The notes under the pieces: generated by a model
Database searches by the model: none
Seen by the model: the letters and a program-made list of their open reading frames with translations, nothing else
What the model was told of the DNA's origin: nothing
Assembly: GCA_001179505.1 (NCBI GenBank)
Contig: CDMY01000908.1
Span: 176,672 to 240,671, forward strand
Reading direction: 5' to 3'
Source: Vitrella brassicaformis CCMP3155
Taxonomy: Eukaryota; Protista; Chromerida
DNA: 64,000 nucleotides
Position numbers and translations under genes: made by a program
In this document: positions 1-64,000 of the stretch, piece after piece
Position numbering within the stretch: the first letter of the stretch is position 1
How the letters are laid out: every line of letters starts with the position of its first letter

Positions 1-1585
1 CCGCCACTCACGCGCAAGCTTGACGACAAAGTCCAGGTGCACAGACACACATGAACGTTCTTGTGTCTTGAGATGCGGATATGTGCGTGTTGTGTGGTGT
101 GCTTGTGCTGTGTGTGTTGGTGTACTGTATGTCAGTTTACGGATTTGTGTGACGAGATGGGACTGCAGGTGCCGGTGGCCTATCGCATCACGTCCAGGAG
201 CCAGCTGCACGAACTCAACAAAATGGACCTCAAGGTACACACGCGCGCACCGAAACACCTCACACATGGACGGATGGATGGATGGATGGTCTTTGGCTGA
301 TTCATGGGTCTGTTCGTGCAGGACGACCGATATGTACTCAAGCACGTCGAGTGAGTCTCACAGACACATGACACAACACAACACCAGTGCGCCGATGCAC
401 ACACGCATCTGTCTGTCTGCTGTCTGGTGCAGGTACGACCCCATGCGCAGATACGACATGTTCACCCTCCCATGCACACCTCAAGAGTAAGCAGACACCT
501 CGCCACGACAACCACACACACACACACACACACATATGCACACACACACATGGATGGATGTAACGCATGCAGGCTGGACAACTATCTGGACACTCGTGAC
601 ATCCACCCGTCCCCGAGCGACCCCTGGCAGGCACAGCAGTGGATCACCGGCACCGAGTACTGCACATGGTCCGTCATACAGGCCGGCAAGGTTCTCCTCC
701 ACACCTGCCACCTCTCATCGCCCGCACAACTCAACTACAAGTACGACGACGTCCCGGAGATCCTCGACTGGACAGAGAAATTCGCCGCGGCCCTCAACAC
801 GGCCGGTGGGTATGCATGTAGCCAGCCATCCACCCATCCATCTGCTCTCCTCTTGTTTGTCAACAGGTCAGTTTTCCCTGGACGTGATAGTGCGTGAGAG
901 CGACGGGGAGTGCTTCGTGATAGAGTGCAACCCCCGGACGCACTCGGCGTGCGTCGCATTCCACGACCAGGCCGCTGCCGTCGGCGAGGTTTTTCTGCAC
1001 GGTACGCTTGTTTGTGGGTGTGTAAGTTACTGCGTCTGATGTGTGAATGCAATGCCTCCATGTCATGTGTGTGCGTATGGGTGCGGTGCATCGATCAGGC
1101 GCGTCTCACTGGACGAAGCCGGAGAACCAGGCCAAGCTGCCCATGCTGCCCAACAAAGACCACACGCACGTCTACTGGGTACATCAATCACACCAACCGC
1201 CCTTACACCCACACACGCAGATCAGATCCCCACTTACTTCGGCCGATGTATTGCATCGGTGTGTGCAGTTGTACCAGGAGGTCATGAAGCTGTGGAAGGT
1301 GCGGTCGTTCCAGCAGCTCGCCGACCGGGTGGCCTTCCTCTCCTCTGGCCGCGACGCCTGGTTCGAGGTGTCTGACCCGCTGCCATTCCTCGCCATCCTC
1401 TACTGGCAGATGCCATGGCGGCTGCTGCAGGTACGCACCCATGTGTGTGTATGTCAACAGGGGTGGGCACAGGTGTTGTGTGTTGTGGGATGTGTGTGTG
1501 GCTGTAGGGTCCGTTGCTGACGGGCAACAGCTGGAGCAAGCTGGAGTGGTGCATCGGCAAAGTGGTTGAGGTCGGCGGCGACTGA
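1..1585 (+). CDS. mysC: Mycosporine-glycine ligase-like ATP-grasp protein (MysC/Ava_3856 family), 5'-partial, multi-exon
   Basis: Spliced exons read LDDKVQ|FTDLCDEMGLQVP...|DDRYVLKHVE|YDPMRRYDMFTLPC...PWQAQQWITGTEYCTWS...SSPAQLNY...GQFSLDVI...FVIECNPRTHSA...YW|LYQEVMKL...DPLPFLAILYWQMPWRLL...WCIGKVVEVGGD*. This follows the cyanobacterial MysC motif series (LDDK-F, YILK-YD, PW-QEFI-G-E-CTHS, IECNPRTHSA, DPLPFL-WQIP, IGKLVELGGD C-terminus). Stop at 1583-1585. Confidence 0.9.
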
Positions 1586-2961
1586 TCGCGTGTGTTCGAA
1601 CTGGAGTCAGTGAGGGCGTGAGGGAGTGCGGGAGAGATGGGTTGTGGTCGGTCCGTGAAGGGTTTTCCTCCCGAGTGACAGCACAGCACAGCATGTGTTG
1701 TGTGGATGAGTGTCGTGTATCACCCCACGCATGCATTGATTGCGTTCATGTGGATGGATGCAAATGTGCGTGTCTTGATGCTCGTGTGTGATGGATGCAT
1801 AGATGGATGGATGGATGGATGGCTAGCTCCCGAAGGGACATGCGCCACGCACCCCCTGCATCATGGCCGTATACACGTGGAAAGGGAGTAGCCGAAAACA
1901 GACAAACGTGAGTCTGTCTCCTACTCTGTCTGTCTGGTGCCGCATGGATGGATGCCCCCCCCTCTCTCTCTCTCTCTGTGTGTGTGTGTGCCTGTCCCTA
2001 CCTGTGTCCTTGTCTGTCTGTCTGTCTGTCTGCCTGCCTTTCTCCTCCATTTCTGAGTGAGTCTCTGTCTGTCGATAGCAAACATGGATCCATCCATGGA
2101 TGACGGCTCACTATCTATTTGTGTGCTGACGCGTGTCGATACGCATTGCATGCAACACGACAGGACAGACAGCCCAGCTCTCTTCTTATAGTGAGAAGAG
2201 GCACACACATACATACATACACTCTCCTCAGCGAGCAGCCAAGCCACCTCGCGCAGTTTTTCGCCATCCCTGTCTGCCTGTCCGTCTGTCTGTGGGTATG
2301 TGTGTGCGACGTGTCTGGAGGCGGGCCGTCACTTTTGTCCTTTTGTCGTGCGTTTGCTGCGTGGGCACGTTTGTCATGCATGAAAGAGAGGGCTCCAGTG
2401 TGCAGCCAGCCGGCACCCGTGAGTGTGGTGTGCGGGGGGATACCTGGGGCTTCGCGTACGTCTGTCTTTCTCCGCATGGGACGATGCGGAGGGAGTGACG
2501 TGTGCTGTGGCCAAGGTGTCCACCACACCGCACACACACAAGGATACTGTACGTGGCATGAGCCTCCCTGGATGCGGGGGGGTTGTTCAGTCCGTCCCTC
2601 ACCGTGGAGGGAGAGTGTCGCATGTCCGTAGTGGAGAGACATTTCCAGCGATGATTTCGTAATGTCGTCATAACTCCCACACAGTGACACCAGCAACCTA
2701 CTCACGATACCGAGACAGCGACAAACAAACGACCAGTGCACGCACAGACGAATAAAACCACGCAACACCCACTCGAGAGAGAGGGTGAGAGAGAGAGCCA
2801 GAGAGGCTTGTGGCTACTCACTCTCTCTCTCTCTCTCTCTGTTCTCTGCCTGTCAATTGGCGTATGAACAGGCAGCTACTCAGTTGGGTTTAAACCGACC
2901 ACATGGCCCCAGCCCACTTGCCCCCCCGCCATCTGTCCATCCATCCATCCCATCCACCTGT

Positions 2962-5070
2962 CTAAATGAGACCCTGTGTGCTGAGCATCATCTCTATTTC
3001 CGACACTCTCTCGCCGTCGGCCAGCGTCAGCATGCGGCCGTCAGACTGGGCGTGGTGCTCGGGCGGCGGGTGTGCCAGCGACTCCCGCATGCTCTGAGTG
3101 ACATACATACCCGTTCGGCACTCACTGAGTGATTCACACGTCTGTCTGTGTCCGTCTCTGTGAGTGTGCATACCTTCAGGTACGGCCAATATCGCGGATT
3201 CAGCACTTGCACCTCCTCTCTCGCCGCCTGGACCTGCGCGTCGGTCACGCCGAGAGCTCCTGCGAGGGTCCAGCCGCCCATCGTGTTGGCGGCCATGTCA
3301 GCACTGAAGTCGAGCAGGTGCTTCCTGAAGATGTCTGTGTACTCGAGGGCCTTCTCCAGCAGACGCTCCTTGACCGTCGAAAACGAGAGATGAGACTGAC
3401 ACACAGGCAGGCAGGCAGGCAGACAGCGCACATGAGCCAGCTGGACAGGGGATTGATTCGTCATGCACCTTTGTGGCCGCCCGCTGGCAAAGCTTGTTCA
3501 CGTACTCCTGGAAGTGGTGCTGCTGCATGAAATGCACGATGTTGCCCTTCCTGCCAGGTATGCAACACACACACACACACACAGATATACACACAGATAC
3601 AAACAGATACACGCGCAGAATGTCAGCAGTGAGCACCGGCATCCTTACAAGTGGTTCCGTTTGAGGAACTGCTCCGACTTGCTCAAATGCACATTCCCCG
3701 TCAGCCCCACTTGCTCAGTGACGTCCTCGCCGAAAAGGCGCATACATGAATGGACGACGGCGTCCGTGCAGATGGTCGGCATGTCAGGCAAGAAATAAAA
3801 GACGAACGTCTTGCCTCCAATCGTGACGGTCGCGGTCTTGTCGGCCCAGAAGAGCATGTCCAGTGGGCTGCGGACCTCGATGAGAGGGTCCAAGATCGGC
3901 AAGTGGCGGGTCTTCTCAAAGTAGCTGAGAATGAGGTCCTCGATCGCCCTCGACGCAGCGCGGACCAGACGGGCCAGCATCGACCGGAGCGAGTCAGGAT
4001 GCAGCTCCGAGAATGGGGTAGTGTCCAGCGACAGGCGGGCGAACCGGAAGGTCGGATAGTCTATCGAATCGTGGAGGGCGCCGCTCCTGCAGGCGTCTTC
4101 CTTGAGTGAATAGACTCTCGCGCCCTTCACAGCACTTGTTGCCTGGCTGTCACGCTCCCCACGCTTCACGTAGCTCAGTAAGCCGATATTGACGTGGCGG
4201 AATCGCGTCAAAACCAGGCCCATCGAGACCTTGGTCAGGGGACGACTTGCCAGCTCGCTGATGATCTGGTCCTCCTTGCGCCGCTGCAGCTCGTAGAACT
4301 CATCCTCGGACATCATCCCGTACACGTACTTGACCGGGGCTTCGTTGTCGTACCGAAAGGCTCCCACATTCGACAGCGTCTTGGCGTCCTTACACACATT
4401 CTTGTGTGCCGCCCTCCAGTGGTTCCGCTGACACTCGAGCGAGCAGTAGCTGACGAGCCGGCATTCGCCGCACGTGGAGAGTGATGGCACTGCAGGCGGC
4501 CCCTTCCCACACATGGCGCAGCGCCGTTCTGTCGGGTAGGCCGCTCTGTCGTCAGAGAGGCGCACCTTGTAGCCACGCATCTCTGACGGCAGCACAGCGG
4601 AAAAAGAGCCAATCAGGGCCTGCGTGCATGCCCTTCCCGCCCTGTCTGCGCGGTGCGCACCAACCCACCTGCAGCGGTGAAGGGCACGTCAGATGCTCCT
4701 GTCACGCGAGGACTGGCCGCAGTCGAACTGGCGGCCGTCGAGTCGGGCTGACTGGCCTCCCTTTGCTGGCTCGCGGGCACCATGTGACCACGCATCTCTG
4801 ACACACACCAAGGACACACTTAATGTCTGTTTTGTGGTCTCGTCTGCGTTTCCACCCCACCCACGGTGACCCACCTGCAGAGGCAGAGGGGAAGGGCACG
4901 TCAGATGATGCCGTCACGCGCTGCTGTTGCTGCTGCTTCTTCTGCTTCTGCTTGTCGAGAGCCATCGCGGCCATCGCTCTGCTGGCAGCCGAAGGTCCTC
5001 CATCGTCGGATGAGTCGCTCGTCGAGTCAAGCTTGTCCCAGCGGCCGTAGTCGATGGGCTTCCCGGACAT
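2962..5070 (-). CDS. MYND zinc-finger protein with N-terminal DYxxWD motif and uncharacterised C-terminal domain
   Basis: Start MSGKPIDYGRWDKLDSTSDS at 5070. The large exon 3650-4590 contains CAMCGK...CGECRLVSYCSLECQRNHWRAAHKNVC (MYND pattern). Further exons KGNIVHFMQQHHF..., KERLLEKALEY..., ...MLSTQGLI* join at GT-AG sites. Confidence 0.75.
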
Positions 5071-5513
5071 TTTGCAGGAGTACAGCAGACAGCGGAGGGA
5101 GATCTCGGCGTGGCGCCACAAGGAATGCAGGGAGCTGGCGGCAGGAACGCAGAAAGACGAAAGTCGACAGGTCAACGCTTCCTGGTCGGAAAAGCAGCCA
5201 ACACCGAGCCGAGGGCCTCCCTTCTGCGATTCTTCAAAGCCTGACATGAACACACACGCAACACACACACGTGCACAACGAGAATGTGTAACTCATCATC
5301 TTTTTCTCTTTCTCATTGGTTCATCTGTGGTCTGTGGGAGTTGCTCACCTCTTTTCTCTGCTGTGGCGATGATTCAAAGCCAGATCGGAAGCCAGTACAC
5401 CTGCTAGCAGGATAGGGCGCGCGAAACCATCGCCAGCAGTCCCGTCCCCTCTCCATTTTCTTCGCTTTTCGGCCTCCCCCTGTCGTGTTTGTGAGCCTTT
5501 TCGCTCCCCCATC

Positions 5514-5554
5514 CTTCGCTCGTCCGCTTCCGCTCGTCCGCTTCCGCTCGTCCC
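5514..5554 (+). repeat. About 3 copies of a 14-bp unit (cttccgctcgtccg) upstream of GAPDH
   Basis: Directly visible: cttcgctcgtccg cttccgctcgtccg cttccgctcgtcc. Confidence 0.8.
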
Positions 5555-5607
5555 TCGCCCAGTCCCTCACCCCGACACACTCGGTCTCCCCTCACACTCA
5601 CACAGAC

Positions 5608-7597
<1,990 letters not shown>

Positions 7598-9088
7598 ACA
7601 GAGGGAGAGGGAGATAGACGCATCGACAGACAGATGCAAACGGAGAGAGAGCGGGAAAGGGAGGGGAAGGGGAAGGGGGAACACACACTCTTATACACAC
7701 ACACTACGTAAACGTATACGTACACATGGCATACGTGAGCGTCCGTCAGTCGATCGATCGTCACTGACCTCTGTCTGCCTCTTTTTCTCCACCTTTTTGA
7801 TCACCCTGCCGCCCTCCCTTCCTGCCTGCCTGCCTGTCCGCCTGCCTGTGTGTCTCTGTTGGTCGTCCTGTAAGAACACACCCACGCTCGTATGTCTCAA
7901 CGCGACCACACAGCACACAGGCAGACCGACTCAGACATGCAGCAGCAGCAGCAGCAGGAAGAATACCTCAATTTTCGACTTGGTAGCGCAGAGAGAGATA
8001 TGATAATGCTTGCGAGGTGACTGCCTGCCCGACCAGTTTTGTCTTTTTTCTCCCCTAGATCAACCGATGGACGACAGAGTGGCTGCCTGCATGTGTGGCG
8101 TGCGCGTGGCTGATTTGGAGTTTGCTTTGCCGACCGACATATAGATGTGTGTGTGAGTGTCAGTCAATCAAGTCAGGGAGAGACATAGCCTGCTTGCCTG
8201 CATCGTTTTTGGGCGAGAATCTGCCCCTTTCACATGCGCCGAGAGTGTTTTGTTTGTTTGTGTGTGAGTGTGAGTGTGCCGAGCCGATGCAAATGAATGA
8301 ACGCGTACATCCGAGTTTAATGAGCGTGAGTGAGTGGCTGAGTGAGCGAGTGAGCATTTCCTCCGTTTGTTTCTTCTCGAGACAGCCAGGTCAGTGAGAC
8401 AGGTCAATGAGCAGCACAGACACACACATGGACTACATCCTACTACCACTGAAAGCGCTCCTCTGCCATTCTTGTGCCTGGTGTCCATCAACCTGAGAGT
8501 CAGAGCGAGGGAGAGAGAGAGAGGGATGCGTGTGTGTCGTGGCCACCATCTGTCTGTCTGCCTGCCTGTCTGTCTGCCTTTTGTGTGTGGTGTGTTGCTG
8601 CATTGCATTTGTTTGCTAAGCCCGCTCGCATGTAGTAGGTGGATGGACGCGCACTTACTTAGCAGGTAGGTAGGAAGATCTCATCATCCCATGCATCTTG
8701 AGTGGCTGGCTGAGTGAGTGGAGTGCACTTGTCCCACCCAACCGACCGGTCCACGTGCGTTCGTTTCAGGTTGTTTGAATCATGCATGGACGCGATGCGT
8801 ACATGGCATGGCTACCTAGATGGATGGATCGATGGAGGCGACCATATCACATCAACAGCAGTGAGGGATGGCAGGACAGGTCAACTGTGGGGTGTAGCGC
8901 CGACCACTCAGCTCGAGTAGCAATGAGTATTCACTTCCACACAGACATGGCGACCTGACTTCTGACGACTCAGTTCACTTCGTCCAATTTGACATACGTG
9001 TTCCACATATATATAGACATACTCATGCTCTCCCTCTCTATGCCACAGACACACAGACACATGCATACACAACACCAGCTAACCACAC

Positions 9089-10229
9089 TCACCCCTCCAC
9101 TGCCTCTCTCGCTTCTCTCGACGTGCTTGACGACAGGTCAAACAGGAAGTCATGCACATACCTCTCAGCCCACTCATGGCCAAAGAAGGCCGCCAGCACC
9201 GGCTGGACCGGGTCTCGTACCGCTGAGTACTCATCGTACCCCCGCTGCATGGCCTCGTTCCGCTCCACAACCGACGTGCTCGAGCACGGTCTCAGAGAGC
9301 CAACCATGTCCAAGTAGGTGGAAAGGTATTCACAGAAGGCAGGAAAGAGCAAAGCAGCCACGTGGCTGGCATCCTCAAAGCGGCCGTACAGCATGCTCGA
9401 GGAGAAGTACCGCTTCTCGTCATAGTGCCTTGCCGACATCCGCCCGGTCAGGCCCACATAGTTGCGATCACGGCTTCGTCGTAGACGCTCAAAGAATGAT
9501 CGGTAGGCGGGTGCGCTCTCCGTGTCTTGAGGGGGAGAGGTAAGCGGCTGTGCGTCGATCACTTGCAGGTACTTGCTGTCGGACAGCTTGATCAGGTCGA
9601 CGCCCAGCAAGGGGGGAGGGATGTCCGCCCCCAAACTAAAGGAAGGGTACCAGAGTGAGTTAAAGACCTCAAATCCCTTAGCACCACTGTCTGCACCGAC
9701 ACAGGTGCCACACACGGATGAGTCGCGCCATGGACGAGTGTGTGGATCGGCGTAGGTCTTTAACACTATGCTGACCGAAATACGTCATCCTGATCTTCCG
9801 AAACTGCTTGGAGCTAAAGCAAGCGCTCGAGATGCGTACATGCGGCCGCCTCGTACCGCTCTCCCCATCGTCCTCCACCACCGTCTTGTCACTCTCCCTC
9901 TGCGCCAGCTCCGGCGGCAACGGGACGCCAGTGAGGCCCTCAAGTGCAGACATCTTCTGCAGCTGCACGGCCACGAATGCATCATACAAGAGCGGGCCGG
10001 ACGAAGGCACCAGGGGCTCCAGTGGGAAGTGGGGCAATGGGACAGAGGAGGGAGTGGTTGAGAGAAAGGGTGCTACCATGGGGGCTCCGGACGGTGTCGC
10101 CGCTGCCTGTGCGGATGGGTGTCTGCGAGGGCAGGGGGAGGCCAAGGGGTGGGAGGGGGTGAAGGCTGACACATGGACGATAAGCACAGCTGAAAAGACG
10201 ATGAGCTGCAGCACCGCGGCCAGCATCAT
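9089..10229 (-). CDS. pebA: Plastid-targeted ferredoxin-dependent bilin reductase (PebA / 15,16-DHBV:ferredoxin oxidoreductase-like)
   Basis: Two exons (intron 9691-9775). Signal peptide ending ...HVSA-F plus an S/P/A-rich transit peptide. Then FRKIRMTYF|DSG...VFNSLWYP...LLGVDLI...VIDAQPL...RYFSSSMLYGRF...LFPAFCEYL...YDEYSAVRDP...FFGHEWAERYVHDFLF, the FDBR motif series. PebA versus other FDBR subfamilies is tentative. Confidence 0.85.
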
Positions 10230-10242
10230 GGTCAGCCGATGA

Positions 10243-12087
10243 ACATTAGGAGGGCAGGCTCTTCGCTATGCCAGAAGGCCGAAAGACACCCGGCACCTCA
10301 AGGATCTGGCCCGTGATCTGTACGGCGAAACCTCAATCAGTCATCTTACCTGGAGAAAAGACAGCACAGCAGAAGGACGACAGATCTTTGTGAGCAGTGC
10401 TGAAGAAACGATTCTTGTCTTCTCATCCTTCCCACCAAGGGGCCCATACGGTGGATCTAAGGCCGTGCGTGTGAAAGCTGATCTTGATCTTGACGCATTG
10501 CTGGCAGATAGAGATGCGGCCACAGCTGGCGATGAATGGGCGGACGGGTATCTCTGTGGTCTGCACGCCTCGTTCCCCGCCAGCTCGCCAACTGCGAGCT
10601 TAGCCTGGGGAGATCTGCGAATGAAGCTGGATCCAAAGCGATGCTGTCCAAGGCTGAGGAGCCGCCTTGTGCGTCCGAATCATGAGTCTGTTCTGTCACC
10701 CGTGACCACATCGAACACTCGAAGGATGCGGCTTCGTTCGCACCATGCAGCCATCGCCGGCCTGATTGGGTGCATGGGACTCAATGCATTCGGCCTCAGT
10801 GTGTCAGCAGCCGCCGCCAGTGAATCTGAGAAATCATCATCCTCTATTTCCCTCGCCGTTGCATTGCTTCTCATCCTGAAATGGAGCCGCAAGATGGTGG
10901 CCCTTGCACGGCAGACCGGGCGCTTGCTCTACAGAGGGGAGGGGCTCGACAACGGCATCGAGGCCATGCTTATCAACAAGGAGCCAGATCTGTTCGAGCC
11001 TGCCACTTATGGGAGGTGGGTGGATCTGAGTGATGGCAGCCACTCACGTATTTATCGTTCACTCATGTGTCGTGTGTGATTGGTTGGCTGCAGTGAGCGC
11101 GTCAGCCACTTCTTCAAGCAGATGGACACTGTTCTCAGGCAAAGGGGAGGTCGGGCCCTGCCGTCCAACGGTAAGCAGATACAGTCCGCACAATCAACCA
11201 GGAGAGCTCAGAATACCTGCTTGCTCTGTGTGTGTGTGTGTGTGTTTGGGCGTGTGTGTGCGTGTCTGATGCAGGCCACATTGCGGTTGCCGACGCTGCA
11301 ATTGCCGCGCAGTGGGGCGAGGCTGCATCGATATGGCCAATCGGTGACTTCCACTGGCTCACTTTCAGAGAAAGGTACAGCACATACAAAGTGTCCGTTG
11401 TGTGCATAACATACACGCATGTCATGCCCTGCATTCTACAGGCAAGAGCTGTGGACGCCGTCTGATGCCATACACCGAGACCACCAGCTGCCCTCCCTCT
11501 CGGCCGTCAGCACCTATCTCGACGACGTGGGCGCAGCATGGGACACCACACAGACACGGCGGCTGCTGAGGCGTCCACCAGAGCCCCTCCTTCCACTCAA
11601 AGGACGACGGCAGACATCGCCGGATGCTGATGTTGACGACAACATGCCAGCGGCTCTTGTGGCCGCCATGAAGAAAGGCAACGAGGTGCTGTTTTCGCCC
11701 CCCCGCGGTGCCGCACCGCCGATAGCCATGCCGTCGGAGGCCCTGCGTGCTGACTTGGACAGTGGGCGGCTGACGAGAGAGAGGATCCAAAGCCTTATCG
11801 ATGATGACAGCGATACAGACAGCGAGAGTGGTGATGAGGAGGGGGATGATGATCTGTCGAGCGAGTCGTCAGGGGACGACAGCAGCGCTGCCGGCAGCGA
11901 TGGCGATGGTGGAGAGGGGGAGGACGGCGGGACAAACACACGGAGAGTGGCCTTCATCGCCGTGTCGGCAAAATTTGACGATCAGGTGAGCGTGGGCAGG
12001 GGGCGAGGCGCGTGTGTACGCACCCACGGTCATGCATCTGTATTTATTACGCAGGTGAGGGAGGCGCTCGGCATCCCATCGATCTAG
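10243..12087 (+). CDS. Hypothetical protein (multi-exon, acidic C-terminal region), start uncertain
   Basis: Long non-repetitive open frame 10243-11010 with a hydrophobic segment, and a second long frame 11441-11985 with a D/E/S-rich tract, separated by repeat-rich intron-like segments. No recognised family. Confidence 0.4.
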
Positions 12088-12407
12088 ATGAGTGATTAAC
12101 AGTGCTGACATACATGAGTGTGCAAGGGTCAGAGTGGGGGGTGGGGTGGGGTGGAGTGGTGGGTCATATAGCTTAAGATGCATCAGCGTTTTAGCTTTAC
12201 TCGTTGGCTGTAGTCAGCCGGTTGTGTGGACACTACGTCATTGACAGACATTGACAACACACATCATGGAATCCGTCAGTCATCAATGAGTCAGTCCAGT
12301 TGGCATGCATCAACAGACAAAGGTCACATCGATATCCTCACTGAGCGAGCTACTCATCTCCCACCACCTGTCCCACCCACAGCCCCCAGCCCCACCCCCA
12401 CCACCTG

Positions 12408-13459
12408 TCATGTCTGCTGCTGGTGGTGCTGCTGTGACAAGTGGCCGCCTTCGTCCTGCTTGACGAGGCAGATGAAGTTGAAGCGGCTAATGAGAGAGGG
12501 GATGGAGGCGTGCAGGGGGCCGTACTTGGCCGTGCCATCATACAGGTCAGTCAGCGACACAGCTATCATCGTGTGACCCGCTGGCAGCACAAACGTACCT
12601 GCACCGTTCATCCATCACACCACATCAACACACAGACAGAGGGATAGGTATCACTCACTGCAAGCTGGTGACCATTGTGTGTGTGTGTGGGTGGGTACAT
12701 TTGTTAGTGAGGGTGACTTGGTAGAGCTTCTGCTGCTCCTTGGGACGGGTGATGTGCGCGGGAAGGTAAGGATACTGCATGCCAGAAAGGAGCAACAGAC
12801 AGACAGACCGACCGACCCACACATCACAGTGACAAGAATGTCCCTCTGCCCAGCCTCCGACCCATTCATTCGACAAACCGACCATGAGCTCTTCGAAGTT
12901 TGGCCGCCACCACACACCCAGCAGCTCACCGACCTGATACACACGCGGACACAAACGCAGAGAGAGAGAGAGAGATGAATGGCCACCGCAGCCATTTTGA
13001 CCTATGTGCCTGCCTGTCTGTCTGTCTGTCTGTCTGTCAGTCTGCCCACCTCGCAAGGCGCTCCTGAGATGCACTTGCCGAGTTTCCTCTGGAGACCGTC
13101 CTTGTCGGACTCACCCGGCCGGAGGCAGCCTCCCGGACTGACACAAACACATACACACACACACACACACAGATCCTGCATCCATGTGGAACATGCACGT
13201 GTGTGTGAGGTGCCTGCTGTGCTTACAGGTGGTAGGTCTGCGTCTGTTCGTGGAGGAAGAAGATGACGTGAGGGTGGCCGTGCTGGTGGATGAGCAGCAC
13301 TGCCGACACGGTGCGGCGGATGCCCTCGCGGCGGTACTTGTCGCGCACTCGTGTGAGTCTTGACTCGTGTGGCTTCTTGGTCCAGTCCTTGCTGGGTCGG
13401 AAGGCCAGGACGGTGTGCGGGTAGATGCTCCATTGGTGCGGCGTGGACGAGGACATCAA
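12408..13459 (-). CDS. NUDT21: Cleavage factor Im 25 kDa subunit (NUDT21/CPSF5)
   Basis: WSIYP...RLTRVRDKYRREGIRRTVSAVLLIHQHGHPHV, LPGGCLRPGESDKDGLQRKL, GELLGVWWRPNFE, YPYLPAHITRPKE, AVSLTDLYDGTAKYGPLHASIPSLISRFNF: the canonical CFIm25 Nudix-like motif order. Confidence 0.92.
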
Positions 13460-14241
13460 TCAAACGACAGATCTGCACCTCATCAAGTGCGAGGGGCGGG
13501 AACGGAATGGCAGGCTGCGGAATGGCAGGCTGCATGAGGTTTTGAGCTTGCGAACGTGGGAGCAAATGGATTGTATACCACCATCCGACGAGCACAGTGG
13601 CCTTCCGATAAGGGAGTCAACGTATGCATCCATATATGCATTGACACAAACAATAAACAGGAGCACGAGATGCATGCGCACAACACGCAAAGCAGACACA
13701 CTCGCAGTCACGTACAGACATAGACACACGACGGGCAGACAGAGCGTATACCCGTGTACGATCAACCGACATACGGGCAATCGTCCAGTCAGACACATCC
13801 ATGCTTCACCGGATGATGAAGCACTCGTGAATCACCCAACGGATGAGTGCTGTACAGCACGCCATGAATGAGTGCATCCACCCACCCACGCGTCACCTAC
13901 TTCACCCAAAAGCTCCCGCTCTCGTCTTAACACATCATTGAAATAACAAACTCTTCCTACCTGTCTGCCTGCCTGCCTGCCTGAGCTTCACGAAACCGCG
14001 TGACCGGCCTCGTGCATATCGAAATACTCACTCATCCAGTCAGCCAGCCGACTACTGACTGAACTACAGCTCACTACGAACTACAGCTCATCACAAGACA
14101 GAGGCCCCAGACATGATACACACATACATGCCGACACACACTTGACACGAAAACATACATACATACATACATGTCGAACGAACGAACGAATGAACGATGG
14201 AAATGGGCACAAGGGCAAATGAACAAGTGAACCAGCACTCA

Positions 14242-16704
14242 TCAGCAGGATGACGTCCGTTGCCCTGAGAACCTGACAGAATGTCCACACACAACCACAC
14301 ATGGATGACGTCATCAGCTCAGCGCAAATCATCAATGAGTGAATGCGCGTCGATCAACACCACGTACCTTGGTTTTCGGCTCACGACCTCCCGTAGAGGT
14401 AGAAGCCGACCCAGGGGATGTGGTGGTTCGGCAATGGCACCTCCTTCTCGTACGTGCACTTATAGAACTCAGGCCACTCCACTGATTGTTGCAAAGAAGG
14501 AAAGGAAGCCACACATACACATACATATGCTGACTGCTGGTACATGCAGCGCCTGTTGGCCTATGGTAGGTCACTTACCACATTGCTTGAAGCCGATCTC
14601 CTTGACCTCGAAGCACTTGTCCTCCATCCGCGAGCACGGCATCGGCACACTGATATCAATGAACCTATGTACGCCACACACCACAGTCAGACACAGACAT
14701 GTCATGGCGTAAGAGTGTGTGTGTGTATGAGCCGTGCACACCTGGAGTAGCTGGCCACGCCGCCTCGCACTTCCAAATTCGTGACAATTATCTTGTCTGC
14801 CATTTCTCGGAGGTCAGGCACGCCAAGAGATGCCGTGTCCAGGTCCGTGAAAGCGTTCTCCCCTCGACGACGCATGCAATCCTGCATCTCGCTTGGAATT
14901 TTCTCGGGAATTGACTCAAGCAGGGTCACGTCAAACAACACGTCATCGAAGTCCGTAAACAGTGACTTGACTTGCTCAAACGCCTCAGCCACCTACCGGA
15001 CACCCCAGACGCAGCACACGCACCAGTGTAACCCATCTGTGTCTCAGGTGTGGCACAAGCTCACGTACCTTGGTGCCTCCCTTCAGCCCCTCCACCATCG
15101 ACGGCAGGTCTGGTGCCTGGCCACTGGAAATGGCCTCAGCAATAGTCTCCCGATAGTTCATCAGCTTGTAAAGGTCCTCGGCGGCCTGCAGCGCGTCCAG
15201 AACCGCAGGGACGGTGTCCATGAGTGTCGTCAGTCTCTCGATCTTGCCCGCCATCTCGTCCAGCTGGGCGATGCGGGACTGCTCTACACTGGTTTTGTTC
15301 TCGCTGGCACATGCTTCAAGGTCAGCACGGGTCTTGCGAAGGAGCTGAGGGACCCTCTCGAGGACGTTCATGCGATCGGTTACAGCTGAGGTGACAGTGT
15401 TGATCCGATCGACGATATCGTCTTTGAGAGCCACAAAGTCATCGGCCAATCTGTCAGCGGAATTCTCCTGCAATGCAGCACATGTGAAGCAGCGTGTTTG
15501 TGAATCTGGGGTCATGTCGGGCGTGAATGTGCTGTGTATGTACCAGATAGAGGCGGAATTCGTGGATCAGTTGGTCACATGAAGCGCCGGGGAATATACA
15601 GCCTGCACCGAGCAAAACCGATCTGCACAAAGAAACGTGCTCTGAGATGTGAAAGGGCACGACACATGCGGCTGACATCAGTGGCCTCGCGCACCTTCTG
15701 GTAGAAGGCCAAGTCGATCTCCTCCAGCTCGGTGACGCGATACAGTGAAGCACCGCGACCGTCTCGGATCTCAGCCAGGACATTGTCCTTGTCCGGCTCT
15801 TGCACGTTCAACCCCAGGTCGATCAGACAGTTCTGCACCTTGAGACCCGACTGCACACACACACGAGAGAGAGAGAGAAACAGGGAGAGGCGAATGCACA
15901 CGCACGATTACTCTTTCTCGCCTCATTCATGTGCCCACCGTGAGAGCGGCAGAGATCGCCAGACTATAGTGGACGCTTTCAAAGGAGTTCTGCAGCCCCT
16001 CTCGCAGAATCTTATCAGCCAATTTGAAGCACTCGCAGCTCGCCTCGAGGGTCCTCGTCACATCGCCACCAATCATCGAGCTGAGGGACTTTTCCTCATA
16101 CTTGATCGATGCACCCGAGGGCACCCTATTATCTATGTACACACAGCCAGAGCGCACAGTCGCCCGCATTCCATACTCGCGGCCCTGTCTGGCTTTCCTG
16201 TTTCAGCCCCGCTTACCGCATGTAGCCGCGACAGGAACACGAACACGGATCCCTGCGACGCGCCGCCGCTCGATACGAATGCAGGGTGTTCTTATGGTGC
16301 GGTAGTCGATCTCGACTCCCGTCGGAATTTTGATGCTCGAGCTCAGGGCGTCCACAGCCGTCGGGCAAATGCTGCCGATCGCTGCACATGGACAGTCAAT
16401 TAGCAGGCACCACACACACACACATACACACAGTGTGCGAATCAAGGCGTGTCGTCTTGTGCGTGCTCTGACCTCACCTTGTGCCTGTGTGCGACGACGC
16501 GCCTGACTCAGTAAGTCCGTTTCCGTCCCTGCCAGCCAGACATACACACACGCAACAACACACACAACGACGATACAGCAGATCTATGTACCCTGCACTG
16601 CGGGTGCGTGACGCCCTCCTGTGTGTGCTACGTCCGCCCTGCGTACCTTGGCCATAGACGGAGGCGACCAAGGCAAGCACCAATACCACACTCTTGAGCG
16701 ACAT
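14242..16704 (-). CDS. Hypothetical secreted protein with helical/coiled-coil core
   Basis: Signal peptide MSLKSVVLVLALVASVYG. Several in-frame exons (AIGSICPTAV..., YIDNRVPSG..., LKVQNCLIDL..., ENSADRLADDFVAL..., AEAFEQVKSLF..., ISVPMPCSRMEDKCF...) separated by repeat-rich GT-AG introns. Exact exon chain not fully verified. Confidence 0.65.
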
Positions 16705-17136
16705 TGACTCAGTCAAATCTGACGGACTGTGCTGCAGCAGATTGAAGATTGCACCAGCCTTCGGGAAGAGAAGACAAGGGGTCAGTGAACAACGGGAGAC
16801 AAGGAGAGGTAGAGGACACGTTGTCTTCTCTCTCTCTGATCTGTCCTGGGAGCGGCAGGGATGAGCGCTATCATGATCAAAATCGTGCTGCAGCGATGAC
16901 CCTTCAGCGCAGATGTTCTGCACAGGCACAACCAGATCTCGTGTACCTCAAGCAAGCTCCACCAATCGCATCCACGAGACCCCCCCCAGCCCGCCCCCGT
17001 CTCGCGTCTCCTCCCTTGCAAATTCATCCTATCCCATTCATCCCTATTTCACCCACCTTTGCATTGGTATGATGTACAGTACTGTACCTCCGTGGGCCCT
17101 CTGCACGACCCGCGTGCCTATCGCTGTGTGACTCAG

Positions 17137-17843
17137 ATGGTGCTGTCTAAGACCGTACGCACGCTGCTGCTTCTCGTGGCCACTGTGTCGCTCTGCAGCG
17201 CCTCGCTCCTCAACAGACGTCGCGGTGGGCGGGGCACGCACTCGGGGCACCAGAGCAGCGACGCGGAACATCGATTGAGTGGCGGCCTTGCTGTCTGGCT
17301 GTCTGTGCAGCAATCCGTTACCACGGGCCGACTGATTGCGACAAGGACAAGACTGCAAGGAGAAAGGAGAGAAGCTTAAGTGCTTCAAGAGGATCTGGGA
17401 CGACGTGACCCAATCCGAGCAGACACCCAAACAGGGAGTCTGCCGGGTATGCATACATGTAGCGAGCTGGACTTGCGGCGTTCCCTCGTGCCCACGTGTC
17501 TCGTATTGTTTGTTTTTGTGTGGGCGTGCAGACCTCCGGAGTGCAGGGCGACAAATGGTAAGTACGCGGCCCATGCACCCGATCAAACATAGCTAGTAGA
17601 TGATTCAGAACTGGCTCTTTCTCCATGTGTGTCTGCAGCTGGCCAGGCCACGGGTGTGGCGTGTACCAGGGGCAATTGCCCGATAAGCCCGTGTACGGCG
17701 AGAAGCCCCTGTGGTGTCTCCCCAAGGACATCCCAAGAGAGGGGCCCCTCGGAGCCGGTCTCTTGCAAGCGAGTGGCCCCTTCATCTGCAACCGAGAGGC
17801 AATCGACGTCAAGAAGGACAGGCAGGCGCGAGGTTTGGAGTGA
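17137..17843 (+). CDS. Small hypothetical secreted protein
   Basis: Signal peptide MVLSKTVRTLLLLVATVSLCSA. Exons KCFKRIWDDVTQ... and WPGHGCGVYQGQLPDKPVYGEKPLWCLP...ICNREAIDVKKDRQARGLE*. Confidence 0.55.
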
Positions 17844-20007
17844 GAGTACTGAGTGAGTGAATTACTGTGTGTTGAGTCGCATTGGCGTGTCTGTCAATCC
17901 AACCCGAAGCCCAAGTTCCAAGATGCATCCATCCGACACATGTGTGCGTGAATGGCCCGTGGCGCACAGCCAGGCCAGGCCAGGGAGGCGGAGAGAACCG
18001 ACCACGCTGATGCAGTGAATCCGTCCCCACTCAGCCTCCCGACCGGCCGGCCGGCCACACACCCAAGCACACACGCACACAGGCATCCATCCATCCATCC
18101 ACCGGTCGCATCGCCACACCGGTCCCATCACATCACATCACCACCACTTGGCTATCGTGTCCACCTACCTGTCCACCCACCTCCTAGCTCGTTCCACCGT
18201 CCGTCCGTCCACTGATTGATTGATTGATTCCACCGCTTTAAAACGTCAGACAGAGAGAGAGAGAGAGAGAGATAAGTAAGTCAAGAAGAGAGGAGACGAG
18301 ACAAGAAAGAGAGCAAGTGTGAGGCAAGGGCTGTCTGTGTCTGTCTGTCTGTCTGCCCCCGGGAGCAAGGCAGGCCGGGAGGGAGCTATGCTACGCAATG
18401 GAGCCAGCAAGCAAAGAGAGAGAGAGAGAGAGAGAAAGCGCCTGGGGTGCAGGGCAGCCAGACAGGCAGGCAGGCAGGCAGGCATTCACGCATCAGAGAG
18501 GCAGGGAGGCACTAGGCAAATCAGTCAGTCAAGACAGTCTGGTCGGTCGGCCGGTCGGCCTATGTGTCTGTCTCGGCTGCCGGCCAGTGGTATGCGCAGG
18601 CAAAGTGAGAGAGGAGGCAGACAGACACACATGGGTGGGTGGGGCAAAAAAGACTGTCACTCGCCAACCAGCTGTCGGTGAGTCGAAGGGCATAGCTGGC
18701 ACACATGACAAACATAACAGCCACCAGCACATAATGAGGACATAGGCACATAGGGAGAGAGGCAGGTACACGTCAGCCAGCAGCCACGAGTAGCAAGTGA
18801 GGGACCACGCAGGCACCATAGAGAGACAGGCAGGCAGGTAGGCAGGCACACACATCAAGGAAGGCAGGCAGGCAGGCAGGTACTCCCATCCAGCCATCTA
18901 CACCCCTCTCTCCCTATACTCGTGTGTAGTGAGTGTATGAATCGATCCGATGGATCGACCCCATGTCGGTCTGTCTGTCTGTCTGTCTGGGTGTGTGTGT
19001 GCCCACATCACATCGCATGGAGGGAAGGTATGTGCAGACGCAGGCAACCCAAGCCAACCCACCCACCCAGACGCGCACACACACCCACACACACTCACGT
19101 ACACATACTGTAACAAAACAACAGCAGGAGCAGCAGCAGCAGACAGACAGACAGACAGCACGGTGAGTGTCCTGTAGTGTCTGCGGGGCGTGCGGCTATC
19201 CGAGAAAAGACATCCGCATGAGTGACACAAACACGTACGCACCCGACAGACAAGGCAAAATGAAAGGGAAACGCAATGCGGGCAAAACCTCAGGAAAGCA
19301 ATCAGAGAGAGAACGGCGGGATCGCTGGAGATATAGCCGGAGGCCGGCCACATCCAACCAGACCGACTGGCTCTACTAATCGACTGACCGCTTATGATTG
19401 AAAAATCCTCTCATTCATTCGGCTGGTCGTGTGTGCATGGGTGTCTCGCCCCTGTGCCTGACCTCCCCCCATTCCCACCCAGCCCTCTACGTGTGTGTGG
19501 TGTGTGCGCAAGTAGTGAGGAAGGAAGAGTGTGTGGCTTTCCCTCCACGCCAAGACAAAACCGTGAAGAGGCCGCCGTGTGTGCGAGTGGTGCGTGTGGC
19601 TGTCGTCCCGTCACAAATAGGCCGAGAAAGACAGTGAGAGAGAGAGTGAGCAAAGGAGAGAGAGAGAGAGGAAGGACGAAGGACACGCAACGCGCACACC
19701 ACCGCATCACCCACGCACCACGGAAAGACGCAGACGTACATACGCAATCTCACTCGCACATCCGCTCACACACACGTACGTTTAAACTTCCCTCCTCCCT
19801 CCCGCCCTCCCGCCCCTCCTTCCGCCCCTCCCCCAGTGTGTGGTGTGGGGTATATATACGTGATCGGTCACAGCCTGTGTGACCCATGCCGCATCGCCTC
19901 AGCTCCTAAACACACACTCACACACTGACGGCGAACAAGTGGATGGATGGACGGTAGCACGCCAATACGAGTCAATCAAGCGGCTAGAGAGAGAGAGAGA
20001 GAGGGGG

Positions 20008-20307
20008 NNNNNNNNNNNNNNNNNNNNNNNNNNNNNNNNNNNNNNNNNNNNNNNNNNNNNNNNNNNNNNNNNNNNNNNNNNNNNNNNNNNNNNNNNNNNN
20101 NNNNNNNNNNNNNNNNNNNNNNNNNNNNNNNNNNNNNNNNNNNNNNNNNNNNNNNNNNNNNNNNNNNNNNNNNNNNNNNNNNNNNNNNNNNNNNNNNNNN
20201 NNNNNNNNNNNNNNNNNNNNNNNNNNNNNNNNNNNNNNNNNNNNNNNNNNNNNNNNNNNNNNNNNNNNNNNNNNNNNNNNNNNNNNNNNNNNNNNNNNNN
20301 NNNNNNN
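20008..20307. other. Assembly gap (300 N) flanked by poly-G
   Basis: Run of N characters with G homopolymers on both sides. Confidence 1.
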
Positions 20308-20831
20308 GGGGGGGGGGGGGAGGGAGGGAGGGACGCGTGGGCTCCGTCAGGTTGAGATATTGACGAAAAGGGACAAAGAGAATAAAGGGGCGAGGGAAGG
20401 GAGGGAAGGGGAGCAATGGGCTAGGCAGACAGGCAGACAGACAGGGAGGGAGAGGGAGGCAGGATAAGCAAACGACCAACCAGTCTACCAACCGGCTTAT
20501 GCAGATGTATGTGTGTATGTGCGCGAGGGAGTGAGGGAGCCTTGAGCAAACTGTACACTACTCCCAGTGTGTGTGTATGTGGCCGAAACGCAACACCGCC
20601 ACGCCCACACAGCTCAGCCAGGGGCCGCCACACACACACAGCACCCCAGCCAGCCATCCATCACCCACACACCAATTCAAAGCCCGACCGAAGCACACAC
20701 GCGACACACAGGCAGGCAGGCAGGCAGGCACAGATGAATGAAGAAACATGAGGCAGTACACAGAGAGAAGCCAGACGAGAAGGCACGCCACTCACCCACC
20801 CCCTCTCTCTCTCCCGATCCACTCACTCAGC

Positions 20832-25723
<4,892 letters not shown>

Positions 25724-26346
25724 GGCTTGACGCGCGACACGCAGTGGCCTCTCGACACTCGCTGATGCGACGGATACGGGAGGGAACGAGCTGATCTACC
25801 TGCCCGGTAGGCGTGGTGTCTGTGGGACTGGACAATTCGCCGCTGACCGCCTCGTTCGCTGATGCGGCAGCTGCGTCTTGTTCTCGAACGCGATGAGCCT
25901 GCTGTCGTCGAACAACAAGCTCCGATCTACTGATGGCGAGCTACTGGGTTAGCTCGCATCGTGAGGATTGCCCTTAGCGATTTCGCTCTCTTTCGTTTGT
26001 CCGCGTACCCCTCCGACGGTCCTGTAACGAGATCTGTCCTCCACCACCTCTGCAGCAGAGGTGCGCATGCAGCAACAAAGCAGGCAGGTGCACACGGTCT
26101 CAACACGGTCTCTGTCTGCAGATCTGGCCAAAAGCAAGGGCTTCTGCCTGTCCTTGCAGGTAGCACTGATATTGTTTCATAGCTCTCGGAGGAGTCAGCA
26201 GCCAGCTGCCGACGGACTGACGAGCCCTCACAACAGATCAGGTGGGCAGGACCACAGGGAATCCGACCGACGGCTGCCGAACGGCGCTGCTTGTGGATGC
26301 AGACCACTTGGCGTGTGCATGTGCTGTTTTCAGTGTGGTTTTCGGC

Positions 26347-26700
26347 ATGAATGCTGCTCGCCTACAAGAGATCCGGGCTTTGATTGATGCAGATGGGTTG
26401 TTGAACATCCCAGATGCTGACTGGCCTACGGCGTCAGACCTTTCCGTGGCCTTTTACGCTCGTCAGTCGTCAGGGGCGCGTATCCGACGGCGCATTTCGC
26501 GATTTGGTCGTCACCCCACTGCCGATGAGGTCAGACAAGAGATCGGCAACGCGTTCAGGCTAACCGGCGCCTTCACCGTCATCGCGTTAGGGGACGGCCA
26601 GACAGCTCAGCTTAATGCCCTACAAGACCATGGCCTATACTGGATCGAGCCAGCCGGTCAGTTGGGCAGGCAGTTCACGAACAGATATGCACTAAGCTGA
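26347..26700 (+). CDS. Hypothetical protein (or exon), unknown small domain
   Basis: Repeat-free open frame MNAARLQEIRALIDADGLL...LQDHGLYWIEP... with plausible globular composition. Confidence 0.4.
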   Translation: MNAARLQEIRALIDADGLLNIPDADWPTASDLSVAFYARQSSGARIRRRISRFGRHPTADEVRQEIGNAFRLTGAFTVIALGDGQTAQLNALQDHGLYWIEPAGQLGRQFTNRYALS

Positions 26701-27008
26701 GTGTCTGCATCGTTTGTGGTTGCACGTGAGCAGAAGACGCATTTCAATCGGATCCCGCCGCCTCCACGATTGGGCGCTCATCAGGTGCTGAGTCCGAGCC
26801 TTCTACGGCACTGGCCGTTGCGGCACTCCCGAAGCCCCTTCCCTCGCCGCCACCGGCCGTCGTCGGTACGCCCGTTGCTGGACTGGTTGCTGGACTGCTC
26901 ACTGATGCTGGCGGCGCCAACACCCTGCATCTCGCCGTGGCTGCCGGACCGACTGACGGGGCTGATGGCGGGCCTGGAGGCAATCAGCGAGGTTAGCCTC
27001 GCTGGTGT

Positions 27009-27410
27009 GTGTACTTCTACAGGGGGAAGATCCACCCCAAACAGGACGGGTGGTTACAGCTGGCGTTGTATGTGTTGTACGGTACCGTGCTCGAGATACT
27101 CGCCTTCCAGTTCATCTTGCTGCCATTCATGGTGGACGTGCTGCACGCGCTGAATCCACAAGCTGCCCATATGATTGGCCAAGCGAATGCGTGGGTGGTC
27201 CTCCTCATCAGCATGGCGCTAGCGTTCGGTTACTTCTCCCACAGGGCTACGATGGAGATGGATCCTCGGTGGAGGCTACGGGAGGGCTGCTGCACGCAGT
27301 GCTGCTTTTTTCCTGTGCACGGGTTTCTGCTGTGGGTGGATGTACGGTTTTCCATCCCCTTGATTATCACGGTAATTTTCATTGTGTTGATTTTTTCCTA
27401 CCTCGTATGA
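27009..27410 (+). CDS. Hypothetical membrane protein exon (about 3 TM segments)
   Basis: Hydrophobic stretches WLQLALYVLYGTVLEILAFQFILLPF, AWVVLLISMALAFGYF and FSIPLIITVIFIVLIFSYLV*. 5' end not resolved. Confidence 0.5.
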   Translation: MYFYRGKIHPKQDGWLQLALYVLYGTVLEILAFQFILLPFMVDVLHALNPQAAHMIGQANAWVVLLISMALAFGYFSHRATMEMDPRWRLREGCCTQCCFFPVHGFLLWVDVRFSIPLIITVIFIVLIFSYLV

Positions 27411-27563
27411 TGACTTGCTGTTTGTTGAGATGAACGTATCACATGGATCAATAAATCAGTCAAGCAGCCACACATCAGGCCACACGAAGTAACACAACGA
27501 ACGTGTCCTTGACCAAAAAATGAGAGACTGTCCGACCTTCCCGCCAAGCAAGCAGCCACGGCT

Positions 27564-29110
27564 CTACCTGCCTGGCTCGCCATCCGTTTCCCCGCTCCAC
27601 CCCTGCTGCCCCTCACTCGTCCCAAACTGGCCGAGGAGCGGCTCTCTGAGCCCATCGCTGGTCTGCGCAGCCGCTCCCCCGGTTGGGCCTTGCCGGTGGC
27701 GACTCGGCATCAATCGATGCACCAGCTGCTGCAGGAAAGACGGGGCAGCGGGAGCATGTGCTGAGTCTACGGGAGGCCGCTGCGGGTCGGTGGAAGGCTG
27801 CAGCGTGGCGCCACTCTCGTCAGAGCGCCTCTGACGGGCAGACATGTACTTCTCATACTCCTCTGCACACACACTCACATCCAACAAACAACCATTTAGT
27901 CATGTCGTGGTTGCGCCGCCCTTCTCTGTCCACCTGCCTGTCCGCCTGTCTGCGTGTCCGCCTGTCTGCCTGTGTTTCCCCGACTGACCGTCTTCCATGA
28001 TCTCAATGAGGTATGAGCCGTGTTGCTCCATCATGCGAGGATTGACGCTACAGCCGAAGCCGTCCAAGATGTTGATATGCGTCTCTGCCGGAATCGCCAG
28101 CTCACCCCGGATGTGGTCCTTCATTCCCTCGATGAATGACAATACCTCCGCCAATGATCGTGCGTCCGACGAGTACGAGGGCTGGAAGCGCTCGAAATTA
28201 GGCAGGCGGTGCACATCCGTCGCGGGGTTGACATCCCTCTCAATAGGGTCGGGTCGCTGCCTGGTGGACGAGTCCCTGCCGACGAAGAGAACCACGTCAA
28301 TCTTACCGGGAGTCTCGTCAGGGTAAGGGCCACGCCACTTGGGAAGCCTGAACGGCACATGTTCTGCCAAGCTCCCGCCGTTCATCAATTGACGTGCGTC
28401 GTTGCCTCGAGCAGCCTTCCGGCTGTTCTTCTCCCCCTGACACACAGTGGGTTGGGTTTTGAGCTCGCATGTCTTCTTCTGTGTGTGTGTGTGGCAGGCA
28501 GCGTGTGTGGATGCGCCTGGACAGAGGCAGGCGGACAATGCGGAACGGGACGAAGATCTGACATTATCGGCGGTGTGTGGCTGTGTGTCCTCTCTGGCTG
28601 TCCACACAGCAAAGTAAGATGGACGAGAGAGATGCTTCGGCGCCTTATTGTTCTCGCGTTAAGCGGCCTGATCCTCTGACCAACTGTGGCAGCTGTGCGT
28701 ATGTGCACCCGCCGGCCGTCCGCCTGTCCCGCAACGCACAGGGCCGCCCCAGCCGTCGTGCCAACCACGTTACTGAGGTCAAGCGCGATGGCATGTGGGT
28801 GTACGACTCTCTCTCTCTCTCTCTCTCTCTCTTTCTATCTCTCTCTGTGTGTGTGCCTGTGTTGGTGTGTGTGTGCAGAGCCTCAGAAGAAAGCGGTTGT
28901 TAGACTCCTGGAGGGCATTCATTGCAGTGATGGTGTTTACCTATCTGTGTGGGGACGGCGCTGGCGATGGATAGCCATCCCGCTGGCTCTGGTGAAGCTG
29001 GCACTCTTTTGACCAACTCCTTGTGTGCACGCGGCGGTGGCAGCGGTGGTGAGGGGCTCTGTGGTGTCTCCTCCAACGATTTCATTGTGTCTAGTATCCT
29101 AGATGATGAC
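27564..29110 (-). CDS. Hypothetical protein, multi-exon
   Basis: Non-repetitive exons including ...KIDVVLFVGRDSS...HINILDGFGCSVNPRMMEQHGSYLIEI and a terminal exon EEYEKYMSARQ...EPGR*. 5' end uncertain. Confidence 0.5.
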
Positions 29111-29531
29111 ATGTACGATGGACAGACAGACAAACAGAATTGCGTCAGTGGCACGCGCTGCACGTATGTGTGTGTGGATCAACCTAACCGATTAATGAGC
29201 GAAAGTCGCACCCATGAGGATCTCGCACCCACCCCTCACCCCCCCGCCAGCCACACACACCACAAGATACAGAAAGCCAGGAGGATTAACGTCACTGACC
29301 GACGCCAACACATCCACCCATTCAATCCTTCGGTCACGTGTGTGTTGATAGGTATGTCAGACAGTCCACCCAACATGCACACGCACATGCAGGTACGTGC
29401 ACTCTCGTGCACAAGGCCTTACTTAGCACCACCACATGTCTGTCACACACCGATCCATCCATCCGTCTACCAACACGTCGGTTCAACCACCCCCCACCCA
29501 CTCACTCTTTCAGCTACAGGCATGCATTCAC

Positions 29532-32500
29532 TCATGCCGTCGCCTGCTGCGCCTCCCCCTCTCCCTCGCCCCCTCCCCCTCCCCGCCGCGGCGACGGCCT
29601 CCTCAGCCGCGGAGACATAATAGTCTCCTCACCACCGGCGCGCTGCTGCAACTGCAAAATCGACATTCGCCGCCTGCCCGCTCTGGTCTGCATCATAGCA
29701 GCCACGGACAGCCGCCGTCTCGCGTCCACAACCGCCGCATTGTCGGGCGGCTGCCCTCGAGCAGACAGAGGCGCACACAGTGTCACGGGGGAGGCCTCTC
29801 TGTCTCTGTCTCTGCTGCTGCTGCGTAGCCTTGCGAAAGTGCCGGCCAGTTGGTTTGACCCGTCGTCGGACCACCTGCGCTCCTGGGGCTGCTGGGGCGC
29901 ATCACCACCATCGGTGTTTGTGGGGAGTGGTGGGTCCAGGTGTGAGTCGCTGTTGTGCTTCTCCCACCACCCTGGGTAGAGGGCTTGGAAGAGATCGTGC
30001 TCGAACTCATGCTGCAGCCACAGAGAGGGACAGAAACGGAGACAGAGAGGGAGGGACAGAGAGGGACAGAGAGAAACGCATGGAATGTGGGCCGAGGATC
30101 TGTATGTGAATGTGTGTGCCTCTCTCTTCTCACACACTTGGAAGAGGAAGAAAGAGTCCGCCGAGCCTTCGGTGTCGTAGGATTTGAAGGGCCGCCAAGG
30201 AGCCTGCCTGTTCACACCAGCCGCAGCAGGTGACCCAACTCCCCCGCTGTCCTTCCCCCTCTCGACAGGCAGCTTCAGCCGCGAGATGACAGACACTTCT
30301 GTCCCGTCAGGCCGCTCACTCTCATCCCCAGACGACCACAGATCTTCGCTGGTGTTGACTTTCTTCACCTGAGGCTCCGGGGCTTTCCTCCTTTTGCTGG
30401 CGGTGTCTCTGCTGTCGCCGGGAGAGTCGGGTACCATTGTCGGGGTCTTGGGTGTCTTGGCCACCCTCCCCTTGACGACCATTTTCCTCTTCTGAGGAGG
30501 GGTGAGCATCGTGGTACTGGATGGGGACCACCCCGGCATTCCCAGTCGCTGTGCGTGGATGTCACTGTATCTGATGCCGCCATTCTTCTGGGTGCTCACC
30601 GACCGCTGCGTGACGCTGGAGCCACCCTCCGACCCATCCACTGCACGGCCACACTTGGGAGGCGGCGGGGGCGGGAGAGAAGGGGGATAGACGAAATACC
30701 TCACTGTCGATGCTGCCTGCTGTAGCTGCAGCTGCTGTTGCAGTGGCGTGACGTCCCAGCTGACGAGCAGGTCCTCTGCAGGGGCTGTTGCTGCAATAGC
30801 TGGGTGGGATGGGCGCGGCGGGAAGAATAGCTTCGAGGAGGGCTGCTGCGGGCGAGATGACCGCCAGTACATGCGATGGTGCGACGATGAGGTGTCCGTC
30901 GCTCCGCCCAGGTCGGGCTCGATGGTGTCTCCCCTGTCTGTCGACTCCTGGCCAACTTCGACAGCAGCAGACAAAGCGAGCCGCGGGCTGGATGCCTTCG
31001 ATGGATGAGGATGTTCCTCGCGCAATGGTCGGCAAGGGGGGCGAGAGGAAGCGAAAACGTCGGATGTCGGCCGATAGCTCCTCAGCTGATGCTCCCACAT
31101 GCTGGGGTGCACATGGCCGGCAGCCATTCCCTCCGCCCTTGTCCCCTGCCTCTGTCTCTGTCTTTGTCTCTGCCCGGCCGTCATCACTTGCTGTGTCGCC
31201 ACATAGACGGGCAGCCGCACACAGGGGGCCGGCGGCTCTCTGGGAGGAATGGGCGAGGGCATGCTCCTTGCAGCGAAGACCGGATCTACACCGTGGCGCG
31301 CCGGCGAGTAAAAGGGGCTGAACTGCCGCTCGATGTAGGTCGTTGCGGTGCCTGTCCCCTCACCACCCCCACCACCCCCACCACCACCAACACCACCAGA
31401 ACCAACAGGTTGATGCGATCGATGAGGAAGGGACGCATTATTTTCCTCTGCGATTGTCCTCCTTCTTGGTGAAGGCTCCTGGTCGAACAGGAGGCGGCAC
31501 TGGCCGTACTGAGAATTGGGGCGCGGCTGTGGCTGTGGGCTTAGAGAAGTCTCGTAGTTCTTCTGGACGGATTGGCTCTGTTTGTGTCTGAGGGCGGCTT
31601 GTGTGAGTTGGATGAGGTACTGCAGCAGGTGGTCCTTCCGCTGCAGCAGCGCCTTCTTCCGAGCCACCAGGAGGTCACTGTTTGTCAGACACAGAGAAAC
31701 AGACGGATACGCACAGACAGCAATCACACACACGGTCACACTCGGCTCACTCTCTGTGTACCTCTGAACACGGCGAGACGCCGCACTCACAGGCAGCAGT
31801 GCTGTGGTCGGCCTCATGTGTCCGCCCCTTCCCCTAGGACCTTTGCCCGTCCCTCTCCCTCTCCCTGTCCCTCTCCCTCTCCCTGTCCCTGTCCCTGTCC
31901 CTCTCCCTCTCTCATTGCCGCGGAAATACAGGTCGCTCTCCTCAAACAAAGGCCTCCCAGACGCGCAGCAATGCAGCCGCCCATACTCCTCATAGCCATA
32001 AACGGCATGCTCACCCCCCACTTCGGCAGCAGCAGCTGGATCGCCGCCACTGTAACGTCGTTTCTGTATGTGTGTGAGGTGTGAGAGCAGCTTGGTGAGC
32101 TCTGATGAGAGCTCTGTGGCCCTGGGGGAGGTCTGGATGGTCTTGTCCTCTGCTGGCGGTGACAGAGGGGGAGGGGGAGGGGGGAGGGAGGGGGGCAGGG
32201 CTGCTGCTAGGGGCAGGATGGGTGAAGGGTCGGTGTCGTCGGTGGCGTAGAAGTGCTGGAACTTGGCCACCAGGCCGACTAGACGGTCATTCAGCTCTCT
32301 GATAAGGTAGGTAACACGGACACAGTGGTGTGTGTGTGTGTGTGTGTTGGCTAACACGAGGTCGTTAAGGTGCAGCTGCAGGACCGTGTTGTCCTCGAGC
32401 AGCTGATGCTCGTCTTCACGGGCCGCCTGCAGACAGACACAATGAGAGAATATCGGCTCTCATGTATTGTGTGAGGGTGCGTGTGCGTGTGCGTGTGCGT

Positions 32501-33692
32501 GTGGCTGCTTACTTGCAGCGCTTCAGTCCAATCTCTTTCGCTGGACAGATAGCTATTCTGCCACCAACACACAGACACACAGACACACATTGGCTCATGT
32601 CCCCTCCCCTACGTGTGTGTACTGGACCGGACCCACCTGTTGGTCGATGAACTGCATGGTAAGCTGGTGGTTGGCCTTGTGGGCCTCCAGCAGCCACGAC
32701 ACTGATAATAATCCACATACAGTGCAAACAGACACAGACAGACATGCCCATTCAATCAACATGGCTGCGGTGTCTCTCCCCCCCTTGTCTCTCTCCGGCT
32801 CACACAGTTGCTGTGGGTTGACGTCGGTCAAGGCACCGTCACCTTCCCATCTTTCTCTCACTCCAGTACCACCAGCAACAGTCTCTCCCTCTCTTGCCCC
32901 CTCCCTCTCCCTCTCCCTCCCCCTCTCGGCAGACACCGACGCCGCATTAACAGCAACAGCCCCACTGCCGTGTCTCTCCCGTGTGGTGCTGGGGGGCTTT
33001 TTCTGAGCTGCATGAGCGTGCCGAGCTTTGGCGGCCGGCTGGCGGCCGTCCTGTGGGGGTGCCTGTGCCTGAGGAGGTGTGACGGTGAGTCTGTAAGGTT
33101 TTGCGCGTGGCAGGGAGGGGCCTGGGGCTGCTGCCTTGGTTACTGTTGCTGGTGGGGGACTGGCAACAGTGTCGGCGGATTGTTTGTCGTGTTGCGGCTC
33201 ACGATGGTCGGTTGGCTCGTGTGCCGCGTGTGCCTCGGTCAGCCTTGTTGTCATGGGCACTTCGGATTCCTCCTCATCCCCCAACCGGGCCTCTTCATCT
33301 GCTGCTGTGTGTTCTGGGCGCTCACTAACCGCCTGAGGCAGACTCTGGGGCTCCGTGGCGCTTCTGGGCAGTGGGGCCTTCTCTTGCCGGGCGTCTCCCC
33401 CTCCCGCTCTAAAGCTGTAGCTCCTTCTGCCGTCCTCTCGCCGCTGGAATGCCGCCCTGAAGTCCGGGTAGCGGATGTAAGGAAGCGGCTCGTGGTCGCC
33501 GGCCGGCGGGGCGAACAGTGGGGCATGATGCTCGTCGTGTTCACCACTGTGGATGGGGATGGTTTCCGACGGGAGGGAGGAGGCCACGCTGCCGCTGGTC
33601 GCTGGAGCATCCTCCTGCTGGTGCTGCTGCTGCTGCTGGTGCTGCTGAGGCTCGTCGGGGAGAGCCAGCTGCAGGTCTGACTCTGACATCAT
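29532..33692 (-). CDS. Large low-complexity protein with central coiled coil
   Basis: 365-aa and 941-aa ORFs linked by short heptad-like exons (LLEAHKANHQLTMQFIDQQ, EDEHQLLEDNTVLQLHLNDL, LIRELNDRLVGLV, RKKALLQRKDHLLQYL). P/S/Q-rich. Confidence 0.6.
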
Positions 33693-33941
33693 GATTGCTG
33701 CTGGAGTGTGCCTACAGGAAACACAGACGCGCGCACAAGAATGCCATGGGTCTGGGCAGGTGAGGCCTCACCTTTTTAGGTGTCGAGAAACGCGATGATA
33801 AGCGGAGCCTAGAGTGCTCCCTGAAACCGCTGCTGCCGGGAGATTGAGCTCGCAGTGACCGTCCCACCAGCTCCTCCCTTCCCCCCCGCCTTGCTTGCAT
33901 CCTCCCTTGCGGCAGTAGATCTGATCAGATCACCTGACAGC

Positions 33942-34610
33942 ATGATGAAGGTGGTGCTTGCCCTGGCCCTGGCAGTGAGTGCCACTGCGCAGCAGGTGGA
34001 CACTCTCGAGGACCTGCTGTCCGCCGCCGAGGCCTTCCAGGCCCTCAGCGCCCTCCCCACCCTCTCCCAGCGACCTGTCTCCCCCTACCGCCGCGCATCA
34101 TCCCCGCAGATGCTCGGCAACTTCCTCCAGAACCTCACACCCAAGCAGACCAGCCAGTCGCCCCCAGCCGGTGGCCAGGCGGCTGCTGCATCTCCCGTCA
34201 AGAGGGCACCCGCTTCACCAGCAGTGAGGAAGGCCGTCTCGTCGGCACCCCCCGGCAGCGGCGGCAAGTACAGCCAGAAGTATGAGATGCAGCGCAAGGG
34301 CATGTACGTGCCGCGGGGTCTGACGGCCGACCAGTACCAGCAGGCGTTGCGCGCCGACGAGGAGAAGAGGGCGGGTCAGAAGAAGTTCTGGGAGGGCCGA
34401 CGGGGCAAGTTCGAGACGCTCGCCGACTGGCAGAAGGAGAAGGAGGAGAAATTCCCCAACCAACCCAAGTAAGTCAAGTCGGGGTGGGGTGGCCACGCAT
34501 ACACAAACACACACAACAAACACACATAACATACACCGCTGGAGCTGGGCTGTATGTGTGTGTGCAGGGCCGGTTACTCGTTCGTCAAGCTCACCTACGG
34601 CAAGAAGTGA
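33942..34610 (+). CDS. Probable plastid-targeted small basic protein
   Basis: Signal peptide MMKVVLALALAVSATA, an S/P/A/R-rich transit-like segment ending SPQM, then GMYVPRGLTADQYQQAL...FETLADWQ...PK|AGYSFVKLTYGKK* across one GT-AG intron. Confidence 0.65.
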
Positions 34611-34657
34611 GTGATCTGGACAGCCGGCGGAACGGAGTGGAGTCAGGCTGGCAGATG

Positions 34658-34691
<34 letters not shown>

Positions 34692-36036
34692 CGTGTCTGC
34701 ATGCGTGTGGGTGTGTGAGTGACTGCGGGGGGTTCGTTTGCTTTCCGTTCTTGCGTTGTCTTGCGGATGGATGCCTGTGGTGTGTGAGTGGTCTCTGCTC
34801 TCTGCGTCCGTGCTCGAGGGGTGGTCCGGCCGCGTGGTGAGGTGACACCATGCGACCTGATTATCCCGCACTGTCGGATGGCGAGGGGAGAGCCCTCCAG
34901 CCGATGGCATCGCTGCGCTTGTGTCCGAGAGAGAGAGAGAGAGAGCCTGCGCCTTCTTTGTGCATGGGCGTCACATCCACATCCACCCGACCCCACAGCG
35001 GCAATGCCACACAGATAGAACGAATGGTCTGCGGAATGAAGTTTTTGCATGGACACAACGAGCGAGCGATATGGTGCGTGTCGGAGAGTTTCTTTCAAAA
35101 TGCCTGTGTGCACTCACACGTGCATGCGGCAGTTTTGACGGAGACCACAGATGACACGTCACTCTGAGAGGGATTTGTCGAAGAGAAGCGAGCTGAGGAG
35201 GAAGCCAGAAAGAGCGTAGTGTGGTCTCGCGTTATGTAGTATGAGCAGCGGTTTCAACGAGCGTGAGGACATATACGCATGGCTGGATGGATGGATGGAT
35301 TGCATTCCTCTGAGAGATTGACATGTTGGTTCAGTTGCGTCTCTTGAGAGATTGACTGACAAGCAGTGTAGGCCTAGCAACACCATATTCACACAGTCTG
35401 GCGAGCATCCCTCTCTGTGCAGCCGTGCAGCTGTCGCGATGACACCCCTCCCTTGGCACCTCCAGTCGACACCTTCCGCGCCGCTCGCCGCCTCACGAGT
35501 GCTGCGGCAGGTGTCGGCCGGCAAGACGAAGGGAGGGCATCAGCACGATGCACGCACAGGCGACGTATGACTCAAAACGTGCTGAGAGCAAAACGAGAGG
35601 CAAAACAGGCAGGCAGGCAGGCAGGCAGGCGCACACGCACTAGACAGACAGACAGACACTATATGTGTGTATGTACACATCCCTCCTCTCCCCTCCCTCC
35701 CCTGCTCATCTCCCTCACACTCACACATCAGCCGGCCAGCCAGTCCGTGTGGTAGGTACGCTGCTCGTCCAGCCAGCCAGCCAGTGAATGGAATAACCTT
35801 CCCTCCATCCCTCCCTTTCAACAACACAAAAAACATTCGCTTTGCGAAACCGTTGATATCCGGTCAGCTGCTCGCAAAACGGCTACGTCCCTCCCGCCCG
35901 CCGGCTCTTAACCGATCTCTTTGCCGAGGATGCATTCCGCGGCTGACAGGTATGTAGCACACACACAGAGAGAGGGAACCATTCGTTCAAGGAGGGACGA
36001 CGGGTGTGTACTCCATATATTTATGTGTGGCGTGGC

Positions 36037-36830
36037 TCACTCACTGGGTTTGAATTTCTTGTCTGCCATCTCGTCCTTTCTCATGGGCATGGTGTCGATC
36101 TTGGCCATTATCTCCTTGGCGAAGTCAATGGGCAGACTGCCGGCCGCCTTAACGCTGCCGTCGTAGCCCACCAATGCCCACTGATGGGGCTTCTTGCCGT
36201 CATCTGCACACGCACACACACACACAGAGAGAGAGACCACCAATGCATTCAATGTGTGAAGGGTTTTCTCACAGCCATCCATTCTGACCGTTTCTGAGGT
36301 ATATTGCGGTGATTTTGTCGGCGCTTGACGCGAACCAGACGCAGTCGAAGGTCTTCTGCAGCTTCACCTGGTCCGCACTCGGCAGCGCCACCACAAACTG
36401 CACATTGCGCTCCTTCAGCTGCACACAGACACACCACACACAGGATACATGCACACACCACCCACATGCCACCCATTCGGGTCTGTCTGCACCAGCCAGT
36501 GCACTGCACCCACACTGACACTGTCACTTACATCCTCTTCTATTTTGGCGGCAGCGTCGAGTGCGGCCTGCACTTCCGCCAGGCTGCCCTGAATGACGAT
36601 AGGGCGGTACCGCCACCTCGTCTCCCCCACGAAATCAACAGGCTCGCCTGGCCGATAGACAACACACACACACACACAGAGAAACGTATTGGTGCGGAAG
36701 CAGCAACAGAGAGAGCCCGCCAGCAAGTTGGTCCCTCACCTGTTCCTCCGCGGCGCATTCCAAAGCCAAGCGCCATTGAAACCACACTCAGCACCACACA
36801 GGCAGCGAGCACCGACCCAAAGGGACGCAT
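36037..36830 (-). CDS. Secreted DUF4174-like protein
   Basis: Signal peptide MRPFGSVLAACVVLSVVSMALG. Exons give RWRYRPIVI ... WALVGYDGSVK ... IMAKIDTMPMRKDEM, matching the recalled DUF4174 pattern (RW..R.l.i, lvGkDGgvK, IDaMPMRr.Em). Confidence 0.7.
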
Positions 36831-37177
36831 TTTCTGTTTGTTTTGGCGAGAGAAGGCGGGCGAGCTGTTGAGCTCGCGACCCAAAGAGGGTAAAAAGCTC
36901 GCACCGAGAGGAGTGACGTGGATCCCAAAATGGGCGCCAAGATGCTCATTTTAAGTGTGGTTTCAAGCCCATTGAATGAGTCCGCAAGCTGATCGTTCAT
37001 TGGTGGTGCGTCGGATACTCCAGGACCAGAGGTAACGCTCCTTACCACAATCTCACACACAGCACTTACAGGTGCGCCACGATTGTCTGTGTGTATATGT
37101 TGCGTCGTTGCAGACCCCTCCCCGCCCCTCCTTCCCCCGTTTCCCCCTCTCACCCTCAGAGTTTGCGAGGCAGCGCC

Positions 37178-39861
37178 ATGGCACCCCGACCCGACACTCT
37201 GCTGCACGACAGCGGCGCCCATGCGGCCGCCGGACACGCCAGTGCACTCTTAGAACAACAGTAAGCTGCCAGCCAAGGGTTATGGTGTGGGCCAAGGGTC
37301 ATGGGGTGTGTGTGTGGTGTGCAGGAGTGTGTGCGCGCCTCCGTGTGTGGTAGGGGTGAGCGTGAGCGCGGCGCTAGTACTCATCTGCGTGGTGCTGGCC
37401 CTCTCGTGCTGGCTGTCGAAAAAGTTCCTCATCAGCGTCATCAAGGCTAGGTGTGTCTGCTATAGAGATGCACACACAAAGGGGGGTCGGGTCGCTTGAT
37501 TGAGAGGACTGACGTTCATTCTCTGTGTGTGGTCGGTGTGTCTGTGTCTGTGTGGTGTGTCAGGAACGCGATGTTTCGCTGCTTCTACCAGCGTGTGTTG
37601 AAGCCGCACTTCTTCAGAATGGACCCCGAAAAGTGCCACGAACTCGCCATCAAATCGGTGTGCCGGCACACACACACACACACACACACACACAACACAC
37701 AACACACAGCAAGGCATACACACACATCTCCCTCCCTGCCTGCCTGCATCTGCGTGTCTGTGTTTGTCTGTCGGTAGGGCAAGGTGCTGGGCGCGACGTC
37801 GTTCACTCGCGGCACTGTGGGGGTGCAGTTCGGCGCGCCGCACCTCAAGGAGCTCGAGCAGACGATCCAAGGGGTGGTGTTCCCCAACTGCGTGGGCCTG
37901 GCTGCCGGCTTCGACAAGAACGCTGACCTCATCAAACTGATGCCGCACGTGGGCTTCGGCTTTGAAGAGGTTGGTTCGATCACTGGCCGTCCGTGTGAGG
38001 GCAACCCCAAGCCGCGTGTGTGGCGGCTGCCGCAGAGCGAATCGCTGCAGATATGGTATACAGGACACACATGGGGGGCTCACCACAGCATGCACACAGA
38101 CGATATGTAGGCACATGTGTTGTCATGATGTCTGTCAGGTTTGGCCTGTGCAACGACGGAGCGGAGAAAATCGCCCAGCGGTGAGCTGCAAGTCTTCACT
38201 GAGTGTGTTGGCTTCAACGCACGTGTCCATGTGTGTCTTTGTGTGTGTGGGTGCAGGTTGCGCGTCAACCACCCGCACCTGCTGCGATCCAACATGACCA
38301 AATCCATGGACAAGGGCGGCAAGAACGGTCGGTACACACCCCACACCCCCACCCTCCCTCCCCTCACGCACACACACATGCACACATTCGCGTGTTCATG
38401 TCTGCCTGTCTGTATACGTGTGGGTGTGTGCGTGTGTTGTGGTCCCTCCCTCATCCACCAGGCCGTCGTCAGGCCCCCCCGTTTGTGACGGGCATATCCA
38501 TCGCCAAGACCAACTGCCGCGAGACGGTGGAGGAGCACGTCGGCATACAGGACTATGTGCAGGTGACCAACCACATCCGTCCATCCATCCACTGTGGTTG
38601 GCATGTTGACATAGATCATATGTGTGTGTGTGTGTGTGTGTGCAGGCGTATCGTGAGTTGCTGGATGTGGGCCACTACTGGGCCATCAACGTGTCCTGCC
38701 CCAACGTGTATCAGGACAACGGCAGACAGCCATTCACAGAGCCGGAACCTCTGGACAAACTGCTCACCGCCCTCAGAGGTACGTCTGTCTGTCTGTCTGC
38801 CTGTGTGTGTGTCAGCAGCACACCATCGATACACACGTATGGGTGGTTGGATGATATGACTGTGTGCAGGTGTTCACGAGTTCGACCGGCCCACGTTTGT
38901 GAAGATCGGGCCCGACCTCAGCAGCCAGCAAGTCGACGGCATCATCGACGTACCCACACACGCACATATGCCAACACAAAGACGCATGTGTGCTCGCTTT
39001 GGTACAGGTGTGTCTGCGTCACGGCGTGACGGGCATGATCATCAGCAACCTCACCAAGAAGCGAGAGGGCAACACACACATACACGAGGTAAGTGGGTGG
39101 GTGAGGGAGACAAACCAAACAAACAACACAACACACACCGTCGGTCGTGCAGGAGGATCTGCTAGGCGGGAAGCTGCCGTACCTAGGAGGGCTGAGCGGC
39201 AAAGTTGTAGAGGTACGCCACGCGCCGCAGACGCCTTCACACAGAAGCCTTCACACAGAAGCATCCTCACACATACGCACCCTCTCGCTGTGTTTGTCGG
39301 CCCGCCACGACCGAACGATCTGCTGTTTCAGGATTTGACGAACCAGCTGATTCGCTACGTGTACGCCAAAAGCGGGGGCAAGCTGGTCATCGTCGGGGTG
39401 GGCGGCGTCTTCACAGCGGAGGATGCCTACCGGAAGATCCGCAACGGCGCGTCGCTGGTGCAGCTCATCACCGGCATGATCTACAGGGTGCGTGTGTGAG
39501 TGTGCACATCAGCATCACGGCACACCACATGCCCACACACATTTCTCTCTCCCTGTTTTGTTGGTTTGTGCAGGGGCCCCAGCTGATCAGCGACATAGTA
39601 GTTGGCCTGTCCGACCTGCTGGCCAAGGACGGATTCACACACATCTCACAGGCCGTCGGGGCTGACGTCAAACAGGTCCGCACACGCACACACACACACA
39701 CACGCCCCCCACACACATGTTGGCATCTCTGTATGTGGTGTATGCAGGCTGGCGAGGGTATCAAGGGTGACAGCCCGGCGCTGCAGGTGGCTCAGCGGCA
39801 GCGCATGGGATTGGTGGAGAAGGACACGCAGGAAACCGACTCCTTCATCGTCACCAGCTAG
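37178..39861 (+). CDS. DHODH: Dihydroorotate dehydrogenase (quinone-type, class 2 architecture) with N-terminal TM anchor
   Basis: FYQRVLKPHFFRMDPEKCHELA, FPNCVGLAAGFDKNA, GFGFEEVGSIT...[84 protein letters not shown]. Confidence 0.96.
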
Positions 39862-40847
39862 CAGCCACACAATTGACCATCCGTGCGTGTGCAAGGTGGC
39901 ATAGGATGGCATCGTCGCTGGTCGACGACGGAACGGACGAATTCAGTGACTGACAGTGCTGATGTGGATGGATGTGGGTGTGGAAGGCCGAGAGAAGAGA
40001 GCACTGTTTTGCTTTTTTGCCTTGGGGGTCAAATCAAGGAGGGTCGTCTTTTTTCAGTCATCTCTCTGTCTGCAGTGAGTGATGGCAGTGAATTTGTCAC
40101 AGTGTCCATGTGCACGTACGTGTGAGGGTGAGTGTGCCTACTGGCAAGGGTGTGGACTGAGGGGAGATGATTTTGCAGCCATGCCATCTGTGTGTATGCG
40201 AGTGTGTGGCTTTGACGCAGTGGCTACGCCGCTGCGCTCATCGCATGCACGAGTCCCTGTACATAAGACCCCGACTTGATATGCAATTGCATGCATTCAT
40301 TGATGGAGAGGCAATTCAATGCATTTGTTTGTCAAGTAGACCGTCTGTCCCTTGGCATGATGGGCAGAAGAAGCTCTCGGATATAAAGTGTAGGCAACGA
40401 TCTGATCACACCACAACCACACACAACAGCCAGCAACTCTATCTCTCAGCAACAAAGAGCCTTCTGCCAGGGCAGCAGCTTTCTCTTTATCTGTCACGCC
40501 ATCAGTCAACGCAGCCTTCTCTGCAACAACATCAGATGCACTGCCTCTGACTGGGGGCCATGGGGGCCATGGAGACGGCTCAGCGCGCAGTTTTGACCGT
40601 GTTTCTGACGCTCTCCGCTCGTCGCACTGGTGCTTGGAAGATGCTGTGCGGGGGAGAAGCCTTGGAGTGGTCCGCAACAAATGTGATTCATTCAGTGTAA
40701 ATCTGCAAAAGGTGTGGGCCGAGTGGTGGGCGCCTTCCCTTCCCTTCCCTTCCCTTCCCTTCCCTTCGGTTCCGCAATTCTCTCCGCTTTCGCGCTGTTT
40801 TCCTGCAGACAAGCAACCTTTGCTCAATATTGCCAGAGTGTCTTCGA

Positions 40848-41080
40848 TTGCCACGCGCCTTGTTGCTGTGACTGAGACTCAGTTGCTGCCTTACTTGCTG
40901 CTTCCCTTCCCTTCCCTCCCCTCCCTCCCTCCCTCGCCGCCCAGCCCCTCCCCTCCCCTCACAGCGCCTTCAAGGACGCTGCTTTGCTGATTTCTTGCCA
41001 CGCCTTGTTGCCGTGACTGAGACTGAGTCTCAGTGACTCTTCCACGCTGCCCTTCCCTCCCCTTCCCTCCCCTCCCCTCC
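40848..41080 (+). repeat. Imperfect tandem duplication upstream of kinase ATG, with ACTGAG inverted repeats
   Basis: ttgccacgc(g)ccttgttgc.gtgactgagact...cccttccc(tccc)n occurs at about 40848-40930 and 40994-41080. Confidence 0.8.
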
Positions 41081-41092
41081 CTGCCGACCGCA

Positions 41093-44000
41093 ATGGCAGC
41101 CAACGGCGCCTTGCCCGACCCCCTGATGGCCAAGCTGCACCTTCCACGGCCACACCCAAGTTCCCTCCCAACCGTGGCCGATAATGAGCCCCTCGATGTC
41201 TACATGGAAAGATGCCACCTGTACGCCATGGCCGTCGACGACATGTGCTCAAGCAGCCCGCGGGCTTTCAACAGGTCATGGTGTGGGAGGCGGGCCGCCC
41301 AGCGATGGAGACGAAGCGCTGGGGACGCACAAGATTTGCTGGAGGACCTCGAGGAGGTGGCCCAATTCCGCCAGCGGTTGCTGGACGAGGCGCGGCATCA
41401 GGGCGTCCGCATCGTGGGCAGGGACGAATACAGAGGGTGCTCGGAGATAGCCGTGCTGTACGACAGACCCGGCGTGTGCGAGGTGCTCCAGGTCCGCGAC
41501 CAGGGTGGAAACCTGAAGACCATGAAATGGATGAAAGACGACGACCTGGAGCCCTGGCAGGAGCCATTCCAGGACAGCAGCTGGCGCAGGCCAATGGTGT
41601 GGGTCACCAACGAAGGTATGATGTCTGTAGGAAGACAGAAGTGATAGCGACTTCTGTCTGTCTACTTCTGGCCCGTCTGTCTTTCCCTCTGCGTGTGTGT
41701 ATGTGTGTTTGCATCAGCCATCAACCTGTCCAAGCTCAGTCACCCCAACATCATCGGCTGCGAGGGCATGATGCTAAACAACGGCGTCACTGCCCTCTTC
41801 ATGCCGTACATACACGGCCGCAGCCTGGACAAGATGGTGACAAAGCACCTGCCCACCTCTTTCTACCTCCATATCGCCAAGCAGATCCTGTCGGCCCTTG
41901 CGTACATGCATTCGCAGCAGTGTGTGCACAGGGACATAAAACCCGGTAAGTATCGAGCCCGCGCAGTCAGCAGGCACGAGTCAATGCGTCAACGTGTCTT
42001 ATGCGAATGTCTGTGCGTGTCCCTGTCAGACAACATCTTAGTCGAGGACGGCACAAACAAGGTGTACGTGATCGATTTCGCCTCGGCTGCGTTCCTGAAC
42101 GGGTCGGCGGGGGTTGAGTTGGGAGCGGGCTTCACAAAGGAGTATGCCCCGCCGGAGGTTAGAGAGTCAGCAAACAGGAGCCTGCTGCCACCCGCACAGG
42201 CCGGCTTCCCCAATGTCTCCCAGCCGCCCCAGCAGCAGCAGCAGCAGCAGCAGCGCCGCTCTCCGTCCGTGGTGGACAAATCAATGGACATCTTTGGCGT
42301 GTGCGTGACCCTGGCTGAGTTGTGGGTTGGGGAATGGTTTTGCATCCAAGGGGGGGGTATGAAAGACACGGCGTTCATGCCGCTGTCGATCCCGGGTCCA
42401 CTCGGCAAACTCATTACTCAGGGACTTTCATCCAACCCTAACGAGCGCCCCACTGCCGACGAGCTGCTGAAGGCCGCCATGAGGACAAAGGACAGAGGGC
42501 TTCAGGTTAGCTTCAACAAGAAAACAGAGACACTCGTGAGCCGACGTGCGTGCACCCGCCTTTCTGTGTGGCTATTTTAGGTCCAGAGGATGTGGCAGCA
42601 GGCCGAGGAGGAGATCGAAGAAGCGGACAAGGAAATTCTAGACGTACGCCACAAATGTGGCGAACTGAAATTCCGGCTGGAGGCTATTGAGCGGGGACAA
42701 CACGCGGCACTGGAAGAGTTGCAGGGTGAGAGCAGAAATGGATAAAATGCGTACAGGAGGCAGTCCGACGCACTGAGACACACGCATGTGCGTCAGGCGC
42801 ACATCCCTGCCCACCTTTGTGTTTATTTGTCACCTCCAGGTGTGGTAGGTGGGCTGCGCCAGGAGTTGTCGGAGGCGAAGGAGGCTGCGCAGATGGCACA
42901 AGAGGAAGCCAATCAATTCATACAGGACAAAAAGGTCAATCAGCAAACAACCAAAAATGTCACGCTCATCCATGCCAGGAGGATCTCAAAGAAACAAACG
43001 TGTGTTGCGCCCGCATACAGGATTTGGCAGCTGAGTGTGCACGCCTGCGCGCCAGGAACGGCGAGCTGCTGGCCGCCAACACAGCTCTCGAGGGTGAGAC
43101 AGTAGCTAGATACACGAATGCACAGGACGACGGCTGGCTGACTTGCCGGCTTGGTCAGCATTCATTCCTGATCGTCTGGCTTGTATCATCCTCAGAAGCC
43201 CGTCAGGGTTTTGAAAAGGAGGCGAACCAGGCACAGGGTAAGACAGAACCGGATAAAATGGATACACAAGCACTGAGACACGTGCATGTGCTTCAGGTGC
43301 ACTCTTGGCGTGACAGGACGATCTCCAAGAGACAGGGAAGGAGAAAGCTGCTGCCTTGGCGCAAAAGGCTCGGATGGAAGGTGCGCACTTCGCAGGGGAC
43401 CATGCACATCCCTGCCCGCCTTTGTGGTTATTTATTACCTTCAGCTGCGGTAGGTGAGCTGCGCCAGGAGTTGTTGGGGGCGAGAGAGGCTGTGCAGATG
43501 GCACTAGAGGAATCCAATCAATACAGACAAAACAAAAAGGTCAAGCAGCAAACAACCAAAAATGTCGTGCCCATCAATCCACAACGCATACGGAGTCTCC
43601 CTTCCTTCCTGTGTTACCTGCATACAGGATTTGGATGTCGAGCATGCTCGTGTGTGTAGTGAGAATGGCGAGCTGCTGGCCGCCAAGAAGGCTTTAGAGG
43701 GTGAGACATGCACCAATCCATAAGGCTGTTGACCGACTGATCACCAACGGTCGTCCTCAGACGGTCGCAAGCGGTTCGAGGCGGGATGCAGCGACAACCA
43801 GGCCCAGTTGCGAGCACGTGTTGCCGCGCTGCAAAATGAGAAGCAGGTAAGAGGACATGCACGCATCCGCTTCTCGTCACGCATCCTTGCGGTATGTGTC
43901 AGGCTGTCGAGTCAAAAGGGAAGGTCGGCCCACCCACAGCTAAGAAGAGTACGGACAGAGAAGCAGCCACGAAGAGAAAGGGGCGGAGTGGAGCTCCAGA

Positions 44001-44200
44001 AACCACCCAGGAGTGCACTTTCAAGCCGCGGATATGCAACAAAGCTACGGAGAAGATGACGAGAGGCCGTAACCCAAAGGTCAGCAACCCAGCAACAACG
44101 GATAGATCACATCAGTCCGCAATGTTTGGATGTCGGTTTGCAGAACGTCTTCGACAGACTATATGGGCTGGCGCAACAGAAACGAAAGATCAAATCATGA
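41093..44200 (+). CDS. Divergent Ser/Thr protein kinase with C-terminal coiled coil and ECTF-type tail
   Basis: LSHPNII, QILSALAYMHSQQCVHRDIKP|DNIL, VIDFASA, YAPPE, SMDIFGV, PNERPTADELL. Coiled-coil exons follow. Terminal ECTFKPRI...|NVFDRLYGLAQQKRKIKS* (stop 44198-44200). Confidence 0.85.
42715..43745 (+). repeat. Tandem duplication of a coiled-coil exon/intron module inside the kinase gene
   Basis: 42715-43130 and 43230-43745 share exons (gtaggtg.gctgcgccaggagttgt..., ...aaaaaggtcaa.cagcaaacaaccaaaaatgtc, catacaggatttgg...ggcgagctgctggccgccaa...gagggtgagaca) and intron text. Confidence 0.85.
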
Positions 44201-46705
44201 GACATGTACGGTGATAGGCATGTGAAGACCTCTGTGCGGTGCTGTATATGGCATGTGGGATTTGATGAATTGACATATGAGATCCATACACGCAAACAGT
44301 CTCATCTGATTGAATCCGCAATATCGAAACAGAGCTTTGAGATATAAAATGCAGGCAGCGAGAGAATGCAGCCTCTCGAAGATTGCCTGCACTTGTACAA
44401 GGCAATGAAGCTGCCTTTGCTATTCTGCGCAGACATTCAAGGCACGCTACCCTGCAAGACGCTGCATCTGGTTTTAGATACACACAGAGGGGATAAGAGA
44501 CACCACACACAGTGCACTGGCAAGTGAGTGGACATCGGTGTCAGCAGACGCACCTGCTGCGGCGTATTTGTAAGACACGGAAACCATGAAGACGAATCAC
44601 CACCACACATGTCTCACGGCTGAATCACTTCTTCTGTTTGGCCAGCCCATACAGTCGATCAAAGACGTTCTGCAAGCAGACATTCAAAGGTGTTGCTTAG
44701 TGATACGTCTCTATTGGCTGGCTGCAGGTACTCACCTTTGCATCGCGACCCCTTGGGTTGCTGTATTGGCTCGTGGCTCACATGTTGGGTTGCTGTCCGG
44801 CGAATCCCTGCCCCGGGCCGCCGGCCCCGAAGGCGCCCTGGCCAGGGAAGTTGCCGTAGCCCCGCATGCCCTGGGGGGTGGGGCCGCCGCCCATGCCCAT
44901 GCCCATGCCGCCGCCCATGCCGCCCATGCCCATGCCGCTGCCCACCCTCAACCTGTCCATGTCACCTGCAAAAGGGCGCGAGAGAGACACCTGCAAAAGT
45001 AGAACGACGTGCGTGTCTCTCTCGCGCACCTTCCTTCTGCTGCAACTGCCTTGTCAGCTCAGCCACCTGCCGCTGAGACGCTGAAAATTCGTCTAACACA
45101 CATTCACATGCCCGTATTCACTGTATTCGGCACTGGCTCACCTTGCAGCTCTTCGATGGTTGCCTGTTGCTGGCTGCTCTCTCGTTCGAGAGACTCCATC
45201 CGGAATTTATCTTCGCCACGTTTGCGGCGGAGGTCCAAGATTTCCTGGTCCGCTTCATCGATTTCCTGCTCGGCCTGCTGCCACATTCGGTGCACCTAAA
45301 GTAGCCACACAGACAGGTGCGTGCATGCGAACCCGCCAGAGACAAGCAGATTTCAAGCACGTCTACACGAACATCTGGGTTGACCACCCTGTTTGCGGCG
45401 TTGAGCAGCTCCTGTGCCGTCGGCCTGTCCTGGGGGGCCGCTGTGATGCCTCGCGTGACGAGCGGGCCGAGCGGGCGGGGCAAAGAGAGGGGCAGGAAGG
45501 CTGTGTTCTTCACACCGCCGCCGCTTAGCGAAAACCACTCTCCCAACCACAGCTCGGCGAGGATAACACACGCCCCAAACACATCCATCGACTTATCAAC
45601 GACGGCGGGAGGGCCCGCCTGGTGCTGCGGCGGCTGCTGGGGGACGTTGGGAAAGCCGGGCTGGGCAGGCGGCAGGAGGTTGGTGTTGGCCGACTCCTAG
45701 TGGCACTCGGGCAGCATGTACTCCCTTCTATATCCTGTCTCCAGCTCCACGCCCCTCGCCCACCGATGAATGCTGCTGTCCCGAAGTCAATGAGGTACAC
45801 CTTGTTTGTATCGTCTTCCAGCGGTATGTTATCTGACAGATGGAGACATACAGGCATACACAGAGACTGTGTGTATGCATGTCTCTTGTGCACCTGCTTG
45901 ATGCGCTTCACACCTACCTGGCTTGATGTATTCGCCTGAGTGCATGTAGACAAGGGCCGATAGCACTTGCTTGGCGATAGCAACGAACAGACAGACCGAC
46001 ATCCGCTTCTTGACCAGCTTCTCAAGGCTTTGGGCTTTCAGTATGGGTAGACAATTGCGTTTAGCCCATCGTCAAGCATCAGCCCCTCACAAGGAAGGAT
46101 GTTGGGTTGGCTGAGCCTCGACAAATTGACGGCTGACAACACACACACACAACACACGTACAAACACACACACATGGACAGAGAGGAAGAGAGAGACCAT
46201 GACTGAACAGCGCTATTGTGTTTCGGCCTTGCCACGTCCACCGTATCCATACCTTCCACAGTGGTCCAGGCCATTGGTTGCCGCCATGTTCTTCCCCGAA
46301 ACGCCCGGCGCCACGGCCTTACGTCCTTGTCGTCGGCGATTCTCACAGTCTTCAGGCCGTCGCTCGTGTCCCGAGCTTTGAGCACCTCGGACACCCCTGG
46401 TCACTTGTAGAGGACCTGCACGGTCCTGTATTGCTCGTATTCAGCCCGGCCGATGATGCGCAGCCCCTCTTGCTGTGCCTCGCGGCGAGCATCAGCTGGC
46501 GGAAACGGCCTAGCTCTGCCAGATCTTAAAGCAGGTTCTCCGCTGCTTCTGGGCTCAGGCGCCACCTTGACGCAGCTCGCCGGCCAGCCCATGAGTTGGT
46601 GAAGTCGTGCAGAGTCCTTGGGCAGAAGTCGTCAGCGAACATGGCGTACTGGTGGGCTCGGCCGAGGAAGACATCGAGCGGTTCGTCATGGGCCACGGTG
46701 GGCAG
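44195..46705 (-). pseudogene. Inverted kinase paralog pseudogene
   Basis: Colinear with the 41093 kinase (LPTVAHDEPLDV..., AVNLSRLSQPNI, DFGTAA, MDVFGACV, QDRPTAQELL, HRMWQQAEQEI, AIFERLHSLA). It has in-frame stops (ENLL*DL, VLYK*PGV), frameshifts and loss of HRD (MHSGEYIKP). Confidence 0.85.
44760..44927 (-). repeat. Near-identical 168-bp copy of PABP exon end plus donor site (source 22507-22674)
   Basis: Same sequence and orientation as 22507-22674 with about 3 substitutions seen by eye. Encodes MGGGMGMGMGGGPTPQGMRGYGNFPGQG(A/P)FGAGGPGQGFAGQQPN. Confidence 0.95.
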
Positions 46706-47197
46706 TAGACCTTGTTTGTGCCGTCCTCGACTAAGATGTAATCTGACAGGGAGACGCACAGACATTCGCATAAGACACGTTGACGCATTGACTCGTGCCT
46801 GCTGACTGCGCGGGCTCGATACTTACCGGGTTTTATGTCCCTGTGCACACACTGCTGCGAATGCATGTACGCAAGGGCCGACAGGATCTGCTTGGCGATA
46901 TGGAGGTAGAAAGAGGTGGGCAGGTGCTTTGTCACCATCTTGTCCAGGCTGCGGCCGTGTATGTACGGCATGAAGAGGGCAGTGACGCCGTTGTTTAGCA
47001 TCATGCCCTCGCAGCTGATGATGTTGGGGTGACTGAGCTTGGACAGGTTGATGGCTGATGCAAACACACACACACACACACACGCACAGAGGGAAAGACA
47101 GACGGGCCAGAGGTTGACAGACACAAGTCGCTATCACTTCTGTCCTTCCTACAGACATCATACCTTTGTTCGTGACCCACACCATTGGCCTGCGCCA
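46705..47197 (-). repeat. Near-identical inverted copy of kinase segment 41582-42067 (two introns included)
   Basis: Reverse complement matches 41582-42067 from tggcgcaggccaatgg to ggcacaaacaaggt, introns included, with few differences (e.g. DN to DY in the catalytic loop). Confidence 0.95.
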
Positions 47198-48490
47198 CTT
47201 GTGCGGCGATGGTAATACGAGGTCTGTATGAAGTCCATCAGAGAGCTTTCAGATGTAAAATATAGGCAGCAATCTGGAAGCAGGAGATTGACACGTGTGC
47301 ACGTGTGTGTGTGTGTGTGTGTGTGTGAATGTGTGCGTGAAACTACCGTCGGGGGGCTTGGTGGGTTGGAGGAGCTTGTGTGGGTCGGGTGAGTGAATAT
47401 TGTCACTGCCACCTGAACACGAGACATGAGGACAGAGGCATGACAGATGTGTCCTTCCCTGTGTTGCCAGCGTACCTTCGCTTGCCGTTGGCTGCCGGCG
47501 TTTGAAATCCCGTGTAGCAGGAGGCGTACTCAGCTGGTCGAGTACCAACGGCCTCGGCAGATTCTCCGCTGGTATCTTGTCCGTAGCAACCAATATTCCC
47601 AGCTTGAGTTGCATCGCCAGCCCCTCGGCATGGAATAGCTCCATTAAGAGAGGCAGAACGGGCAGCAGGTGGGTCATGTCCGTGTGTGTCTTGCGGGAAA
47701 AGTATGCCAAGACCATGGGCAGCACCACAGTCAGTGTTCCCCTCTCGTAGGCCTCCTTCAGGACGGTCTCCCAGCTGATTTGAGAGGCGGCAACAGGCGT
47801 GCCCAGCCCCCATGAAATAGCGGAGAGGAAACCCCCGAGGTTCTTGAGGCAGTCTCGGTACGCCTTGTCGTCCTCGTTCTCTGCGGCTGGATCCGCAAAG
47901 TCTAGCAAGCGACGAATGACATCAATCTGAGATCATGCATTGCACATGACGCACATGAGAGGGAATCTGTAGTGTGTCTGTCTGCGTTGCTGACGTGATT
48001 TGGCCTACAAGTGCATGTCTCACGAACTCTTGCTCGACACCCCGATTCAGTCCCTCGACCAGCTGCGCCAAAACAGTGTGGCTTGACGGAAAGCAGGAAG
48101 CCCTCAAGGCGATCAGATGGACGAGCCACTTGAAGTGGTCTTGGGTGATGGCGAGGAGGATTTCGCTCCCCTGAGAAGCAACACACACACGAACACACAC
48201 ACGCATACACGCACACAAACAAAGAAACAACCAACTCGTCTGAGTGTGTGTCGGCCATCATTGTTTGTACTCACCTTGCATCGGGGGCAGCAGCAATTGT
48301 TTCCATCGTTGCCTGAGTCGACATCGGTGACAGAATTCATGGACATTGGAGAGAATTCGAACGACCTCCTCACGAGGTTCCACAATAACCATTTCCTCCC
48401 CAATCCCTTTGAAGCAGACAGATAGGTGGCTGTAACAGCTGATATCATATTGAGGGTCAGTAGGCCATCAGGTTGAGATGGGTCAGCCAT
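47158..48490 (-). CDS. Stand-alone divergent CNOT1 CAF1-binding (MIF4G)-like domain protein
   Basis: HFKWLVHLIALRASCFPSSHTVLAQLV ... CLKNLGGFLSAISW...WETVLKEAYERGTLTVVLPMVLAYF ... LLMELFHAEGLAMQLKLGILV resembles the recalled CNOT1 segment W..YLVMKRVSIEPNFH...LKNLG.WLG...LLEAY..G.L..VVPFV...LAELH....L.LNLKFEIEV. Confidence 0.7.
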
Positions 48491-48708
48491 CTCCCTGTTG
48501 TGCTGCAGCCGAGGTGATGGGGTGGGGGAGGAGGGGAAGGTGGCGGGGCAGGGAGAATGGGATGCGCACGGGCGTTCGTAGGAAGATGATCCTCTTGAAT
48601 GATCCTGCAACCAAAGAGGAAAAAAAAAAGAAAAGAAAAAAAAAGAGAAATCGCGAAATTCTCGACGATTTCCCTGCTCCTCCTTTGGACCTTTTTGTCG
48701 CTCGGGAA

Positions 48709-51700
48709 ATGCACAGGGCCACGACAGAGATGCAGTCGGCCACGGAGGGCCCTCTGTCTTCGTCAAAGACCAGCCCCCTACCCCAGAACTTCAAGGCTGC
48801 TGCCGGGAAGTATCAGCCCATGCTGCGGAACAAGAGTGCCTCGGCCTCGGCATCCGGCATGGACCTGGAGCATTTCGACCACTCCGACGACAGCAACATG
48901 AGCCAGGTGCCCATCATTGGCTTCTTCGAACTCACAGCCCCGGGATTGCAGCAGGTCAGTTAGAGAACACCAGCTGATCTGTTGCTGTGGGGATGATCAT
49001 TCGGTGACGGTCGTGTGTACATGCAGCTTCGAGGCGACCAGAGTATCCCTCTCGGTGCCATATCTATGACCCCCGCCCAGACACGCGAGCAATCGCTTGC
49101 TCCCCCAAAGCAGCCGGGGGTCAACTTTGCCATGGGAGGCAAGAGGCGGACATCTCTGTCGTCTGCAGGGGGCGATCGGGAGAGAATTCCCTTCCGCGAC
49201 GTGTCCATGGTCAGCGGCGGGCGAAGGGGATCTCGTGAGAGCGTTGCAACCACCACGCTTCGCGGAAGGGGTGGTCGATGCGGCGACCTGGTTATAAGAT
49301 GGCAGTCGCTCATCAAGAGGTTGCCGTTCGTTGCTAAGGCCATCACTGCATTCTATCGGTGAGTAAGCGCTTGCAGATGGATACAGCATGCATCTGTGTG
49401 CATCCTCCACCAAATATGATACGTGAACTGTTCAGGATAATATATGTGGTCGACTATTACCTTGATGCGGTTGTGGCTGAGGGTCTGTACGAGCAGGCTG
49501 AGGAGGGCAGCTACCCGTACCTGTTTTACTTGCTGATGGTAAGCTCTATTGACAGCTACACCGACTGAGCACATCGCAAAATGACCTCCCTCTTTCATGT
49601 GTCCATCCGCTGACATCATGGTGGATCAGGTCATTCGATTGTCGTCCCATTCGGCGTACTCGTAGCGCTTCTCTTTGGGGCGTACTCGAAGATTTATGTC
49701 TTTGACCCAGGTAGGTAGCTGTGAAAAGGGACAGGGGGGCTGCAGATGGCAGAGACATTTATCCTTTGTCAATATGTTGTGTCGAGCAGTTCGGAAGTTC
49801 AACAAGATTGAGCGATTCTTCCTGCTGACGTTTTACCCTATCATCGTATCGATTGCATGTCTCACCACCGACATCGCCCTCGCAACATGGTGCCACGCAC
49901 GCCACAGAGCCATTCAGCACAAGCGTCTCACACATTGCGTACAAATTATCTGCTGTCAGGTACGTAGTCAACGATCTGGAGGACACGAAGCTGCTTCAGT
50001 TCTACAACCAATTGCGGTCTCTCGTAGTGACCATCGCAGCCACGCCTATCCAGCTCGGCCTGCAAATTGCAATCATTTTCCTCGCCAATGTACGCGAGCA
50101 ACAGAGGAAGAAGGAAAAATCACATGGGCAGTGGGATGGTGCGGTGCATTCATGCACTTCAGGAGCCGCCATCCGCCGACTTCATGGTGGGTGTTCTGAT
50201 ATCGGTCATCCGAGGGGTGGGCTCTATCAGGTAAGCTAATGGTTGAGGTGAGTGAGACACACATGCTCCCATAGCCGTCTGCTGTCCTCTGATTGCTCAG
50301 TGCGATCGTCGTCAACGCCCACGTGAGACAGCTGAGTGTTTGGAGCTATATGGAGGTGGTCATCAACCTGGGCGTTGGCCAGCTGCCCTTCCTGGGCGGC
50401 ATCAAGAAAGATAAAATAAGATTTGCCACATACGATAACATGGAGCTGGACCCCCTGGTCAGATGAGTCCCACTGACAGCGTCACGGCGGCCATACACAG
50501 ATACGTCGTCTGTCTCATTCTTTGCAGGATTTGGGTCAGCTGAGCAAAGCGCTGAAGGACAACCGATCTCTTGTGGTGCTGAAGGCCAACAACTGCGGCA
50601 TCCAACACATGACGGTCGACCCCATGTTAAGATCTGACTCGGGTAAAAGAGAGGCATACATCACTTGGTCCTTCTTCGTCAACCTGTATCCTTGTCATTT
50701 CAGCACGCTCTCACGTACTGTCGGCCTCGGGTGAGTGCTAGACAGACGGATATACCAGACGGACTCACAGCGACTTCATGTTTGTGTCTTCTCGGTGCAG
50801 GCCGGTCGCGAGCGCAATCCGTCTTCTCAGACAGATCCAGTGGCCTAGATGCACGGCAGGCGGCATACCTAGAAGGAGCAGACGCGCTTGAAGAGCCAAA
50901 GACCGACTACGTAACACACATCCACCCATTGCGCCACAAATTCAATCTCAGATGTGTATTCGGGTTTTTGTGTGTACAGGTCCGGGCCAAGCGGATGTCG
51001 AGCGGCAATGTACCCAGTCGGGGCGTGGCAGCAACCAAGTTCCTGATGGCGTGTGCCAAATCCAAGTCACTGCAGCAGCTTGATCTGGCAGAAAACCAGG
51101 TGAGATCCATCTCATAGAGCACACAGACGACAGGGACGCTTCATTTGGTTTGTGTCTCGTGTTCAGATCCCTCATAAGCCGCTAAAGCGGCTGTTGGCCG
51201 GCAACAAGAAGCTGAAGTCGCTTTCGCTCGCCAACAATAGGCTAGGAGACAAAGGTGAGCGCGTGCACATCCATAAGCTGTATGTGTGTTGACCGCATCT
51301 GATACCTCCTGTATGTTTGTGTGCAGGTGCCGCCACGCTGTGTGAGGGTCTGTGTGAGAACCGCGTCTTGGAGTACCTGGATATCTCCGGCAACGCGATT
51401 CACGGAGACATTGTCCTCACTCTCGCAAATGCCATCGCACAGTCGCAGATCAAATCGCTCGACCTCAACAGAAACTGTCAGTCAGACCGACAACACAGCA
51501 CACCACATGCAGGCCCACAGGCAACGAGCGTCCCTCCCCTCTCTCTCTGTGTGTTGTGCAGTCATCGGCCCGGCCATGACGGTGAAGTTCGTGAGTGTGC
51601 TGAAGGAGGCAGAGAGCGTCTCGCTGCAGCACCTCTCATACGCAGGCAACTTCACCAAGGTCAGAAGCAAAAACCAGCCACAAGTTAGGCATCAACGGTC

Positions 51701-53017
51701 TCTCTCTCCACCTGTCTGTGTGCAGGACAGCGGTGCTCTCGCATTCGCCGAGTGGTTGGAGAAAGAGCCCCCTCCGCCGATGGAGGAGCTGGACTTGAGC
51801 AAAAACTACATCACACGGGAGGGCCTTTTCGGCCTCAAACGTGCCGTTCTCTCGCAGCAGCCAAAGGTCATGGCAAACCTGGTGCTGCTCGATAATCTTA
51901 TCTGGGGTAAGACGGCCACTTGCGAGGGAGAGAGAGAGAGACATGGGTGGCTTCGTCTCAAACGTGCTGTGTAGAGGACACTCTGACAGAGTTGCCGCCC
52001 GACGCGCTGGTGGTCATGTCGGTCAACACAATGCCGCACAAGGAGAAAGAGCCGCCGGCCATGCAGAGGGAAGCGACGGTCGCATCATCCTCAACAGTCA
52101 GGACGGCAGAGGACCTCGAGCTAGAGAGAGCCGAGTTCACCGACTCATACAGGACACACGTCGCACTGCAGGTGGGCGTCCATCCCCACCCATATACAGC
52201 TTTCTGAGCGACATGTGTGTCTTTTCTCCCGCCTCAGGACCACCAGCACAAAAGGTTGTTCGACATTCTCAACGCCATAATCGATTGCCGCATCGAGATA
52301 CACCAAGCCAGGCTTACTGAGCTCGAGGCATCGCCACAACCACCAAAAGACAACAACAACAACGACGACGTTGCAATCGCCATCCGGACTCAGATGTGCC
52401 GGTAGAAGGGCCAATTGCCAGAGTGTCCTTGGAGAACTTCCCGCCTGCCCATGCCCATATCGACGGCAGCCGGCCTGAGAACCAGAGCCAGAGTGTGTCG
52501 GACGTGGGTATGGAGGAGATAGACTTGGAGAGGGCCAGCACTGTGGTTGAGACGCCAGAGCAGCGGATGATGCACCTGCTGGAAGTATATAAGAGACAGA
52601 GGGAGAGAGGGGGAGACACACATTACCCTCTCTGTGTGTGTCTGTGTGTGTGTATAGGAGTTGGTTGGGTATACGATTTTTCATTTCCACGACGAGGAGA
52701 ACATGTTCATCAAGCACCAGCTGCCCGCCAAGCGCATGACGCGCCACGTCCGCTTCCACCAGGCCCTCGTCGAGAAAGTCGGAGACGTCCTGCTCACCGT
52801 CGACTTCACCAGAATGGCGGTCGGTCAGCCTGTGTGTGTCTGTATGTCTCAAAGTGTGTGTGTGTGTGTGTGTTGATGCTCATGCGCGTGTGTGCAGGTG
52901 TGGGACGACTTGATAGCGTTTTTGAAGGACTGGCTGGTGCTGCACATCATCAATGTCGACCAGAAGGACTCTGCGCTCATACTACAGAGGCAGAACAAGT
53001 GGAAGTACATCCCGTGA
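48709..53017 (+). CDS. Multipass membrane - RNI-like LRR - hemerythrin protein
   Basis: About 5 hydrophobic exonic segments (49.3-50.4 kb). LRR exons (SLVVLKANNCGI, SLQQLDLAENQ, LKSLSLANNRLGDKG, LEYLDISGNAI, IKSLDLNRN, MEELDLSKNYI). Hemerythrin motifs DHQHKRLF, LLE|ELVGYTIFHFHDEE, RHVRFH and FLKDWLVLHIINVD. Two junctions (about 49540 and about 52400) are not unambiguously resolved. Confidence 0.75.
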
Positions 53018-54492
53018 GTTTTTCCCCTGACTCCTCGGTTTTCAGGCTGTGTCTCAGCTCGGTCTGTCCTCCTTATTTTTTTGCCTTTGTTGAAGACCGC
53101 AGTGCACGTGTGACGTGTGCGTGGGAGTGTGTCTGTGTGTGTGTTTCTTCTACATGGTGTGATGCTGGGAGCGATGGTCAGTCGGGCGGCCTGCTGTTCG
53201 AGCTCCTCGACGATGAGCTAATTTGCACTGGTTTGAAATGATGACGTATGGGCACTGTCCAGTCCACACGATGATGCAACGATGCATCACCTCACTCCCC
53301 CGCCCCCCCGACCTGTCTGTCTGTCGAGCAGCCTATACACTCATACGATTACGTGTGTATAAGCCAAGTGAGCGTCAGCTGAATCCTCTCGCTCTCAGTT
53401 GTGCCTTCGTTCATTCCCCGGCCCCACTCTCTCTCTCTCTCTCTCTCTTTATTCACACACACTTGTTTGTCTCTCCTCCACTCCAGCTATCCATCGTTCG
53501 TCTATTGACAGACACCGACCGACACAGAAGAGACTGTATTCAGCCACACAAGTAAGTACGTGACCAACACACACACACACACACACAGACACACACAGGC
53601 AGGCAGACTGAGCACTTTTGTGACATACGTACATCCAAGCAAACAAACAAGTAGGGGCAAGTAGGTAAGTCGGCAGGGAGGTCATGTGTGTGCAGCTGAG
53701 GCTCGCTCATCTGTGCGCTCCCCTGCCCACATGCATTCGGGAGGGGGCCCGGCGTACTCAACAGTCCTAATTTGTGCATGCGGTCCAAGCACTGCACACC
53801 AGGCCTGTGTGTATATGGTCACTCATCGACTACACACGCCCATTCGTCTGCCTGTCTGATTACGTACGTACCTTCAGGTGTCTGTGTGGGTGTGTGGGTG
53901 TGCGAGGGATGCAGGAGGCAAAAGCGAAGCAGCAGCAGGAAATGCGCGTACCCATCAATTCCCCTCCCTCCCTCCCTCGCTCCCCATTTGTCGCGCCAAC
54001 CGCCAACCGGCCGACACCCACACCAGGTCGTGTGCGTGTTGGCCTATTGGCCGCCCCCAAACAAACCCACAGAGCAACACACACGTGCAACACAACACGC
54101 AACAGCCACGCACACATGAGTCGAATCGAATTGATTTGGGATTGCTGGTAGCCTGTCTCTCTGTCTGTCTGTGTGGATGGGTGGATGGGTGGCAAAAGCG
54201 GAGGAACAAAATTGCAGCAGCGAAACACAAACACACAGACACCCTCCCTCCCTCCGCCCTTCAGTTGCCGTGTGGTGCGATGAAAGAGTAAAAACAAAAA
54301 GATAACGACAACAAAAATGAGAGTGCGAGAGAGTGCGGTAGAGAGAGTTTGTGTATGTGTGTGTGGATGGCCCCATATAGATGACATAGACAAGGCTTTG
54401 GTTGTCCCATCATCACTTCCCCCCCCCCACCCACCGACCCACACACACACACAGGTACACAGATACACCTGTTTGTTGATGTGTCTGTCTGT

Positions 54493-55316
54493 CTAGCTAC
54501 CCGGCCCCCTCAGCGCCTTCAGCCCCGCCACCTCTCCCACTCCCTCAACGCCGGCGTGCTGCTCCAAGAAGGCCAGACTGACCCTCATAAAGCTGCGGTC
54601 AGCAGCACTCGGTGTCAGGGAGGGCACCAGTCGCCAGGCGTTGGGCAGCAGCACCATCAGCAGCCCCACCAGAAGGCAGCACACAATGACGACGCGCAGC
54701 GTCACCTTGGCCCACTCTACACCGGTCTCGCTCACAAGATCCCCGCCACCGCCCCAGCCGCCCTTGGTGCCCTTGCTGTCGTCCACAGAGGGGTCGTTTG
54801 TGCGTGCGGGAGGGGTGGGCGGGCCCTTGTGGGAGATGCAGGAGAAGGGCGGGATGATGACCCGGATGTCTGTCGATGGGGTGGTGCTGGTCGACGGGGT
54901 TGAGATGGCGGCGGTCAGCTCGTGGTCCTCGGGAATGGTCTCCAGACGGAAGGCCGAGTCGCGAAACGACCGGTAGTGCCGCCGACTCTATGTGACACAC
55001 ACACGCACACGCACAACACCTCTCGCCACCCCCCTGTATGCCTCCCTCCCCCGAATGCGTCACTCACCCGATACGCCCTCATAGCGGCCTTCTGCAGTAG
55101 GTGCGTCCTGGTCTTCCTCGGCCTGAAAGGCACGTAGCGTTTGCCGCCGCCGATGGGCGCGAGTGGGGAGAGTCCCGCAGAGTGGGCCTCCGTCAGGCGG
55201 CTCAGGCCCTTGCTGACGACATACTTGAGCGATGCGGGAGGGAGGAAGGGATCAGGAGAGTCTGAGGATGACGCCGCGAAGTCTGTGAGGCTGATGGTGC
55301 TGCCCCAATCAGGCAT
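54493..55316 (-). CDS. Hypothetical single-pass membrane protein
   Basis: Two exons; TM segment VTLRVVIVCCLLVGLLMVLLP in the terminal exon. Confidence 0.5.
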
Positions 55317-55775
55317 CGCAGCCCCAGAGGGATCAGGGTGTGGCAGTTAGCGCCCGTTCCCTCGGGGAACTGCAGGTTGTCAACTTGTCCTTATTCCACG
55401 TCTGTGTGATCAGAGAGAGGAGGGGAAGCTGTTCTTGTGATGCGGAAGAGAGGAAAGGCGAAGGAAGAGCGAAGTTGATGTTTTGTTTGGGCGCGCTCAC
55501 AAACGGCCGTTACGGCGACTGTTGTTTCTGTTCGTCCTTTAGTCACATGTGCACGATGGTTCGTCACGCTTTCTCATTCACTCCCATTGAGCGATCCATC
55601 CATCCAGTCGCCGGCCATGTGGTCCTGGACTGAATGTACTCTTCATGTCGAGTCTCACAGCCTGTCTGTGCGATTTGTTTCTCTGGTGTCTGCCTTCTCT
55701 GTGCGTCATTTTATATTTGTTTCACTCATCTATACGAAAAACCCATCACCAGAGGGTCAACCACCGCCAACACAC

Positions 55776-57294
55776 TCACGTCGCTGCGGCCGGCTGGTCG
55801 CTCAGCACACGAGCCTTCAGTGTTGCCAGTGCATCTGCATGCTGCCTTTCGCGCTTGATGTGGACGTAGAGGCCGAGCGCGAACACGGCGGCCCACAGCA
55901 GTGTCAGCGAGCCATCCTTGAAGCCCACCAGGCTACAGAAAGATAGACACACACATGATAACAGACAGACACACCTGTGTAGACATGGATGGACATGATC
56001 ATCGTGTCATCGGCTGCTCACTTGAAGGAAGTCGGCAGGCTGAAGAATGAGATGAGGTCGTAACTCTCGCGCTCGAACACTCCCACAGACAAGAGCATGA
56101 AGCCGCAACCTGCGCACACAGGGACACATGGATGGATGGATGGATGGGTAGATGATTGTTTGTGTCGTCATTTCATTCCACCTGCTGTGACGAGAAAAGA
56201 TGACAGAAACGGGCCCAGAAACGTCAGGACGTCGAAGGCCTGTATGCCGACACATACATCCGCGCAGGGCGTGTTTCTGTCGGTTGGTTCATCTTTCGCC
56301 CACTTTGGGTTTGATCGCCGTCATGATGTAGTCGAGGAAGCTCAGTGCCGCCGACAGCACAAACAGGCCGCTCAGGTAGCTAGACAGACAGACATACACT
56401 GCCATGTGAGTGTGTGTGTCTTTTTCTTTGTACATTGCGTTGATGACTTCTCCACTGAGCGTGGGTAGGACCAGACCAATCTGCAAGGACACACAAACAG
56501 GGATAACACATCACAGACGAGCTTCCTACCAGGCCGAGGCCCTTTGTCGGGATGAGGATGGCCGTCGCGGCGTGCAGCCAGTTGAGCCCAATGCCGATAG
56601 CGACTGGGACGAGAGGTTTGAGCTTGTCCGATTGGTACGCCATGACGACCTGAATGAAACACGTCCAGAGAGTCCCGCAGTGTCATCACAAATGGTGTCT
56701 CTTTCCCTTTTCTATCTCTCCTTACTGCAGTGATGATGAAGACTGCCGTTGCGATGGCGAGGCCGATCACACTCGACAGTGCCGGAATCACATTGACGAG
56801 CACCTGCACCGACACACAAGAGAGACACAGAGAGGCGTCCGGGATGAGACATGGCGTCTCTGTCACTCCAACCACGAGAGAGGCGAAGAAAGCGAAAAGG
56901 GATGCGGTCAGCGCCACAAACAGGTCCCTTCTGTCTCCCGAGGATGCGGTGAGGGCCATGAACAAGTAAAACGCGATGATGAAGGCGTAGAGGAGAACCT
57001 GTGCATACAAAAATGAGATGAGATGAGAATGGACCGGCATTTGGTGCGCACCTGCACTGTGACATACATGCGGTCGATCAGGTGGACAGGGAGGGCGGCG
57101 AACTCCTCCTCGGCAGCAGCTGGCACCGCACCATGTGTCTCGTTGGTGGTCGGCTGTTGCTGGCGGCTCAGTATCAACATGCTGCGTGTGTGCGCGCCTG
57201 GGTGTGGTGACAGGGGGTAGTGCGAGTGACGGGCCAGCATGCGGGCATCAGACACCACGACGGAGAGCAGCGACAGTGCCGCCATCGCAGCCAT
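55776..57294 (-). CDS. Multipass membrane protein, DUF4203/TMEM198-TM7S3-like
   Basis: Seven or more short hydrophobic exons (VLLYAFIIAFYLF, VIPALSSVIGLAIATAVF, VPVAIGIGLNWL, LSGLFVLSAALSFL, FLSSFLVTAGCGFMLLSVGVF, LLWAAVFALGLYVHIKRERQ), joined in frame to a stop at 55776. Family assignment and start are tentative. Confidence 0.6.
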
Positions 57295-60200
57295 TGTCTG
57301 GTGCGATTGGTGCGTTGTGCTGCTTGTGGTGCTCTCAATGTCGGTTGATCGATCTTTGACACTGACACGCGTATATGTGTGTGTATGTAAAGCCAACGAG
57401 TCAATGAATCATTCATCAATCAAAAGATCAAACTCGGCGCCCTCACTCCCTCGCTCACTCACTCACTCACACAGTCTGACACGCGTTCACTCGCTCACTC
57501 ACATGACTGCACTGTTTGACTGTCCATACACGCCAGCTGCAGCACAAGCAACAAAAGGAACCAAACAGATGAGTGGGTGAGTGCGTGACTGAGAATCATC
57601 GATATGCACAGCTCGCTCCGCTGCAGGCAGGCAGGCAGGCAGGCAGGCGGTAAGAAAACACATATCGATCATCGACAGAAGCAAGGAAAAATGGCCATCC
57701 GTGTGTGTGCACGTGCATCAAGTCCATCTCCATCTGTCTGGCTGTCTGGCTGTCCCTCTCTGTGTGCAGATCAGGGCAGACACAAAACAGGACGAGAGAG
57801 AGCATGCAGGTGTGTTCGTCGACTTAAGGGCAAAGACCAAACCATCTTAAATACGCCCATTCCATTCCTTTGCGAGCCAGCGTGAGTGAGTGAGTTCGGT
57901 CATCGAAAGATATCCACAAGACAAGACAAACTCCCTCTCTGTGCGTCTGCCTCGCTGCGCTACCACCCGGACTCGTCAGGCGTTCATCCGTGTCGTCTGA
58001 CGCGACCAGGGCAAAAGCATGCCGAGCCCGGTGTTGAGCGCACCGAGATCACATCGCATCAGGACAATCGCAATAAGGCCACCCCACGTCTGTCAACTCA
58101 CTCGCTCGTCGCACCCATTCGTCCACTCGTCGCCCAAAGAAAGACTTGCGAGAGAAGAGAGAAAGAGGCAATCAAATCGATGGGGAAAGAGGGGGCAAAA
58201 AACGATCGGTAAAGAACACGGTAAGTAACAATATGACATATGACTGATGATCCGGCCAGCCAGCTGTATACACACACGTGTGAGGCCTGAATGTATGTGT
58301 GTGTTGTGTGTGTGTGTGTGTGTGTGGTACACTAGGTGGATATTTATGCGCGCCAGCCAGAAAACGGACAAGGGGACAAATCATCACTCTCTCGTCCATC
58401 GACACGTACTGTGCCGTGCCGTGTGTTGTGTGGCGTGAGGGAAGGCAGGACGGCCACTCAGGTATCGCTCACCCACCCAGCACACGGAATCAACCAACCA
58501 ACGAAGGAAAACACGCAGAGGAAACAGCGAAAGAGAGAGAGGGGAGAGGGAGGGGAGAAGGGGAGAAACCAATGACAACCAAGGACAACGAACAAACAAA
58601 CAACCGACCAACAGCAGCAACAAGGAGGCACTAAGATGAGAAAGACGGTATGATGATGCATGTATGCACGGCATGATTGGTAGGCAGCAGTATTCACAGG
58701 TAGATGGGGAAAGGGGAGGCAGGGAGGGAAGGTGAGAGGGGCCAGCAGCGTAGCTATAGCAGTAGCAGCGCTTTAGCTCTTCACACAACGCAGCGCAGCC
58801 ACACATCGACGGGACAGACAGACGGCCAGCCAGCCAGCCGCCCACCCATATGTGATGCGCCAGCTTTATAACACGTATCACGCATTCAAGAATGACACAC
58901 ACGCACGGCACGATGCATACATAGCACATACATACAACAAAAAGATGGAAAAGGGGGGCTGGTGGGGTACACAGCGCCTGTACTTCTCTGTACTTCTCTC
59001 TATGCAGCAGGCAGCTGTCAGTAGATCAAAACACACCAACGCCACGGTGATGGGGCGAGTCGAAAACACAGACGCCAGAGGTGCCTCCGCTGCCTCGACG
59101 GCTCGGCGAACGATCAAGGCCATGATCGCTCACCGGGCCTCCAGGGCACGCAGTACACATCTGCGCGTCTGCGGTCGACCCGCCCAGCCGCACACTGCAT
59201 GGTGGAACACCGATTGTGCGACTTCTTAGATGTCTCTCCTTTACTGGGCTGTCTGTCTGTCTGTTTTTTCGGTCTGTCAGGTCAGCCAATCGGGCAGCAA
59301 GTCAGCTCTAAAGCGAGTTGGTACCATCTCAGGTCAATCGAGTTGTCTCTCTCTCTGTCTGGTTGCTGCCTTGACACACACAGGTAGGTAGGTCCGTGTA
59401 GTGCACGTCACGTGTATGTATGTACTGTACACACAATTGAAAGCACACCAACCGATATATCGAATCGAGCCATCATCGACCAAACCGATGCAGCCAATGC
59501 ATTCATTCACTCATCCACTCATCCACACATCCAAGTCATCCGTCCGTATCCATATGCACACAAACTCGAGCCAGTCCAACGGGCAGAATCCACCGCCCAT
59601 CCATCCATCCATCGCGATCCATCTCTTCATTTGACACCCACCCTCCCATCCACCCCTCACCAAGTCATTCGTCCATCCATCCATCCATCCATTCTTCCTT
59701 GTTTGTGTCATAAGTTGAGACGCCGGCCGGCCGGCCGGCCGGCAGTGGGCTGTCTCTGTCTGTCTGTAAGGGACTCACTAGAAAACAATCCGGGGGCGGG
59801 CTATCCACCAACCAAACAACCAAGCAACCAAAACGTCTGTCAACTCGATCCACATCGACCAATCGTCAAGAGGACACAACACACACTCAGGCAGACACAC
59901 AGGCAGGGTCCTCTTGTCGATCTGAATTCGTTGTAGCAGCGTGTAGCTGCACCCAGAAGCACCCACCCACCCATTCACAGACATACCCACAACGCACTCA
60001 CGCATACACACAAATACACCCACACACATACACATGTACATACATACATATAGACAGATGGAGAAAGAGCCAATGCGGCGGGCCGGGGTAGGACAAACCT
60101 GCCTGTGTGGGTGTGGTATGGACACCCATCAATCTGTCCGTCCGTCTGTCTGTATTCGCCCCGTCCACCGACCGGCCGACCAACGGAGAAGCGACAAAAG

Positions 60201-60712
60201 CGGCTCCCTCTCTCCCTGCCGGCCTGTCTGTCTGTCTGCAGCTGTCACTGCACTGCACAGCCATCCATCCATCCATCCAGCTACTAGCAACACATCACAC
60301 CCAACCCAACCCAACCCAACCCAGCCCACCACACGCCAGCAGACAGACAAGAACAGAGGGAAGAGACAGAGAGGAATAGAGAGAAAGAAGCGTAGCAGAC
60401 AGCCAGCCAGCCAGCCAGCCATCATCCATCCATCACACTCGCGATCCAAAGGAAGGCATGGATGGATGATCCCTTAACGAATACATAGAGAGAATCGGGG
60501 AGAGGGAGAGAGAATCTTACTGTCTGTCTGTATGAGTCGGCCGCTCAATGTGTGAATGTATGTTGTATGTACGTGGCCCATAGCACCACAGTGCACACAC
60601 ACTGCATCGCCCGCTTCACACCAAGACCTGCACACACAGCCAAACACACAATAGAGCAGCCATCCATCTCAAAAGGGCGCACGCATTTCAGCTCCGCTCC
60701 TCACTCGCTCAC

Positions 60713-63700
60713 CTAGCTAGCGAATGCACAGAAGCGAACAGGCTGTCCTACACGGCCTCTGTGCTCGTTTCTCGTCCTTGGAAGGTGACGATGTTCCCAC
60801 TCCCATGGCAAGAGGAAAACTGCACCGTGGGACAGGCATCGTCGGCATACTGACCACACACAGCACATGAAGGCCGCATAACCAATGCACCCTGTTTGCT
60901 CTCTCTCTCGCTGTAGGTATCCTGCTCGCCAAAAATTGGTGTCTCCTTTGCTGTGCGGCGACCTGGGGGGCCACGAGCCACTAGAACCAGCTCCTGCTTG
61001 CATCGGGGAGAGGGCAGGGGGCGGGGCAGCAGCAGCAGCAGCAGGCAGAGACATATGGCGGAGATGGTACCCCCGCACGCTATTCCACACGTGCACGCCA
61101 TGGTAGCCAGGCGGCACCGACCGGGCATACGGCAGATACCGACCGCCGGAAGCAGAAGGGCCGCCCCACTGAGGCAGGTACGAATAATGGTGGCTCTGGG
61201 CCGGTTGAGGAGGCATCATGTGCGCACTCTGCGGCGAAGAGCGGGGAATTCCGGCGACGGTCGGGCTGGCGGCCGTGCTGACCGTGCTGCGATCGCTGGC
61301 CAGCACCGGCTTGACGTTGCTGTAGCCGGCAAACCGGTGCTGGAGTGGCTGGTATGGCTGGTATGCAGGAGAGGTAGGGGTGGGGGTGGGGGTGGAAGTG
61401 GGGATGTTGGCCTGCGGCCGAGCGACGTGCTGCTGGTGGTGTGGCGACCAGAAAGACGGCGAGGCATCCATGCGGGAAAGGGGAGAGAGGGGCGAGTAGG
61501 GTGCGCCTGCCACGCCTGCCATCAGTGGGCCGGCGTGCGGGTGGGCGGGGGAGGGGGAGGGGCAGGGCGTGCCTATGGTGTGGGTGTTGGTGGCGGGGTA
61601 AGGGGGCCGGGCAGCGATCGGGAGGGTCAGCTTCTGCTGTGTGCCGGTGGGCAGCTGCACAGGGGCAGCATGAGAAGGGGGCCCCTTCCTGCTGCTCTCG
61701 GCCTGATCGACACATCCAGGGCAGCAATCAACACGAAAAGACAAATGCACCCATGGATGGGTCAGATTCTCCCCTCGGCACCCATCCAGCCCGCCACGCA
61801 CCTGTGCGAATGTCCGTCGGGGGAAGTCCGGTGTGCGATCGTCGGCCACATTTACGTGAGAGGCAGAACTACCCCCACCTGCTCCACCATTGGCTGGTGT
61901 GGCATCCTCCATCATGTGGTCCACCACTGCCGGGCTCGCATCGCTGTCCGCAGCTATGTCAATGGGCCCGTCGTCCATGATGTCCTCCACGGCGGCGGCT
62001 GCTGCAGCTGGTGCGAACTGCTCCGCCTTCAGGTGAGCGCGGAACCACGGATGTGTCAATGCCTGTTGCGACAAAAAGGGATACATGCGCGTGAGTGGTG
62101 CGTTGGTGTGGGTGTGGGTGTGGTTGTGGTGGTGGTGGTGGAAGGGTTACCTCGTTGGCAGTGGTTCGTGAGAGGGGGTCGCGCGAGAGCATCGCCGCCA
62201 GCAGGTCGTAGAGGGACGACGAGAGGCCGGGAAGGCTCTCCATCAACACGCCCACAGACACCTGAACACCAACGAACAGCATCCACGGTGTGTTACTTAC
62301 CTTCATCTTCGTGTGCGTCAGTCGGTGTGTTTATCACCTGTTCGTTCGGCTCTCGTGTGTCGTCGTCTCTGTCGCAGTACTCTAGAAACTCGAGCCGCTC
62401 CGGCAGGTTCTCGTGACACGACAGCAACTCTATCAGCGACACACCTGTGTTGAAGATCAAACAACACACGCGCAGAACACATGGACGATGTCTCGTTCTT
62501 TCCCCAGTTGGTGTGTGTGCATGACTCTCACTCACCAGCCGCAAAGATGTCACGCCCCGTTTCTACTCTGAGTGGGTCTCGCTGGCCCCCCGCATCGTGG
62601 CACAGCTCTACATTCATGTCGGCATCCTGACCATCCAGTTACACACACGACACACACCACGTGTCCGTTTGTTGAAGGTCTCCGCTTGTGTGTCGTATGC
62701 GCGTCAGTCTCCTTACGTTGGGATTGGCCACGTCGTGTGTGTCGTGGTCGTCAATATGGTGCGGCACGACTTTGAGCAGGTCCAGGTCGATCAGGTACAC
62801 GCGGCTTTGAGCGGACCGCTCCTCACGCACTATGTTGGTCAGCTGCAGGCACACACACACGCTCCCTCCGACCACTGCTTCGTCTGTGTGCGTGCGTGCG
62901 TGTGTGTGTGGAGGGGCATCAAGGTACCTTCACGTCGTTGTGTGTGATTCTCTTGCTGTGTAGGTATCGCAGCGCCTTGAGCACCTGGTGGAAGTAGCCG
63001 GCCGCCTCTCGCTCACTAGTGGGCCGGCAGTCCTCCAGATGGCCACCTGCACACACAGAGAGGGGCCGCATCACACCACCATACAGACACCAGTGTGTGG
63101 AAAGGCATGTGTCTGTACTGATGGGTGCGCACCTTTGCAGAAAGGCATGCAGAAGGCCTTCTGTTGTTTGGTGTGGTGCTCCTCGACAATGGGGATGACA
63201 TTCTCGTGACACAGCTGGTGATGGGACGCCACTGCACTGCCCACAAACGACTCGCCCATCGTCTGCACCAACCACACACACAACATAGAAACGACTCACT
63301 CAGGCTCAGGCAATGCAACACATGCCGCTCCCCTTCCCCTACAAAGATGAGTTGCCCCTTTCTGACCAGTCTGTCAATGTCTTCGTTATCCTGCACTTTA
63401 AGCGCATAGGCGCGCCCCCCCCTCTCCACGCGATGCACCGATGAGAAGCCCCCCTCAATCACGTCATCGTCGCAACTCACAAACCGGTACCCACGGCCCT
63501 CCCAATACGCCTGCACCACACACAGCACACCCCCAATGAAGCTGTGTGTCGGCCGTTGGTGGCGAGACACGAGTCACAGAGTGCCTCACCCTCATGTCAG
63601 AGTTGATGCGCTCCATGGCGTCAGTGTCGTCTGGGGGCGCTGTGAATGACTTGATTGAGGGAGGGAGCGAGCGGAGCGGAGCTCCGCTCGCTGAGGGAGG

Positions 63701-64000
63701 GGCGGTGCAGCAAGCTATCTCTCGGCGCCTCTACTCCTCCCCTATCACTTGGCCTCAACAAAGGGGTCAAGGTGGCTCGCGGTGAATCAGAGAGCGCCTT
63801 TTCGTCCTTCCTTTGTTCGAGCTGAGCTCGCAGTCCGCAGTCGAGCTTGCAGCACGGAGAAGATCGGCCTCACCGATGCCCACCGCATCGCACCCGCAGC
63901 GTACTTCGGCGCAGGGGCGGTGGTGTTGGCTGATGTGCTCGCCCGCCACGAAGGCGCCGCCTGGATGCCGGTGCACGGACGCGCCGGGCTCGAGGCGCAG
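60713..64000 (-). CDS. Atypical Ser/Thr kinase-like protein with long P/S/A-rich C-terminal tail, 5'-partial
   Basis: GGFSSVHRV, AYALKV, LCHENVIPI, QVLKALRYLHSKRITHNDVK|LTNI, VYLIDLD, GRDIFAAG|VSL, LLAAMLSRDPLSRTTANE|ALTHPWF, then a 450-aa low-complexity tail. Confidence 0.8.

What the first reader, a model, noticed from the sequence alone, without database searches (positions are those of the whole stretch)
1..1585. Intron-rich MysC-type mycosporine-glycine ligase: MAA sunscreen biosynthesis gene in a probable chromerid
Seen: the spliced product carries the full MysC motif series through the diagnostic C-terminal GKVVEVGGD* and has many spliceosomal introns, so it is a naturalised nuclear gene, not bacterial contamination. 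Established: MysC joins glycine to 4-deoxygadusol in the mysABC(D/E) pathway, and eukaryotic MAA genes are often fused (MysA-MysB in dinoflagellates; MysC-MysD in red algae). Here the stop follows GGD directly, so there is no C-terminal MysD fusion. Inference: the missing 5' part upstream of position 1 may be fused to or neighbour DDGS/O-methyltransferase genes.
Basis: partly seen in the sequence, partly recalled or inferred. Interest (0 to 1): 0.72.

Follow-up and report, generated by a model that had tools for sequence, protein, structure and literature searches.

The report
Sunscreen-pathway ligase gene (MysC-type) in Vitrella
The alga Vitrella brassicaformis, a photosynthetic relative of malaria parasites, expresses an intron-rich nuclear gene for a membrane-anchored MysC-type enzyme, the ligase that attaches an amino acid to the ring of mycosporine UV sunscreens. 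Its partner genes lie elsewhere in the genome, and nobody has yet measured the product.

Summary
Window 1-1585 holds the last nine coding segments of a 14-exon, 558-aa nuclear gene of Vitrella brassicaformis CCMP3155. All 13 introns are GT-AG, and spliced transcript contigs from three runs match every junction. The protein is a MysC-family ATP-grasp ligase: NF005315 E 8e-85, 36-42% identity to bacterial homologues that sit in mysABCD clusters, 69 of 82 near-invariant family residues kept, and the family's C-terminal IGKLVExGGD motif.

That part encodes an N-terminal extension of about 150 aa with two hydrophobic stretches. The upstream neighbour is an unrelated divergent methyltransferase. No pathway gene lies within 84 kb.

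Partner genes are dispersed:
- C273: tandem EEVS-like cyclases with a mixed EEVS/DDGS fingerprint, apparently fused to an O-methyltransferase.
- C364: a complete MT-Ox (gadusol-type) gene.
- C646: a MysE-like NRPS.

The protein groups with eukaryotic homologues, including the Coccomyxa ATP-grasp that lies beside EEVS and MT-Ox. The family assignment is therefore solid. The precise reaction (4-deoxygadusol plus glycine) is not established, and a gadusol core or another amino acid remains possible.

This is a new member of a known kind, of moderate interest. The scan also noted this gene in an overlapping window (s1-201888).

The parts
1..36 (+). 3' part of exon 6 (the exon starts at C908:176573, 99 nt upstream of the window); encodes PPLTRKLDDKVQ
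   Evidence: peptide found in P0001 from residue 225. The joint window 36|136 is seen in transcript contigs.
136..234 (+). Exon 7 (33 codons)
   Evidence: NF005315 profile positions 120-147.
322..350 (+). Exon 8 (29 nt)
   Evidence: Joints 234|322 and 350|433.
433..486 (+). Exon 9 (54 nt)
573..805 (+). Exon 10, the largest ATP-grasp exon (77 whole codons)
   Evidence: NF005315 181-250, E 1.3e-14. 100% match to P0001 residues 331-407. Laid piece L001 2073-2304.
867..1001 (+). Exon 11, with the ECNPRTHS catalytic motif
   Evidence: NF005315 254-288, E 5.9e-9. E427 C428 N429 P430 R431 are invariant in the family. Joints.
1099..1178 (+). Exon 12
1269..1430 (+). Exon 13
   Evidence: NF005315 313-360.
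1508..1585 (+). Exon 14 coding part, ending ...IGKVVEVGGD plus TGA (1583-1585)
   Evidence: The family C-terminal consensus is IGKLVExGGD.
1586..1943 (+). 3' UTR (minimum extent)
   Evidence: Transcript contigs of X1, X2 and X7 run to L001 3443, which is window 1943.

Best explanation
This is the 3' two-thirds of the single MysC-family gene of Vitrella brassicaformis. The gene has 14 exons and encodes 558 aa.

The product is an ATP-grasp ligase held at a membrane by an N-terminal hydrophobic region. Residues 42-82 and 96-120 are hydrophobic, and the catalytic body runs from about 150 to 558.

By homology with characterised MysC, it most likely uses ATP to phosphorylate the C3 enol oxygen of a methylated cyclohexenone core (4-deoxygadusol or gadusol). 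The amino group of an amino acid then displaces the phosphate, giving a mycosporine such as mycosporine-glycine.

The core would come from enzymes encoded elsewhere in the genome:
- tandem sedoheptulose-7-phosphate cyclases, apparently fused to an O-methyltransferase, on C273;
- an MT-Ox gene on C364.
A MysE-like NRPS on C646 could add a second amino acid.

Shown here: gene structure, expression, family membership, retention of catalytic residues, the fold, and the presence and position of partner genes.

Inferred: the chemistry, the identity of the core (my odds: 4-deoxygadusol about 0.45, gadusol about 0.3, other for the rest), the amino acid, membrane anchoring, and that the dispersed genes act together.
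For: Gene and expression:
- 13 GT-AG introns, all matched by spliced contigs in three runs from two studies and absent from a DNA run.

Family:
- P0001 against NF005315: E 8e-85, profile positions 3-362 of 389. [quoted passage not shown]
- 36-42% identity over 98-100% of residues 150-558 to cyanobacterial, actinobacterial and alphaproteobacterial homologues. P0086, P0116, P0124 and L110 lie beside cyclase and O-MT genes.
- 69 of 82 columns that are at least 90% conserved in 101 homologues are kept, including K267, K309, E358, D413 and E427-R431.
- The C-terminal motif is kept.
- It is the only such locus in the genome.

Fold:
- AlphaFold model pLDDT 86.3, pTM 0.85. The best PDB matches are PurK, PylC and L-amino-acid ligases.

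Membrane anchor:
- Every bacterial homologue checked has one N-terminal hydrophobic stretch of about 30 aa before the GGK motif. Vitrella has two, and they are modelled as helices.

Partner genes:
- C273 cyclases and O-MT.
- C364 MT-Ox, with PF01596 followed by adh_short, collinear with the Coccomyxa MT-Ox.
- C646 adenylation-domain exons are 54-57% identical over 130 aa to NRPS-like ORFs directly downstream of cyanobacterial MysC.

Mechanism:
- MysC of Anabaena variabilis phosphorylates the C3-OH of 4-deoxygadusol (review PMC10666671).
Against: - No biochemical or metabolite data exist for Vitrella. No paper in the library links chromerids with mycosporines or gadusol.
- The protein is a long branch (1.53 substitutions per site) and scores below NCBIfam's curated cut-off (285 against 406 bits). 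Cluster-embedded bacterial MysCs P0116 (387) and P0156 (402) also fall below it.
- The gene is not linked to any pathway gene.
- The cyclases are closer to EEVS than to DDGS, and their product is unknown.
- MysC homologues are known to accept different amino acids and cores (PMC10666671, PMC7826186).
- The best-scoring cyanobacterial hit, P0082, lies without an adjacent cyclase.
Confidence: 0.8

Rival explanations
1. One reading: a canonical MysC that joins glycine to 4-deoxygadusol made by a DDGS (MysA) and MysB, as in the cyanobacterial mysABC(D/E) pathway. This is a special case of the best explanation.
For: - Family membership.
- A cyclase followed, without an intervening stop, by an O-MT domain lacking an oxidase part, like mysA-mysB.
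- Thr at the ValA His360 position, as in Anabaena DDGS.
- A MysE-like NRPS, whose cyanobacterial relatives act on mycosporine-glycine (PMC10666671).
- A cyanobacterium (Gloeocapsopsis, L110) pairs a ValA-like cyclase with O-MT and MysC.
Against: - The core cyclase exon scores 146.8 bits to EEVS ValA (4P53) against 104 to DDGS (5TPR).
- Its 80 nearest bacterial relatives are ValA-like, and only one of them lies beside MysB and MysC.
- It has Asp at the ValA Asp281 position, where DDGS and cluster MysA have Ala.
- A complete MT-Ox gene exists.
- The ligase groups with the Coccomyxa enzyme of an EEVS/MT-Ox cluster.
- Glycine specificity cannot be read from the sequence.
Confidence: 0.3
2. A ligase of a hybrid, green-alga-like pathway: an EEVS-like cyclase and MT-Ox make gadusol, and this ATP-grasp enzyme attaches an amino acid to give a gadusol-core mycosporine (prasiolin or klebsormidin type). 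This is also a special case of the best explanation.
For: - Vitrella P0001 falls in a 13-row clade of eukaryote-derived sequences (97 UFBoot / 95 SH-aLRT) with Coccomyxa viridis P0167.
- The P0167 gene lies next to MT-Ox and a cyclase.
- Vitrella has a collinear MT-Ox homologue and EEVS-like cyclases.
- The pathway was proposed for green algae in PMC7826186, which also cites engineered 'gadusporines' made with bacterial mysC.
Against: - Vitrella and Coccomyxa are both long branches, and their mutual position inside the clade is unresolved.
- The three Vitrella genes are unlinked.
- The His360 position is Thr in the Vitrella cyclase, not His as in ValA.
- The presence of an O-MT without an oxidase domain and of a MysE-like NRPS points to the classical route as well.
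Confidence: 0.3
3. An ATP-grasp ligase of the same superfamily that has been recruited to a different substrate, unrelated to mycosporines.
For: - The long branch, five non-conservative changes at highly conserved positions (H255C, L319Y, I342P, H524Y, L530R), and a score below the NCBIfam cut-off.
- No linkage to pathway genes.
- Some bacterial homologues, such as P0082, lack an adjacent cyclase.
Against: - The match is full length, and the catalytic and C-terminal motifs are kept.
- No function other than mycosporine formation is known for this family in the sources read.
- All other pathway components are present in the same genome.
Confidence: 0.12
4. Bacterial contamination or an annotation artefact rather than a Vitrella gene.
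For: The nearest named relatives are mostly bacterial.
Against: - 13 spliceosomal introns, confirmed by spliced contigs.
- A 240-kb contig with eukaryotic neighbours, including a MYND-finger gene and a bilin reductase.
- GC content like the rest of the window.
- Placement in a clade of eukaryote-derived sequences.
Confidence: 0.01

Closest known systems
MysC (ATP-grasp ligase Ava_3856 of Anabaena variabilis and cluster-embedded homologues; NCBIfam NF005315 / PRK06849)
   Same: - Same family over the whole catalytic body.
- Same catalytic residues (ECNPR and the conserved Lys, Glu and Asp), same C-terminal IGKLVExGGD motif, and an N-terminal hydrophobic anchor.
- ATP-grasp fold.
   Different: - Only 36-42% identical.
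- About 100 extra N-terminal residues with a second hydrophobic stretch.
- 13 introns.
- Not clustered with cyclase or O-MT genes.
- Substrate untested.
Green-algal MysC-like ATP-grasp of the EEVS / MT-Ox / ATP-grasp neighbourhood (Coccomyxa, Chromochloris, Klebsormidium; PMC7826186)
   Same: - Same eukaryote-dominated clade.
- The same genome content of an EEVS-like cyclase plus MT-Ox.
   Different: - In Vitrella the genes are on three different contigs.
- Vitrella also has a cyclase-O-MT fusion and a MysE-like NRPS.
- About 35% identity to P0167.
Fungal mycosporine ATP-grasp ligase (ATPG of Phaffia rhodozyma; PMC10057719)
   Same: Homologous ATP-grasp. It works after DDGS and O-MT and attaches an amino compound to the ring.
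   Different: Much more distant: 25-28% identity to the fungal homologues P0193-P0196, which serve as the outgroup in the trees.
[quoted passage not shown]
   Same: ATP-grasp superfamily and the same pathway.
   Different: - A different family (PF07478).
- No fusion here.
- No MysD homologue was found in the genome with the Nostocales query, and there is only one weak PF07478 hit.
PurK, PylC and L-amino-acid ligases (nearest solved structures)
   Same: Three-domain ATP-grasp fold (Foldseek E about 1e-13, probability 1.00).
   Different: - 10-16% identity.
- No solved structure is a sequence relative.
- They have no membrane anchor and lack the C-terminal MysC module.

Membership tests
MysC-type ATP-grasp ligases (NF005315 / PRK06849) | Full-length homology to the family profile | tested here: met
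   P0001 E 8e-85, 285 bits, profile positions 3-362 of 389. The exons hit the profile collinearly.
MysC-type ATP-grasp ligases (NF005315 / PRK06849) | Score above NCBIfam's curated equivalog cut-off of 406 bits. This is an operational threshold tuned to cyanobacteria, not a defining trait. | tested here: not met
   Vitrella scores 285 bits. Controls: cluster-embedded P0116 (387) and P0156 (402) also fail; eukaryote-clade members score 165-321; the Coccomyxa cluster member scores 234.
MysC-type ATP-grasp ligases (NF005315 / PRK06849) | Conserved catalytic and ATP/Mg-binding residues and the C-terminal IGKLVExGGD motif | tested here: met
   69 of 82 columns at least 90% conserved are kept. All 17 invariant columns of A3 are present by construction, including K267, K309, E358, D413 and E427-R431. 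The protein ends GKVVEVGGD.
MysC-type ATP-grasp ligases (NF005315 / PRK06849) | ATP-grasp fold | tested here: met
   Model pLDDT 86.3. Foldseek best matches are PurK, PylC and L-amino-acid ligases.
MysC-type ATP-grasp ligases (NF005315 / PRK06849) | Placement inside the family tree among members that lie in mys clusters | tested here: met
   The protein falls inside the ingroup relative to fungal homologues, in a clade of eukaryote-derived sequences (97/95 support). It is a long branch, so the exact position is unsure.
MysC-type ATP-grasp ligases (NF005315 / PRK06849) | Physical clustering with a cyclase and an O-MT. This is a habit of bacterial and some algal genomes, not a defining trait. 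| tested here: not met
   No such gene lies in C908:156672-240671. The neighbours are a Methyltransf_11/25 gene, a MYND-finger gene and others.
MysC-type ATP-grasp ligases (NF005315 / PRK06849) | Core-forming enzymes (sedoheptulose-7-P cyclase plus methyltransferase) occur in the same genome | tested here: met
   C273 cyclases plus O-MT and the C364 MT-Ox.
MysC-type ATP-grasp ligases (NF005315 / PRK06849) | ATP-dependent condensation of 4-deoxygadusol with glycine or another amino acid | not testable with these tools
   This needs an enzyme assay or metabolite analysis.
MysC-MysD or MysA-MysB-type fusion proteins | A second pathway domain in the same reading frame | tested here: not met
   The stop follows directly after GGD, with a 3'UTR behind it. 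The N-terminal 150 aa have no Pfam or NCBIfam domain and are hydrophobic helices.

The most novel reading that the evidence does not exclude
Vitrella runs a dispersed, hybrid sunscreen pathway not described in alveolates. In this reading, mixed-fingerprint cyclases feed both an O-MT domain and an MT-Ox enzyme. The membrane-anchored MysC-type ligase then makes gadusol-core (or both gadusol- and 4-deoxygadusol-core) mycosporines at a membrane surface, and a MysE-like NRPS adds a second amino acid.
Probability: 0.25. Interest if true: 0.6.

Novelty: new member of a known kind. Interest (0 to 1): 0.42.

Why it matters
[quoted passage not shown] In the library searched I found no paper reporting mycosporine or gadusol genes or compounds for them.

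This gene, together with the cyclase, MT-Ox and MysE-like genes elsewhere in the genome, predicts that Vitrella makes UV-screening mycosporines. It also offers a compact, testable set of eukaryotic enzymes.

The mixed EEVS/DDGS cyclase, combined with both an O-MT and an MT-Ox, could help show how the 4-deoxygadusol and gadusol routes are related.

The conserved N-terminal membrane anchor of MysC-family proteins, doubled here, is a practical point for anyone expressing these enzymes.

Tried and rejected
- Pfam on single exons gave almost nothing, only a weak R2K_3 hit. Pfam on the whole protein gave only sub-threshold ATP-grasp hits.
- A PDB sequence search with the largest exon was blank.
- The word search with a MysA/Vitrella-exon alignment (A2) returned only bacterial MysA and did not retrieve the Vitrella cyclase or its eukaryotic kin. 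This step was wasted for classification.
- The protein-atlas search with the cyclase exon was uninformative.
- Kean 2014 and the two Osborn 2017 papers, which hold the cyclase fingerprint tables, are not held. I therefore read the two fingerprint positions from PDB alignments.
- Genomic contexts of eukaryote-clade members P0207 and P0126 showed no pathway neighbours. Cluster look-ups gave few names.
- MysD was not found in the genome with the Nostocales query. The Methyltransf_2-type O-MT of Gloeocapsopsis was not found. PF00668 gave no hit, probably because the exons are short. All three mean only 'not found with this query'.
- Three further cyanobacterial contexts (P0140, P0124, P0117) had no MysE.
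Exons were searched one by one by reference. All whole-protein steps used P0001, the database protein returned, whose identity to the exons was checked piece by piece.
- I rejected bacterial contamination, a fusion with MysD, and a 5' fusion with or adjacency to DDGS or O-MT.
Full report
**What is in the window.** The window is G000:C908:176672-240671, the end of a 240,671-bp contig of a 72.7-Mb, 1064-contig genome. Translating positions 1-1650 in three frames shows nine coding segments on the + strand, separated by short GT-AG introns. They end in ...IGKVVEVGGD followed by TGA at 1583-1585.
- Pfam saw almost nothing in single exons.
- NCBIfam NF005315 (PRK06849, named only 'hypothetical protein') matched four exons collinearly, at profile positions 120-360. 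The best exon scored E 1.3e-14.
- A six-frame search of the whole genome with that model found this locus only. It added one more exon about 500 bp upstream of the window.

**Gene model and expression.** I fetched the upstream 20 kb and read the gene by eye. It has 14 exons: L009 8853-9090, 9173-9403, 9478-9569, 9647-9716, 9793-9833 and 9902-10000 continuing into window 1-36, followed by the eight further window exons listed under parts.
- The total is 1677 nt, or 558 codons plus the stop.
- All 13 introns are GT-AG, 61-99 nt long, with a mean of 81.
- The exhaustive protein search with the largest exon returned P0001. It is 558 aa and 100% identical over residues 331-407.
- Every exon translation lies in order in P0001.
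- Sources name P0001 'unnamed protein product [Vitrella brassicaformis CCMP3155]' and 'ATP-grasp domain-containing protein'. Vitrella is an alveolate of the Colpodellida/Vitrellaceae.
- I laid public contigs on C908:175172-179771. Runs X1, X2 and X7, from two studies, hold contigs of 2.1 kb. These skip exactly the 13 introns: twelve joints are listed and one is implied by the laid pieces. A DNA run is collinear with the genome.
- The transcript spans at least 55 nt of 5'UTR and 358 nt of 3'UTR.
The gene is therefore real, nuclear, spliced and expressed. Contamination is excluded.

**Family.** The word search with residues 150-558 of P0001 gave 121 relatives. The closest are 36-42% identical over 98-100% of the query. 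They are cyanobacterial, actinobacterial and alphaproteobacterial 'ATP-grasp enzymes', with a few eukaryotic entries from Coccomyxa, MMETSP transcripts and fungi.
- Genomic contexts show what these relatives are. P0086 (Nostocales) and P0116 (Rhodospirillaceae) sit in DHQS-like / Methyltransf_3 / ATP-grasp / D-Ala-D-Ala-ligase clusters, that is, mysABCD.
- P0124 (Oculatella) sits after mysA-mysB. The Gloeocapsopsis gene in L110 follows a cyclase and an O-MT.
- P0086 scores 548 bits on NF005315, so that model is in effect the MysC model. P0001 scores 285 bits (E 8e-85), below the curated 406-bit cut-off.
- The cut-off is not a defining line. Cluster-embedded P0116 (387) and Actinomycetospora P0156 (402) also miss it, and eukaryote-clade members score 165-321.
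- Of 82 alignment columns at least 90% conserved in 101 homologues, P0001 keeps 69. These include K267, K309, E358, D413 and the E427-C-N-P-R431 motif. Most of the 13 changes are conservative.
- An AlphaFold model built on that alignment is confident (pLDDT 86.3, pTM 0.85; residues 1-55 are disordered). Its best PDB matches are PurK, PylC and L-amino-acid ligases at 10-16% identity.
- No solved structure is a sequence relative.

**The 5' end and the neighbours.** It is not.
- The first about 150 residues carry no known domain. They contain two hydrophobic stretches (42-82 and 96-120), modelled as helices.
- Every bacterial homologue I checked has one such stretch of about 30 aa just before the GGK motif. 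A membrane anchor therefore looks like a family trait, and it is doubled here.
- The upstream neighbour is transcribed divergently from an intergenic stretch of about 150-200 bp. It is a Methyltransf_11/25-type enzyme, not the Methyltransf_3 family of MysB.
- Downstream lie a MYND-finger gene, a gene that reads like GAPDH, and a ferredoxin-dependent bilin reductase.
- No homologue of MysA, MysB, MysD, a cyclase or MT-Ox lies anywhere in C908:156672-240671.

**Partner genes elsewhere: the C273 cyclases.** PF01761 finds two tandem DHQS-like genes on C273, plus the ordinary DHQS locus on C297. PF01596 finds an O-MT right behind the C273 cyclases, and three other O-MT loci.
- The C273 cyclases are sedoheptulose-7-phosphate-cyclase-like, not DHQS. 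The core exon scores 146.8 bits to EEVS ValA (4P53), 104 to Anabaena DDGS (5TPR) and at most 99 to DHQS.
- The 80 nearest bacterial loci are Streptomyces- and myxobacterial-type ValA relatives at 55-63% identity. Only one of them, from Gloeocapsopsis, lies beside MysB and MysC.
- At the ValA Asp281 position the Vitrella enzymes have Asp, where DDGS and cluster MysA have Ala.
- At the His360 position they have Thr, as DDGS does; ValA-like enzymes have His and the Coccomyxa enzyme has Ala.
- The fingerprint is therefore mixed, and I cannot say what the cyclases make.
- The last cyclase exon runs through three phase-0 GT-AG junctions into the O-MT exons without a stop. This suggests a cyclase-O-MT fusion, on sequence evidence only.

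**Partner genes elsewhere: MT-Ox.** A paper on green-algal gene neighbourhoods (PMC7826186) describes EEVS + MT-Ox + MysC-like ATP-grasp clusters and proposes that they make gadusol-core mycosporines.
- In Coccomyxa viridis the MysC-like P0167 does lie beside an MT-Ox (PF01596 plus adh_short) and a cyclase.
- Using the Coccomyxa exons, I found a collinear MT-Ox homologue in Vitrella on C364, minus strand, at about 70061-72674. PF01596 positions 18-196 are followed by a complete short-chain dehydrogenase domain.
- The C273 O-MT is a paralogue of that methyltransferase domain with the same exon pattern. No oxidase domain lies within C273:118000-135999.

**Phylogeny.** Two trees place Vitrella in a clade of eukaryote-derived sequences. 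The first used 130 rows with the quick method; the second used 55 rows with the careful method under LG+C20+F+G4. The clade contains Coccomyxa, a diatom cluster, a Fabrea-MMETSP cluster and many short environmental transcripts.
- Support is 98 SH-aLRT in the first tree and 97 UFBoot / 95 SH-aLRT in the second.
- Vitrella and Coccomyxa are both long branches, so their exact position inside the clade is unsure.

**Earlier notes of the scan.** After finishing the above I looked these up. They independently list the MT-Ox gene, the tandem cyclase-methyltransferase fusion with its mixed fingerprint, and a 41-exon MysE-like NRPS. The first two agree with what I had found.

**Partial test of the MysE lead.**
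- 57 of 251 sampled cyanobacterial genomes hold the MysC model.
- Of 20 flanks fetched, three have an NRPS-like ORF of 884-1138 aa directly downstream of MysC.
- Adenylation-domain exons on Vitrella C646 match these ORFs at 54-57% identity over 130 aa (155 bits). They match an unrelated NRPS ORF at only 42% over 69 aa.
- I did not examine the rest of that gene.

**Reading.** The family assignment is secure. By homology, the enzyme most likely phosphorylates the C3 enol of a methylated cyclohexenone and lets an amino acid displace the phosphate. That mechanism was shown for Anabaena MysC (PMC10666671).
- Whether the core is 4-deoxygadusol or gadusol cannot be decided from sequence. The classical route is favoured by the cyclase-O-MT arrangement, the Thr fingerprint and the MysE-like NRPS. 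The hybrid route is favoured by the EEVS-like cyclases, MT-Ox and kinship with the Coccomyxa enzyme.
- Which amino acid is used also cannot be decided from sequence.
- No paper in the searched library reports mycosporine or gadusol genes or compounds in chromerids. The library is incomplete.
- This is a new member of a known enzyme family in a lineage where it had not been described, with a dispersed and partly unusual set of partners.

Noticed in passing
G000:C273:122000-128300 (L019 about 4200-10000, L020 1-700), + strand: A tandem array of EEVS-like sedoheptulose-7-P cyclase genes. A 300-N assembly gap cuts the first copy. The last copy runs without a stop through phase-0 GT-AG junctions (L019 8701|8800, 8928|9027, 9152|9242) into a Methyltransf_3 O-MT. 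The active-site fingerprint is mixed: Asp at ValA-281 and Thr at ValA-360.
   Followed up: partly
G000:C364:70061-72674, minus strand (L118 6062-8675): A complete MT-Ox-type gene (PF01596 followed by adh_short), collinear with the Coccomyxa viridis MT-Ox. This is the enzyme type that turns 2-epi-5-epi-valiolone into gadusol in fish.
   Followed up: partly
G000:C646:147171-151831, + strand (L124, L126): NRPS adenylation-domain exons that are 54-57% identical over 130 aa to NRPS-like ORFs directly downstream of MysC in three cyanobacterial genomes (L131, L132, L137). They are much less similar to another NRPS (L136). This is a candidate MysE.
   Followed up: partly
L009 7712-8646, minus strand (C908:174383-175317): A divergently transcribed Methyltransf_11/25-type methyltransferase gene. 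Its start lies about 200 bp from the MysC start codon, so the two probably share a bidirectional promoter. RNA-like contigs leave L001 155-308 almost uncovered.
   Followed up: partly
window 3645-4595 (-), about 5681-7400 (+), 9089-9766 (-): Downstream neighbours: a MYND-finger protein gene (Pfam), an intron-split gene that reads like GAPDH (starts [13 protein letters not shown]; not tested), and a ferredoxin-dependent bilin reductase exon (Pfam E 8e-32).
   Followed up: partly
window 507-560 and 270-290, 1795-1825; many loci genome-wide: Introns and flanks are full of (CA)n/(GT)n and GGAT-type microsatellites. The CA run in the intron at 507-560 matches more than 40 other places in the genome.
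   Followed up: no
P0086, P0116, P0082, P0009, P0010, P0165 and others (MysC homologues): All MysC-family proteins checked carry one N-terminal hydrophobic stretch of about 30 aa, some 15-20 residues before the GGK motif. This suggests that MysC enzymes are membrane-anchored in general. I found no mention of this in the review I read.
   Followed up: partly
L110 5581-10153 (Gloeocapsopsis crepidinum LEGE 06123) and L028 6001-9328: A variant cyanobacterial cluster: a ValA-like cyclase (Asp and His fingerprint), a Methyltransf_3 O-MT, MysC and a Methyltransf_2 O-MT. A second cyanobacterium has MysC with the same Methyltransf_2 O-MT and an MFS transporter, but no adjacent cyclase.
   Followed up: partly
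L029 3253-4617 and L030 3425-5164 (cluster-embedded MysA): These MysA proteins read AIDAGPSPRTC where ValA and Anabaena DDGS have the conserved Lys (IDAGIGAKTG / IDASVAIKVA). Cluster MysA enzymes therefore come in at least two active-site types.
   Followed up: no
L120 5853-9788 and L130 6555-10515: Cyanobacterial loci with two adjacent MysC paralogues (456-459 and 442-443 aa). These lie next to a 2OG-Fe(II) oxygenase (MysH-like) or a MysD-like ligase.
   Followed up: no

What the first reader, a model, noticed from the sequence alone, without database searches (positions are those of the whole stretch)
48709..53017. Membrane-LRR-hemerythrin: candidate undescribed O2/iron-sensing receptor
Seen: following the exons past the LRRs reveals a hemerythrin that the ORF track hides. 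EFTDSYRTHVALQ|DHQHKRLFDILNAI (His 52247), LLE|ELVGYTIFHFHDEE (His 52682, Glu 52694), RHVRFH (52745, 52757) and LKDWLVLHIINVD (His 52943, Asp 52958) supply all seven canonical di-iron ligands in correct order and spacing. Upstream are about 8 RNI/NLRC3-type LRRs and about 5 TM segments, one with an XK-like PIQLGLQI motif. Established: hemerythrin domains act as O2/Fe/NO sensors in bacterial DcrH and in animal FBXL5 (hemerythrin + F-box + LRR). A TM-LRR-hemerythrin fusion is not an architecture I know. Inference: a convergent sensor coupling O2/iron status to a membrane transporter, scramblase or signalling scaffold.
Basis: partly seen in the sequence, partly recalled or inferred. Interest (0 to 1): 0.85.

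Follow-up and report, generated by a model that had tools for sequence, protein, structure and literature searches.

The report
Frame-broken membrane-LRR-hemerythrin gene in Vitrella
In the alga Vitrella brassicaformis one spliced RNA does carry membrane-spanning, leucine-rich-repeat and oxygen/iron-binding hemerythrin exons in a row, but that RNA has two one-base frame breaks, one of which cuts the hemerythrin domain in two. In this strain the proposed sensor is therefore most likely a recently broken gene, not a working single protein.

Summary
All seven di-iron ligand codons sit at the stated coordinates, and the exon pieces match bacteriohemerythrin profiles in the correct order.

One spliced RNA contig (run X6, 3383 nt, 19 GT-AG introns removed) runs from ATG 48709 through the TM and LRR exons to beyond stop 53015-17. 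A JGI transcript contig (L002) matches its 3' 1.06 kb exactly.

That mRNA is not one ORF. It holds three ORFs, each shifted by -1:
- **ORF1:** 48709 to stop 49663 (238 aa).
- **ORF2:** up to TAG 52403. It holds the TMs, about 8 RI-type LRRs and hemerythrin helix A.
- **ORF3:** up to 53014. It holds hemerythrin helices B-D.

Break 1 lies at the exon 3/4 junction, inside a TM helix. Break 2 lies in the loop between helices A and B. The genome, DNA contigs and RNA contigs all agree at both sites.

The public annotation splits the locus into an 802-aa protein and a 118-aa protein, and hides break 1 behind an acceptor that no laid RNA contig uses.

The only relative found is Chromera velia Cvel_13949. 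No protein joining the pieces was found in the collections searched.

Verdict: a lineage-specific TM-LRR-hemerythrin fusion, probably a young, still-transcribed pseudogene. Rescue by minor splice forms is not excluded. Earlier notes in this scan describe similar RNA-confirmed frame breaks at other Vitrella loci.

The parts
48709..49538 (+). ORF1 coding part (exons 1-3: 48683-48954, 49027-49358, 49436-49538). It encodes 227 aa: a disordered N-terminus plus the first half of TM helix 1 (…YPYLFYLLM). Read on in this frame, it stops at TAG 49663-65 (238 aa).
   Evidence: Spliced RNA contig X6 record 21; translation of the assembled mRNA.
49536..49632 (+). Frame break 1, at the exon 3/exon 4 junction (49538|49630, intron 49539-49629). 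The downstream frame is shifted by -1, inside a TM helix (…LLM | (G)HSIVVPFGVLVALLFGAY). One missing base at the junction would explain it.
   Evidence: the joint 49537->49629 skips 91 nt, and the record lengths add up exactly. Also.
49630..50457 (+). Membrane region of ORF2 (exons 4-8). Hydrophobic segments are centred on HSIVVPFGVLVALLF, FLLTFYPIIVSIACL, LVVTIAATPIQLGLQIAII and VGVLISVIRGVGSISAIVV, plus a weaker one at EVVINLGVGQLPFLGG. No known family was matched.
   Evidence: Kyte-Doolittle scan. No Pfam hits on the exons.
49692..49710 (+). Shortened exon 4 as implied by the public 802-aa gene model (acceptor AG 49690-91). It restores the frame by dropping 62 nt (21 aa of TM1). The laid RNA contig does not use it.
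   Evidence: using this acceptor gives exactly 2409 nt, i.e. 802 aa plus stop, which is the annotated length. One search shows acceptor 49629 in RNA.
50528..51906 (+). LRR region of ORF2 (exons 9-16, including the 27-nt microexon 50704-50730). It holds about 7-8 RI/LRR_6-type repeats, with an ~85-aa low-complexity insert after the first repeat.
   Evidence: Pfam LRR_6 on exons 13, 14 and 16 (E 0.0039, 1.1e-4, 0.027). PF27087 and LRR families are on record for the annotated product.
51975..52171 (+). Exon 17: a linker plus the start of the hemerythrin domain (…EFTDSYRTHVALQ, matching the 'W..y.vg' lead-in of bacteriohemerythrins).
   Evidence: Joints 51906|51975 and 52171|52238 in X6, X1 and L002. 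Profile alignment positions 7-32.
52238..52402 (+). End of ORF2, in exon 18: hemerythrin helix A (DHQHKRLFDILNAI, first His ligand at 52247-49), followed by a low-complexity tail.
   Evidence: TIGR02481 positions 14-32, E 0.084. Home-made bacterial Hr profile, 10.1 bits at positions 7-32.
52403..52405 (+). TAG that ends ORF2. It is present in the genome, in DNA contig X4, in RNA contig X6 and in JGI transcript L002.
   Evidence: 100% identity, no gaps over 1063 nt.
52321..52402 (+). Frame break 2. This is the overlap of ORF2 (frame of 48701) and ORF3 (frame of 48700). A 1-nt loss somewhere in this stretch would rejoin them.
   Evidence: There is no canonical slippery heptamer and no unusual downstream structure (z +0.81).
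52402..52469 (+). Candidate cryptic 68-nt intron (GTAGAA…GGCAG). If spliced, it would remove the TAG and rejoin helix A to helices B-D in frame. No contig shows it spliced.
   Evidence: Enumeration. Exon 18 is contiguous in X6 record 21 and in L002.
52510..53017 (+). Annotated 118-aa 'hemerythrin-like' gene (CEM36899.1 / A0A0G4H025 = P0001), made of part of exon 18 plus exons 19 (52658-52819) and 20 (52898-53017). It holds helices B-D with ligands H52682, E52694, H52745, H52757, H52943 and D52958. The frame is open upstream to 52321.
   Evidence: PF01814 29.6 bits. DcrH-Hr 2awc E 4.8e-5 and McHr 4xpx E 5e-4.
53018..53442 (+). 3' untranslated region. The RNA contig runs about 240 nt beyond 53200, and L002 ends at 53253. 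It contains a GT microsatellite at 53115-53144.

Best explanation
The locus is a chromerid-specific fusion gene of Vitrella brassicaformis CCMP3155. In its intact form it encoded a ~930-aa multi-pass membrane protein with a cytosolic RI-type LRR domain. At the C-terminus it carried a bacteriohemerythrin-type (DcrH/McHr-like) di-iron domain, with a long disordered insert between helices A and B.

Inferred function of the intact form: the O2, redox or iron state of the di-iron four-helix bundle would change its fold or stability. That change would alter what the adjacent LRR scaffold binds at the membrane. This is the logic known from DcrH and FBXL5.

Shown for the sequenced strain: the gene carries two one-base frame disruptions, each equivalent to the loss of one base. 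One is at the exon 3/4 junction inside TM helix 1. The other is in the helix A-B loop, giving TAG 52403. Both are present in DNA and in the spliced mRNA.

Consequence: ordinary translation yields only a 238-aa N-terminal fragment. At best it yields an 802-aa TM-LRR protein ending after helix A, plus an orphan three-helix remnant. The locus is therefore most likely a young, still transcribed and correctly spliced pseudogene. The public annotation papers over it with one unsupported acceptor and a split into two genes.
For: - **Single spliced RNA:** contig X6 record 21 covers 48683 to beyond 53200 with 19 GT-AG introns removed, and exon 18 is contiguous in it. JGI transcript contig L002 is 100% identical to the spliced model from 51957 to 53253, with the TAG retained.
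- **DNA agrees:** DNA contig X4 record 7 is identical to the window over 48653-52590, with no indel.
- **Three ORFs:** translation of the mRNA gives three long ORFs in successive -1 frames.
- **Break 1 is a lesion:** the 62 nt after break 1 encode a clean TM segment only in the shifted frame, and it continues the hydrophobic end of exon 3. This shows a lesion, not non-coding sequence.
- **Break 2 fits a base loss:** frame 0 is open for 63 codons upstream of ATG 52510 and overlaps ORF2 by 27 codons, as expected from a 1-nt loss.
- **Hemerythrin pieces:** they are in profile order and carry all seven ligands.
- **Annotation:** 802 aa plus 118 aa. The length of 802 aa is reproduced exactly by acceptor 49691.
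- **No joined protein:** none was found in a 1.84-billion-representative search or in length-limited searches.
- **No recoding signal:** and direct reading of the sequence.
- **Leads only:** earlier scan notes report other RNA-confirmed frame-broken multidomain genes in this genome.
Against: - There are only two lesions and no in-frame stop in about 930 codons. All seven metal ligands and the LRR consensus are intact, so any decay is very recent, or the gene is still used.
- In-frame alternatives exist on paper at both breaks: acceptor 49691, and a 68-nt GT..AG intron at 52402-52469 whose retention gives an immediate TAG. Contigs drop minor isoforms, so a productive minor or conditional mRNA cannot be excluded.
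- Break 1 rests on a single RNA contig.
- X6 and the JGI assembly may not come from independent cultures.
- No raw reads, proteomics or second strain could be examined.
Confidence: 0.55

Rival explanations
1. The gene is functional but regulated by unproductive splicing. The assembled contigs show the dominant, non-productive form. A minor or condition-specific isoform would use an in-frame exon 3/4 junction (for example acceptor 49691) and remove a 68-nt intron at 52402-52469. That isoform would give a single TM-LRR-hemerythrin protein.
For: -: intron 52402-52469 has GT..CAG ends and a length inside the range of the 19 real introns (61-91 nt). Its donor overlaps the TAG, so retention stops translation at once.
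- acceptor 49691 restores the frame, and it is evidently what the public gene model uses.
- All ligands are intact.
- Contig assemblies hide minor isoforms (stated).
- An earlier scan note reports another Vitrella sensor gene whose dominant RNA is spliced unproductively (a lead only).
Against: - No contig in four runs, nor the JGI transcript, shows either event.
- All 19 other introns are cleanly removed in the same contig.
- Acceptor 49691 would delete 21 aa of an obviously coding TM helix.
- Nine GT..AG pairs of typical length restore the frame in exon 18 by chance alone.
- Frame 0 is open through the putative intron, which a non-coding intron would not require.
- No joined protein was found among the gene calls of the collections searched.
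Confidence: 0.22
2. There are two separate working products, as annotated: an 802-aa (or N-terminally shorter) membrane LRR protein ending just after a vestigial helix A, and a small 118-aa hemerythrin-like protein translated from ATG 52510. The second could come from the same RNA or from a shorter one. The two might reassemble non-covalently.
For: - Public annotation.
- ATG 52510 has G at -3 and G at +4.
- The ORF3 product alone passes the Pfam hemerythrin cut-off.
- The Chromera relative is annotated as a separate 387-aa protein whose Pfam match also starts at profile position 31.
- One X6 contig joins unknown sequence to the exon 18 acceptor, so other 5' ends may exist.
Against: - ORF3 lies more than 2.4 kb downstream of the first ATG on the only RNA seen, after long ORFs, so scanning ribosomes should not reach it.
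- Without helix A it lacks one of the seven ligands and a quarter of the four-helix bundle.
- ORF3 stays open 63 codons upstream of its ATG and overlaps ORF2, which looks like a former continuous frame.
- Break 1 still disables the upstream product.
Confidence: 0.12
3. Programmed recoding: ribosomes shift -1 at both sites and make the full-length fusion from the mRNA as seen.
For: - Both breaks need the same -1 shift.
- A partial slippery site, A_CCA_AAA_G, lies at 52342-49 inside the overlap.
Against: - There is no X_XXY_YYZ heptamer in the overlap of break 1, which is pinned to the exon junction.
- The region downstream of the only near-slippery site folds no better than shuffles (z +0.81).
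- Two independent -1 sites in one cellular gene would be without precedent.
Confidence: 0.04

Closest known systems
DcrH (Desulfovibrio vulgaris chemoreceptor with a C-terminal hemerythrin domain; PDB 2awc/2avk) and Methylococcus capsulatus bacteriohemerythrin (4xpx)
   Same: The hemerythrin subfamily is the same. ORF3 aligns to DcrH-Hr at E 4.8e-5 and to McHr at E 5e-4. The best NCBIfam models are bact_hemeryth and TIGR02481. The ligand pattern H / HxxxE / HxxxH / HxxxxD is present. As in DcrH, the domain sits at the C-terminus of a membrane-anchored, multidomain, presumably cytosolic-facing protein.
   Different: This is a eukaryotic nuclear gene with 19 spliceosomal introns. The partner domains are RI-type LRRs and an unclassified multi-pass membrane region, not HAMP/MCP. 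There is a roughly 90-aa insert between helices A and B, and the reading frame is broken there.
FBXL5 (animal iron/oxygen sensor: N-terminal hemerythrin-like domain, F-box, LRRs)
   Same: A di-iron hemerythrin-type domain is combined with LRRs in one gene. This suggests a metal- or O2-dependent switch on a protein-binding scaffold.
   Different: The domain order is reversed. No F-box is on record. The hemerythrin belongs to the O2-binding bacterial type, whereas the FBXL5 domain is not detectably similar to O2-binding hemerythrins (PMC4919030). A membrane region is present. At most this is convergence, not membership.
Chromera velia Cvel_13949 (A0A0G4IFN6, 387 aa, 'hemerythrin-like domain-containing protein')
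   Same: It is the only close relative found. It is 58% identical over exon 19, has the same ligands, the same C-terminal tail (…W.Y.P) and the same acidic stretch before helix B.
   Different: It is annotated as a stand-alone protein with a ~290-aa low-complexity N-terminus. Helix A is at best a weak match (HNHQEVGSLL, E 0.83) and neither Pfam nor my profile found it. I could not examine whether TM-LRR exons lie upstream, because the locus could not be fetched.
LRRC8/SWELL1-type proteins (four-TM channel domain followed by cytosolic LRRs); from my own knowledge
   Same: The general layout is shared: an N-terminal multi-pass membrane domain followed by a cytosolic LRR domain.
   Different: No sequence relationship was detected or tested beyond negative Pfam results. 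The LRR type is different (RI-like), and there is a hemerythrin tail.

Membership tests
O2-binding hemerythrin / bacteriohemerythrin domain (PF01814, TIGR02481, NF033749) | Significant profile match | tested here: met
   The ORF3 product (P0006) scores 29.6 bits on PF01814 against a cut-off of 25.3, E 1.1e-6. Exon 19 alone hits NF033749 at E 2.9e-6. PDB DcrH-Hr matches at E 4.8e-5. The NCBIfam whole-protein cut-offs are not reached by single exons.
O2-binding hemerythrin / bacteriohemerythrin domain (PF01814, TIGR02481, NF033749) | Seven di-iron ligands, H…HxxxE…HxxxH…HxxxxD, in order | tested here: met
   The codons are at 52247, 52682/52694, 52745/52757 and 52943/52958. They align with the ligand columns of DcrH/McHr and of a bacterial Hr profile.
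O2-binding hemerythrin / bacteriohemerythrin domain (PF01814, TIGR02481, NF033749) | All four helices of the bundle in one polypeptide | tested here: not met
   Helix A ends ORF2 (TAG 52403). Helices B-D lie in ORF3, in a different frame of the same unspliced exon. This is seen in X6 and L002 RNA contigs and in DNA.
O2-binding hemerythrin / bacteriohemerythrin domain (PF01814, TIGR02481, NF033749) | Binds two Fe and O2 reversibly | not testable with these tools
   This needs expression and spectroscopy.
FBXL5-type iron sensor | N-terminal hemerythrin-like domain followed by an F-box and LRRs | tested here: not met
   The hemerythrin is C-terminal. Only LRR families are on record for the 802-aa product, with no F-box. 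No exon piece scanned gave an F-box hit.
Ribonuclease-inhibitor-type LRR proteins (Pfam LRR_6) | Tandem 28-29-residue repeats matching LRR_6 | tested here: met
   LRR_6 hits on exons 13, 14 and 16 (E 0.0039, 1.1e-4, 0.027). PF27087 and LRR_1/4/6 are on record for the annotated product. About 7-8 repeats can be read in the translation.
   The TM exons give no Pfam hit, and no such family is on record for the annotated 802-aa product. Caveat: I could scan the exons only one at a time, which is insensitive.
Programmed -1 ribosomal frameshift sites | X_XXY_YYZ slippery heptamer in the overlap, plus a stable downstream structure | tested here: not met
   There is no heptamer at break 1. There is only a partial site, A_CCA_AAA_G, at break 2, and its downstream 121 nt fold at z +0.81 relative to shuffles (sequence).

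The most novel reading that the evidence does not exclude
The two frame breaks are not decay but a switch. Under particular conditions (for example hypoxia or iron limitation) Vitrella would make an in-frame isoform, or recode, and so produce a membrane-anchored LRR protein with a C-terminal O2-binding hemerythrin. That would be a eukaryotic, membrane-bound counterpart of bacterial DcrH, with an architecture described nowhere else. Alternatively, helix A on the LRR protein and the three-helix ORF3 product could assemble as a split, iron-dependent hemerythrin.
Probability: 0.2. Interest if true: 0.7.

Novelty: new variant of a known kind. Interest (0 to 1): 0.38.

Why it matters
O2-binding hemerythrins are rare in eukaryotes. 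One survey found them in 4 of 135 genomes (PMC4919030), and there they are single-domain or poorly characterised long proteins. A nuclear, intron-rich gene that puts such a domain behind LRRs and a membrane domain shows that an apicomplexan-related alga wired a bacterial-type O2/iron sensor domain to a eukaryotic protein-binding scaffold. This happened independently of animal FBXL5.

The practical lesson is about annotation. The public gene models (802 aa plus 118 aa) hide one frame break and split the hemerythrin domain, so domain-architecture surveys would miss both the fusion and its disruption.

Together with earlier scan notes, this adds to a list of transcribed, correctly spliced but frame-broken multidomain genes in Vitrella. 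That list deserves a genome-wide look: is it mutational load in the culture, or regulated unproductive transcripts?

Tried and rejected
- **Pfam on single exons** missed the hemerythrin. NCBIfam and the stored ORF3 proteins were needed.
- **Representative search** with exon 19 over 1.84 billion proteins gave only the window's own 118-aa protein, Chromera Cvel_13949 and three bacterial double hemerythrins. No long fusion protein appeared.
- **The search for homologous proteins** with Cvel_13949 residues 285-387 and with the Vitrella/Chromera alignment found only the queries' own clusters. A search with the exon 1 region for ORF1-sized products found nothing.
- **The metagenome scan** returned only four distant loci at 30-34% identity and no chromerid transcript.
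- **The Chromera locus** could not be fetched, so I could not check whether the fusion or the breaks are shared.
- **The full-length 802-aa protein** could not be used as a query. Homologues of the TM-LRR part therefore remain unsearched.
- **Programmed frameshifting** was rejected: no heptamer at break 1 and no structure at break 2.
- **Assembly error** was rejected: DNA contigs and RNA contigs from several runs agree base for base.
- **Alternative GT/GC-AG pairs** that restore the frame were enumerated. Many exist, so their existence alone is no evidence. None is seen in RNA.
- **The 30-nt loose end** at 52234 was searched in the window and not found.
- **Structure prediction** was not run. 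It could not take the joined domain by reference, and the sequence evidence already settles family membership.


Full report
**Organism and locus.** The window matches contig CDMY01000908.1 of Vitrella brassicaformis CCMP3155 (GCA_001179505.1). The public record calls two genes on the + strand here. One is an 802-aa LRR protein at window 48709-52405. The other is a 118-aa 'hemerythrin-like' protein (CEM36899.1, UniProt A0A0G4H025) at 52510-53017.

**Transcript structure.**
- I laid public runs on 48600-53200. Run X6 holds a 3383-nt contig with intron-sized GT..AG skips, so it is cDNA-derived.
- It runs from 48683 to beyond 53200 and removes 19 introns of 61-91 nt.
- Run X1 shows the joints 52171|52238 and 52819|52898.
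- A JGI transcript contig (L002, 1080 nt) is 100% identical, without gaps, to my spliced model from 51957 to 53253.
- DNA-type contigs (X4 record 7) contain the introns and are identical to the window.
- Membrane, LRR and hemerythrin exons are therefore on one RNA. The end of the first annotated gene and the start of the second lie in the same exon (exon 18, 52238-52584).

**Reading frames.** The spliced mRNA is not one ORF.
- *ORF1* starts at ATG 48709 and runs through exons 1-3. After the exon 3/4 junction (49538|49630) it stops at 49663.
- *ORF2*, shifted by -1, runs from exon 4 to TAG 52403.
- *ORF3*, shifted by -1 again, is open from 52321 to TGA 53015-17.
- *Break 1* falls inside a transmembrane helix. 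Exon 3 ends …YPYLFYLLM, and the next 62 nt encode (G)HSIVVPFGVLVALLFGAYSK only in the shifted frame. This stretch was evidently coding, and one base is missing at the junction.
- *The public model and break 1.* Its length of 802 aa is reproduced exactly if acceptor 49691 is used in place of the RNA-supported 49629. That choice deletes those 21 residues. The annotation therefore hides break 1.
- *Break 2* lies within 52321-52402, in the low-complexity loop after hemerythrin helix A. Exon 18 is unspliced in X6 and L002, so TAG 52403 is in the mRNA.

**The hemerythrin.**
- By NCBIfam, exon 18 matches TIGR02481 positions 14-32 (E 0.084). Exon 19 matches bact_hemeryth positions 49-91 (E 2.9e-6). 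Exon 20 matches positions 104-124 (E 1.5e-3).
- The ORF3 product passes the Pfam PF01814 cut-off, but only from profile position 32.
- It aligns with DcrH-Hr (2awc, E 4.8e-5) and M. capsulatus bacteriohemerythrin (4xpx), with HxxxE, HxxxH and HxxxxD in register.
- A profile built from three bacterial double hemerythrins places FTDSYRTHVALQDHQHKRLFDILNAI on positions 7-32. The score rises from 57.8 to 66.3 bits when helix A is put next to helices B-D, with X at the break.
- The domain is therefore a genuine O2-binding-type hemerythrin, with a roughly 90-residue insert between helices A and B. In this mRNA it is cut between the first ligand and the other six.

**The rest of the protein.**
- Exons 13, 14 and 16 hit Pfam LRR_6. 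The annotated product has LRR families and PF27087 on record. About 7-8 RI-type repeats can be read.
- Hydropathy gives four strong and one or two weaker membrane segments.
- No family matches the membrane part, and the 'XK-like' idea has no support.
- LRR exon 16, linker exon 17 and helix A are in one frame. The LRR-hemerythrin fusion is therefore real at the ORF level as far as helix A.

**Relatives.**
- An exhaustive search with exon 19 found only the window's own 118-aa protein, Chromera velia Cvel_13949 (387 aa, 58% identity, all six ligands of helices B-D kept) and three bacterial proteins.
- Length-limited searches added nothing. The metagenome scan gave only distant loci at 30-34% identity.
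- In Chromera, a helix A equivalent is at best a weak match. Its genomic neighbourhood could not be fetched.
- No protein joining ORF2 and ORF3 was found in the collections searched.
- A survey of O2-binding hemerythrins lists no such architecture and found the domain in only 4 of 135 eukaryotic genomes (PMC4919030).

**Can the breaks be bridged?**
- *Recoding.* There is no slippery heptamer at break 1. Near break 2 there is only A_CCA_AAA_G, with no unusual downstream structure (z +0.81).
- *Splicing.* A 68-nt GT..AG intron at 52402-52469 would remove the TAG and restore the frame. Nine GT..AG pairs of typical length do the same by chance, and no contig shows any of them spliced.
- *Frame 0.* It is open through that stretch, which fits a base loss better than an intron.
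- *Break 1.* The in-frame alternatives either delete part of the TM helix or need poor GC donors.
- *Limit of the data.* Contigs drop minor isoforms, so a rare productive mRNA cannot be excluded.

**Conclusion.**
In the reference strain, however, the gene is interrupted twice in DNA and RNA.
- I consider a young, still expressed pseudogene of a chromerid-specific TM-LRR-hemerythrin fusion the most likely reading (about 0.55).
- The rivals are regulated unproductive splicing (about 0.22), two separate products (about 0.12) and recoding (about 0.04).
- Earlier notes of this scan describe similar RNA-confirmed frame breaks, and annotation introns that hide them, at other Vitrella loci. I used them as leads only.

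Noticed in passing
window 49539-49710: The public 802-aa gene model can be reproduced only with acceptor AG 49690-91 (a 153-nt intron). That choice skips 62 nt which encode most of a TM helix. The RNA contig uses acceptor 49628-29. The annotation therefore masks a frame break.
   Followed up: yes
window 52234-52238: One contig of run X6 carries at least 255 nt of sequence that is absent from the 64-kb window (…GGCTCTCCAAA), joined exactly at the acceptor of exon 18. It could be a distant alternative 5' exon, trans-splicing, a paralogue or an assembly chimera.
   Followed up: partly
window 50704-50730: A 27-nt microexon (RSHVLSAS region) lies between two ordinary introns in the low-complexity insert of the LRR region. 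It is used in the RNA contig.
   Followed up: no
window 52591-52661, 52818-52887, 51926-51945, 53115-53144: GT/CA and GA microsatellites fill much of several introns and the 3' UTR. They caused the read tool to skip these stretches and produced many loose ends from unrelated loci.
   Followed up: no
window 46555-48346 (- strand; L001 46-1837): The upstream neighbour, on the opposite strand, is annotated as a 388-aa protein kinase that also has a CNOT1_CAF1_bind Pfam hit on record. That is an odd pairing.
   Followed up: no
P0002 (Chromera velia Cvel_13949), residues 1-290: The Chromera relative has a ~290-aa low-complexity N-terminus before helix B, and its Pfam match, like that of Vitrella ORF3, starts at profile position 31. 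Either its helix A is very divergent, or its gene model is also cut at the same place.
   Followed up: partly
genome-wide (earlier notes): Several other Vitrella loci were noted as transcribed and spliced but frame-broken multidomain genes, or as having annotation introns that hide frame breaks. This locus adds two more breaks. A genome-wide count against raw reads seems worthwhile.
   Followed up: no
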